A DNA stretch of 32,032 nucleotides from an uncultured bacterium (GTDB taxonomy: Bacteria > Acidobacteriota > Thermoanaerobaculia > Multivoradales > JAHZIX01). Of this stretch, positions 1 through 32,032 are shown one piece after another. Position 1 is the stretch's first letter; every line of letters starts with the position of its first letter. Under the pieces are notes generated by a model. It made no database searches. It worked only from the letters and a program-made list of their open reading frames with translations, and was not told the DNA's origin. The translations under genes and the position numbers were made by a program. The DNA is taken from NCBI GenBank assembly GCA_965368975.1, contig CBDUPA010000035.1, positions 1 to 32,032 of the forward strand, given 5' to 3'.

Positions 1-99
1 GACCGGGGACCGGTCTTCTTTGGCTAACGCGGCGACCGGGGACCGGTCTTCTTTGGCTAACGCCGTGACCGGGGACCGGTCTTCTTTGGCCAATGCCGG
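1..99. repeat. 33-bp tandem repeat, at least 3 copies, cut by window start
   Basis: GACCGGGGACCGGTCTTCTTTGGC(T/C)AA(C/T)GC.. starts at 1, 34 and 67; no spacers. Confidence 0.95.
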
Positions 100-258
100 C
101 TCCGAGGAAGGCTGGATTCCGGCGGCGAGGTGGCTGGCGGATCGGACCGCTCGCAGTGCCAGAGATCTTGCTTTCGACAGAAGTTCAGCAGGTGGGCTAC
201 CAGGCGGGCTTGTTGGAGTAGAGGAGGAGCTTATTTCTGAGTGTAAAGACATTGACAT
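1..258 (-). CDS. possible 5' part of a gene running off the window, with 11-aa repeat ALAKEDRSPV(T/A)
   Basis: Minus frame is stop-free from ATG 258 to base 1 (MSMSLHSEISSS...PALAKEDRSPVTALAKEDRSPVAALAKEDRSPV). No clear RBS and the ATG overlaps a plus-strand TTGACA, so the start is doubtful. Confidence 0.35.
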   Translation of the reverse strand, partial: MSMSLHSEISSSSTPTSPPGSPPAELLSKARSLALRAVRSASHLAAGIQPSSEPALAKEDRSPVTALAKEDRSPVAALAKEDRSPV

Positions 259-279
259 TTCCAGATGCGATGGTATGGT
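252..279 (+). promoter_or_regulatory. sigma70-type promoter
   Basis: TTGACA 252-257, 16-bp spacer, extended -10 TGG-TATGGT 271-279. Confidence 0.6.
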
Positions 280-285
280 TGGACG

Positions 286-345
286 TGAGAAGGCGTCACC
301 TTCTCCATCCCTCCGAGGAGTGCGAAGGGCACTCCTCCTTTTTTT
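286..345 (+). ncRNA. candidate ~60-nt small RNA
   Basis: Directly after the promoter: stem GAGAAGG/CCTTCTC (287-305), linker CATCCCTCC (306-314), terminator stem and U7. Confidence 0.5.
315..345 (+). terminator. intrinsic terminator
   Basis: Perfect 9-bp stem GAGGAGTGC-gaagg-GCACTCCTC followed by C and T7 (339-345); may also protect the 3' end of the convergent 361..939 mRNA. Confidence 0.8.
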
Positions 346-360
346 GCCCGCACGAACGAA

Positions 361-939
361 TTAGTTGCCGAGCAGGCCGGCTTTGAAGTCGGCGCTGGGT
401 GGGGTCGGGCCGATCCAGCAGCCCCACAGGGCGTCGGCGAAGTCCTTGCCTTCGATCGTGCCGAGTGCCTTACCCTCGAACTGGACCTCGGTACCAGTCC
501 CTGGAACATAGGTGTAGACGTACTGGCTACCGTCCTTGGCGTCCTGCATCAGGGTGCAGAGAGCCTCGAACTTGCTCTTCAGGTCAGCTGAGGCACCGGG
601 TGTGTTGGCCTTCAACCCGTCCTGCCAGCCGCCGCAGATCTTCTCGGCGTCGACGCTGCGCACGAATTGCATGATCACCTGGCGCGGCTCGTCGGCCGCC
701 AGGATGGCGGCGGCATCGTTCTGCTGGGCCGGCAGGTACAGGCCTGCGACGTAGACCTTGAAGATCATCTTCGAGCGCAGGCCAGTGCCGTTGAGTACCA
801 GGGTGCCGCCACCGACGGTAACGTCGTCCGGTAGCTCGACGCCAGCCAGCTTGGCTGCGTGGCTGGGGGCTGGAAATGCCAGCCACAGCAGAGTAAGCAG
901 GCCGAGTGCTAGAGCGCAGAGAGAACGGCGGCTGGGCAT
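361..939 (-). CDS. secreted chalcone isomerase-like (CHI-fold) protein
   Basis: Signal peptide ending PSHA-A; LVLNGTGLRSKMIFKVYVAGLYL and IEGKDFADALWGCWIGPTPPSADFKAGLLG are typical of the bacterial CHI-like family; RBS AGGAGG. Confidence 0.85.
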   Translation of the reverse strand: MPSRRSLCALALGLLTLLWLAFPAPSHAAKLAGVELPDDVTVGGGTLVLNGTGLRSKMIFKVYVAGLYLPAQQNDAAAILAADEPRQVIMQFVRSVDAEKICGGWQDGLKANTPGASADLKSKFEALCTLMQDAKDGSQYVYTYVPGTGTEVQFEGKALGTIEGKDFADALWGCWIGPTPPSADFKAGLLGN

Positions 940-961
940 GGTATATCCTCCTGAGGATTCT

Positions 962-988
962 TACGTATCTATCGGCATGCCGGGTTCC
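962..988 (-). promoter_or_regulatory. candidate ECF-sigma promoter for the CHI-like gene
   Basis: GGAACC (988-983) - 17 nt - CGTA (965-962), about 10 nt upstream of the AGGAGG RBS. Confidence 0.45.
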
Positions 989-1018
989 TGGAGGCGGTCG
1001 ACCACATGGGAACGCGGC

Positions 1019-1684
1019 TTGACGAACGACGACGGGCCGCAAGGCCCTGCTCCAACGATACCCCATCAGAGTCCGAGGGAGGACGCCATCGCCGCCGCGA
1101 TCTCCGACGTGGAGCTGGTCGAGCGTGCCCTGGCCGGAATGCAGGAGGCGTTCCGTGAGCTTGTGCAACGCTACCAGCGACCGGTGTACACACTCGTTTT
1201 GCGTATGGTGCGCGATCCGTCGCGCGCCGAGGAACTGGCGCAAGACGCCTTCCTGAAGGTCTACCGCAAGCTGCACACCTATGACACGCGGCGCAAGTTC
1301 TCGAGCTGGCTGTTCAAGGTCGCCCACAACACCACGTTGGATTTCCTGCGCAAGAAGGCGCCACAGGTGGTCTCGCTGGAGAGTGATGATCTGGACCCGT
1401 CCTACCGCGCTGAGCTGCAGGACACCTCGGCCGCGTCGCCGGATGAGACGTTGGAGCGAGCGGACCTGGCCTCCGCGCTGGAAGCGGCGGTCGCGGAGCT
1501 GGCACCGCACTATCGCGAGATCGTGCTGCTGCGGTTCGGGCAGGATTTGGCGTACCAGGAGATCGCCGAGGTCACCGGGCAGCCGATGGGGACGGTGAAG
1601 GTCCAACTGCACCGGGCGCGCAAGCAACTCGTCGCGGGGCTGCAGCGGCGTGGCATTTCCGCCGCGACACTGGCCCAGCCTTGA
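1019..1684 (+). CDS. ECF RNA polymerase sigma factor (SigW/RpoE-like)
   Basis: Region 2 (AFRELVQRYQRPVY, AEELAQDAFLKVY, FSSWLFKVAHN) and region 4 (LAYQEIAEVTGQPMGTVKVQLHRARKQL). Start uncertain (TTG 1019 or ATG 977); the track start at 758 overlaps the divergent gene. Confidence 0.92.
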   Translation: MTNDDGPQGPAPTIPHQSPREDAIAAAISDVELVERALAGMQEAFRELVQRYQRPVYTLVLRMVRDPSRAEELAQDAFLKVYRKLHTYDTRRKFSSWLFKVAHNTTLDFLRKKAPQVVSLESDDLDPSYRAELQDTSAASPDETLERADLASALEAAVAELAPHYREIVLLRFGQDLAYQEIAEVTGQPMGTVKVQLHRARKQLVAGLQRRGISAATLAQP

Positions 1685-1722
1685 GTCGCTGGAAAGCATG
1701 AGACAATACGCGCCTCAAGGCG

Positions 1723-1749
1723 TGAAACACGCGTCGAGCCCACCTCGTA
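1723..1749 (+). promoter_or_regulatory. SigW-type ECF promoter
   Basis: TGAAAC (1723-1728) - 17 nt - CGTA (1746-1749), matching the Bacillus sigmaW consensus; RBS GAGGAG follows at 1761. Confidence 0.65.
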
Positions 1750-1774
1750 GGGCCGGTTGAGAGGAGACGCACCC

Positions 1775-2449
1775 GTGAGCCGCATAGACCCTTCATCCCC
1801 GCAACGTCGAGCCGCCGAGGCCGCGAGTTCCGCTGAGCCAGATCTGGCAGCGGCGGTCGCGGCGTGGCTGTGCCGCGAAGAGGGGGAGGAGTTCGCGCGT
1901 TCCGAAGTCGACGTCTCGACCGAAACCGCGTCCGAAGCAAGAATGGCCGAGGTCCTGGTGACGGAGGCGACGCTACGCCGTGTCTTTCGTCGACTGCCAG
2001 AACCAGCCGTGCCCGCGAGCTTCACCCATGCCGTGATGGCACGGGTGGCTGCGCAGCCGGATGCCGAGCGTGTGTGGCTGCGTCGATTGGAGCGCTGGGT
2101 TGGCCCGGCGTTCCTGGTGGCAGCGGGGCTTTTCTTGCTGGTGTTGCCGCCTCTGCTCAGCGCCTGGTGGGGCGACGCCGGACTCGGTGTGCACAGCATC
2201 GGTACCGCGGCGCACGGGCTGGTCGCGCTGGCTGCCGACTGGGCACGTGCGGCACTGGCCTTCTGGGCCTGGGTTGCTGGTCTTCTGGGCACCCTGCTGC
2301 GCGCCTTCGCCAGTGTTCCGGGGCTGATGATGCTGACGACCTGCGCTCTGCTCGGTCTGGGGACCTGGTCCCTGGTCGGTGGCCAGATCGCGGCGCGTGT
2401 CTCCTCTCGATCGAACCTGTCCAAAGGGCCTTTCCTGAGAGGAGCGTGA
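1775..2449 (+). CDS. putative membrane anti-sigma factor
   Basis: Follows the ECF gene; GTG 1775 after GAGGAG; LRRVFRRLPEPAVPASFTHAVMARV helix typical of anti-sigma N-domains, then several hydrophobic segments; no HxxxCxxC motif. Confidence 0.65.
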   Translation: MSRIDPSSPQRRAAEAASSAEPDLAAAVAAWLCREEGEEFARSEVDVSTETASEARMAEVLVTEATLRRVFRRLPEPAVPASFTHAVMARVAAQPDAERVWLRRLERWVGPAFLVAAGLFLLVLPPLLSAWWGDAGLGVHSIGTAAHGLVALAADWARAALAFWAWVAGLLGTLLRAFASVPGLMMLTTCALLGLGTWSLVGGQIAARVSSRSNLSKGPFLRGA

Positions 2450-2453
2450 GCCG

Positions 2454-4211
2454 ATGTCCCTGTCGACCCTGAAGCGCGTTGACCTGCTGCGAGTCGTGGG
2501 TCTACCCCCGGCCGCGAGGTTCTTGCCGGCTGTGTCCCGAAGAGCTGCGCCCCGAAGAGCCGTGTCCCAGCTCCTCGGGCTGAGCCTGACGGTTCTGTGG
2601 GTGGGCTTGTCCATATCACTGGCGATCGGTCTGGCGCCGACCGCCCAGGCTCAGGATGCCTCACAGGCTCTGGCGGAGAGCTTGCGCGAGCGCTACGAAA
2701 TTCTGCCGCTCCAAGGCACTGAAGGGCTGGCGCTGATTCCCCTGGACCCGCCACCGGGCGTGCGTTCCGTGCGCATCAAGGGTAACGAGATTCGCGTCAA
2801 CGACGCGCTGGTACCCCCGGACGCGCTACGGGCCTGGCTGCGGGACGACGCCGAAGCACTGCTGCGCCTGGCCGACTTGCCTCCCAGGGCTCGCCTGCGG
2901 CTGTTGGGCTTCGAGGCGCCCGAGTTGGTCGCGCAAGGCACGCCGCCACCGCCGTCCAGGGCCGTCGAGTCCCCGCTGCCTTTGGCGGACGCGCCGGAGC
3001 CGGACGCGCCGGTTCTGGACGCGCCGGTGACGGGTGCTGAACCCCTGTCTCCGGAGAATCCGGCAGAGCCCGAGCCGTCGGCAATCCCCGAGCTGGAGAT
3101 TCCCGAGGTGCCGGAGCCGGAGCGTGTAGAGATCCGGATCGAGAGTGACACCCGTCTCAGCTTCGGCTCGTCTCTGACCATCGAAGCGGACGAGGCGGCG
3201 CAAGAGGCGGTGTCCTTCGGTGGTCCGGTCGTGGTGCGGGGGCGGGTTCGGGGGGATGTCGCATCCTTCGGCGGTCCGGTGCGCGTCAGTGGCCAGGTGG
3301 ATGGCGACATCTCGACCTTCGGCGGTCCGGTCTACCTGGCGGAGACAGCCGTGGTCTACGGCGACATCATCACCCTCGGCGGCAACGTCGAACGTGAGGA
3401 CGGTGCTCAGCACTACGGCGAAGTGAGCGGGGTCAATATCGGTAGCGACCTGCTCCGGATCGGTGATTGGGACGACTTCAACATCGACATCGCCCCTTGG
3501 GGGCCCTGGTGGGGCTTCGACCGCCACGGCTACGACAACGACATCGCCGATGCCATCGGCCACATGGTGTTGCTCGGCGTCTTGGTGTGCCTGGTGCTTG
3601 CGCTGGTGCGGCCGCGCGTCGAGCGGATTCGCCTGGCGATCGCCGAAGAACCCTGGCGTGCCGGTTTCCTGGGGATTCTGGCGACCGGCCTGTTCGGCTT
3701 CGTCAGCCTGGTCTTGTTGGTGTCGATCATCGGCTGGCCAGTGTTGGTGCTCGGCGTCTTGGCGTATATCGTCTTCGCCGTCGTCGGCTATGCCGCGGTG
3801 GCGTACCAGCTCGGCCGGTACCTGGAGACGCGCTTCGACTGGCATCCCGGTAGCTTCTACCTGCTCGCCCTGGCCGGTGTGTTGCTGATTCAGGGCTGGT
3901 CGCTGGCCGCTGAAGTCATGGGCCTTGCCGGCTGGCCGGTGGTCATCTTCACCGTACTCCTGGGTCTCTTCGGCTTCTGCGCTCAGTTCGCTGCCTGGAT
4001 GGTGGGTCTGGGCGGAGTGGTTCTCAGTCGTAGCCAGCCGGCCGTGCCCGTTTCTGGTGTGCCCGCTCCGGTCGAGCCCATTCCGGCAACTGGGCCCTCG
4101 CCTGGGCATGAAGCTGGCCCTTCGACTGGCCCCGTCCCGCCACCGCCGGTGCCTCCTGCCGCGTCGCCGGGCGAGTCCGTTCCGGCACCTTCGGAGAGTG
4201 AGACACCTTGA
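2454..4211 (+). CDS. membrane protein with bactofilin/polymer-forming-like beta-helix repeats
   Basis: Signal/TM ending AQA-Q, Pro-rich linker, repeats SFGGPVxVxGxVxGD, about 5 C-terminal TM helices, Pro-rich tail. Confidence 0.75.
   Translation: MSLSTLKRVDLLRVVGLPPAARFLPAVSRRAAPRRAVSQLLGLSLTVLWVGLSISLAIGLAPTAQAQDASQALAESLRERYEILPLQGTEGLALIPLDPPPGVRSVRIKGNEIRVNDALVPPDALRAWLRDDAEALLRLADLPPRARLRLLGFEAPELVAQGTPPPPSRAVESPLPLADAPEPDAPVLDAPVTGAEPLSPENPAEPEPSAIPELEIPEVPEPERVEIRIESDTRLSFGSSLTIEADEAAQEAVSFGGPVVVRGRVRGDVASFGGPVRVSGQVDGDISTFGGPVYLAETAVVYGDIITLGGNVEREDGAQHYGEVSGVNIGSDLLRIGDWDDFNIDIAPWGPWWGFDRHGYDNDIADAIGHMVLLGVLVCLVLALVRPRVERIRLAIAEEPWRAGFLGILATGLFGFVSLVLLVSIIGWPVLVLGVLAYIVFAVVGYAAVAYQLGRYLETRFDWHPGSFYLLALAGVLLIQGWSLAAEVMGLAGWPVVIFTVLLGLFGFCAQFAAWMVGLGGVVLSRSQPAVPVSGVPAPVEPIPATGPSPGHEAGPSTGPVPPPPVPPAASPGESVPAPSESETP
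2529..2568 (+). repeat. 15-bp in-frame tandem repeat (2.7 copies)
   Basis: GCTGTGTCCCGAAGA GCTGCGCCCCGAAGA GCCGTGTCCC. Confidence 0.75.
2987..3027 (+). repeat. 15-bp-period in-frame repeat (DAP x3)
   Basis: GGACGCGCCGG at 2987, 3002 and 3017. Confidence 0.8.
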
Positions 4212-5404
4212 CGACGACTGCCCGCGTCCAAACGGGTCTGCAGCGCCTGCTGGCGGAGCCGGAGCGGCTCGCTGGCAGGCGTTTCGCGTTGCTCGCGCAT
4301 GCCGCTTCGGTGACCTCTGAGCTCCAGCCGATTCACCTGGCGCTGCAGCGAGCGGGCCGATCTCCGGCCTTCCTCCTCGGCCCAGAGCACGGCTACTATG
4401 CCGTCGAGCAAGACATGATCCCGGCGCGGGAGACGCGCGATCCGTGGACCGGCTTGCCGATCGTCTCGCTCTACGGCGACGGCGAGGATACGCTGCGCCC
4501 CGATTCCGCGGTGTTCGAAGATGTCGACCTGCTGCTGATCGACTTGCAGGACGTTGGCAGTCGCTATTACACCTACGCCGCCACCGCGGTGTGGGCCGGC
4601 GCTGCCGCCGCTTCGGTGGGTTGTGAGGTGTGGCTGCTCGACCGGCCCAATCCCCTGGGAGGCGACGTTGTCGAGGGGGCGTTGCGCGGAGAGGGGTTCG
4701 ACAGCTTCGTCGGTGCCTTTGCGCACCCCGTACGGCACGGCTTGACGCTCGGTGAGCTGCTGCGCCTGGAGGCCGAGCCCGCCGGCTGGCTCGACGCCGT
4801 CACCGTCTGGCAACTGGATGGCTGGCAACGTTCCATGCTCTGGCCGGCCACCGGCTTGCCGTGGATCGCGCCGTCGCCCAATATGCCGACCTTCGCGACG
4901 TCGGTTCTATATCCGGGTGGTTGTCTGATCGAGGCCACCGAGATTTCCGAGGGTCGAGGCACCACGCGTCCTTTTCACTTGATCGGCGCTCCGCACCTCG
5001 AGGCGCCGGCTCTGGCCGACGACCTGCAGCGTCGACTTCGGGACGCCGGCATCGAGGGTTGCCGCTTCGTGCCCAGCTACTTCCGGCCGCAGTTCCAGAA
5101 GCACGGGGGGGCGATCTGTGCCGGCGTCGAGTGGGTGTTGACCGACGCCGACGCTGTGCCCGCCTACCGCGTCGGCATCGAAGTGCTGGCCGCCCTGGTC
5201 GCCGCCGACCCTGACCGCTTCGCCTGGCGTCAGGCTCCCTACGAGTTTGTCACCGACATCCCCGCCATCGACCTGCTCACCGGCGGCGCCACTTGCCGTC
5301 GAGCCCTCGAAGGAGATGGCGACCTGCACGCCTGGATCGAGTCCTGGCAGCTCGACGAAGATGCGTTCCGCGAACAGCGCCAGCCGGCGTTGCTGTACCC
5401 TTAG
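4208..5404 (+). CDS. namZ: exo-beta-N-acetylmuramidase NamZ family (DUF1343/YbbC)
   Basis: GPEHG, DLQDVGSRYYTY, LDRPNPLGG, RHGLTLGEL, PSPNMPT, SEGRGTTRPF; TTG start overlaps upstream stop (TTGA); no obvious signal peptide. Confidence 0.92.
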   Translation: MTTTARVQTGLQRLLAEPERLAGRRFALLAHAASVTSELQPIHLALQRAGRSPAFLLGPEHGYYAVEQDMIPARETRDPWTGLPIVSLYGDGEDTLRPDSAVFEDVDLLLIDLQDVGSRYYTYAATAVWAGAAAASVGCEVWLLDRPNPLGGDVVEGALRGEGFDSFVGAFAHPVRHGLTLGELLRLEAEPAGWLDAVTVWQLDGWQRSMLWPATGLPWIAPSPNMPTFATSVLYPGGCLIEATEISEGRGTTRPFHLIGAPHLEAPALADDLQRRLRDAGIEGCRFVPSYFRPQFQKHGGAICAGVEWVLTDADAVPAYRVGIEVLAALVAADPDRFAWRQAPYEFVTDIPAIDLLTGGATCRRALEGDGDLHAWIESWQLDEDAFREQRQPALLYP

Positions 5405-5437
5405 CTTTCTCCCACCGAGCGAAGTGAATCCCGAAGC

Positions 5438-5929
5438 ATGAAGAGAACGCATCTCCTGCACGTCGAGGCGCCAGCTAGCGCCTTCGAACCCTTGATCTCT
5501 GCTGCCCTCGACGCCGGCTTGCGTCTCGGCTGGTTGCGCCTGGATGCAGCTTCGACGCTCCCGGAACCGCTGCCTGAGGACTTGCAAGACGCCGCTGGTG
5601 CGGGCGTTCTGCGGGCCGTCCATTGCAGCGCCACGGGCACGACGACCGTCAAACCACGGCGCGGTGCTCCCGTGGTGCAGGACCTGCTGCGCGAGCACTT
5701 CCGGGGCTGTGCGGCCGTGCTCGTCGCGGGCGATCTGGCCGCCGCGGTCGGAGGCGCCAGGGAGCCGGTGCCGGTCGTCGGGCGTCTGCTGTCTCCGAGC
5801 GAGCCCTGTGCAGAGCTGGCGGGGGAGGCTGAGCGGCGGTGGCGGGTTGCGCTGGCCTCGGGGCAGGAGCGCACGTACTCGACAACCGAGCTGGTTGCTG
5901 CGCTGCGGCGGCCTCATCCTTGGGACTGA
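5438..5929 (+). CDS. hypothetical protein, possibly degenerate MobB-like fold
   Basis: Fills the operon gap; GLRLGWL..., AAGAGVLRAV, DLLREHFRGCAAVLVAG echo the MobB pattern but there is no Walker A. Confidence 0.6.
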   Translation: MKRTHLLHVEAPASAFEPLISAALDAGLRLGWLRLDAASTLPEPLPEDLQDAAGAGVLRAVHCSATGTTTVKPRRGAPVVQDLLREHFRGCAAVLVAGDLAAAVGGAREPVPVVGRLLSPSEPCAELAGEAERRWRVALASGQERTYSTTELVAALRRPHPWD

Positions 5930-5934
5930 CCCGG

Positions 5935-7026
5935 ATGACCCAGGAACCCATCACCTACTTCGTCCCCGGCCCTGCCTACGTCCTCGAAGAAGTCCGGCAG
6001 TGTCTCACCTGGGAGGTGCAGCCGCACCGCTCGCCGCCCTTCCTCAAGCTCTACGCGGCACTGACGGAGCGTTTGCCACCGATCTTCCGAACCCAGAATG
6101 ACGTCTACCTGGTCACCGGCAGTGCGACGCTCGGCATGGAGATCGCGCTCGTCTCGACGATCGGTCCCGACGACGCCGTGCTGCACCTGGTCAACGGAGC
6201 CTTTTCTGAGCGCTGGTCGAAGGTGAGCGCCGCCTGGGGGTTGCAGCACGACGTTCTGGAGGTACCGATGGGCGAGATCGTGCCGCCGGAGAAGGTGCGC
6301 GAGGCCCTGGCGCGGCGACGCTACGCCGCCGTCACGGTGGTGCACAGCGAGACCTCGACAGGCGTGCTCAACCCGCTGGCCGAGATCGCCCGAGAGGTGT
6401 GCGCGCACAGCGACGCCCTGGTGCTCGTCGACACGGTATCGTCGCTCGGTGGTGCACGCTTCGAGATGGATGCCTGGGGTGTCGACCTGGCGCTCGCGGG
6501 TGTGCAGAAGGCGCTCGCTCTGCCGCCGGGTTTGACGCTGCTCAGCATCTCCGAGCGGACCGCCGAGCAGGCGGCACGGGTGCCGCACCGTGGCTTCTAC
6601 ACAGACCTGTTGCGTTACCGCGACAAGCACCGAGGAGGCGGCACCATTACGACGCCGGCAGTGCCCCAGGTCTACGCGCTGGAGTACCAGGCAAGGCGCA
6701 TTGCCAAAGAGGGCCTGGAGGCGCGCTGGCAGCGGCACCTCGACCTGCAGGCACGGACGCAGGGGTGGGCGAGCGAGCGCGGGGTGGCGTACGCGTCGGC
6801 GCCGGGGACGGCGTCGCCGACGGTCAGCTGTCTGCGCTGCCCGCCGTCGATGGGCTCCGCCGAGCTTCGCCGACGCCTGGCGGAGTACGGTTTCACCGTC
6901 GCTGGCGGCTATGGGCCGTGGAAAGCTGATACCTTTCGTATAGGGCACATGGGGGACGTACAGCCCCGTGACCTGGAGGCTCTGCTCGGCGCCCTGGATA
7001 CGGTGCTAGTAGGGAGAATCGAATGA
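5935..7026 (+). CDS. class V PLP aminotransferase (serine-pyruvate/alanine-glyoxylate family), likely phosphoserine aminotransferase role
   Basis: FVPGP, PHRS, NGAFSERW, HSETSTGVLNP, VDTVSSLGG, QKALALPPG (PLP Lys), FRIGHMG; ATG 5935 is 5 nt after the upstream stop. Confidence 0.9.
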   Translation: MTQEPITYFVPGPAYVLEEVRQCLTWEVQPHRSPPFLKLYAALTERLPPIFRTQNDVYLVTGSATLGMEIALVSTIGPDDAVLHLVNGAFSERWSKVSAAWGLQHDVLEVPMGEIVPPEKVREALARRRYAAVTVVHSETSTGVLNPLAEIAREVCAHSDALVLVDTVSSLGGARFEMDAWGVDLALAGVQKALALPPGLTLLSISERTAEQAARVPHRGFYTDLLRYRDKHRGGGTITTPAVPQVYALEYQARRIAKEGLEARWQRHLDLQARTQGWASERGVAYASAPGTASPTVSCLRCPPSMGSAELRRRLAEYGFTVAGGYGPWKADTFRIGHMGDVQPRDLEALLGALDTVLVGRIE

Positions 7027-7094
7027 GATGAGGGTCCGGACCTCGACGGGTCGCCTGTTTGGAGGAACCCGAACCCTAGTTGGAGGAGCCCGGA

Positions 7095-8681
7095 ATGTAT
7101 CGAATCTTAGTAGCGGACCCTTTGAATCCGATTGGTATTTCTCAGCTTGAAGAGAAGGCCCGAGTCCATCAGCTGACACCGGAAGAGCGCCCGCGCTTGT
7201 CCGAGTTGCTGCCTGACTTCGATGCACTCATCGTGCGCAGTGGCACCACGGTAACCGCCGAACTGCTGGCGGCCGGCAAGCGCCTGAAGGTGGTCGGCCG
7301 GGCCGGCATCGGGGTCGACAACGTCGACGTCGCCGCGGCCACCGAGCGTGGCATCCTGGTGGTCAACGCGCCGACTGCCAACGTGCTCTCGGCCACCGAG
7401 CACACGTTCGCTCTGCTGCTCTCGATGGCGCGCCGGGTGCCGCAGGCGGATGCTTCGATGAAGACCGGCACCTGGGACCGCAAGAGCTTCGTCGGTGTCG
7501 AACTGCAGACCAAGACCCTCGGCGTGATCGGCTTCGGCCGCATCGGCCAGCGGGTGGCGGCGCGGGCTCGTGGCTTCGACATGAAGGTGCTGGCGTACGA
7601 TCCTTTCCTCGACGAAGCGGTGGCCCGGCGCGAAGAGGCCGAGCCGTCGACTCTCGAGGATCTGCTGCGCCGCGCTGACTTCATCACCCTGCACACGCCG
7701 CTGACCGAGCAGACGCGAGGCCTGCTCAACGCCGAGCGCCTAGCGCTCCTGAAGCCCTCGGCTATGTTGGTCAACTGCGGTCGGGGCGGGGTGGTCGACG
7801 AGGCCGCCCTGCTCGAAGCACTGCAGCAGGACAAGCTTGCCGGCGCCGCGCTCGACGTGTACGAGCAGGAGCCGCCAGCCAGTTTCGAACTCATGCAGCA
7901 CCCGAAGGTGGTCGCGACGCCGCACATCGGCGCGCAGACACGGGAAGCGCAAGAGCGCATCGCCACCGACACCGCCGCCATGGTGCTCGCCGCTCTGGAT
8001 GGGTCGCTCAACATCACCGCCGTCAACCTGCCGTTCCGCTCCGCAGGCGCCAAGGGACAGCCGTTCCTGCACCTCGGCGAGCGCTTGGGGGTCCTGGCCG
8101 GCTGTCTGCTGGAAGGCTCTTTGCAGCGCGTGCAGGTCGACTACTGGGGAGTCGAACCGGAGGTGCGCAATCCCGCTGCGATCGCGGTGCTCAAGGGGGT
8201 CTTGACGCCGATCGCTGGCGACACCGTCAACTACGTCAACGCTGAGCGCAGCGCCGCCGGCCGTGGCGTCGGCTTCTCGAATACGTTTCATCACCAACCG
8301 TCGCCGCCGTATGCCAACCTGATGCAGGTGACGGTGGAGGGGGCTGGAGGTTCTGTCATTCTGGCGGGCACGGTGTTCCATGACCACGATGCCCGAGTCG
8401 TCAAATTCCGTGGCTTCGCCCTCGAGTTCCGGCCCGAAGGCGTGCTGCTGGTGTTGCGCAACCGTGACGTCCCTGGCGTCATCGGCGACTTCGGCCGATG
8501 TATCGGGGACGCCGGCGTCAACATTGGAGACATCCACCTGGCCCGTGAACCCGACAAGAGCGAGGCGGTATCGGTGCTGCGCATCGACCGAGAACCGTCG
8601 CGGGAACTGCTAGAGGCACTGCGCGCCATGCCCAATATCCTGGACGTGCGTGTCGTCTCGCTACCGCGCCTACCACGGTAG
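7095..8681 (+). CDS. serA: D-3-phosphoglycerate dehydrogenase (long form, ASB + ACT domains)
   Basis: GRAGIGVDNVD, GFGRIG, NCGRGGVVDE, DVYEQEPP, TPHIGAQTREAQ, ACT motif NRDVPGVIG...GVNIG; GGAGGA RBS before ATG 7095. Confidence 0.95.
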   Translation: MYRILVADPLNPIGISQLEEKARVHQLTPEERPRLSELLPDFDALIVRSGTTVTAELLAAGKRLKVVGRAGIGVDNVDVAAATERGILVVNAPTANVLSATEHTFALLLSMARRVPQADASMKTGTWDRKSFVGVELQTKTLGVIGFGRIGQRVAARARGFDMKVLAYDPFLDEAVARREEAEPSTLEDLLRRADFITLHTPLTEQTRGLLNAERLALLKPSAMLVNCGRGGVVDEAALLEALQQDKLAGAALDVYEQEPPASFELMQHPKVVATPHIGAQTREAQERIATDTAAMVLAALDGSLNITAVNLPFRSAGAKGQPFLHLGERLGVLAGCLLEGSLQRVQVDYWGVEPEVRNPAAIAVLKGVLTPIAGDTVNYVNAERSAAGRGVGFSNTFHHQPSPPYANLMQVTVEGAGGSVILAGTVFHDHDARVVKFRGFALEFRPEGVLLVLRNRDVPGVIGDFGRCIGDAGVNIGDIHLAREPDKSEAVSVLRIDREPSRELLEALRAMPNILDVRVVSLPRLPR

Positions 8682-8713
8682 GCGACCTAGCTGGCACGAG
8701 AGGAAGCCCCAAC

Positions 8714-10045
8714 ATGAGTGAGATGTCCGGCCGCCGCCCGAAAGATCCTCCCGGCAAGATGGAGGCCATGAAGATTTGGGGACCGATCGTCCTGATGGTG
8801 CTGCTGGGCTTCCTGCTCGCCTGGGCGTCGCTCGAACCACCACCGCCGTCGACGTTGGTGATCGCTGCCGGCCAGCCGGGCGGCGCCTACGCCGCGACTG
8901 CCGAGCGCTACAAGGAGGAGCTGGCCAAGGAAGGCTTCGAGCTGGAGATTCTGCACACCGCCGGCTCGGTGGAGAATCTGCGTCTGCTGCGTGAGGGCAA
9001 GGCCGACCTCGGCTTGGTCCAGGGGGGGACGGCGTCGCCGCAAGACCGGGCTGAGCTGAAATCCCTGGCCAGCCTTTTCTTCGAGCCGGTGTGGGTCTTC
9101 TATCGCAAAGATCTGGAAGTCGAACAGCTGGCCGATCTGCGGGGGCTCCGCATCGGTGTTGGAGCCGAAGGTAGTGGAACGCGTGCGCTGGCTCTGCAGC
9201 TGCTGGATGCCAACGGCATTCACCCTGGCGAGGACGGTAGCTCGGTTGTCGAGTTGGCGGCTGTCGACTCGACCCAGGCCCTGTTGGAGGGCCGGATCGA
9301 CGCTGCCTTCTTCGTCACCTCGCCCGATGCCGCCTACCTGCTCGACCTGGCGCGCAGCGAACGCTTGGCTCTCCTGTCCTTCCGTCGCCATCTCGCCTAT
9401 CGCAAGGAACACCGTTTCCTGTCCCGTGTCGTGGTCGGCGAGGGCATCCTCAGTCTGGCCGAGAATCTACCGTCCGAAGATGTCTCCCTGCTGGCCGTCG
9501 CCGCCAGCCTCGGCGCGCGACCGGATGTGCACCCGGAACTCATCCCCCTGCTGCTACGCATCCTCGGCGTGGTCCATGGTGGCGGCGACATCTATGCGCA
9601 GAGCACGGCATTTCCAACCCACCTCTACGCGGATCTGCCTCTCGATTCCAAAGCCCGCCTCCATCTCGTCCACGGGCCACCTCTCCTGCACCGGGTCTTG
9701 CCCTACCGCTGGGCCGCCGAAGTCGACCGCCTGAAGATCCTGCTGCTGCCCTTGCTGACCTTGCTGATTCCGCTCTTCCGTGTCGCCCCACCGCTCTACC
9801 GCTGGCGTATCCGTTCGCGGATCTACAAGTGGTACGAGGACGTCAAAATGGTCGACGAGGTGCTGAAGAACGAGGATGCGAGTGTCGAGGAGCTACAGGC
9901 GGAGATCGACGAGGTCGAGCGGGTGCAGAAAGAGGTGCTCGACATCGTCGTGCCGCTGTCGTACATGGACGAGTTCTACCGGCTACGGACGCATCTGCAG
10001 CTGATGCGCGAGACGCTGGAGCGACGGTTGGCCGAGCGCAGCTAG
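8714..10045 (+). CDS. membrane-anchored TAXI-family solute-binding protein with C-terminal TM and helical tail
   Basis: IAAGQPGGAY, TAGSVENL, LVQGG, LFFEPVWVF, GAEGSGTR; TM ILLLPLLTLLIPLF then YRWRIRSRIYKWY. Confidence 0.85.
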   Translation: MSEMSGRRPKDPPGKMEAMKIWGPIVLMVLLGFLLAWASLEPPPPSTLVIAAGQPGGAYAATAERYKEELAKEGFELEILHTAGSVENLRLLREGKADLGLVQGGTASPQDRAELKSLASLFFEPVWVFYRKDLEVEQLADLRGLRIGVGAEGSGTRALALQLLDANGIHPGEDGSSVVELAAVDSTQALLEGRIDAAFFVTSPDAAYLLDLARSERLALLSFRRHLAYRKEHRFLSRVVVGEGILSLAENLPSEDVSLLAVAASLGARPDVHPELIPLLLRILGVVHGGGDIYAQSTAFPTHLYADLPLDSKARLHLVHGPPLLHRVLPYRWAAEVDRLKILLLPLLTLLIPLFRVAPPLYRWRIRSRIYKWYEDVKMVDEVLKNEDASVEELQAEIDEVERVQKEVLDIVVPLSYMDEFYRLRTHLQLMRETLERRLAERS

Positions 10046-10075
10046 CTGCAGGAGCCTTGCCGTCGATGGCGACGG

Positions 10076-10131
10076 GGTCCCAGCCACTGGATCCCAGCCA
10101 CTAGATCCCAGCCGCCAGATCCCAGCTGCGA
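10076..10131. repeat. 14-bp tandem repeat x4 between convergent genes
   Basis: GGTCCCAGCCACTG GATCCCAGCCACTA GATCCCAGCCGCCA GATCCCAGCTGCGA; preceded by stem CCGTCG-atgg-CGACGG (10060-10075). Confidence 0.9.
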
Positions 10132-10135
10132 GGCC

Positions 10136-13100
10136 TCAGTTGCCGTTGTCCGGCGCCGCGTTCGACGATCTGGACATTGGCAGACTGGGAGCAGAATCGT
10201 CTTCCGGCGCGTCCGGGCCGCCACCACCGCCCGGGACCCACAGGCGGGGTGGAGCGTCCTCGTAGAAGGTGACCAGGTCGACCGCCGCCTGCTCGGTGAG
10301 TGGGTGGTCGTGGAGCGCGTAGCAGCGGTGGCGTAGGGTGAGGTAGCGCTCTCCCCAGGACGGATACGGTTCGGCGGCCAGGAAGGCGTCGAGGCACAGG
10401 CCCTCGAAGTCGACGGCGAAGGCCACTTCGAGGCGGGTGCTGAGTCGCGGATCGTCGAGCATCTGGATGGTGAAGGGCTCGGCGAGGATGTCGTAGAGCT
10501 TCCTGCCTTCGTCCGGAGCCAGGCGCGCGATCTCGGTGGCGAGTTCGAGGGCGCGAGCCATCAGGCGGTAGCTCGGCCAAGGGTTGCTGCGGTAAGCCTC
10601 GAAGGCTCGGATCAGGTAGCGGGCGGCTTCGCTGGGTCGATCTTGCCGCAGATGCCAGCGGGCGAGGGCGGCATCGGCTTCGATCGGCTGGACCAGCCGC
10701 AGATGTTCCGCGAGCTCCACGGTACGCTCGTGCCCCAGTTCGGCCAGGGACTCGGCGGTGAGGGTCAGGTCGATGCGCAGCCCTGGGTCGATGGTCTGGG
10801 CGAGCCAGGCTTGACCGGCCGCGCTCAGGTCGCCGCGAGACCAGGCCATGCGAGCAGTGAAGCGGTGAGCTTGGGCGGGGTCGTGCGGGGCGAGCAGGGG
10901 GGGCGGGATCGGCGTGTCGAAGGCGGCGTAGCGCGCGTTGCGCAGCTCGGAGAGCAGAGCCGGGTCGATGTCGACCGGCGGCGTCGCGGTGCCGAGACGG
11001 ATACTGAGTTCGTGCAAGTCCTGGATCGAAAACAGCCCATAGCGGCCAAGGTTGCGGATGAAGCCAAACTCGATGAGCGGATGGTCGTCAGTGTTGAGAG
11101 CGTCACCGGCTTGCGCCGCCAGGGCTCGTGCCAGGCCTGGTGAACCGACGTAGGCGGAGTAGAACCCGGGCACCCCATGGACGCCCCAGACGTGACTCAT
11201 CGCGCTGCGGTAGGGCTCGGCGGCGAGGCGCTGGTTGAGCACCTCAGGGTCCGGGCGCAGGGGAGCTCCACTAGCCAGGAGTGCCAGATCCAGGCGGCCG
11301 GTTTGCCAGGTTTCGACGCTCGGGAACGTCGATGCCAGAGTGGCGAAAGCGGTACGCACGACCTGGGCGTCGACCTCGTATCCCTGCAGCCATTGCACCA
11401 ACACACCACCCGGTTTCAATCGAGCATGTACGGCTTGGTAGAACTCGCGCGTGAACAGGCTGGAAATGCCCGCTCGATATGGGTTTGACGGCTGCGAGAA
11501 GATGACGTCGTAGCGCTGGTCGGTAGTCAGTAGATACTCGCGGCCGTCGCCCAGGATCATCTCGACCTTGGGGTGCTGCAGGATGTCGTGGTTGACCGGA
11601 GCGCAAGCTTCGGCCACGCGCAGCACTGCCGGCTCCAGTTCGACGACATCGACGCGCTCGGCTTGGGGGACTTGCGCTAACCACCCGGCGGTGGCGCCGG
11701 TACCCAGACCGATGACCAGGATGTTCTTGGGGTCCGTGTGTAGCGCGGCGCCGATCAGGCCGCTCATGACGACAGTCGGGGCGTCCCCGCGCGCGCTGCC
11801 ATCGCCCTTGCCATTGACCGTGAAGGCGTACCCCTCGCTCTTGACCAAGGCGATGCTACTTTCCTGGCCGTCGCTTTCCCAGATGATACTGCGCCGCTTG
11901 CTCTGCATCTGATCGCGCAGAGGGTTGGGACCTTGGTAGTCGAGTTCCATGCGGCCGGCGCCGATACCACCGTGGCGCCAGATGGCGGTCGGGCCCGTCG
12001 GCAGGAGGAGGAGGAGCGCGAGGCCGCCGGTGAACGCGGGTAGGGCCCAATTCCCGGTGTCGCTGCGCCAGCTCTCGGTGCGACGCAAGAAGAGCAGGCT
12101 GAGTCCGGCGAGGAGCAGCAGGAGCACCACGTTGAAGCGCCAGAGGCCGGGAGCGGTCAAGATCGGGACGAGAAAGAAGCCGCCGAGGAGCGAGCCCAGG
12201 ATGGCGCCGCAGGTGTTCCAAGCGTAGGCCAGACCGACCTGCTGTGCTACTTGCCGCCGCCCGCTGCCGAGCAAGGCGACCAGCAAGGGGAATTGATAGC
12301 CGGCAACCAGTGCCGCCGGCAGCACGACAATGGCGGTCACCAGAGTCCAGCCGGCGGCGAGTCCGCCGAAGCCGGTGACGCTCAGCTCCTGCAGGGCCAG
12401 GGCGAACAGGGCCAAGCGGTCGCCGAGAGCCAGTGGCAGTGCGAGAAATGCGGCTTCCAGGCTGCAGGTGAAGGCGAAAGCGGCGAGATTGGGCCGCCGG
12501 TCGCTGCCGCCGAGGGAGTAGAGCCAGCCGCCGATGCCGATGCCGAGAAGAGCGACGGCGAGGATGACGCCGAAGGTGTACGTCGAGCCGCCCAGGATCG
12601 GGCTGAGCATGCGGTACCAGACCAGCTCCATGGCAAGGAACACGAAGCCGACGCCGGCGGCGGCACTGAGCACCAGCCACAGCGGTGCCACGGCTTCGGT
12701 TCGGATGCTCGGTGGTGCGGGCGCCGGCGTGGTCGGCGCCATCGTGGCGCCGTCACGGGTCTCCAGGCGGCGCGCCAAGATGCGCGCCAGCATCGCTAGC
12801 AGCAAGTTGAGCAAGGCGGCGATCCACAGGGTCTTCTGGGTGCCCAGGAACTCGAGTAAGACAAAGGTGGTCAAGGTGGCGCCGACCACGGCGCCGAGGG
12901 TGTTGACGCCGTAGAGCAGGCCGACAGCTCGTCGGCCGCTGTCCTGCAGCAGGGTGACCGAGCGCACCGCCGCCGGCAGGGTGCCACCCATCAGGAACGT
13001 CGGCACGCCCAGAACCAGCGCTGCCCCCAGCAGGCGCAGCAAGGTCCCCGCGACTTCGCCGAGCACCGCGGTGCCACCGAGGGTGATGTAGCCCGCACGC

Positions 13101-13426
13101 ACGGTGGCGATCAACCACGGACTGAGTCCGGCGCTGAGCGCGATCCAGGTTTCCAGCCAGCCGTAGAGGTTGAGCGGATTGGCGCTCTGCTCGGCTCGGC
13201 GCCCGAGCAGCAGGCCACCGAGGCCGAGGCCGCCCATGAAGATCGCCAGCACCACGGCGGAGGCGGCGGTCGAGGCACCGAAAGTGAGGCGCAGCAAGCG
13301 CAACCAGGCGATCTGGTAGACCAGCGCGCACAGTCCGGACGCAAGCAGCAGCAGCGCGACGGTCAACGCCGGTGCTGCGCGCACTCCGGAAGTCGAGACT
13401 GAGGGTGAACGGTCGTCGGTCGTCAT
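10136..13426 (-). CDS. fused MFS-like membrane domain / spermidine synthase-like SAM-binding protein with helical C-terminal extension
   Basis: ASGLCALVYQIAWLRLL, LYGVNTLGAVVG, AYAWNTCGAILG; ILVIGLGTGAT, DVVELEPAV, GDGREYL, YDVIFSQPSNPY, LNTDDHPLIEF. Confidence 0.9.
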   Translation of the reverse strand: MTTDDRSPSVSTSGVRAAPALTVALLLLASGLCALVYQIAWLRLLRLTFGASTAASAVVLAIFMGGLGLGGLLLGRRAEQSANPLNLYGWLETWIALSAGLSPWLIATVRAGYITLGGTAVLGEVAGTLLRLLGAALVLGVPTFLMGGTLPAAVRSVTLLQDSGRRAVGLLYGVNTLGAVVGATLTTFVLLEFLGTQKTLWIAALLNLLLAMLARILARRLETRDGATMAPTTPAPAPPSIRTEAVAPLWLVLSAAAGVGFVFLAMELVWYRMLSPILGGSTYTFGVILAVALLGIGIGGWLYSLGGSDRRPNLAAFAFTCSLEAAFLALPLALGDRLALFALALQELSVTGFGGLAAGWTLVTAIVVLPAALVAGYQFPLLVALLGSGRRQVAQQVGLAYAWNTCGAILGSLLGGFFLVPILTAPGLWRFNVVLLLLLAGLSLLFLRRTESWRSDTGNWALPAFTGGLALLLLLPTGPTAIWRHGGIGAGRMELDYQGPNPLRDQMQSKRRSIIWESDGQESSIALVKSEGYAFTVNGKGDGSARGDAPTVVMSGLIGAALHTDPKNILVIGLGTGATAGWLAQVPQAERVDVVELEPAVLRVAEACAPVNHDILQHPKVEMILGDGREYLLTTDQRYDVIFSQPSNPYRAGISSLFTREFYQAVHARLKPGGVLVQWLQGYEVDAQVVRTAFATLASTFPSVETWQTGRLDLALLASGAPLRPDPEVLNQRLAAEPYRSAMSHVWGVHGVPGFYSAYVGSPGLARALAAQAGDALNTDDHPLIEFGFIRNLGRYGLFSIQDLHELSIRLGTATPPVDIDPALLSELRNARYAAFDTPIPPPLLAPHDPAQAHRFTARMAWSRGDLSAAGQAWLAQTIDPGLRIDLTLTAESLAELGHERTVELAEHLRLVQPIEADAALARWHLRQDRPSEAARYLIRAFEAYRSNPWPSYRLMARALELATEIARLAPDEGRKLYDILAEPFTIQMLDDPRLSTRLEVAFAVDFEGLCLDAFLAAEPYPSWGERYLTLRHRCYALHDHPLTEQAAVDLVTFYEDAPPRLWVPGGGGGPDAPEDDSAPSLPMSRSSNAAPDNGN

Positions 13427-13486
13427 GGCAGTGAAGGGCGGTGCGAGTATACCGCTAAAGGCAGATGCGTCAGCGCCGGTCGAGAA

Positions 13487-15946
<2,460 letters not shown>

Positions 15947-16053
15947 CTTTCACTCTCTCTCGGGATCTGGGTTCACTTCAGATGGTGGGCCGCCGAGGGG
16001 CGTTGAGTCAATGGTCCGGCGGTGGCAGGCAACTATAAAGCATGCGCGCGCAG

Positions 16054-16091
16054 AAACGAAAACGGCCGCCGAGCTTGAAGCCCAGCGGCCG
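16054..16091 (-). terminator. intrinsic terminator of 16121..17173
   Basis: Minus strand CGGCCGCTGGGC-ttcaa-GCTCGGCGGCCG (with G-U pairs) followed by TTTTCGTTT. Confidence 0.8.
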
Positions 16092-16120
16092 AAGTACGGA
16101 CTTGTTCCGTCAGCGACGGG

Positions 16121-17173
16121 TCAAGGACACGTGGAGAAGGCGGCGGTGTCCTGAATCGGCTGGAACGCGGTGTTCAGCGGATTGGTGTAGCTGCGGACCT
16201 GGCCGGTCTGGGTGTCGGTCACGACCATCTCGACTTCGACGTTGGTCAGGCCGCCAGCGAAGACCCAGAAGCGGTTGGTGGCGCCGCCGCAGTTGCTCAG
16301 CACCTTGACCACCATTTCGACGTTGGCGTCGTTGAAGAACCAGAAGTAGCCGGTGTCCGAGGTCAGCTCGACCGCTTGACCCTGGCCGGTGGTGCCGTTG
16401 ACACGTTCCCAATCGACTTGCACCTGGAAGCGATCGTTGTTCAGGCACAGTGTTTGGCCGTCCGGCACGCAGGGGCCGGTCGTAGCGCTGTCGTTGAACA
16501 CGCCACGCACCATCAGAGCGGTGTAGTCCGGGTCGAAGTTGGTGATGTCTTCCCAGGCACCGTCGAGGTCCAGCTGGTCGTAGCCCGGTTGCACGGTGGA
16601 GCGGTCGTAGTCCGAGCAGAGGAAGAAGTCCGGGTTGTCCACGGGTTCCCAGCCGGCGCCGATGTAGACGGTCTGGTTGGGTAGGGTAATCCCGAGGGCG
16701 GTCAGGTCATAGGTGTAGTAGGTGCCCGCAAGGTCGGTCGTCACGCCAGTGGCGCTCGCACGCACCAAGTCGATCAGCGTCCCGGGGGTGCCACCCGTGC
16801 CGTCCGCGGTCCAGAAGGTGATGTCGAACTCGAGATCGGGATCACCGTTGTCCAGACGCGAGAAGCAGAGCGTGATCTCGTCGACGCTCACCGGAGCGGT
16901 GCCCAGGTCGAAGCGCATGACGGCGTCGTAGAAGTTGGAGTTGGCACCGTAGCCGTTGTCTGCCTCGCCGTCGTCGTATTGGACGCTGAACTGGGCCTTG
17001 TCCACACGCTGGATGCTGGACGGCTGCAGGCGCCCCGTTTCGGTGCGGGCACTACTGTCGGCCGTGCCGGAGTAGGGGTCGATACCTTCGCGCGCGGCGC
17101 GCTGTGCGAAAGCAGGGGTGGTGGCGAGCAGCAGGGCGAGGGCCACCAGGGCGAGTCGGAAGGTTAGCTTCAT
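16121..17173 (-). CDS. secreted hypothetical protein with Cys-bracketed C-terminal domain
   Basis: Signal peptide ending AFA-Q; acidic beta-rich domain starting YDDGEADNG; tail CVPDGQTLCLNNDRF...GYFWFF...EMVVKVL...FWVFAGGLTNV...DTAAFSTCP; RBS AAGGAGA. Confidence 0.88.
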   Translation of the reverse strand: MKLTFRLALVALALLLATTPAFAQRAAREGIDPYSGTADSSARTETGRLQPSSIQRVDKAQFSVQYDDGEADNGYGANSNFYDAVMRFDLGTAPVSVDEITLCFSRLDNGDPDLEFDITFWTADGTGGTPGTLIDLVRASATGVTTDLAGTYYTYDLTALGITLPNQTVYIGAGWEPVDNPDFFLCSDYDRSTVQPGYDQLDLDGAWEDITNFDPDYTALMVRGVFNDSATTGPCVPDGQTLCLNNDRFQVQVDWERVNGTTGQGQAVELTSDTGYFWFFNDANVEMVVKVLSNCGGATNRFWVFAGGLTNVEVEMVVTDTQTGQVRSYTNPLNTAFQPIQDTAAFSTCP

Positions 17174-17261
17174 GATTTGATGTCTCCTTGATTCGATGGT
17201 TCGTCACCGGTGGACCGTCGAGAGTATTTCAGGGTCGAAGTTCGATCTCAGTGGGTTCCGC

Positions 17262-17453
17262 TCAATGGGTTCCGGAGGTGAGCATGGGCCACACCCAGAA
17301 CCACAGGGCGGCGAAGAGGGCACTCATGACCAGGAAGGTGCTCAACGCAGCGACCACGGCGAAGCGTCGGCTTCGAAGTTCTATGCCGATCCAGAAAGCC
17401 CCACCAGTGGCCAGCACGGTGAAGACGACGAACAGAATCAACGGCAAGATCAT
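17262..17453 (-). CDS. small two-TM membrane protein (63 aa)
   Basis: Two clean hydrophobic helices separated by basic ELRSRR loop. Confidence 0.65.
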   Translation of the reverse strand: MILPLILFVVFTVLATGGAFWIGIELRSRRFAVVAALSTFLVMSALFAALWFWVWPMLTSGTH

Positions 17454-17526
17454 GGTGCAGGTTCCCCAGGCGAGTGAGTGTCGGCGGCATCTTTATGTCA
17501 TATTACCATACATGGACGATGTTAGC

Positions 17527-18060
17527 ATGCAGCCCATGCCACATTCTACCCTGGGGGCCGAGCGGATCATCGAGTTGTTGGGGTTGCAGCCTCATGAAGC
17601 GGAAGGCGGTTTCTTCCGCGAGACCTGGCGCTGCGCTGAGCAACTCGACGGTCCCGCGCTGGCCGGGCGTTATGAAGGGCCGCGTAGCGTCGGTACCGCC
17701 ATCTACTATATGTTGACGTCGGACACCGTCTCGGCCCTGCACCGGCTGCAGTCCGACGAAGTGTGGCATTTTTACTTGGGCGACCCCCTGGAACAGCTGC
17801 TTCTCTATCCTGACGGTAGCGGTCGCCTGGTGACCCTCGGCACCGACCTGCCACGGGGTCACCAGCTGCAGGCGGTGGTGCCGCACGGCGTCTGGCAGGG
17901 CACACGGCTGCTGCCTGGTGGTCGTCACGGCTACGCGCTCGTGGGCGCCACTTTGGCGCCAGGTTTCGACTTCGCAGACTTCGAGCTCGGTGACCGCGCG
18001 GCTCTGGGTGCCGCCTATCCGGATTTCGCGGATCGCATCGAAGCGTTGCTGCCGGAGTAA
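17527..18060 (+). CDS. cupin domain protein (DUF985/Cupin_5)
   Basis: LGLQPHEAEGGFFRETW, TAIYYML, SALHRLQSDEVWHFYLGDP, VVPHGVWQG, APGFDFADFEL; start 17527 or 17536. Confidence 0.92.
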   Translation: MQPMPHSTLGAERIIELLGLQPHEAEGGFFRETWRCAEQLDGPALAGRYEGPRSVGTAIYYMLTSDTVSALHRLQSDEVWHFYLGDPLEQLLLYPDGSGRLVTLGTDLPRGHQLQAVVPHGVWQGTRLLPGGRHGYALVGATLAPGFDFADFELGDRAALGAAYPDFADRIEALLPE

Positions 18061-18101
18061 GCCCCGCTACCCTGCTACGTGGTTTCGGGACGTTGCTGGT
18101 C

Positions 18102-18129
18102 TTGACAGCCAGGCGCGAATCGCTATCAT
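18102..18129 (+). promoter_or_regulatory. sigma70 promoter of the TetR-efflux operon
   Basis: TTGACA 18102-18107, 16 nt, TATCAT 18124-18129. Confidence 0.75.
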
Positions 18130-18159
18130 TCGAACGTTGGTTTGAAACGACTGTTTGAA
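18129..18159. promoter_or_regulatory. two overlapping PsrA-type operator palindromes
   Basis: TTCGAAC-gttg-GTTTGAA (18129-18146) and TTGAAAC-gact-GTTTGAA (18142-18159), each one mismatch from TTCAAAC-N4-GTTTGAA. Confidence 0.75.
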
Positions 18160-18178
18160 TCGATGGGACGCATCGCGC

Positions 18179-18823
18179 ATGACAGACCCAAGCTCTAGCA
18201 CCCGTGACACCTTGCTCGATGCCGCCGAGGTCCTGTTCGCCGAACAGGGCATCAGCGGCGCTTCGCTGCGCGCCATCACCAAGAAGGCGGACGCCAACCT
18301 GGCCGCGGTGCACTACCACTTCGGGTCCAAGGACGCTCTGGTGCGCGCTGTCTTCGCGCGCCGCTTGGAGCCGGTGAATCATGAGCGTCTGCGCCTGCTG
18401 GACGCCCTGGAGCAGGAGCGGCAGGCTCCGTCCGTCGAGGCGATTCTGCACGCCATGATCTGGCCGGTGATGGCCATGGGCGGGGCGCAGACGAGCGACT
18501 TCAAGCGCTTGATGGGGCGGCTCTATTCCGAGCCCGGGCCCGAGATGCGCAATTTGCTGCGCGAGCAGTTTCGCGGTGTCGTCGACCGTTTCACCGCGGC
18601 GCTGCGCCGGGCATGTCCGACGCTGGGCGACGAGGAGATCTTTCTGCGCTTCCACTTCGTCATCGGTGCCATGGTGCAGCTGGCGCTCAATGCACCGATG
18701 ATCCATGAACACTCCGGTGGCCGGGTCGACCCCGGCGACGCGCGGCGCATGACCGAGCGGCTGGTGGCTTTTGCCGCCGGCGGTTTCAGTGCGCCCGCGG
18801 TCGAGTCCACGGAGGAGACCTGA
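18179..18823 (+). CDS. TetR/AcrR family regulator, PsrA-like
   Basis: LLDAAEVLFAEQG..ASLRAITKKADANLAAVHYHFGSKDAL HTH; C-terminal RFHFVIGAM and LVAFAAGGF resemble PsrA. Confidence 0.92.
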   Translation: MTDPSSSTRDTLLDAAEVLFAEQGISGASLRAITKKADANLAAVHYHFGSKDALVRAVFARRLEPVNHERLRLLDALEQERQAPSVEAILHAMIWPVMAMGGAQTSDFKRLMGRLYSEPGPEMRNLLREQFRGVVDRFTAALRRACPTLGDEEIFLRFHFVIGAMVQLALNAPMIHEHSGGRVDPGDARRMTERLVAFAAGGFSAPAVESTEET

Positions 18824-20496
18824 TGATCCTGCGACAATCGAGCGTTCCGAGGACTGGCCTCTTGGAGCGGACTGGCCTCTTGGAGCGGTACGCGGCCCTG
18901 CTGGGCCTCACGGTTCTCATCCTCGCCGCGGCTGGCTGTGCCGTGCACGACCCTCCAGACCTAGCCACAGCTTTGCCGCGGGTGCCGGAAGCGTGGACGG
19001 CCGGGGCGCAGGTTTCCCAGGCCACGTCTGAGCTCTCGCAGACCTGGTGGCGCGACTTCGGTGATCCTCAACTCGACGCCCTGATCGACGAGGCCCTGGC
19101 CCAGAACCATGACCTGCAGGCCGCCGCCGCGCGCGTCGAGCAGGCGGCGGCCGGGGTACGTATCAGCGGCGCCGAGCGCCTGCCGCAGGTGAGCGCTGGC
19201 GCCAACGCCAGCCGCTCGCGCAACGTATTTGTCGGCCTGCCGCTGCCCGGTGGCGGCGTGCTCAGCAGCACCTCGACCAACGTCGGTGCTTCGCTCAACG
19301 TCAGCTGGGAGGTCGACCTGTGGGGCCGCCTGCGAGCAGGGCAGCGCGCCGCAGTAGCCGAACTGAACGCGACCCAGGCGGAGCTCACCGCGGCTCGCCT
19401 GTCGCTGGCGGCGCAGACTGCCAAAGCCTGGTTCCAGGCTCTCACCGCGCGGCAGCAGGTGGCGCTGGCCGAGCAGACGCTCGACAGTCGGAAGCGCACC
19501 AGCCGGCAGGTACAGCGGCGCTACGAACTCGGCGTCCGACCGGCACTGGACGTGCGCCTGTCCCTCAGTCAACAGGCCAATGCCGAAGCCGCGCTGGAGG
19601 CGCGCCAGCAGCAACTCGACGCCGCCCTGCGCCAGCTCGAAGTGTTGCTTGGCCGCTATCCCTCCGCGGAGCTACGTGCGCGGCTGGACCAGGTCACGAC
19701 CGAGGGGACCGGTGCGCTGCGTGCGGTGCCGCCATCCTCTAGGCCTCTGGCAGACGCTGGTCCTCTGGCGGACGCTGGCCCTCTGGCAGACGGTGAAGGG
19801 CTGCGTCCGGTGCCTGCCGGGCTGCCGTCCGAACTGCTCGTGCGTCGACCGGACCTGCGCGCCGCCGAGCAGCGTCTCGCCGCCGCGGGCGCGCGGGTCG
19901 AGGTGGCACGCCGAGCGCTCTACCCGAGCCTGTCGCTCACCGCCTCCGGCGGTACCACCAGCGACAGCGTCAGCGATCTGCTCGACGGTAACTTCTCGGT
20001 CTGGAGCCTGGTTGGCAATCTGCTGCAGCCGGTGTTTCTGGGCGGCCGCCTGCGTGCCGCTGTCGACCAGAACCTGGCCGCCGAGGACGAAGCTCTGGCG
20101 CGCTACGCCCAGGCTGTGCTCGGTGCCCTCGCCGAGGTCGAGACCAATCTGGCAGCCGAGACCCTGCTCGATCGCCAGCTGCGCGCCCTCGACGAAGCCG
20201 TGACGCAGAGCCTCGCTGCTCAGGAACTGGCCGAGGATCGCTACGCCGGCGGTCTGGCCAGCTATCTCGACGTGCTGGAAAGTCAGCGCCAAGCGCTCAC
20301 CGCGCAGAGTCAGCGCATCGACGTTCACGGCCGCCGCCTGAACACGCGCGTCGACCTCATCCTCGCCCTTGGTGGTGGCTTCCCGGTGCCGGCCGTATCC
20401 ACCTCTTCCGCAGCTGCGTCCACGTCTTCCGAACCTCCGACCGCCATCTCGCCCGACCTCGCCAACGGCAGCCGCCAGGAGGTGCCCTCGTCATGA
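18823..20496 (+). CDS. outer membrane efflux lipoprotein (NodT/OprM family)
   Basis: Lipobox AAAG-C, WWRDFGDPQLDALI, SWEVDLWGRLR, PSELLVRRPDLRAAE, SYLDVLESQR, LILALGGG; TGATG overlap with the TetR gene. Confidence 0.95.
   Translation: MILRQSSVPRTGLLERTGLLERYAALLGLTVLILAAAGCAVHDPPDLATALPRVPEAWTAGAQVSQATSELSQTWWRDFGDPQLDALIDEALAQNHDLQAAAARVEQAAAGVRISGAERLPQVSAGANASRSRNVFVGLPLPGGGVLSSTSTNVGASLNVSWEVDLWGRLRAGQRAAVAELNATQAELTAARLSLAAQTAKAWFQALTARQQVALAEQTLDSRKRTSRQVQRRYELGVRPALDVRLSLSQQANAEAALEARQQQLDAALRQLEVLLGRYPSAELRARLDQVTTEGTGALRAVPPSSRPLADAGPLADAGPLADGEGLRPVPAGLPSELLVRRPDLRAAEQRLAAAGARVEVARRALYPSLSLTASGGTTSDSVSDLLDGNFSVWSLVGNLLQPVFLGGRLRAAVDQNLAAEDEALARYAQAVLGALAEVETNLAAETLLDRQLRALDEAVTQSLAAQELAEDRYAGGLASYLDVLESQRQALTAQSQRIDVHGRRLNTRVDLILALGGGFPVPAVSTSSAAASTSSEPPTAISPDLANGSRQEVPSS
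18851..18886 (+). repeat. perfect 18-bp tandem duplication
   Basis: GGACTGGCCTCTTGGAGC x2 (RTGLLE-RTGLLE). Confidence 0.9.
19744..19797 (+). repeat. 18-bp in-frame repeat x3
   Basis: CCTCTGGC(A/G)GACG.. encoding PLADAG-PLADAG-PLADGE. Confidence 0.9.
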
Positions 20497-21788
20497 ACAA
20501 GTTCGTCAAGATCCTTCTCCCCTTTGCTCTCCTGGGCTTCGGAATCTTCGGGGCTTTCCTGATCATCGGTTCCCGGCCCGAGGTCGAGACCGTCGAGGCA
20601 CCGGTACCGCGCACCCTGGTGCGTGTGCAAGAGATGGCGCTGCGTACCGTCAGCCTCGACGTGCGCGCGCAGGGTACCGTCGAGCCGCGCACCGCCTCCG
20701 CGCTGGTCGCCGAAGTCGGTGGTCGCATCCTCGGGGTTGCCCCCTCCTTCGTCAATGGCGGCTTCTTCAACCGCGGGCAGGTGCTGGTGCGAATCGATCC
20801 GCGCGATTATCGCACGGCCGTTGCCGCGGCGCGCGCCCAGGTGTCGCAGGCCGAGGTGCGTTTGGCGCAGGAACAGGCCGAAGCACAAGTCGCGATCGCC
20901 GAATGGCACGACCTCGGGCGCGGTGCCGAGCCGCCGCCGCTAGTGGCGCGCGAACCGCAGCTGGCCGAGGCCCGCGCCGGCCTCGACGCTGCCAAGGCCG
21001 CGCTGCAGAAGGCCGAACTCGACCTCGAACGCACCGAGCTGCGTGCTCCCTACGCTGGTCTGGTGCGCGAAAAGCTCGCCGACGTTGGTCAGTTCGTCGC
21101 GCCCGGCACGCCGGTAGCCCAGGTCTTCGCCGTCGACTACGCCGAAGTCACCTTGCCGGTACCCGGCGATCAGCTCGGCTTCCTCGAGCTGCCACGGGCC
21201 GGTAGTGCGCCCGGCCGCGGTGATACCGGACCCGTGGTCGAGTTGAGCCTGTCCGTGGCGGGAGAGCTTCGCTCCTGGGAGGCCCGTATCGTGCGCACCG
21301 AGGGAGAGATCGACCCGTCCAGCCGCATGCTCGGTCTGATTGCCCGCATTGATGATCCTTACGGCCGGCGCGACGCCCACGCGCAACCGTTGCAAGTCGG
21401 CCAGTTCGTCGACGCGCGCATCACCGGCCGCGTTGTTGAGGATGTCTTCGTGCTGCCGCGCGTGGCCCTTCGCGGCAGCGACGCGGCAAGTGGCACCGCT
21501 GGCGGCACGGCGAGTGGTCGAGCGTCGAGCCGCGTCCTCGTGCTCGACGACCGCGACGCCGACGATCCACGTCTGCGCTTCCGCGACGTCGAAGTGCTGC
21601 GCTTCCAGGGCGACCAGGTGATTCTCACCACCGGTCTGCAAGCGGGCGACAAAGTCTGCATCTCCCCGCTGGAGATGCCCCTCGAAGGTATGCGCGTGCG
21701 CGTCGCCGAGGACACACCGCCATCGCCGCCGACCCATCCGGACCAACCCTCCCTGCAAGAGCCGATCCTCGAGGAGCCCGCCCGATGA
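20493..21788 (+). CDS. RND periplasmic adaptor (membrane fusion protein)
   Basis: N-terminal TM; GTVEP..LVAEVGGRI, alpha hairpin, LERTELRAPYAG, VGQFVAPG. Confidence 0.93.
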   Translation: MNKFVKILLPFALLGFGIFGAFLIIGSRPEVETVEAPVPRTLVRVQEMALRTVSLDVRAQGTVEPRTASALVAEVGGRILGVAPSFVNGGFFNRGQVLVRIDPRDYRTAVAAARAQVSQAEVRLAQEQAEAQVAIAEWHDLGRGAEPPPLVAREPQLAEARAGLDAAKAALQKAELDLERTELRAPYAGLVREKLADVGQFVAPGTPVAQVFAVDYAEVTLPVPGDQLGFLELPRAGSAPGRGDTGPVVELSLSVAGELRSWEARIVRTEGEIDPSSRMLGLIARIDDPYGRRDAHAQPLQVGQFVDARITGRVVEDVFVLPRVALRGSDAASGTAGGTASGRASSRVLVLDDRDADDPRLRFRDVEVLRFQGDQVILTTGLQAGDKVCISPLEMPLEGMRVRVAEDTPPSPPTHPDQPSLQEPILEEPAR

Positions 21789-24700
21789 GCGAGACGACTC
21801 CCGATCAGCCGGCCCAGAAGCCCCTCGACGCACCAGACGAGACCGCAGCAGCACGCAATCCACTCAACTCCCTGGTCGGTTGGTTTGCACGCAATCCGGT
21901 GGCCGCCAACCTGATGATGCTGCTGGTCTTGGTCAGTGGCCTCAACGCACTCGCCAACACCCTGCGTCAAGAGGTCTTCCCTGAATTCTCCTCCGACCTC
22001 ATCACGATCCAGGTGCCCTACCTGGGAGCCGCGCCCGCTGAGGTCGAGGACGCGGTCTGCGCGCGCATCGAAGAGCGTATCCAGGATCTCGAAGGCATCA
22101 AGAAGCTGACCTCCGTGGCCGCCGAAGGCATGGGTGTCGTCACCGTCGAGCTGGAGCGCGGCACCGACGTGCGCGAGCTGCTCGACGACATCAAGTCGCG
22201 CGTCGATGCCATCGATACCTTCCCCGACGAGACTGAAGAGCCGATCATCCAGGAAGTGCTGATCCGCAAGCAGGTGATCACCGTCGCCATCTACGGCGAT
22301 GTCGGAGAACGTGCCTTGCGGCGCATTGGCGAGCGAGTGCGTGACGACCTGTCGTCCTTGCCGGCGATCTCGCAAGTCGAGCTGGCCGCCGTGCGTCCCT
22401 ACGAGATCTCGATCGAAGTCTCCGAGCAGGACCTTCGCCGCTATGGCCTGACCTTCGAGCAGGTCGTCGCCGCCGTGCGCGCCTCGTCGCTCGACCTCCC
22501 AGGTGGCACCATCCGCAATCGCGACGGCGAGATCCTGCTGCGCACCGCCAATCAAGCCGAGCATGGACACGAGTTCGAGCAGATGGTCTTGCTCACCCGT
22601 CCCGACGGCACCCGCCTCCTCCTCGGCGACGTTGCCACCGTCAACGATGGCTTTGCCGAGACCGACGAGACCTCCTTCTTCGATGGCAAGCCGACCGCCC
22701 TGGTGCAAGTCTTCCGCGTCGGTGAGCAGAGTGCGCTCGACATCGCCGCCGCGGTCAAGAGCTACGTCGAGCGCGAGCGTGCCGCCCTGCCCGAAGGCGT
22801 CCAGCTGACCACCTGGCAAGATGACACCGACGTCCTGCGTGGTCGTATCGACCTGCTGCTGCGCAACGGCTGGCAAGGTCTGTTGCTGGTCGTGCTGACG
22901 CTCGCCCTGCTGCTGCGCCTGCGCCTGGCACTGTGGGTGTCGCTCGGCATCCTGATCTCCTTCGCCGGGGCCCTGTGGTTGATGCCCAGCCTCGACATCT
23001 CGATCAACGTCATCTCGCTGTTCGCCTTCATCGTCGTGCTCGGCATCGTGGTCGATGACGCCATCGTCGTCGGCGAGAACATCTATCGTCATCTCGAAGA
23101 CGGCAAACCGGGCCTGCGTGCCGCCATCGACGGTGCCCGCGAAGTCGCCGTCCCCGTCACCTTCTCGATCCTCACCACCATCGCCGCCTTCGCGCCCTTG
23201 CTGCAGGTCGACACCAACACCGGCAAGATCATGCGCGTGATTCCGATGGTGGTCATCCTCACTCTCATCTTCTCGCTCGTCGAGTCCCTGTTCATCCTGC
23301 CGTCCCATCTCGCGCACAAGCCAAAGAAGAAATCGAGTGCCGCGAGCGATTGGCAGCCCAATGCGTGGCAGAGGTTCCAGGATCGCATCTCGGACGGCCT
23401 CAAGTGGTTGGTCGAGCACAGCTACAAGCCGAGCGTTGAGTTCGCCATGCGCTGGCGCTACGCTAGCCTTGCCGGTGCCGTTGCGTTGCTGCTGCTCACC
23501 CTCAGCTTGGCCGTCGGTGGTTGGATCAAGTTCACCTTCTTCCCCAAGATCGAAGCCGACAGCGTTGCCGCCTACGTCTCGATGCCCATCGGCACTCCCG
23601 CCGCGACCACCCAGCAGGCGGTCCAGCGCATGCAAGACCAGGCCCTGTTGCTGCAACGGCAGCTCGAAGCCGAGGGCCACGGCGGTGCTTTCCGTCATGT
23701 TCTCGCTTCCGTCGGTGGGCAGCCGTTCCGGAGTGGCCAGAATCGCCCCGGCGGCGGTGGTAGCAGTCAAGCCGGAACCCAGGCCCACCTCGGTGAAGTC
23801 GCCATCGAGCTGGCACCCGCCGAGACGCGCACCATCACGTCTCCCGAGATCGCCGAACGCTGGCGTCAGATGGTCGGCACCATTCCCGACGCCACCGAAC
23901 TCGTCTACTCGTCGTCGTTGTTCTCCACCGGAGAAGCCGTCAACGTGCAACTCGCCGGCTCCAGTCTCGACGTCCTGCGCCGTGCCTCGGAAGATCTCAA
24001 AGAGCGTCTGCGTGAATATCCAGGCGTCCTCGACATCGCCGATTCGTTCGATCCTGGGAAGCAGGAAATCCAGCTACAGGTGACCGACGAGGCTGAAGCC
24101 ATGGGTATCCAACTCGTCGGCGTCGCGCGCCAGGTCCGTTCTGCCTTCTACGGCGCCGAAGTCCAGCGCGTGCAGCGCGGTCGCGAAGAGGTCAAGGTGA
24201 TGGTGCGCTACCCGCCGGACGAGCGCCGCTCGATCGGTGATCTCGAAACCATGCGTGTGCGCACCCCCGACGGCCGCGAGATCCCCTTCAGCACCGCCGC
24301 CACCTACGCCATGGGCCGCGGCTATGCCACCATCCAGCGCACCGACCGTAACCGCACCATCAACGTCACCGCCGACGTCGACGCCGCAACCAATGCCAAC
24401 GAAGTCATCGCCGACCTGCGCGATCGCGTCCTTCCCGCGCTGCTGGCGGATTATCCGGGCCTGCGCTACTCCTTCGAAGGCGAACAGCAACAGCAGCGCG
24501 ATACCGCCGAAGATCTGAAAATGGGCTTCGTTTTCGCCCTGCTGATGATCTACGCTCTCCTCGCCATCCCCTTCCGCTCCTACCTGCAGCCACTCATCGT
24601 CATGACGGCGATTCCGTTTGGCTTGGTGGGAGCTATCGGTGGCCATGCCTTGCTGGGTCTGGACCTGAGCATGCTCTCCATGTTCGGCATCGTCGCCCTG

Positions 24701-25075
24701 ACCGGCGTCGTAGTGAACGACAGCCTCGTCATGGTCGACTTCATCAACCGCTCCTTCCGTACCGGTACACCCTTGTTGCAAGCCGTGCGCGAAGCCGGCG
24801 CCAAGCGCTTCCGACCGATTCTCTTGACGTCGCTGACCACCTTCATGGGGCTGCTGCCGCTCTTGCTCGAGAAGAGCCTGCAAGCGCAGTTCCTGATCCC
24901 GATGGCCGTCTCGCTAGCCTTCGGCGTCATGTTCGCCACCGCCATCTCGCTGGTGTTGGTGCCGGTCTGCTACGTGATCCTGGAGGATCTGAAGTTGCAG
25001 TGGCTCAAAGTCGTGGGGCGTCACGACGAGGTGCCGGAGGAGGGGGTGTTGGGGTTGGAGGTGGCGGAGGGCTAG
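21785..25075 (+). CDS. RND efflux permease (AcrB/AcrD/AcrF family)
   Basis: ARNPVAANL, LGIVVDDAIVVGENI, GVVVNDSLV, RFRPILLTSLTT; 1096 aa; ATGA overlap. Confidence 0.96.
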   Translation: MSETTPDQPAQKPLDAPDETAAARNPLNSLVGWFARNPVAANLMMLLVLVSGLNALANTLRQEVFPEFSSDLITIQVPYLGAAPAEVEDAVCARIEERIQDLEGIKKLTSVAAEGMGVVTVELERGTDVRELLDDIKSRVDAIDTFPDETEEPIIQEVLIRKQVITVAIYGDVGERALRRIGERVRDDLSSLPAISQVELAAVRPYEISIEVSEQDLRRYGLTFEQVVAAVRASSLDLPGGTIRNRDGEILLRTANQAEHGHEFEQMVLLTRPDGTRLLLGDVATVNDGFAETDETSFFDGKPTALVQVFRVGEQSALDIAAAVKSYVERERAALPEGVQLTTWQDDTDVLRGRIDLLLRNGWQGLLLVVLTLALLLRLRLALWVSLGILISFAGALWLMPSLDISINVISLFAFIVVLGIVVDDAIVVGENIYRHLEDGKPGLRAAIDGAREVAVPVTFSILTTIAAFAPLLQVDTNTGKIMRVIPMVVILTLIFSLVESLFILPSHLAHKPKKKSSAASDWQPNAWQRFQDRISDGLKWLVEHSYKPSVEFAMRWRYASLAGAVALLLLTLSLAVGGWIKFTFFPKIEADSVAAYVSMPIGTPAATTQQAVQRMQDQALLLQRQLEAEGHGGAFRHVLASVGGQPFRSGQNRPGGGGSSQAGTQAHLGEVAIELAPAETRTITSPEIAERWRQMVGTIPDATELVYSSSLFSTGEAVNVQLAGSSLDVLRRASEDLKERLREYPGVLDIADSFDPGKQEIQLQVTDEAEAMGIQLVGVARQVRSAFYGAEVQRVQRGREEVKVMVRYPPDERRSIGDLETMRVRTPDGREIPFSTAATYAMGRGYATIQRTDRNRTINVTADVDAATNANEVIADLRDRVLPALLADYPGLRYSFEGEQQQQRDTAEDLKMGFVFALLMIYALLAIPFRSYLQPLIVMTAIPFGLVGAIGGHALLGLDLSMLSMFGIVALTGVVVNDSLVMVDFINRSFRTGTPLLQAVREAGAKRFRPILLTSLTTFMGLLPLLLEKSLQAQFLIPMAVSLAFGVMFATAISLVLVPVCYVILEDLKLQWLKVVGRHDEVPEEGVLGLEVAEG

Positions 25076-25117
25076 GAAGCCCTGTTTCCTTCGTCACGAC
25101 CTCTGGCTACGGAAATT

Positions 25118-26251
25118 CTAGCTCTTCTCCGTTGCCTCTTCGGGTGCTTCATCGAACTTCAGCACCGTGACCTTCAAGTGCGTGTCGTACTTGTAGATCT
25201 CGGTCAAGTCGTCGATGGGAACGCGAGTCTCCTTCTTGTCATCGTCGAACAGCCCAAGGTACTTTTGCCGGCGATTGAACCAGAGACGGCAAATTGTCTT
25301 ACGGTTGTTGTCGTCGAGCAGGATCGCCATGTAAGAGAGGTTGTCACGGTAGTGGATACGGCGTGGGTCGGTGTCGCGGCTGAGGATCGCCTTGACGATG
25401 TGGTAGCCCTCGATCTCTTCCTGAGTCGTGACGATGCGGTCTTCTTCCTCGCTGGCTTCCAACTCAGGGCTGGCTTCCTCCGTCACCGAGGTGTCGTCGC
25501 CGGTGGCCTGAGCGGGAGGTTCTCCCGTATTGAGAGCCGCACGGAGCCGGTCGCTGGTTTCCTCTGCGAGAAACTGCCGGAAAGCGCGTTGGAAGGTAGC
25601 GGTGAACTCTTCTCGGGCTTGGGAGGTGAAGCGGCCACCGCAGGTGGAGGCATGGAAGAAGCGCAGTAGCTCTTCGCTCGGGTCCGTCGTTTGCTGGCGC
25701 AGCAGGCTACGGATCTGTCCCAGGAGCTTGAGTGCGTTAGCCGAGTTCAGGACGTGTTCGAGATCGAAGGTGCCCTTGCTGAGCTTGTTGATTTCGCGCA
25801 GCAAGCCTTCTCGGCGTTCCGTGAGGTTCAAGGTCAGGAACGGCATCAAATCCATCTTGTTGGGCTCGTCGAGGTCCGAGAAGAAGCGGTACTCGATTCC
25901 ATTCGCCAAGATTGCGATGCGGGCTTTGGTCACCGAGAAGTAGCGGAAGAGCTGATGGGTCGCGGCCTTGTCGAGATTGGCGCCGATACGCTTGCACTCG
26001 ACCAAGAAAATGATTTCGCCGTTACGGGCGATGGCATAGTCGACCTTCTCGCCCTTCTTCACGCCGACGTCTGCGGTGTACTCCGGGGTCACCTCTTTGG
26101 GATCGAAGACGTCGTAGCCAAGTGCCGAGATGAAGGGCAAGATCAGAGCGTTCTTGGTAGCTTCTTCGGTTTCTAGATGGTCGAGAAGTTCAGGGATTCG
26201 TTCAGAAAGTAGAGAAATCTTGTCGATGAACTCGGCTTCGGTTGTACCCAT
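25118..26251 (-). CDS. HsdR N-terminal-domain (PD-(D/E)xK) nuclease-like protein without motor domains
   Basis: EEATKNALILPF..LGYDVFDP.EV.PE, KVDYAI...VECK, QLFRYF, NGIEYRFFSDLDEPNKMD; C-terminal IVTTQEEIEG...LLDDNNRKTICRL; RBS AAGGAGA at 26267-26261. Confidence 0.85.
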   Translation of the reverse strand: MGTTEAEFIDKISLLSERIPELLDHLETEEATKNALILPFISALGYDVFDPKEVTPEYTADVGVKKGEKVDYAIARNGEIIFLVECKRIGANLDKAATHQLFRYFSVTKARIAILANGIEYRFFSDLDEPNKMDLMPFLTLNLTERREGLLREINKLSKGTFDLEHVLNSANALKLLGQIRSLLRQQTTDPSEELLRFFHASTCGGRFTSQAREEFTATFQRAFRQFLAEETSDRLRAALNTGEPPAQATGDDTSVTEEASPELEASEEEDRIVTTQEEIEGYHIVKAILSRDTDPRRIHYRDNLSYMAILLDDNNRKTICRLWFNRRQKYLGLFDDDKKETRVPIDDLTEIYKYDTHLKVTVLKFDEAPEEATEKS

Positions 26252-26302
26252 GTCGAAAAATCTCCTTGTGTGTACGGCGCTCCCGCAATAGGCTTCAATA
26301 GA

Positions 26303-26644
26303 TCATCTTAACAGTACGGCAGCTCGGCCAGGGTCATCAATACCGACCAAGGTGCCAACCGTTTCTTCCAGCCACTTGCCCCAGTAGCGCTCTGCTTTCA
26401 GTTTCCGGCGTAGCGCTTGAGCTGCAGCAATGTAGTCCTCGATCTCACCACCTTCGAGAAGTTCCTCGTAAAGATGCTGTTTCTTGAATCGCTCGCCGCA
26501 GTAGTTCAGGCCACTCTGCAGCAACCCCTTCCTCGAAGCGACCTGCGCCCCGTTGGCCGCTCCAATACTCACCCCCGCGCCCACCACCAGCACCGCCTCG
26601 CCGTCCCGAATCACACACCGCAGGTCGTCCAGAAAATCCGGCAT
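26303..26644 (-). pseudogene. truncated SIR2-like domain gene
   Basis: VLVVGAGVS Rossmann motif; ASRKGLL where xSWxxLL is expected; stops at 113 aa, no TTNYD motif in any frame before the next gene. Confidence 0.7.
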
Positions 26645-26767
26645 GCCGTCCTCAAGAATCTGGCTAGTTCCCGGTTAGAAGGATTGTGGCCTGTCCCGGA
26701 GGCATTCCGTGCTCTGGACCCCAGCTGATAGGCTCAAGAGGTGACCTCAGAACCCGGAGAACTTGAG

Positions 26768-26989
26768 ATGAAGTGCCACGTTTGCGGCAGCACCATGACC
26801 GAGATCACAACGGACCTACCCTTCAAGGTCAGCAACACCGCCATCGTCATCGTCAAGCAACTTCCGGTTGTGGATTGCTCCAACTGCCACGAGTACTTGC
26901 TGGCGGATCCCATCATGGAACGCGTCGAGCAGATGTTCGCCAACCTGGATGCCCGCGCTGAATTGGAAATCATCCGCTACGCGGCATGA
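26768..26989 (+). CDS. YgiT-type zinc finger (MqsA N-terminal-like) putative antitoxin
   Basis: MKCHVCG...IVIVKQLPVVDCSNCHEYL...ELEIIRYAA; ATG 26768. Confidence 0.85.
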   Translation: MKCHVCGSTMTEITTDLPFKVSNTAIVIVKQLPVVDCSNCHEYLLADPIMERVEQMFANLDARAELEIIRYAA

Positions 26990-27002
26990 ACCCCACCTGA
27001 AG

Positions 27003-27152
27003 ATGGCGTCGGACACAGATCGCGAACTGACTAGTGAGTCTCTGGCAGAAGAGCTGGAGTTGATCGACGATCGTAATCGTGACTACGAAGCGAACCCAGA
27101 CGATGTCGTTCCTTGGTCAGAGGTCAGATCAGAACTCTGGCCTGACCTCTGA
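27003..27152 (+). CDS. addiction-module antitoxin component (TIGR02574-like), probably N-terminally shortened
   Basis: EELELIDDRNRDYEANPDDVVPWSEVRSEL matches the family's C-terminal pattern; 49 aa from ATG 27003. Confidence 0.65.
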   Translation: MASDTDRELTSESLAEELELIDDRNRDYEANPDDVVPWSEVRSELWPDL

Positions 27153-27157
27153 CCGGG

Positions 27158-27398
27158 TCAGGAAGTCGCCGGAGCCCGCGCCGCCAGCATCCGCTGCAAA
27201 GCCGCTTCCGACTCCTCCGGCGGATGCCGGTTCAAGAAGTCAGAAAAAGTCCGCTGTTGCTCGGCGATGTCCGAAGCCGGTGCTGGAACGTGTCAGCTGG
27301 TACACGATGAACTGGTTCAGTGAAATGCCTTCATCGTGCGCCTGAGCTTGCAAGCTCTTGTGTAGAGAGTCGGGAAGACGGATGGTGAGTCGGCGCAT
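27158..27398 (-). pseudogene. HicB-like ribbon-helix-helix antitoxin, frameshifted; not in the ORF track
   Basis: RBS AGGAAGGGG, ATG 27398: MRRLTIRLPDSLHKSLQAQAHDEGISLNQFIVYQLTR, stop at 27240 (52 aa); +1 frame continues PAPASDIAEQQRTFSDFLNRHPPEESEAALQRMLAARAPATS* to 27158. Confidence 0.75.
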
Positions 27399-27416
27399 GA
27401 TGACCCCTTCCTACTG

Positions 27417-29984
27417 TCAGGCGAAAATATCTGCTGCCTCGAACTCATCAGTAAGGGCTTTGATCTTTTCCGGTTTGCCAAGTTCCTCCCAAATGCTACG
27501 AGCAGCCCGAAGGAACATCCGGCGCTCCGCATCGCTTTCGGCGATACGGGCTAGGTGCGGGTAAGTCTTGGCCATGGATTCGCGGTCGTCCAAGCTGAAG
27601 TAGAGACTCAGAGCCCTGTGGAAGTGCTCTTGAGCTCGTGAGATTCTGCCTTGGGCTTTGCGAACTTCGCCGAGCCGGATCAGGCAGTGGGCCTGACCGA
27701 TGATCGATCCGATGTCAGTATAGGCTTTTAATCCTTGCTGGAAACTCTTTCTGGCGTTCTCCTGGTCGTTTTGGCGCATGAAGACATCGCCAAGCTGCTG
27801 TAAGCAACGCGCCTGGCCGGTGAGGTCGCCGACCTTTCCGAAGAGTCTGCGGGCGTCCCCGAGGTGGTAAATGGTGTCTTCCAAGTTGTCAGTATCGAGC
27901 GCCGTGATGCCGAGGCCGAGCAGGCAGTTGGCTTGTCCAAGGCTCTGGTCGAGTTGTTGGAAGAGCATTCGCGCCTGCTGATAGCACTGGATTGCTGGCT
28001 CTGACTCGGCCGCGTGTCGATGAAGGTGGCCGAGCCTGAGCAAGCACTCCGCTTTGCCGTCCAGCGTGCCGAATTGTTCGAAGAGGACACTGGCCTGCTT
28101 GTAGTGCTCCCGGGCTCCCTGCGGATCGGCGGTGGTGAGCAGCAGGTCTCCAAGGCTGAGCAGGCACCGGCCGTTGCCGGGGATAGGGCCGATCTGCTCG
28201 AAGAGATTCTTCGAGGTTTCGTAGAACTCCCGGGCCTTGGCGAATTGAGACTTGCGTTGTTGGATGTCTCCCAGGCGGTGGAAGCAGTTGGCTTGTTCCA
28301 GGAGATTCTTGTCTTCGTTGTAAAGCTGGATCGCCCGTTCGTAACACTGCTCGGCTCGATCCTGGTCGGACTTTGCAATCAGTAGATCTCCCAGACCCTT
28401 CAAGCAGTCTGCCTGCCCCTTGGTATTTTGCAATCTAATGAAATATGTCAGCGCCTTCTCGTAGTGGTTCTGGGAGGTAGTGTGTCTGGATTCCAAGAGG
28501 AGGCACTGCCCGAGTCCTTGCAGGCAGGTTGCCTGGCCGCGAATATCGGCGCTTTTACTGAAGGCAATCAATCCTCGCCGGAAGTAGTTCTCGGGGTTCG
28601 TGTATTCAGGACGCAACTGGGCGATCTTGCCGAGTTGCTCGTTGAGGCGACCCTGCAGATGAATGTCCTTTTGTTTCTTGGCGATTTTCAGGGCTTGTTC
28701 AAGAGGGCGTAGAGTTCCAAGGTGAGAGAAGCGTAGGAACTCTCCCCACTGCAAGCTGATTTCGAAGGCGACATCTTGCCCTTCCTTCAGCCTTCGAGCG
28801 AGACAGCGCTCGATGTTGCTAACCTCCAATGCCAGGCGAGCCATGGCTTCGCGACCGCCGAAGCGGCCGATGTTAGGTACAAGCCGTTGTACCAGTTTCA
28901 AATAGTGCGCATCCAGGCGGGTGAGTTGAGCACCTTCGGGTTGGCAACGGCGTAGGGCGGACTCTCGGATGGGGGCGAGCATGCGGACGCGCTTGATCTC
29001 CGGCTCGGCAAAAGCGAGCCCGAGCTTGAGCAGGACGTCACGCGCTGCCAGGCCGTTCTCCGGCATGACTTGTTGCAGGTCGACGACAGCGAGGCCGTCG
29101 GGAAGTTGGCTTAGGAGGCTGAGAAGCTTCTTGGCTTCCGCTGTCATGCGAGCACTGCCCAAGGACAGCTCGAAGCTGACATCCAGGCTCTTGCGTTTGC
29201 CTTTGCCATCGCCGCGTTTGAGGACTTCGGTGCGCTTGGTCTTCCATTCCTGCCAAAGACCGCCGAGGTCCGGGGAGCCTTCGGCACGGCGGGCCAACAA
29301 CTCGATGGCGAGGGGCAGGCCGTCGCAGACGCCGAGAATGGTCTGTAGCTGGTTGTCTTCTGCGAGATCGGGGCCAGCGATGCGCAGGAACAGTTCGCGG
29401 CTGCTCGGTGGTTCCAGGCGCGAGAGGAGGATCGAAGGCTTGCGCCAGGCAAGGCCGGGGATGGTTCTGCGGCCACGCAGAGAGGCGATCAAGGCGACGC
29501 CGGGGCACTTGGCCAGCCGGGCAACGACCTGTTCGATCTGTTCTTGCTCGTCGTCCTGTTCAAGTAGGGTCTCGGCGTTGTCCAGGGCGACGACAGCCGG
29601 GACTGCCTGAAGGTGGTCCAGGATCGCTGGCAACAGCGCGTTGCCTTCGATTCCCAGTGTGCGGGCCAACTCGCTCAGCAAAGCCTCGGCGGTGGTGGCG
29701 ACGTCGCACCGGACGAAGAAGAGACGCTTGTCGTAGCGTTGGACGACGCGCTCGTCGTAGAGCGCGGACAAAGTGAGGTGACTCTTGCCGACACCGAGAT
29801 CGCCGAGGATCGCAAGAGGCTCAGGATTCTTTAGCAGCAGAGCACCGACGAGATCTTCTAGCTGATCATCGCGGCCGACACAGTGCGCCGGAGGAGGTGG
29901 TAGTAGTTCTCGGCGTTCGTTGGAGCTGAGCGTCTCAGTTGTAGAGATTGTCTCGAACATCGCCTCGGAATCTTTCTCAGGCAT
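27417..29984 (-). CDS. STAND NTPase (NB-ARC-like) + TPR protein with no N-terminal effector domain
   Basis: CVGRD, Walker A GDLGVGKS, Walker B VVALDNAE, ASLRG, CDGLPLAIEL, SFELS; about 9 TPR units of ~40 aa; RBS GAGGAAG. Confidence 0.9.
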   Translation of the reverse strand: MPEKDSEAMFETISTTETLSSNERRELLPPPPAHCVGRDDQLEDLVGALLLKNPEPLAILGDLGVGKSHLTLSALYDERVVQRYDKRLFFVRCDVATTAEALLSELARTLGIEGNALLPAILDHLQAVPAVVALDNAETLLEQDDEQEQIEQVVARLAKCPGVALIASLRGRRTIPGLAWRKPSILLSRLEPPSSRELFLRIAGPDLAEDNQLQTILGVCDGLPLAIELLARRAEGSPDLGGLWQEWKTKRTEVLKRGDGKGKRKSLDVSFELSLGSARMTAEAKKLLSLLSQLPDGLAVVDLQQVMPENGLAARDVLLKLGLAFAEPEIKRVRMLAPIRESALRRCQPEGAQLTRLDAHYLKLVQRLVPNIGRFGGREAMARLALEVSNIERCLARRLKEGQDVAFEISLQWGEFLRFSHLGTLRPLEQALKIAKKQKDIHLQGRLNEQLGKIAQLRPEYTNPENYFRRGLIAFSKSADIRGQATCLQGLGQCLLLESRHTTSQNHYEKALTYFIRLQNTKGQADCLKGLGDLLIAKSDQDRAEQCYERAIQLYNEDKNLLEQANCFHRLGDIQQRKSQFAKAREFYETSKNLFEQIGPIPGNGRCLLSLGDLLLTTADPQGAREHYKQASVLFEQFGTLDGKAECLLRLGHLHRHAAESEPAIQCYQQARMLFQQLDQSLGQANCLLGLGITALDTDNLEDTIYHLGDARRLFGKVGDLTGQARCLQQLGDVFMRQNDQENARKSFQQGLKAYTDIGSIIGQAHCLIRLGEVRKAQGRISRAQEHFHRALSLYFSLDDRESMAKTYPHLARIAESDAERRMFLRAARSIWEELGKPEKIKALTDEFEAADIFA

Positions 29985-30080
29985 AATTCTTCCTCAAAAG
30001 ACTTCGGGTGGAATAAAGTGATCGAAAGCATACTATGCAGAGAAAGCAGTGAAAAATTATTAATATAAGATATTCTGAGG
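29985..30080 (-). promoter_or_regulatory. AT-rich upstream region of the STAND gene
   Basis: Most AT-rich stretch of the window; minus-strand TTTTCA-17nt-TATGCT with an A/T tract upstream. Confidence 0.4.
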
Positions 30081-30124
30081 CGTAGATGTGCGTGTGAGGT
30101 TCTGCTCTTTGCGATTGTCCGACC

Positions 30125-30700
30125 TCAATTCGTCAGGTACGCCCACACATTGACCGCCGCCGCCCGCCCCGTGGTGTTGTAGAGCAGCACGCGGTACTGC
30201 GGAAACCCAATCCGCAGGTTGGTTTCGCTGCCGCTGGCGTAAGAGCCTTCGCTCATTGCCGCGGGTGCCTTGGCTTCCAGGGATAGGTGGATCTCGCCGT
30301 CGAACTGGAAGGAGCGGACGATCGAGTCCTCTTCGGGCAGCAATACGACGCCGATCTCGCCGTCGGTGAAGACGTTGTCTTTGATCTGGGCGTGGACGCT
30401 CAGCGTCATGCCGGTGAAGCCGTCCGTGTCGAGCGTGCCGATCTCGGTGAACTGGGTTGTCTCGTGACGTTGAGCGGGAGAGATGGTGAGGTCGGGGAAG
30501 CGCTCGAACTTGCTGTGGTGGACGGTGCCGTTGATGCCGACACGACCTCGGACCGGGTGCGGGTTCTCCAAGTTGGTGACGTACACCGACCGCTGCTCGG
30601 GATCCCGGAAGCGGTCTTGGGCGAGTAGCACGCCGACGGCGAGGGTTGCGATCAAGAGGGCCGCGAGGGCTGGTAGCGAACGCGGAAAGATGGGTTTCAT
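30125..30700 (-). CDS. secreted hypothetical protein
   Basis: RBS AAGGAGG, signal peptide ending LLA-Q, beta-strand-rich body, GC3-rich codons. Confidence 0.8.
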   Translation of the reverse strand: MKPIFPRSLPALAALLIATLAVGVLLAQDRFRDPEQRSVYVTNLENPHPVRGRVGINGTVHHSKFERFPDLTISPAQRHETTQFTEIGTLDTDGFTGMTLSVHAQIKDNVFTDGEIGVVLLPEEDSIVRSFQFDGEIHLSLEAKAPAAMSEGSYASGSETNLRIGFPQYRVLLYNTTGRAAAVNVWAYLTN

Positions 30701-30840
30701 GGCTTACCTCCTTGCTGGAATTCTACGGGCGAGGAGGGGCTGGTGTCGCCTCGGCCGTCTCAAGGTTCGAGGGCGCCGCGGAATTCCGGTTTCTCAGACG
30801 GCGGTTACCGTGTCCAAGCCCATACAGAAGGAGGACGGTC

Positions 30841-32032
30841 ATGACACGACACTTGCTTGTCTTCGCCTCGAGCTTGCTACTGGCCACCGCAGTCGCCGCC
30901 CAAGAGGTGCGCTTGCCGCTGGCGGACTACCAGGCTCTCTACCAGCAAGCCAACCCGGAACCGGAACCCGAACCCGAGCCGCCGGTGCCGCTGGCCTTCG
31001 AACGCGCGGAGCTGGAGGTCGAGGTGGGGAAGACCAGCGCCCGGGTGGTGCAACACTGGACGCTGGTGCTCTACGGCGACGACTGGCGGACGCTGGAGTT
31101 GCCGGACGAGGCGACGATCACGCGGGTGGACTTTGGAGGGCTGGACGGCTTGTTGAAGACACCGGACGATGGCGGCTGGCCGGAGCTGCGCTTGCGCGGT
31201 GCCGGACGCCATCGCGTGACGGTGGAGTCGGCGGTGCCGGTCGAAGAAGACCTCGAGGCGACGCGTGGAACCTGGACGCTGGAGGTCCAGCTGCCGGCGG
31301 CGGCGGTAATCGATGGCGTCCTGCGGGTGGCACGGACGGATTCCGGCGCGCCGAGTCTGGGCGTGACCGAGGTCGTGGTCGACGGACCGGCGGGCGCCGG
31401 CGGCGATGGCATCGTGGTGCCGCTGGCGGGGCAGGATGCCTGGAGTTTCACCGGTGGTCCCGGCACCACGCTGGCGTTGAGCCTGCTGGGCGCGCCGGTA
31501 ACGCCCGTGCGCGACGGCCTACCGCTGCGCTTCGAGGTGCTGAGCACCCATTCGATGCGCGTGCTGCGGACGCGCACGGAGCTGACCGCGTGGATCGAGG
31601 CGCAGGTGAGCCAGGGGCAACTGGAGCAGCTGCGCATACCGCTGGCACCGCTCCTCGAGCAGGGGTTCGAGTTGGTGGACGTGAAGAATGCGCGAATCGC
31701 GGATTACCGGCTGGTCGACGAGGTGCTCGAGGTCGACGCGATCCAGCCGGCAACGGCGGGCGACAGCTTCCGGGTGACGTTACATTTCACGGGCGGGCCT
31801 CTGGAGACAGTGTCGCCGGCACGCCTGGCGGTCGACGGGGCGGCGCGGGTGCTGGCGCTGAGCAAGGTCGACCTGGAAGGTGACGGTTTGCTCGAACTGG
31901 TCGACGCCGGTGGCGCACGGCTGCCGGACGAGCGGGAGTTGCAGCAGCTGTCGCCGGCCTTCGAGCAAGCGAAGGGCGAGGCGCTGGTACTGCCGGACTC
32001 GAAGCCGTCACCGAACAAGACCACGTCGGGAA
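30841..32032 (+). CDS. secreted hypothetical protein, partial (runs off window); not in the ORF track
   Basis: RBS AAGGAGG, ATG 30841, 397 stop-free codons: MTRHLLVFASSLLLATAVAA-QEVRLPLADYQALYQQANPEPEPEPEPPVP... Confidence 0.88.
   Translation, partial: MTRHLLVFASSLLLATAVAAQEVRLPLADYQALYQQANPEPEPEPEPPVPLAFERAELEVEVGKTSARVVQHWTLVLYGDDWRTLELPDEATITRVDFGGLDGLLKTPDDGGWPELRLRGAGRHRVTVESAVPVEEDLEATRGTWTLEVQLPAAAVIDGVLRVARTDSGAPSLGVTEVVVDGPAGAGGDGIVVPLAGQDAWSFTGGPGTTLALSLLGAPVTPVRDGLPLRFEVLSTHSMRVLRTRTELTAWIEAQVSQGQLEQLRIPLAPLLEQGFELVDVKNARIADYRLVDEVLEVDAIQPATAGDSFRVTLHFTGGPLETVSPARLAVDGAARVLALSKVDLEGDGLLELVDAGGARLPDERELQQLSPAFEQAKGEALVLPDSKPSPNKTTSG

Follow-up and report, generated by a model that had tools for sequence, protein, structure and literature searches.

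A candidate small RNA family with a conserved anti-Shine-Dalgarno-like linker and a recurrent ECF sigma factor neighbour

The window analysed here, the whole stretch of 32,032 nt of DNA from an uncultured bacterium, opens with two co-directional minus-strand genes, the 5' part of one for a HAL2-type bisphosphate nucleotidase and one for a secreted chalcone-isomerase-like (CHI-like) protein, followed by a plus-strand gene for an ECF-type sigma factor, which may start at either TTG 1019 or ATG 977. The two minus-strand genes are separated by a spacer of 102 nt, and it is within this spacer, in antisense orientation, that the candidate RNA considered here is located (Table 1). Within the HAL2-type gene, positions 1-98 form a 33-nt tandem repeat that keeps the reading frame.

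Table 1. Features at the left end of the window and in the candidate RNA unit.
Feature	Position	Strand	Remarks
HAL2-type 3'(2'),5'-bisphosphate nucleotidase gene, 5' part	1..258	-	start ATG 258 (or 252); continues on contig C53
-35 hexamer	252-257	+	TTGACA; overlaps the HAL2-type ATG (258-256, minus strand)
Extended -10	TG 271-272, one base, TATGGT 274-279	+	16-nt spacer from -35
Predicted RNA, ~60 nt	286-345	+	from model match 285-348 and fold; both ends predicted
Hairpin 1	287-293 / 299-305	+	GAGAAGG / loop CGUCA / CCTTCTC (RNA CCUUCUC); 7 bp
Linker	306-314	+	CATCCCTCC; unpaired, predicted seed CAUCCCUCC, anti-Shine-Dalgarno-like
Hairpin 2 (predicted terminator)	315-323 / 329-337	+	GAGGAGUGC / loop GAAGG / GCACUCCUC; 9 bp, 6 G-C
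U7 tract	339-345	+ only	T7 in DNA
Secreted CHI-like protein gene (Chalcone_3)	361..939	-	Pfam PF16036, E 2e-48; convergent with RNA
ECF-type sigma factor gene	1019..1684	+	Sigma70_r2 and Sigma70_r4_2; same orientation as RNA

Read along the plus strand, the unit at 252-345 consists of TTGACA, a spacer of 16 nt, TGgTATGGT, 7 nt, a 7-bp hairpin, unpaired CAUCCCUCC, a 9-bp hairpin and U7. The original prediction had proposed this succession of elements, and each of them lies where it had been placed. It had also claimed that no plus-strand gene explains a terminator of this orientation, which is borne out by the position of both flanking genes on the minus strand and by the lack of any Pfam match for the 5'-open plus-strand reading frame at 2..364. 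The promoter (252-279) is the sole sigma-70-like site on either strand within window 1-2000, where 0.4 would be expected from shuffled sequence. We infer that transcription starts 7 nt past the -10 and place its end within the U-tract; the predicted RNA (286-346) then folds into two hairpins and no others, between which the linker stays single-stranded. The minimum free energy (MFE) of this fold is -27.2 kcal/mol, it accounts for 87% of the ensemble (z = -3.7), and positions 306-314 are unpaired in both the MFE and the centroid structures.

Related DNA contigs of about 88% identity, drawn from four metagenome runs in three studies, cover window 206-986. Among the differences listed, only 277 G>A, 284 C>T and 286 T>C fall within 246-346, where run X3 or X7 may have a few more of its own, whereas 31 of those listed fall within 486-628 (Fisher p 2e-5). 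The -35 (252-257) and positions 287-346 carry no change among the differences listed, and 277 G>A, present in all four related contigs, improves the -10 to TATAGT. Directly 3' of the U-tract, at 347-362, the related contigs have a 13-nt insertion together with substitutions.

Seven homologues from other genomes, and not the window, went into a covariance model (R1). The model scores 285-348 on the plus strand at 47.2 bits, with E-values of 9e-13 in the window and 2e-10 genome-wide that are rough because the calibration was short, and this is its sole match at E <= 1 in the 7.1-Mb genome. A possible paralogue at C10:135114-135146, which has a 17-nt identity (E 0.07), was rejected as a family member because it has no R1 match and is oriented opposite to its own terminator. 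The search of Rfam that had been proposed alongside the original prediction left the candidate uncatalogued: nothing in Rfam 15 matched the window at gathering score, window 1-1100 gave only noise at E <= 10 (over the RNA element solely a Giardia snoRNA, E 4.1), and five strong family members gave nothing on the RNA at E <= 1 except a noise-level group-II-intron match (E 0.47). On comparative grounds the window element belongs to a predicted RNA family that is absent from Rfam 15, and is the sole copy in its genome.

The reach of this RNA family is wide within one order. At E <= 1e-3, R1 matches 65 of 150 genomes of the same order; the matches are strong (at least 44.9 bits) in 59 of these, the other six reaching only 24.6-28.7 bits. 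Strong matches cluster in five families of genomes, where they are found in 8/8 (f2), 8/8 (f3), 1/1 (f5), 19/21 (f6) and 20/21 (f7), and are rare or missing in six others (1/22 in f4, 1/21 in f9, 0/10 in f10, 0/21 in f8, 0/10 in f11 and 0/1 in f12). In the window's own family (f1), none of the five other genomes has a strong match, so that the window copy is the sole one among six. None of 113 genomes from other orders of the class matches at E <= 1e-7, and in a sample of the phylum R1 matches 11 of the 149 other genomes, at no more than 27-36 bits; the seed is missing in all six of these alignments that were inspected. In the genomes sampled the RNA family is confined to one order, probably of Acidobacteriota. 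The window copy is an outlying member, with the lowest score of 31 aligned copies (the other 30 score 75-90 bits, and the remaining strong matches outside the aligned set 44.9 to 75.5 bits) and a linker of 9 unpaired nt, some 5 nt shorter than the roughly 14 of the other copies.

The alignment of the window with 30 further copies (30 distinct rows) was used to ask how structure, linker and promoter have been preserved. In it 99.2% of 479 pair cells are paired, changes on both sides are seen in 5 of 16 pairs, a number reached in one of 500 shuffles, and the covariation score is 0.179 against 0.129 (0/500 shuffles), while control positions slid along the alignment pair at 56-82%; as the alignment was fitted to the R1 structure and many rows are close kin, these counts lean towards the model. 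All seven pairs of hairpin 1 are kept in 30/30 distinct rows, and in hairpin 2 98.5% of cells are paired, with double-sided changes in four of nine pairs. The window contributes a double change of its own to each stem, G-C to A-U at columns 6-20 in hairpin 1 and C-G to U-A at columns 45-59 in hairpin 2, and pairing is preserved in both. Between the stems, the core CAUCCCUCC is kept in 31/31 rows, and the longer CUCAUCCCUCCC is invariant in all 30 copies other than the window, which differs from the family on both sides of the core (CU before it and CAAC after it in the other copies). Upstream, 30 of the 31 copies carry TTGACA as their -35, equally placed; a -10 of the form TAnnnT occurs in 28, TGn before the -10 is found in 16, and the distances are held in every copy: 16-18 nt in the spacer (16 in the window), whose own sequence is variable, and 7-10 nt from -10 to hairpin 1 (7 in the window). 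The original prediction had called for a covariation check in relatives and had named a lack of conservation of promoter, stem 1 and linker as evidence against itself; compensatory changes occur in the five pairs given above with both stems keeping their pairing, and promoter, stem 1 and linker are all conserved across the 31 copies.

The genomic setting is shared as well. In the window the RNA gene (+) is followed by the CHI-like gene (-) and the sigma factor gene (+). An orthologue of the ECF sigma factor (48-60% identity) is present at 26 of 31 loci, on the strand of the RNA in 23 and divergent from it in three, and was not found at the remaining five within the stretch of sequence examined. 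At 22 of the 31 loci the RNA has a CHI-like gene as its neighbour, co-directional with the RNA in three and convergent in 19, the window included; in these 19 it sits between RNA and sigma gene, its tblastn alignment ending 11-508 nt from the RNA 3' end. Nine loci, one of them cut at a contig end, have no CHI-like neighbour, and the gene on the 5' side of the RNA varies among families. The predicted RNA family is found in many related soil bacteria, usually beside the same stress-sigma-factor gene. The arrangement differs in the five other f1 genomes, where the HAL2-type gene is divergent from the orthologous sigma gene with neither a CHI-like gene nor the RNA between them, and where an unfiltered R1 search of the locus gives at most 6 bits. 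The single CHI-like orthologue within f1 (in G003) is not syntenic, a protein search of the genome and metagenome contigs found no relative of the window's CHI-like protein above 57% identity, and 24 CHI-like loci of other lineages all lack the RNA element. We also considered whether the CHI-like gene itself depends on the neighbouring sigma factor. The pattern GGAAC-N15-19-CGT precedes it only in the window (1/22 loci), the other loci having sigma-70-like -10 elements of the TAGACT type, and the idea was therefore dropped.

With promoter, stems, linker and synteny all conserved, the proposal that the unit encodes a regulatory small RNA is strongly supported by comparison, and we consider it very likely that 252-345 is a real functional RNA gene. 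Of the other readings the one that survives best, although we think it unlikely, is a purely cis-acting antisense RNA that pairs or collides with a transcript running from the CHI-like into the HAL2-type gene, leading to its cleavage or to transcriptional interference. The geometry of the locus favours this: the RNA is antisense within the 102-nt spacer, its -35 overlaps the ATG of the downstream HAL2-type gene, for which no sigma-70-like minus-strand promoter is found in window 1-2000, and the CHI-like gene ends close by and convergently in 19/31 loci. Given the overlap and the antisense position, part of the conservation or function could therefore belong to the minus-strand transcript. However, complementarity between a cis-antisense RNA and its target does not depend on any particular sequence, which leaves this reading with no reason for a 12-nt stretch to be invariant across five families; nor does it account for the nine loci without a nearby CHI-like gene, the three in which RNA and CHI-like gene are co-directional, or the differing 5'-side genes.

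The invariance of 12 nucleotides, which is long for a seed, could be read differently, as the mark of a sponge or decoy in which the C/U-rich stretch binds an RNA-binding protein, or mimics the 16S 3' tail, and has no mRNA-pairing seed. Our searches for targets are compatible with such a role: within 1.5 kb on either side of the 31 loci no conserved site complementary to the seed was found except the gene's own antisense strand, and the 8-mer complement GGAGGGAT shows no enrichment before ORF starts (32 of 93 occurrences genome-wide, against roughly 19-41% for 12 shuffled 8-mers). In some members, such as that of G039, the predicted fold has a 5' G-rich arm able to pair with either of two C-rich segments, and a switchable display is therefore suggested. 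A 5' hairpin, an unpaired seed and a terminator with a U-tail nevertheless constitute the standard architecture of base-pairing small RNAs, and there is neither a known candidate protein nor a conserved neighbouring gene for an RNA-binding protein, which makes the sponge reading improbable. We give a slightly lower chance to a 5' leader or attenuator, in which promoter, hairpins and terminator would govern read-through into the ECF sigma gene. The shared strand in 23 of the 26 loci with a sigma gene would fit, as would four loci (L105, L108, L109 and L110) where the sigma gene is directly behind the RNA, the tblastn alignment starting about 55-150 nt away, but in 19/31 loci, including the window, a full convergent gene intervenes, the sigma gene is divergent in three and not found in five (in the stretch examined), and no alternative anti-terminator pairing of hairpin 2 appears in the predicted folds.

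Could there be no RNA gene at all, with hairpins that belong to the CHI-like mRNA, as its 3'-end structure or terminator, and promoter hexamers that arose by chance? The hairpin begins 24 nt beyond the CHI-like stop codon, which is itself 13 nt from the end of the R1 match, and no neighbour is commoner than a convergent CHI-like gene. The U-tract, however, is on the plus strand only, the minus-strand view of hairpin 2 having A7 before it and GGAGGGAUGG after it, and the hairpin is therefore not an ordinary terminator of the minus-strand gene. Such a reading would also leave the hexamers holding their positions in 31/31 copies despite a variable spacer sequence, and it meets a family that occurs without a CHI-like neighbour at 9/31 loci and an element absent from all 24 CHI-like loci of other lineages; it is highly improbable and already close to refuted. 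Negligible in our estimate is a minus-strand small-protein gene opposite the seed, where the seed complement GGAGGGAUG provides a Shine-Dalgarno-like run (GGGAGGG) and then an AUG, since the purine run is only 0-1 nt from that AUG, the ORF spans 9 to at least 100 codons across loci, and nothing is conserved past the first 4-5 residues, themselves fixed by the RNA sequence.

The reading we favour overall as the best explanation, and hold to be probable from the comparative sequence evidence, is a self-contained small RNA gene of about 60 nt whose product probably acts in trans through its C/U-rich seed. According to this model, a sigma-70-type promoter (TTGACA, 16 nt, TGnTATGGT) would start transcription about 7 nt past the -10, yielding an RNA whose 5' hairpin is joined by an unpaired C/U-rich stretch to a Rho-independent terminator hairpin, with U7 as the tail. 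The invariant unpaired seed looks like the anti-Shine-Dalgarno tail of 16S rRNA; it would pair in trans with purine-rich ribosome-binding sites, and this pairing would block the initiation of translation; that the RNA works by base pairing through this seed is, to our mind, a little better than an even bet. An Hfq homologue is encoded in the genome, with a Pfam match of 63 bits that exceeds the cut-off, and the 3' hairpin with its U7 tail would offer a plausible handle for Hfq. The small RNA is possibly Hfq-dependent.

A functional tie to the neighbouring ECF sigma module is possible, though a little less likely than not. More speculative, and on balance unlikely in its full form, is a scheme in which a conserved ECF-sigma module in one order of Acidobacteriota has the RNA as its non-coding arm, a constitutive mimic of the 16S anti-Shine-Dalgarno sequence that restrains mRNAs with strong Shine-Dalgarno sequences, probably for envelope proteins, this restraint being relieved or reinforced when the sigma and CHI-like genes are switched on, for example by convergent transcription into the small RNA gene. 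If true, this would be the first conserved, experimentally tractable trans-acting small RNA regulon for Acidobacteriota.

Several known small RNAs offer points of comparison. The Cuckoo or alpha-r14 RNAs of Alphaproteobacteria (CcsR1-4/RSs0680 and NfeR1) are described as short and trans-acting, with the unpaired, C/U-rich, anti-Shine-Dalgarno-like CCUCCUCCC as their sole conserved sequence and with stems that vary by compensatory change; the same sources report a shared genomic context for 14 of 17 RSs0680a homologues and direct binding by Hfq for one member of the RSs0680 family (PMC4615179, PMC10746234). The family described here resembles them in being a short RNA with an unpaired C/U-rich anti-Shine-Dalgarno-like motif, compensatory stems and a conserved context. 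In the Cuckoo RNAs, however, CCUCCUCCC occupies the loop of every one of 2-4 adjacent hairpins (PMC4615179), whereas in the present family a different motif, CUCAUCCCUCCC, occurs once, in the linker between the 5' hairpin and the terminator. With loops of CGUCA and GAAGG, its motif CAUCCCUCC in the linker, no Rfam match and an origin in another phylum, the window RNA was rejected as a Cuckoo/alpha-r14 member.

MicA, RybB and MicL are small base-pairing RNAs in an ECF sigma circuit that repress translation at or near ribosome-binding sites; their promoters are sigma(E)-dependent and their genes are not known to lie beside rpoE. These enterobacterial RNAs are linked to envelope stress through the ECF sigma factor sigma(E) (PMC4102768). 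The family studied here differs in having a sigma-70-like promoter (TTGACA/TAnnnT) and in being linked to its sigma gene by physical adjacency. RsaE/RoxS of Firmicutes is likewise a small RNA that ends in a terminator hairpin and pairs with G-rich Shine-Dalgarno regions through unpaired C-rich motifs, and it is widely conserved within a lineage. Its motif (CCCC), structure and lineage all differ from those of the window RNA, which it did not match in the Rfam scan.

Few soil bacteria are as abundant as the Acidobacteriota, and to our knowledge almost nothing has been described of their RNA regulators. The remark in the original prediction that few small RNAs are described in this lineage agrees with the table of a 2022 review, which has four annotated small RNAs for the phylum (PMC9029176), and in the open full-text literature we found no paper on an acidobacterial small RNA of this kind. 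A small base-pairing RNA with an anti-Shine-Dalgarno-like seed is already well known in principle, and the step forward lies in a new family from a neglected lineage, not in a new principle: a small RNA family with a defined promoter, structure, predicted seed and phylogenetic range is added to a poorly charted phylum, and its reproducible link to an ECF sigma/anti-sigma locus gives a testable lead on function. The covariance model R1 could be put forward as a new Rfam entry, and as the family is present in apparently complete (single-contig) genomes, it is open to study by Northern blot, gene deletion and target capture.

Sequence comparison places the candidate sRNA encoded on the plus strand at window positions 252-345 in a family that is new, although of a well-known kind. 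The original prediction had placed a promoter, two hairpins, a linker and a U7 tract here, all of which were recovered at the same plus-strand positions when the sequence was re-read alongside a promoter scan (see table). The scan, which covered both strands of window 1-2000, returned the 252-279 unit as its sole sigma-70-like site (one found against 0.4 expected from shuffles). The segment 286-346 is predicted to adopt a single dominant structure (minimum free energy -27.2 kcal/mol; 87% of the ensemble; z = -3.7) in which both hairpins are formed and all nine linker bases, the putative seed, are unpaired; when three extra upstream bases, which precede the expected start, are included in the fold, the linker is partly paired to them. 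The terminator hairpin is one-directional, with A7 before it and GGAGGGAUGG after it on the minus strand. Nor does any plus-strand gene end at the unit, as had also been argued: it occupies the 102-nt spacer separating two co-directional minus-strand genes, and a 5'-open plus-strand ORF at 2..364 gave no match in a family search.

Elements of the candidate sRNA unit and neighbouring genes in the window
Feature	Position	Strand	Details
-35 hexamer	252-257	+	TTGACA; sequence reading and promoter scan
Spacer between -35 and -10		+	16 nt
TG of extended -10	271-272	+	
-10 hexamer	274-279	+	TATGGT
Hairpin 1	287-293, 299-305	+	GAGAAGG, loop CGTCA, CCTTCTC
Linker (seed)	306-314	+	CATCCCTCC
Hairpin 2	315-323, 329-337	+	GAGGAGTGC, loop GAAGG, GCACTCCTC
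C	338	+	
T7	339-345	+	
HAL2-type ORF (bisphosphate nucleotidase), start	ATG 258 (or 252)	-	through 33-nt repeats, onward into contig C53
CHI-like gene (chalcone-isomerase-like), secreted	939..361	-	PF16036, E 2e-48
ECF-type sigma factor gene	about 1019-1684	+	

A BLAST search of 201 genomes of the order with 246-346 gave one clear match (genome G039, E 3e-4), a complete unit downstream of a CHI-like gene, with TTGACA and a -10 element in place, a 7-bp and then a 9-bp hairpin separated by UCAUCCCUCCC, and U7. Pattern searches of a set of loci yielded six further copies, and the alignment of these seven, window excluded (A3), was used with both stems to build the covariance model R1. R1, whose E-values are rough, recognises window 285-348 (+) with 47.2 bits (E 9e-13), and against the whole of the window's genome, G000, the same segment is the sole match at E <= 1 (E 2e-10). 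An intergenic stretch of that genome, C10:135114-135146 (-), shares a 17-nt identity (TGAGAAGGCGTCACCTT) with hairpin 1, continues with CTCATCCCTC and forms a hairpin of its own; it was rejected as a family member, being unmatched by R1 and opposite in orientation to the adjacent terminator.

Within the order, 65 of 150 genomes have R1 matches at E <= 1e-3. Fifty-nine of these score at least 44.9 bits (58/149 when the unpublished genome G144, one of the 59, is set aside), and the other six reach only 24.6-28.7 bits. Strong matches are found in families f2 (8/8), f3 (8/8), f5 (1/1), f6 (19/21) and f7 (20/21), in single genomes of f4 (1/22) and f9 (1/21), and in none of f8 (0/21), f10 (0/10), f11 (0/10), f12 (0/1) or the other members of the window's own family, f1 (0/5). 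Most genomes have one copy, and three have tandem pairs some 160-230 nt apart (G056:C152:1150-1446, G088:C57:110627-110855 and G120:C12:12204-12465); tandem gene pairs are common among multi-copy sRNA families. Among 113 genomes of the class that belong to other orders, none matched at E <= 1e-7, and R1 had no match at 24 CHI-like loci of other lineages. In a phylum-wide sample, 11 of 149 other genomes gave matches, of 27-36 bits only, and the C/U-rich core was absent from all six of these alignments that were inspected.

The original prediction had singled out the promoter, stem 1 and the linker, and each proved to be conserved among the 31 copies (30 distinct) of the model alignment A4. The -35 element is TTGACA in 30 copies and TTGACT in one; the -10 element is TAnnnT in 28, the three exceptions (CAnnnT) coming from one genus, and is preceded by TGn in 16. 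The spacer is held at 16-18 nt while its sequence varies between families, and hairpin 1 begins 7-10 nt from the -10. In the linker, CUCAUCCCUCCC is invariant in 30/30 other copies, and the window copy, with a shorter linker, retains CAUCCCUCC. Standard pairs fill 99.2% of 479 pair cells, both-sided changes occur in 5/16 pairs (equalled by 1/500 shuffles) and covariation scores 0.179 against 0.129 (equalled by 0/500 shuffles), statistics that lean towards structure because A4 was fitted to R1 and many of its rows are kin. Sliding the partners by 1-3 columns as a control left only 56-82% pairing. The clearest single compensatory case is pair 43-61, with A-U in 17 rows of the alignment and G-C in another 13. 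The window copy has compensated changes of its own (stem 1, G-C to A-U; stem 2, C-G to U-A), which argue against a decaying copy. As judged from these comparisons, selection acts on structure, promoter and seed alike; together with the R1 matches, this conservation supports, as far as comparison goes, the reading of the unit as an sRNA.

Near relatives of the window point the same way. DNA contigs from four runs of three studies (soil, sludge and freshwater sediment) span window 206-986 at ~88% identity. Among the differences listed, 246-346 has 277 G>A (all four runs; giving a -10 of TATAGT), 284 C>T (three runs) and 286 T>C (all four), and 287-346 has none, against at least 31, mostly at third codon positions, in 486-628 of the CHI-like gene (3 in 101 versus 31 in 143; Fisher p = 2e-5). 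Directly after the U-tract, 347-362 shows three substitutions and 13 inserted bases among those listed. Differences private to a single run may lie beyond this list. Near-identity extends beyond the sRNA into the 3' end of the CHI-like gene, where 363-409 has only two listed differences (400 and 408), possibly through recombination or overlapping constraint; 410-471 is unreadable in this comparison because extra contigs overlie it.

In G039 (L073:1487-1551) and other members, a 5' G-rich arm, GGGGAGG, can pair with CCUCCUC of hairpin 1 or with the seed's CCCUCC, the latter in the minimum free energy structure of G039. These modelled pairings hint at two alternative displays of the anti-SD-like segment. 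The window copy has lost this ambiguity, its seed being free in 87% of the ensemble.

Typical base-pairing sRNAs are transcribed from a promoter of their own, open with a 5' hairpin, keep an invariant stretch unpaired and end in a terminator that carries a U-tail; by analogy with this architecture the candidate is probably of that type. The 16S anti-SD tail reads ...AUCACCUCC..., and because the invariant C/U-rich stretch resembles it, GGAGG-type ribosome-binding sites would be its natural partners. Such sites are visibly used by the CHI-like genes of family genomes, and G000 encodes an Hfq homologue. No conserved site complementary to the seed was found near the sRNA gene in 31 loci, and a simple 8-mer scan of G000 showed no enrichment of the seed complement ahead of ORF starts. 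A cis-antisense side effect is possible as well, because in G000 specifically the predicted sRNA would be fully complementary to any transcript reading through from the CHI-like into the HAL2-type gene.

As an RNA pairing with ribosome-binding sites, the candidate would have its closest analogues in mechanism in the cuckoo/alpha-r14 sRNAs of Alphaproteobacteria, in which an ultraconserved anti-SD motif, CCUCCUCCC, is unpaired and the stems vary (PMC4615179, PMC10746234). Membership of that group was rejected on the different motif, its position in a linker rather than in hairpin loops, and the different lineage. Enterobacterial sigma(E)-dependent sRNAs offer an analogy for an sRNA linked to a sigma factor but differ in promoter type and gene location. 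No Rfam 15 family matched the window or the family members scanned, and we found no description of an acidobacterial sRNA of this kind in the open-access literature.

The ECF sigma factor of the window has an orthologue (48-60% identity) in 26/31 loci, and in 23 of the 26 it is encoded on the same strand as the RNA. A CHI-like gene lies within ~510 nt in 22/31, convergent in 19 (window included) and upstream and co-directional in three (one genus); in four loci without one, the sigma gene directly follows the RNA. The window arrangement is thus the family's usual one. What points to a possible link between sRNA and sigma factor is their adjacency; the sRNA's own promoter is sigma-70-like, and an ECF-type promoter considered ahead of the CHI-like gene failed to hold in other loci. 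In three f3 loci (L092, L096 and L103) a minus-strand gene with a signal-peptide-like N-terminus begins close upstream of the promoter of the sRNA, so that there, as in the window, the sRNA lies antisense between two co-directional genes. In the five other f1 genomes (L019-L023) the HAL2-type and sigma genes adjoin (sigma 53-55% identical) with neither CHI-like gene nor sRNA at the locus, reflecting either loss in these relatives or gain in the window genome. The two genes are divergent there, ~150-250 nt apart, and a GGAAAC-like motif is conserved on the side of the sigma gene.

The -35 TTGACA overlaps the ATG of the downstream HAL2-type gene. The window starts with base 1 of contig C35, and its bases 1-98 consist of a 33-nt unit repeated three times in tandem. 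Contig C53 ends in the same repeat on the same strand (C53:8067-8187), and it therefore very probably precedes C35; the repeat, with 3.0 copies on C35 and at least 3.6 at the C53 end, breaks the assembly. The continuation of the ORF on C53 matches TIGR01330 (314 bits, above cut-off) and PF00459 (E 3e-44), which identify the product as a HAL2-type 3'(2'),5'-bisphosphate nucleotidase. In frame with this gene the repeat encodes an 11-residue unit, AKEDRSPVxAL, duplicating the conserved K-x-D-R-S-P-V-T motif of the nucleotidase family; the 13 orthologues examined start ~30 residues ahead of a single, unrepeated copy. Behind the sigma gene, window 1757-4211 (+) holds two ORFs: one of 230 residues in the anti-sigma position, with a hydrophobic stretch and no match in a Pfam search, and a second of 585 residues, a membrane protein whose match to bactofilin is weak (21.9 bits, below cut-off).

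Follow-up and report, generated by a model that had tools for sequence, protein, structure and literature searches.

The closest described counterparts of the genes considered here are the Avs receptors, and especially Avs5, in which SIR2, STAND and sensor parts are combined. In plants, paired NLRs include an effector-less or signalling-incompetent receptor that is encoded beside an executor paralogue; these pairs are mostly head-to-head and carry other domains. In Avs-type logic, as two papers describe it, SIR2 is switched on via oligomerisation (PMC11897194, PMC12931631). STAND-TPR proteins that have no enzyme of their own can also recruit separately encoded effectors by means of adaptor domains, and AP-ATPase-TPR STAND genes are linked, by gene neighbourhood, to separate TRADD-N genes (PMC8195603). 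A further paper sets out 589 STAND clades, with defence and non-defence clades interspersed (PMC13581612).

Here, we describe a locus within a 32,032-nucleotide stretch of DNA from an uncultured bacterium (the window, meaning the whole stretch analysed). In our assessment the block at 25.08-30.12 kb is, with a probability of roughly 0.55, a small, horizontally acquired and decaying defence/toxin-antitoxin islet that holds the remains of two adjacent NLR-like (Avs-like) STAND-TPR family genes, the executor being gone. The locus looks like a wrecked two-gene immune pair and not like a working new system.

A STAND-TPR gene and a SIR2 stub

The features of the block are as follows.

25118..26251, minus strand: intact HSDR_N-domain protein, 377 aa, with its own AAGGAGA, beginning 51 bp past the stop of the SIR2 stub (Pfam HSDR_N, 5.5e-15)
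26303..26644, minus strand: SIR2 stub, 113 aa, in which the opening ~100-105 residues of the SIR2 effector of this family are followed by ~8 unrelated ones and a stop; GAGVS glycine loop kept, catalytic core missing (homology searches, alignment to P0020)
26741..26989, plus strand: YgiT-type zinc-finger (MqsA-like) ORF, 82 aa, lacking both the HTH half and a toxin gene (NCBIfam TIGR03831, 7.1e-10, above cut-off)
27003..27152, plus strand: short Unstab_antitox / TIGR02574-like ORF, 49 aa, matching the models over their C-terminal two thirds alone, with no adjoining toxin gene (Pfam/NCBIfam, under curated cut-offs)
27158..27398, minus strand: frameshifted HicB/RHH-family antitoxin gene, 18 bp past the STAND stop, without a toxin partner (Pfam HicB, 3.9e-10, aa 4-35)
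27417..29984, minus strand: STAND NTPase plus TPR array, 855 aa, frame intact, no N-terminal effector (ORF, Pfam, alignment, AlphaFold2)
27420..28709, minus strand: TPR sensor array, aa ~426-855, ending in the C-terminal cap that is conserved in the family (Pfam, alignment, AlphaFold2)
29562..29594, minus strand: Walker B region VVALDNAETLL, aa 131-141, with D135, N136 and E138 retained and Leu-Leu in place of the family's Pro-Trp (ETPW)
29781..29804, minus strand: Walker A (P-loop) GDLGVGKS, aa 61-68, with G61, G64, G66 and K67 in near-invariant family columns
29985..30124, minus strand: AT-rich upstream spacer with GAGGAAG 4 nt 5' of the STAND ATG, forming the right boundary of the low-GC block (sequence inspection)

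The first-pass annotation had read the STAND ORF as carrying intact Walker A/B and GLPLA motifs with only about 28 aa before the NTPase, and this description holds, except that the Pro-Trp after Walker B is replaced. The P-loop conforms to GxxGxGK[ST], GLPLA stands at aa 222, D135, N136 and E138 are family-invariant, and the sensor-1 arginine, R170, is retained as well. The helical/winged-helix modules with GLPLA and LAPIRE are also present (P224, L225, L229, L336, P338 and R340 are invariant, the window protein included). The protein can be aligned with 22 relatives from aa ~28 to its C-terminal end, similarity setting in at about aa 27-30 with an LPPxP..GRD linker; the frame itself, closed by a stop 3 codons 5' of the ATG, is open for 858 aa. 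Pfam matches are to TPR_12 (2.7e-34) and AAA_22 (7.7e-9), with an NB-ARC match (1.7e-4) that lies under the Pfam cut-off, and the TPR array shows a 120-nt periodicity in the DNA (repeat family D1). Positions P140 and W141 are at least 90% conserved across 23 sequences gathered independently of the ETPW motif, with the window protein as the sole exception. A second set of loci gives the same picture, but these had been collected using ETPW itself.

AlphaFold2 (23 rows) predicts the fold with a mean pLDDT of 90.9 and a pTM of 0.80, values below 50 being limited to residues 1-25 and 853-855. The 27 aa ahead of the linker have no Pfam domain, so that an N-terminal effector is absent, and since residues 1-25 are predicted to be disordered there is no adaptor domain either. 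The first 24 residues are weakly like the helix at the C-terminal end of the TIR domain in L022 and P0012 and unlike a SIR2 end; the best local score, 38, was attained in 7 of 300 shuffles, and the likeness hints that the upstream gene formerly bore a TIR domain. No sigma-70 consensus was found within the upstream spacer.

The protein forms a singleton cluster (1 member, 1 contig). Its best relative shares 33% identity across 93% of its length, no close orthologue was found, and of 40 related genomes only 2 (G021, G007) gave a match to the NTPase part. Its own genome holds no NTPase-level paralogue, the matches there being confined to the TPR part. On the NTPase tree it sits on a terminal branch of length 1.0, the median being 0.31.

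The same annotation had placed a SIR2-like start about 770 bp downstream on the same strand; the STAND stop (27417) and the stub ATG (26644) lie 772 bp apart. The stub has no match in Pfam (E<=0.1), NCBIfam or PADLOC, but it aligns with aa 17-124 of the SIR2-STAND protein P0020 at 37% identity (pairwise E 2e-18), including the N-terminal Rossmann strand and GAGxS glycine loop (VLVVGAGVSIGA in the stub, IAIVGAGVSIGA in P0020). An exhaustive HMMER search with the stub returned 331 proteins at E<=1e-3, and among the 150 matches listed, 139 begin within 40 residues of the N-terminus. All ten of the longer matches tested (414-1203 aa) carry Pfam SIR2_2 from aa 122-129 onward, directly past the part that the stub covers, and the five short ones tested (111-183 aa) have no Pfam hit. 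Across the family, SIR2_2 starts at aa 117-159 in 22 of 23 SIR2-bearing N-termini (88 in L012, 263 in L036). The portion that the SIR2_2 model (PF13289) spans in relatives, aa ~122-250, is missing from the stub, which does not match the model and stops ahead of the TTNYD and HLHG stretches, which we take to be the catalytic core. The remaining SIR2 domain (P0020 aa 126-307) was found neither in the window nor in the 7.1-Mb, 99.3%-complete genome. Of 81 related loci, 24 give a tblastn match to the stub, namely those with SIR2 on the STAND gene.

Judged by homology, the stub is an N-terminal piece of a SIR2 effector of the same STAND family as the neighbouring ORF, the likeness being far more than chance. 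In keeping with the check proposed in the first reading, one and the same set of full-length SIR2-STAND-TPR proteins (for example P0020, P0003, P0004, P0007) is matched by both ORFs, by the STAND ORF in the C-terminal part and by the stub in the N-terminal part. Because the SIR2 piece comes after the STAND gene, they are not one gene split by a frameshift.

The surrounding block

GC content within the block is 0.56-0.62, as against 0.63-0.72 over most of the window, and the block can be described as a small, foreign-looking gene island. The next gene beyond its right edge (hyp191) is conserved together with its own neighbour in the relative G003. None of five neighbour proteins has a match in 80 related loci, and no neighbour is shared. 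The HSDR_N protein has relatives in atlas clusters of 357-383 aa with identical domains (score 0.98), and its gene is 70-73% identical, at the DNA level, to genes on Curtobacterium, Kocuria and Variovorax plasmids and to stretches of phage genes; the family is mobile.

The N-part and C-part of the HicB-like gene lie in separate frames in the window, and in a single frame in homologues L099-L101, intact homologues being 76-84 aa long. In L099 and L100 the homologue is preceded by a gene whose sequence reads as a putative PIN-type toxin. The frameshift could be a sequencing error. Considering that this gene is frameshifted and lacks a toxin, and that two further antitoxin-like ORFs lack toxin genes (the zinc-finger ORF with weak Pfam matches to MqsA and YokU), the islet shows independent decay.

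Effectors among the relatives

The family was sampled as relatives P0002-P0024 and L011-L090. Intact relatives consist of an N-terminal effector, most often SIR2, a linker, an NB-ARC-like NTPase and a TPR sensor, and an N-terminal domain is the rule in the family of the window protein. The 75 N-termini obtained from 80 genome loci comprise 23 SIR2, 9 TIR, 9 DUF4062, 5 FAD-type, 3 cyclase and 4 other domains, with 22 that have no Pfam domain; effectors of the relatives match the PADLOC effector models of Thoeris, Lamassu and Dsr1.

Effectors are often swapped across the family tree: the NTPase tree requires 31 changes of effector type, where as few as 13 would be possible. Damaged or absent effectors also recur, at single tree tips. 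The effector is frameshifted in L015, L030, L037 and L082, has an internal deletion in L023 and L076, and is short with no detectable remnant in L065, L066 and L070; in 13 of the 144 copies of a wider set, the stretch ahead of the linker is shorter than 60 aa. Tandem copies on the same strand occur in 6 distinct related loci. Of the two interpretations first offered for the locus, the one that sees leftover tandem paralogues undergoing effector swapping has the better support, by these tandems, by the 31 changes and by the SIR2 piece downstream. The other, a sensor-only NLR signalling in trans, finds no direct support at the locus itself, which has no adaptor domain, no neighbour shared with the related loci and a nearby SIR2 piece devoid of the catalytic core.

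The in-trans idea has a real precedent elsewhere, in two loci (L019, L167) where an effector-less STAND-TPR gene, here called A, lies upstream of a full SIR2-STAND-TPR gene, B, on the same strand. Identities between the two loci are 62% for A-A and 60% for B-B, with 41-50% for A-B, so the pair is older than the split of the two lineages. The A clade contains 23 clusters of 546-713 aa, all beginning at the linker and conserved at 54-77% identity, and it is an example of STAND-TPR proteins being maintained without an effector. Walker A, Walker B and sensor-1 residues are lost or altered in all listed A proteins, which by these residues are predicted to be catalytically dead. A is missing from 3 of 5 distinct close B-orthologue loci (L017, L018, L157) and is therefore dispensable even there.

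Readings of the locus

By analogy with Avs, the TPR part of the intact relatives probably binds a phage protein, the NTPase would then drive oligomerisation, and clustered SIR2 domains would destroy NAD+, leaving the infected cell stalled or dead. At the present locus the upstream gene keeps a complete sensor and an NTPase that looks catalytically competent, but has neither effector nor adaptor domain, and the downstream gene is cut after ~105 codons, ahead of its SIR2 catalytic core and where it meets the mobile HSDR_N gene. Since the upstream gene has no effector and the downstream SIR2 is cut, the chain from sensing to killing cannot be completed from both genes. The surviving STAND-TPR protein is most likely inert or, at best, a residual sensor, recently orphaned or open by chance. 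The make-up of the two genes, their homologies, the parts they lack and the broken neighbour gene are observed directly; the two-gene origin, the order of events and the present lack of function we infer. Decay, which the first-pass annotation had thought equally plausible, is favoured because a neighbour gene is frameshifted and no orthologue was found.

Against decay stands the state of the STAND gene: an 855-codon frame fully open, with catalytic motifs, TPR array and cap complete, a confident fold, its own Shine-Dalgarno-like GAGGAAG and an AT-rich leader, does not fit a long-dead gene. That no stop codon has arisen on a branch of about 1 change per site speaks for selection during at least the greater part of that time. 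The genome's other large-frame matches (5 SIR2_2, 17 TIR_2) could in principle supply effectors.

Could the effector-less protein then be a working receptor that recognises a phage protein and signals in trans, for instance through co-oligomerisation, its partner being an effector-bearing STAND paralogue or some other protein encoded elsewhere in the genome, and the stub being a former partner's wreck or irrelevant? The intact ORF, motifs, predicted fold and ribosome-binding site are what such a receptor would show, those SIR2_2 and TIR_2 matches lie elsewhere in the genome, and PMC8195603 describes both adaptor-based effector recruitment and STAND genes with TRADD-N encoded separately. The A/B pair is the nearest parallel: in the window, too, an upstream gene without effector begins at the linker, the order and strand of the genes agree, a SIR2-type gene start lies downstream, and toxin-antitoxin genes lie between, as one does between A and B in L019. 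The differences weigh more in our judgement, and we regard the proposal as unlikely. The window protein falls outside the A clade (34% identity to A, 36% to B); it retains the Walker A Lys/Ser, Walker B Asp and sensor-1 Arg that the listed A proteins have lost or changed; its prospective partner is a 113-aa stub and not a full-length SIR2-STAND-TPR protein; it has no adaptor domain; conserved neighbours and a genomic NTPase-level paralogue for co-assembly are both lacking; and A itself is dispensable. More doubtful still is the specific picture of a living "sensor-only" bacterial NLR that hetero-oligomerises with an effector-bearing paralogue as A proteins might, the pair having been caught just after loss or exchange of its executor.

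We give little credence to the permutation of one ancestral SIR2-STAND-TPR gene, through tandem duplication and two deletions, copy 1 keeping its 3' two thirds and copy 2 its 5' 330 nt. The pieces complement each other on P0020, one matching aa 13-125 and the other aa 308-661 and further, with the middle missing; they lie on the same strand and have SIR2-STAND-TPR proteins among the best matches of each. They are separated, however, by 772 bp with unrelated genes on the other strand, the STAND ORF starts with a weakly TIR-like and not a SIR2-like stretch, relatives include natural tandems of distinct paralogues, and no flanking direct repeats were found. A non-immune STAND for signal transduction or regulation, of the MalT/AfsR type, never in need of an enzymatic effector and perhaps acting with the downstream RHH gene, is the least credible reading: the TPR part matches AfsR and MalT-type TPR models, the RHH gene begins directly past the STAND stop and STAND clades of both kinds are interspersed, but the closest relatives carry defence-type effectors, the RHH gene is frameshifted with homologues in toxin-antitoxin pairs, and none of the 80 related loci has an RHH homologue.

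On the favoured reading of a decayed gene pair, the locus, itself probably a wreck, chiefly records how quickly killing domains are lost and exchanged in bacterial NLR-like genes. It also advises caution in annotation, as an intact-looking STAND-TPR gene in a defence islet is not necessarily a complete system.

The relatives of the window protein resemble Avs, and Avs5 in particular, in their tripartite build of N-terminal SIR2, STAND NTPase and C-terminal helical-repeat sensor, and by analogy an oligomerisation-activated SIR2 may be proposed for this family too. They differ in that the family NTPase profile matches the NB-ARC region of plant ZAR1 (6j5t, E 3.8e-10), and the window gene differs further in having no effector at all. 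The Avs/AVAST profiles of PADLOC v2 match neither the window protein nor 8 full-length relatives; the former has TPR-region hits only, besides a weak DpdH match at aa 43-114 (E 0.013), and the latter have TPR and effector-domain hits only. The closest solved structure, the STAND-TPR protein 6mfv_A (Foldseek E 1e-12), matches across NTPase and TPR in 749 aligned columns, but at 14% sequence identity, and the match carries no information on immune function. Adaptor (EAD / Death-like) STAND systems find a likeness in the one relative that bears EAD11 (L053), whereas the window protein has only ~25 disordered residues ahead of its linker, and no adaptor-bearing gene was found near it with Pfam or NCBIfam.

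The A/B pair is a more interesting lead than the window locus. It recalls paired plant NLRs in setting an effector-less receptor beside an executor paralogue, and the literature searched yielded no bacterial sensor and helper NLR pair of this kind. Whether A and B cooperate could be tested directly, using the two natural genes against a panel of phages; if they do, a plant-like division of labour between sensor and helper would exist in bacteria too.

A receptor without an effector and a fragment of one

The first-pass annotation had described an NLR-like STAND ORF that lacks an effector and, about 770 bp downstream on the same strand, the beginning of a SIR2-like domain. This layout is correct (the exact distance from the STAND stop to the second ATG is 772 bp), and the motifs of the STAND ORF are as intact as had been claimed (GDLGVGKS, the Asp, Asn and Glu of Walker B, and GLPLA).

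Features of the low-GC block (forward-strand coordinates)
27417-29984, minus strand: STAND ORF (NTPase and TPR array), 855 aa
STAND ORF aa 61-68: Walker A motif, GDLGVGKS
STAND ORF aa 222: GLPLA motif
27158-27398, minus strand: HicB/RHH-family antitoxin gene, beginning 18 bp past the STAND stop
26303-26644, minus strand: SIR2-like stub, 113 aa, with its ATG at 26644
25118-26251, minus strand: stand-alone HSDR_N-domain gene, intact, abutting the stub

The genome containing the window is 7.1 Mb in size and 99.3% complete, and the window is one entire contig. The STAND ORF matches TPR_12 (2.7e-34) and AAA_22 (7.7e-9) in Pfam, with NB-ARC sub-threshold (1.7e-4). When it is aligned with 22 relatives, D135, N136 and E138 of Walker B, R170 of sensor-1 and the winged-helix motifs are invariant, window protein included. 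A Pro-Trp after Walker B is missing from the window protein alone in this alignment; its 100% conservation among genome loci is circular, since those loci were collected with that motif. Homology to the relatives sets in around aa 27-30, with the linker (LPPxP..GRD) that precedes the NTPase, the frame is closed three codons 5' of the ATG, and in an AlphaFold2 model (23-row alignment, mean pLDDT 90.9, pTM 0.80) pLDDT falls below 50 only at residues 1-25 and 853-855. The STAND ORF is therefore without an effector and without an adaptor domain. The sequence GAGGAAG lies 4 nt 5' of the ATG in an AT-rich leader. A promoter and terminator scan 5' of the gene found none, the counts being those of shuffles, and tblastn (E<=5) detected no leftover effector coding above noise in 29985-30800. 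Residues 2-24 show a weak likeness to the final TIR helix in two relatives (L022 and P0012), with a score that 7 of 300 shuffles also reached, and this gives no more than a hint of a TIR tail. A 430-nt contig from a sediment metagenome (run X1) is identical to window positions 28392-28821, within the STAND gene; no contig of that metagenome bridges any junction, and no RNA run is among those listed as containing the sequence.

The stub has no match in Pfam, NCBIfam or PADLOC. It shares 37% identity with aa 17-124 of a SIR2-STAND reference protein, P0020 (pairwise E 2e-18). A word-index search gave no longer relatives, and HMMER, run exhaustively against 1.84 billion representatives instead, returned 331 proteins at E<=1e-3; among the 150 of these listed, the match starts at or before residue 40 in 139. 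All ten of the longer matches that were scanned, which either occur by themselves or are joined to CHAT, FGE-sulfatase, TPR or STAND-TPR modules, have Pfam SIR2_2 starting from aa 122-129. The stub thus corresponds to what lies ahead of the Pfam model, with Rossmann strand 1, the GAGVS loop and a helical stretch. Its homology stops at about residue 99-105, it ends short of the TTNYD and HLHG stretches present in relatives, and 51 bp separate its stop from the ATG of an unrelated gene. The missing part of SIR2 (P0020 aa 126-307) is absent from the window and was not found in the 7.1-Mb genome. A conserved family of mini-proteins was considered and rejected, the ten stub-like short database matches being singletons or two-member clusters. 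The same genome has five more SIR2_2 matches, whose open frames are 738-1319 aa long (contigs C1, C3, C9, C15 and others; L110-L122), and 17 TIR_2 matches, whose frames reach 1007 aa. Together they form a large set of multidomain proteins of the conflict type, and the stub has no close paralogue among them.

Are the two ORFs related, as the first-pass annotation had supposed? By tblastn, the stub was found in 24 of 81 related loci, all of them loci with SIR2 on the STAND gene. Both ORFs thus belong to one family, the outcome that the first-pass annotation had named as support.

Effector exchange and effector loss in the family

The STAND ORF is a singleton with nearest relatives only 33-45% identical; the best of them (33-43%) carry N-terminal SIR2_2, TIR_2, DUF4062, FAD-type, hydrolase or cyclase domains. 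Querying genomes with the single protein gave no relative. Alignment-based scans, used instead with one genome per species, gave 80 loci from many phyla, and N-termini could be extracted for 75 of them.

N-terminal domains of the family in 75 loci
SIR2_2: 23/75
TIR_2: 9/75
DUF4062: 9/75
FAD-type: 5/75
Cyclase: 3/75
Metallophos, EAD11, hydrolase, nucleoside phosphorylase: 1/75 each
No Pfam domain: 22/75

Proteins of the basidiomycetes Auricularia and Calocera (P0026, P0028-P0030 and P0043) are significant relatives (E 1e-14 to 1e-49) with other N-terminal domains, so that the family spans kingdoms.

The spread of effector types over a 91-row NTPase tree requires 31 changes, against a minimum of 13. 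Skermanella records, P0003/L013 against P0014/L015, have near-identical NTPase-TPR parts on branches of 0.05-0.15, with SIR2 on one and TIR on the other, and represent effector exchange at a very short evolutionary distance. A third protein, P0006, begins at the linker.

Effectors have often been lost at individual tips of the tree. There are frameshifts between effector and NTPase in L015, L030, L037 and L082 and internal deletions in L023 and L076 (in-frame); in three further loci, L065, L066 and L070, the N-termini are short and show no remnant of an effector. Across a larger set of 144 copies, the linker is preceded by fewer than 60 aa in 13. Among the deletions, L076:5517-8070 fuses the first half of SIR2 to an NTPase without Walker A, and L023:5845-8106 joins 27 aa of DUF4062 to the linker. 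The terminal branch of the STAND ORF is 1.0 against a median of 0.31 in the 91-row tree; those of L065, L066 and L070 are 0.89-1.16, and only two further rows are as long.

The low-GC block and its origin

GC content is 0.56-0.62 within 25-31 kb and 0.63-0.72 across most of the window, and the block looks foreign and broken. As read from the assembly, the HicB-family gene is frameshifted near codon 40, with its N- and C-parts in different frames; three homologues (76-84 aa) have both parts in one frame. At L099 and L100, what reads as a PIN-type toxin gene precedes the HicB homologue; the window gene has no such neighbor, and the 3' end of the STAND gene occupies the place where the toxin would be. 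Toxin genes are also missing beside two more antitoxin-like ORFs, one a YgiT zinc finger and the other a short Unstab_antitox. The HSDR_N gene is widely travelling, its family being carried by plasmids and phages of distant taxa: at the DNA level it is 70-73% identical to genes annotated as 'type I restriction endonuclease' from Curtobacterium, Kocuria, Variovorax and Rhizobium plasmids and to parts of phage endonuclease genes, and it is the sole match in the plasmid and phage collections searched. None of the islet neighbor genes occurs in the 80 related loci. To the right, a 191-aa and a 462-aa gene are kept together in a related genome (G003); no RND pump lies beside them in G003 or in a second relative, G005, and comparison therefore does not fix where the islet starts on its left. 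On that left side, three successive plus-strand ORFs (18823-25075) stop 42 bp short of the islet. Judged by the ORF list and its translation, the last (1096 aa) reads like an RND efflux pump, and the three look like an operon for an outer-membrane factor, a membrane-fusion protein and an RND transporter.

In the relatives SIR2 lies 5' of the NTPase, whereas in the window the SIR2 piece lies downstream of the STAND ORF, and hence a simple frameshift cannot give the window layout. Family genes do occur as same-strand tandem copies, in 6 distinct loci among 158 (a set with a few genome/metagenome duplicates). Given this order of SIR2, the weak TIR-like tail of the STAND ORF, the effector swaps and these natural tandems, the simplest origin is therefore two neighboring family genes, both truncated. 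We favor the reading, at a probability of about 0.55, that the locus is a decayed two-gene remnant which now lacks an output.

Alternatives and known systems

Perhaps the effector-less receptor still works, signalling in trans; we consider this rather unlikely while giving it real weight. The 855-codon frame is open, all catalytic motifs are kept, the TPR array is complete, as is its C-terminal cap, and the structure is predicted with confidence. Beside the effector-less L065, L066 and L070, no effector domain was found in the 25 ORFs scanned, the neighbors being only ParD, HxlR, ArdA, sigma factor and metabolic genes.

Another arrangement bears on the same question. At L019:937-8109 (= L144) and L167:4525-10016, a full SIR2-STAND-TPR gene (B) is preceded on the same strand by a STAND-TPR gene that has no effector (A; 713 and 708 aa). 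Identities are 62% between the A proteins, 60% between the B proteins and 41-50% between A and B, so that the pair arose before the two lineages diverged. The A clade comprises 23 database clusters (546-713 aa, 54-100% identity), whose members start at the linker except for two with the N-terminus cut short. In all of them the Walker A Lys has become Arg or the Ser/Thr has changed (mostly to Ala), and the Walker B Asp and sensor-1 Arg are gone. Evidently these proteins are kept by selection. A is missing from three of five distinct close B-orthologue loci, and among 300 genomes of the class of L019 it was found only in L019's own genome. The PIN toxin gene between A and B at L019 recalls the toxin-antitoxin remnants between the two window ORFs. 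The window protein, however, is not a member of the A clade: its identity to A is 34%, and it has kept its motifs. The A/B pair, which may be a bacterial paired NLR, is the part worth pursuing. The literature searched yielded no papers on effector-less antiviral STANDs, and the phrases looked for do not occur in PMC13581612.

A single ancestral gene, permuted so as to leave both pieces, we regard as improbable. No direct or inverted repeats plausibly flank the block or the stub; the repeats seen were limited to the TPR array's 120-nt periodicity and to short pairs of the kind expected by chance. Least credible is a non-immune regulatory STAND: the effectors of the relatives match the Thoeris ThsA/ThsB, Lamassu LmuA and Dsr1 models of PADLOC. 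The closest solved structure overall is 6mfv, a STAND-TPR protein.

How, then, would a decayed two-gene remnant relate to intact receptors? In an Avs scheme for the relatives, the TPR sensor would bind a phage protein, the NTPase would then oligomerise, and the clustered SIR2 domains would deplete NAD+. This scheme draws on the Avs5 papers (PMC11897194, PMC12931631) and on a passage of PMC13581612 according to which mutation or deletion of effector domains eliminated cell death in every case tested. The window keeps sensor and switch, but the executor has been lost from both genes. The PADLOC Avs models found no match in the NTPase-TPR part of the window protein or of eight relatives; the NTPase profile of the family matches the NB-ARC region of ZAR1 (3.8e-10). 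The family is of an Avs-like kind known in outline, which the clade tables of PMC13581612 may name, and to it the window contributes a degenerate variant.
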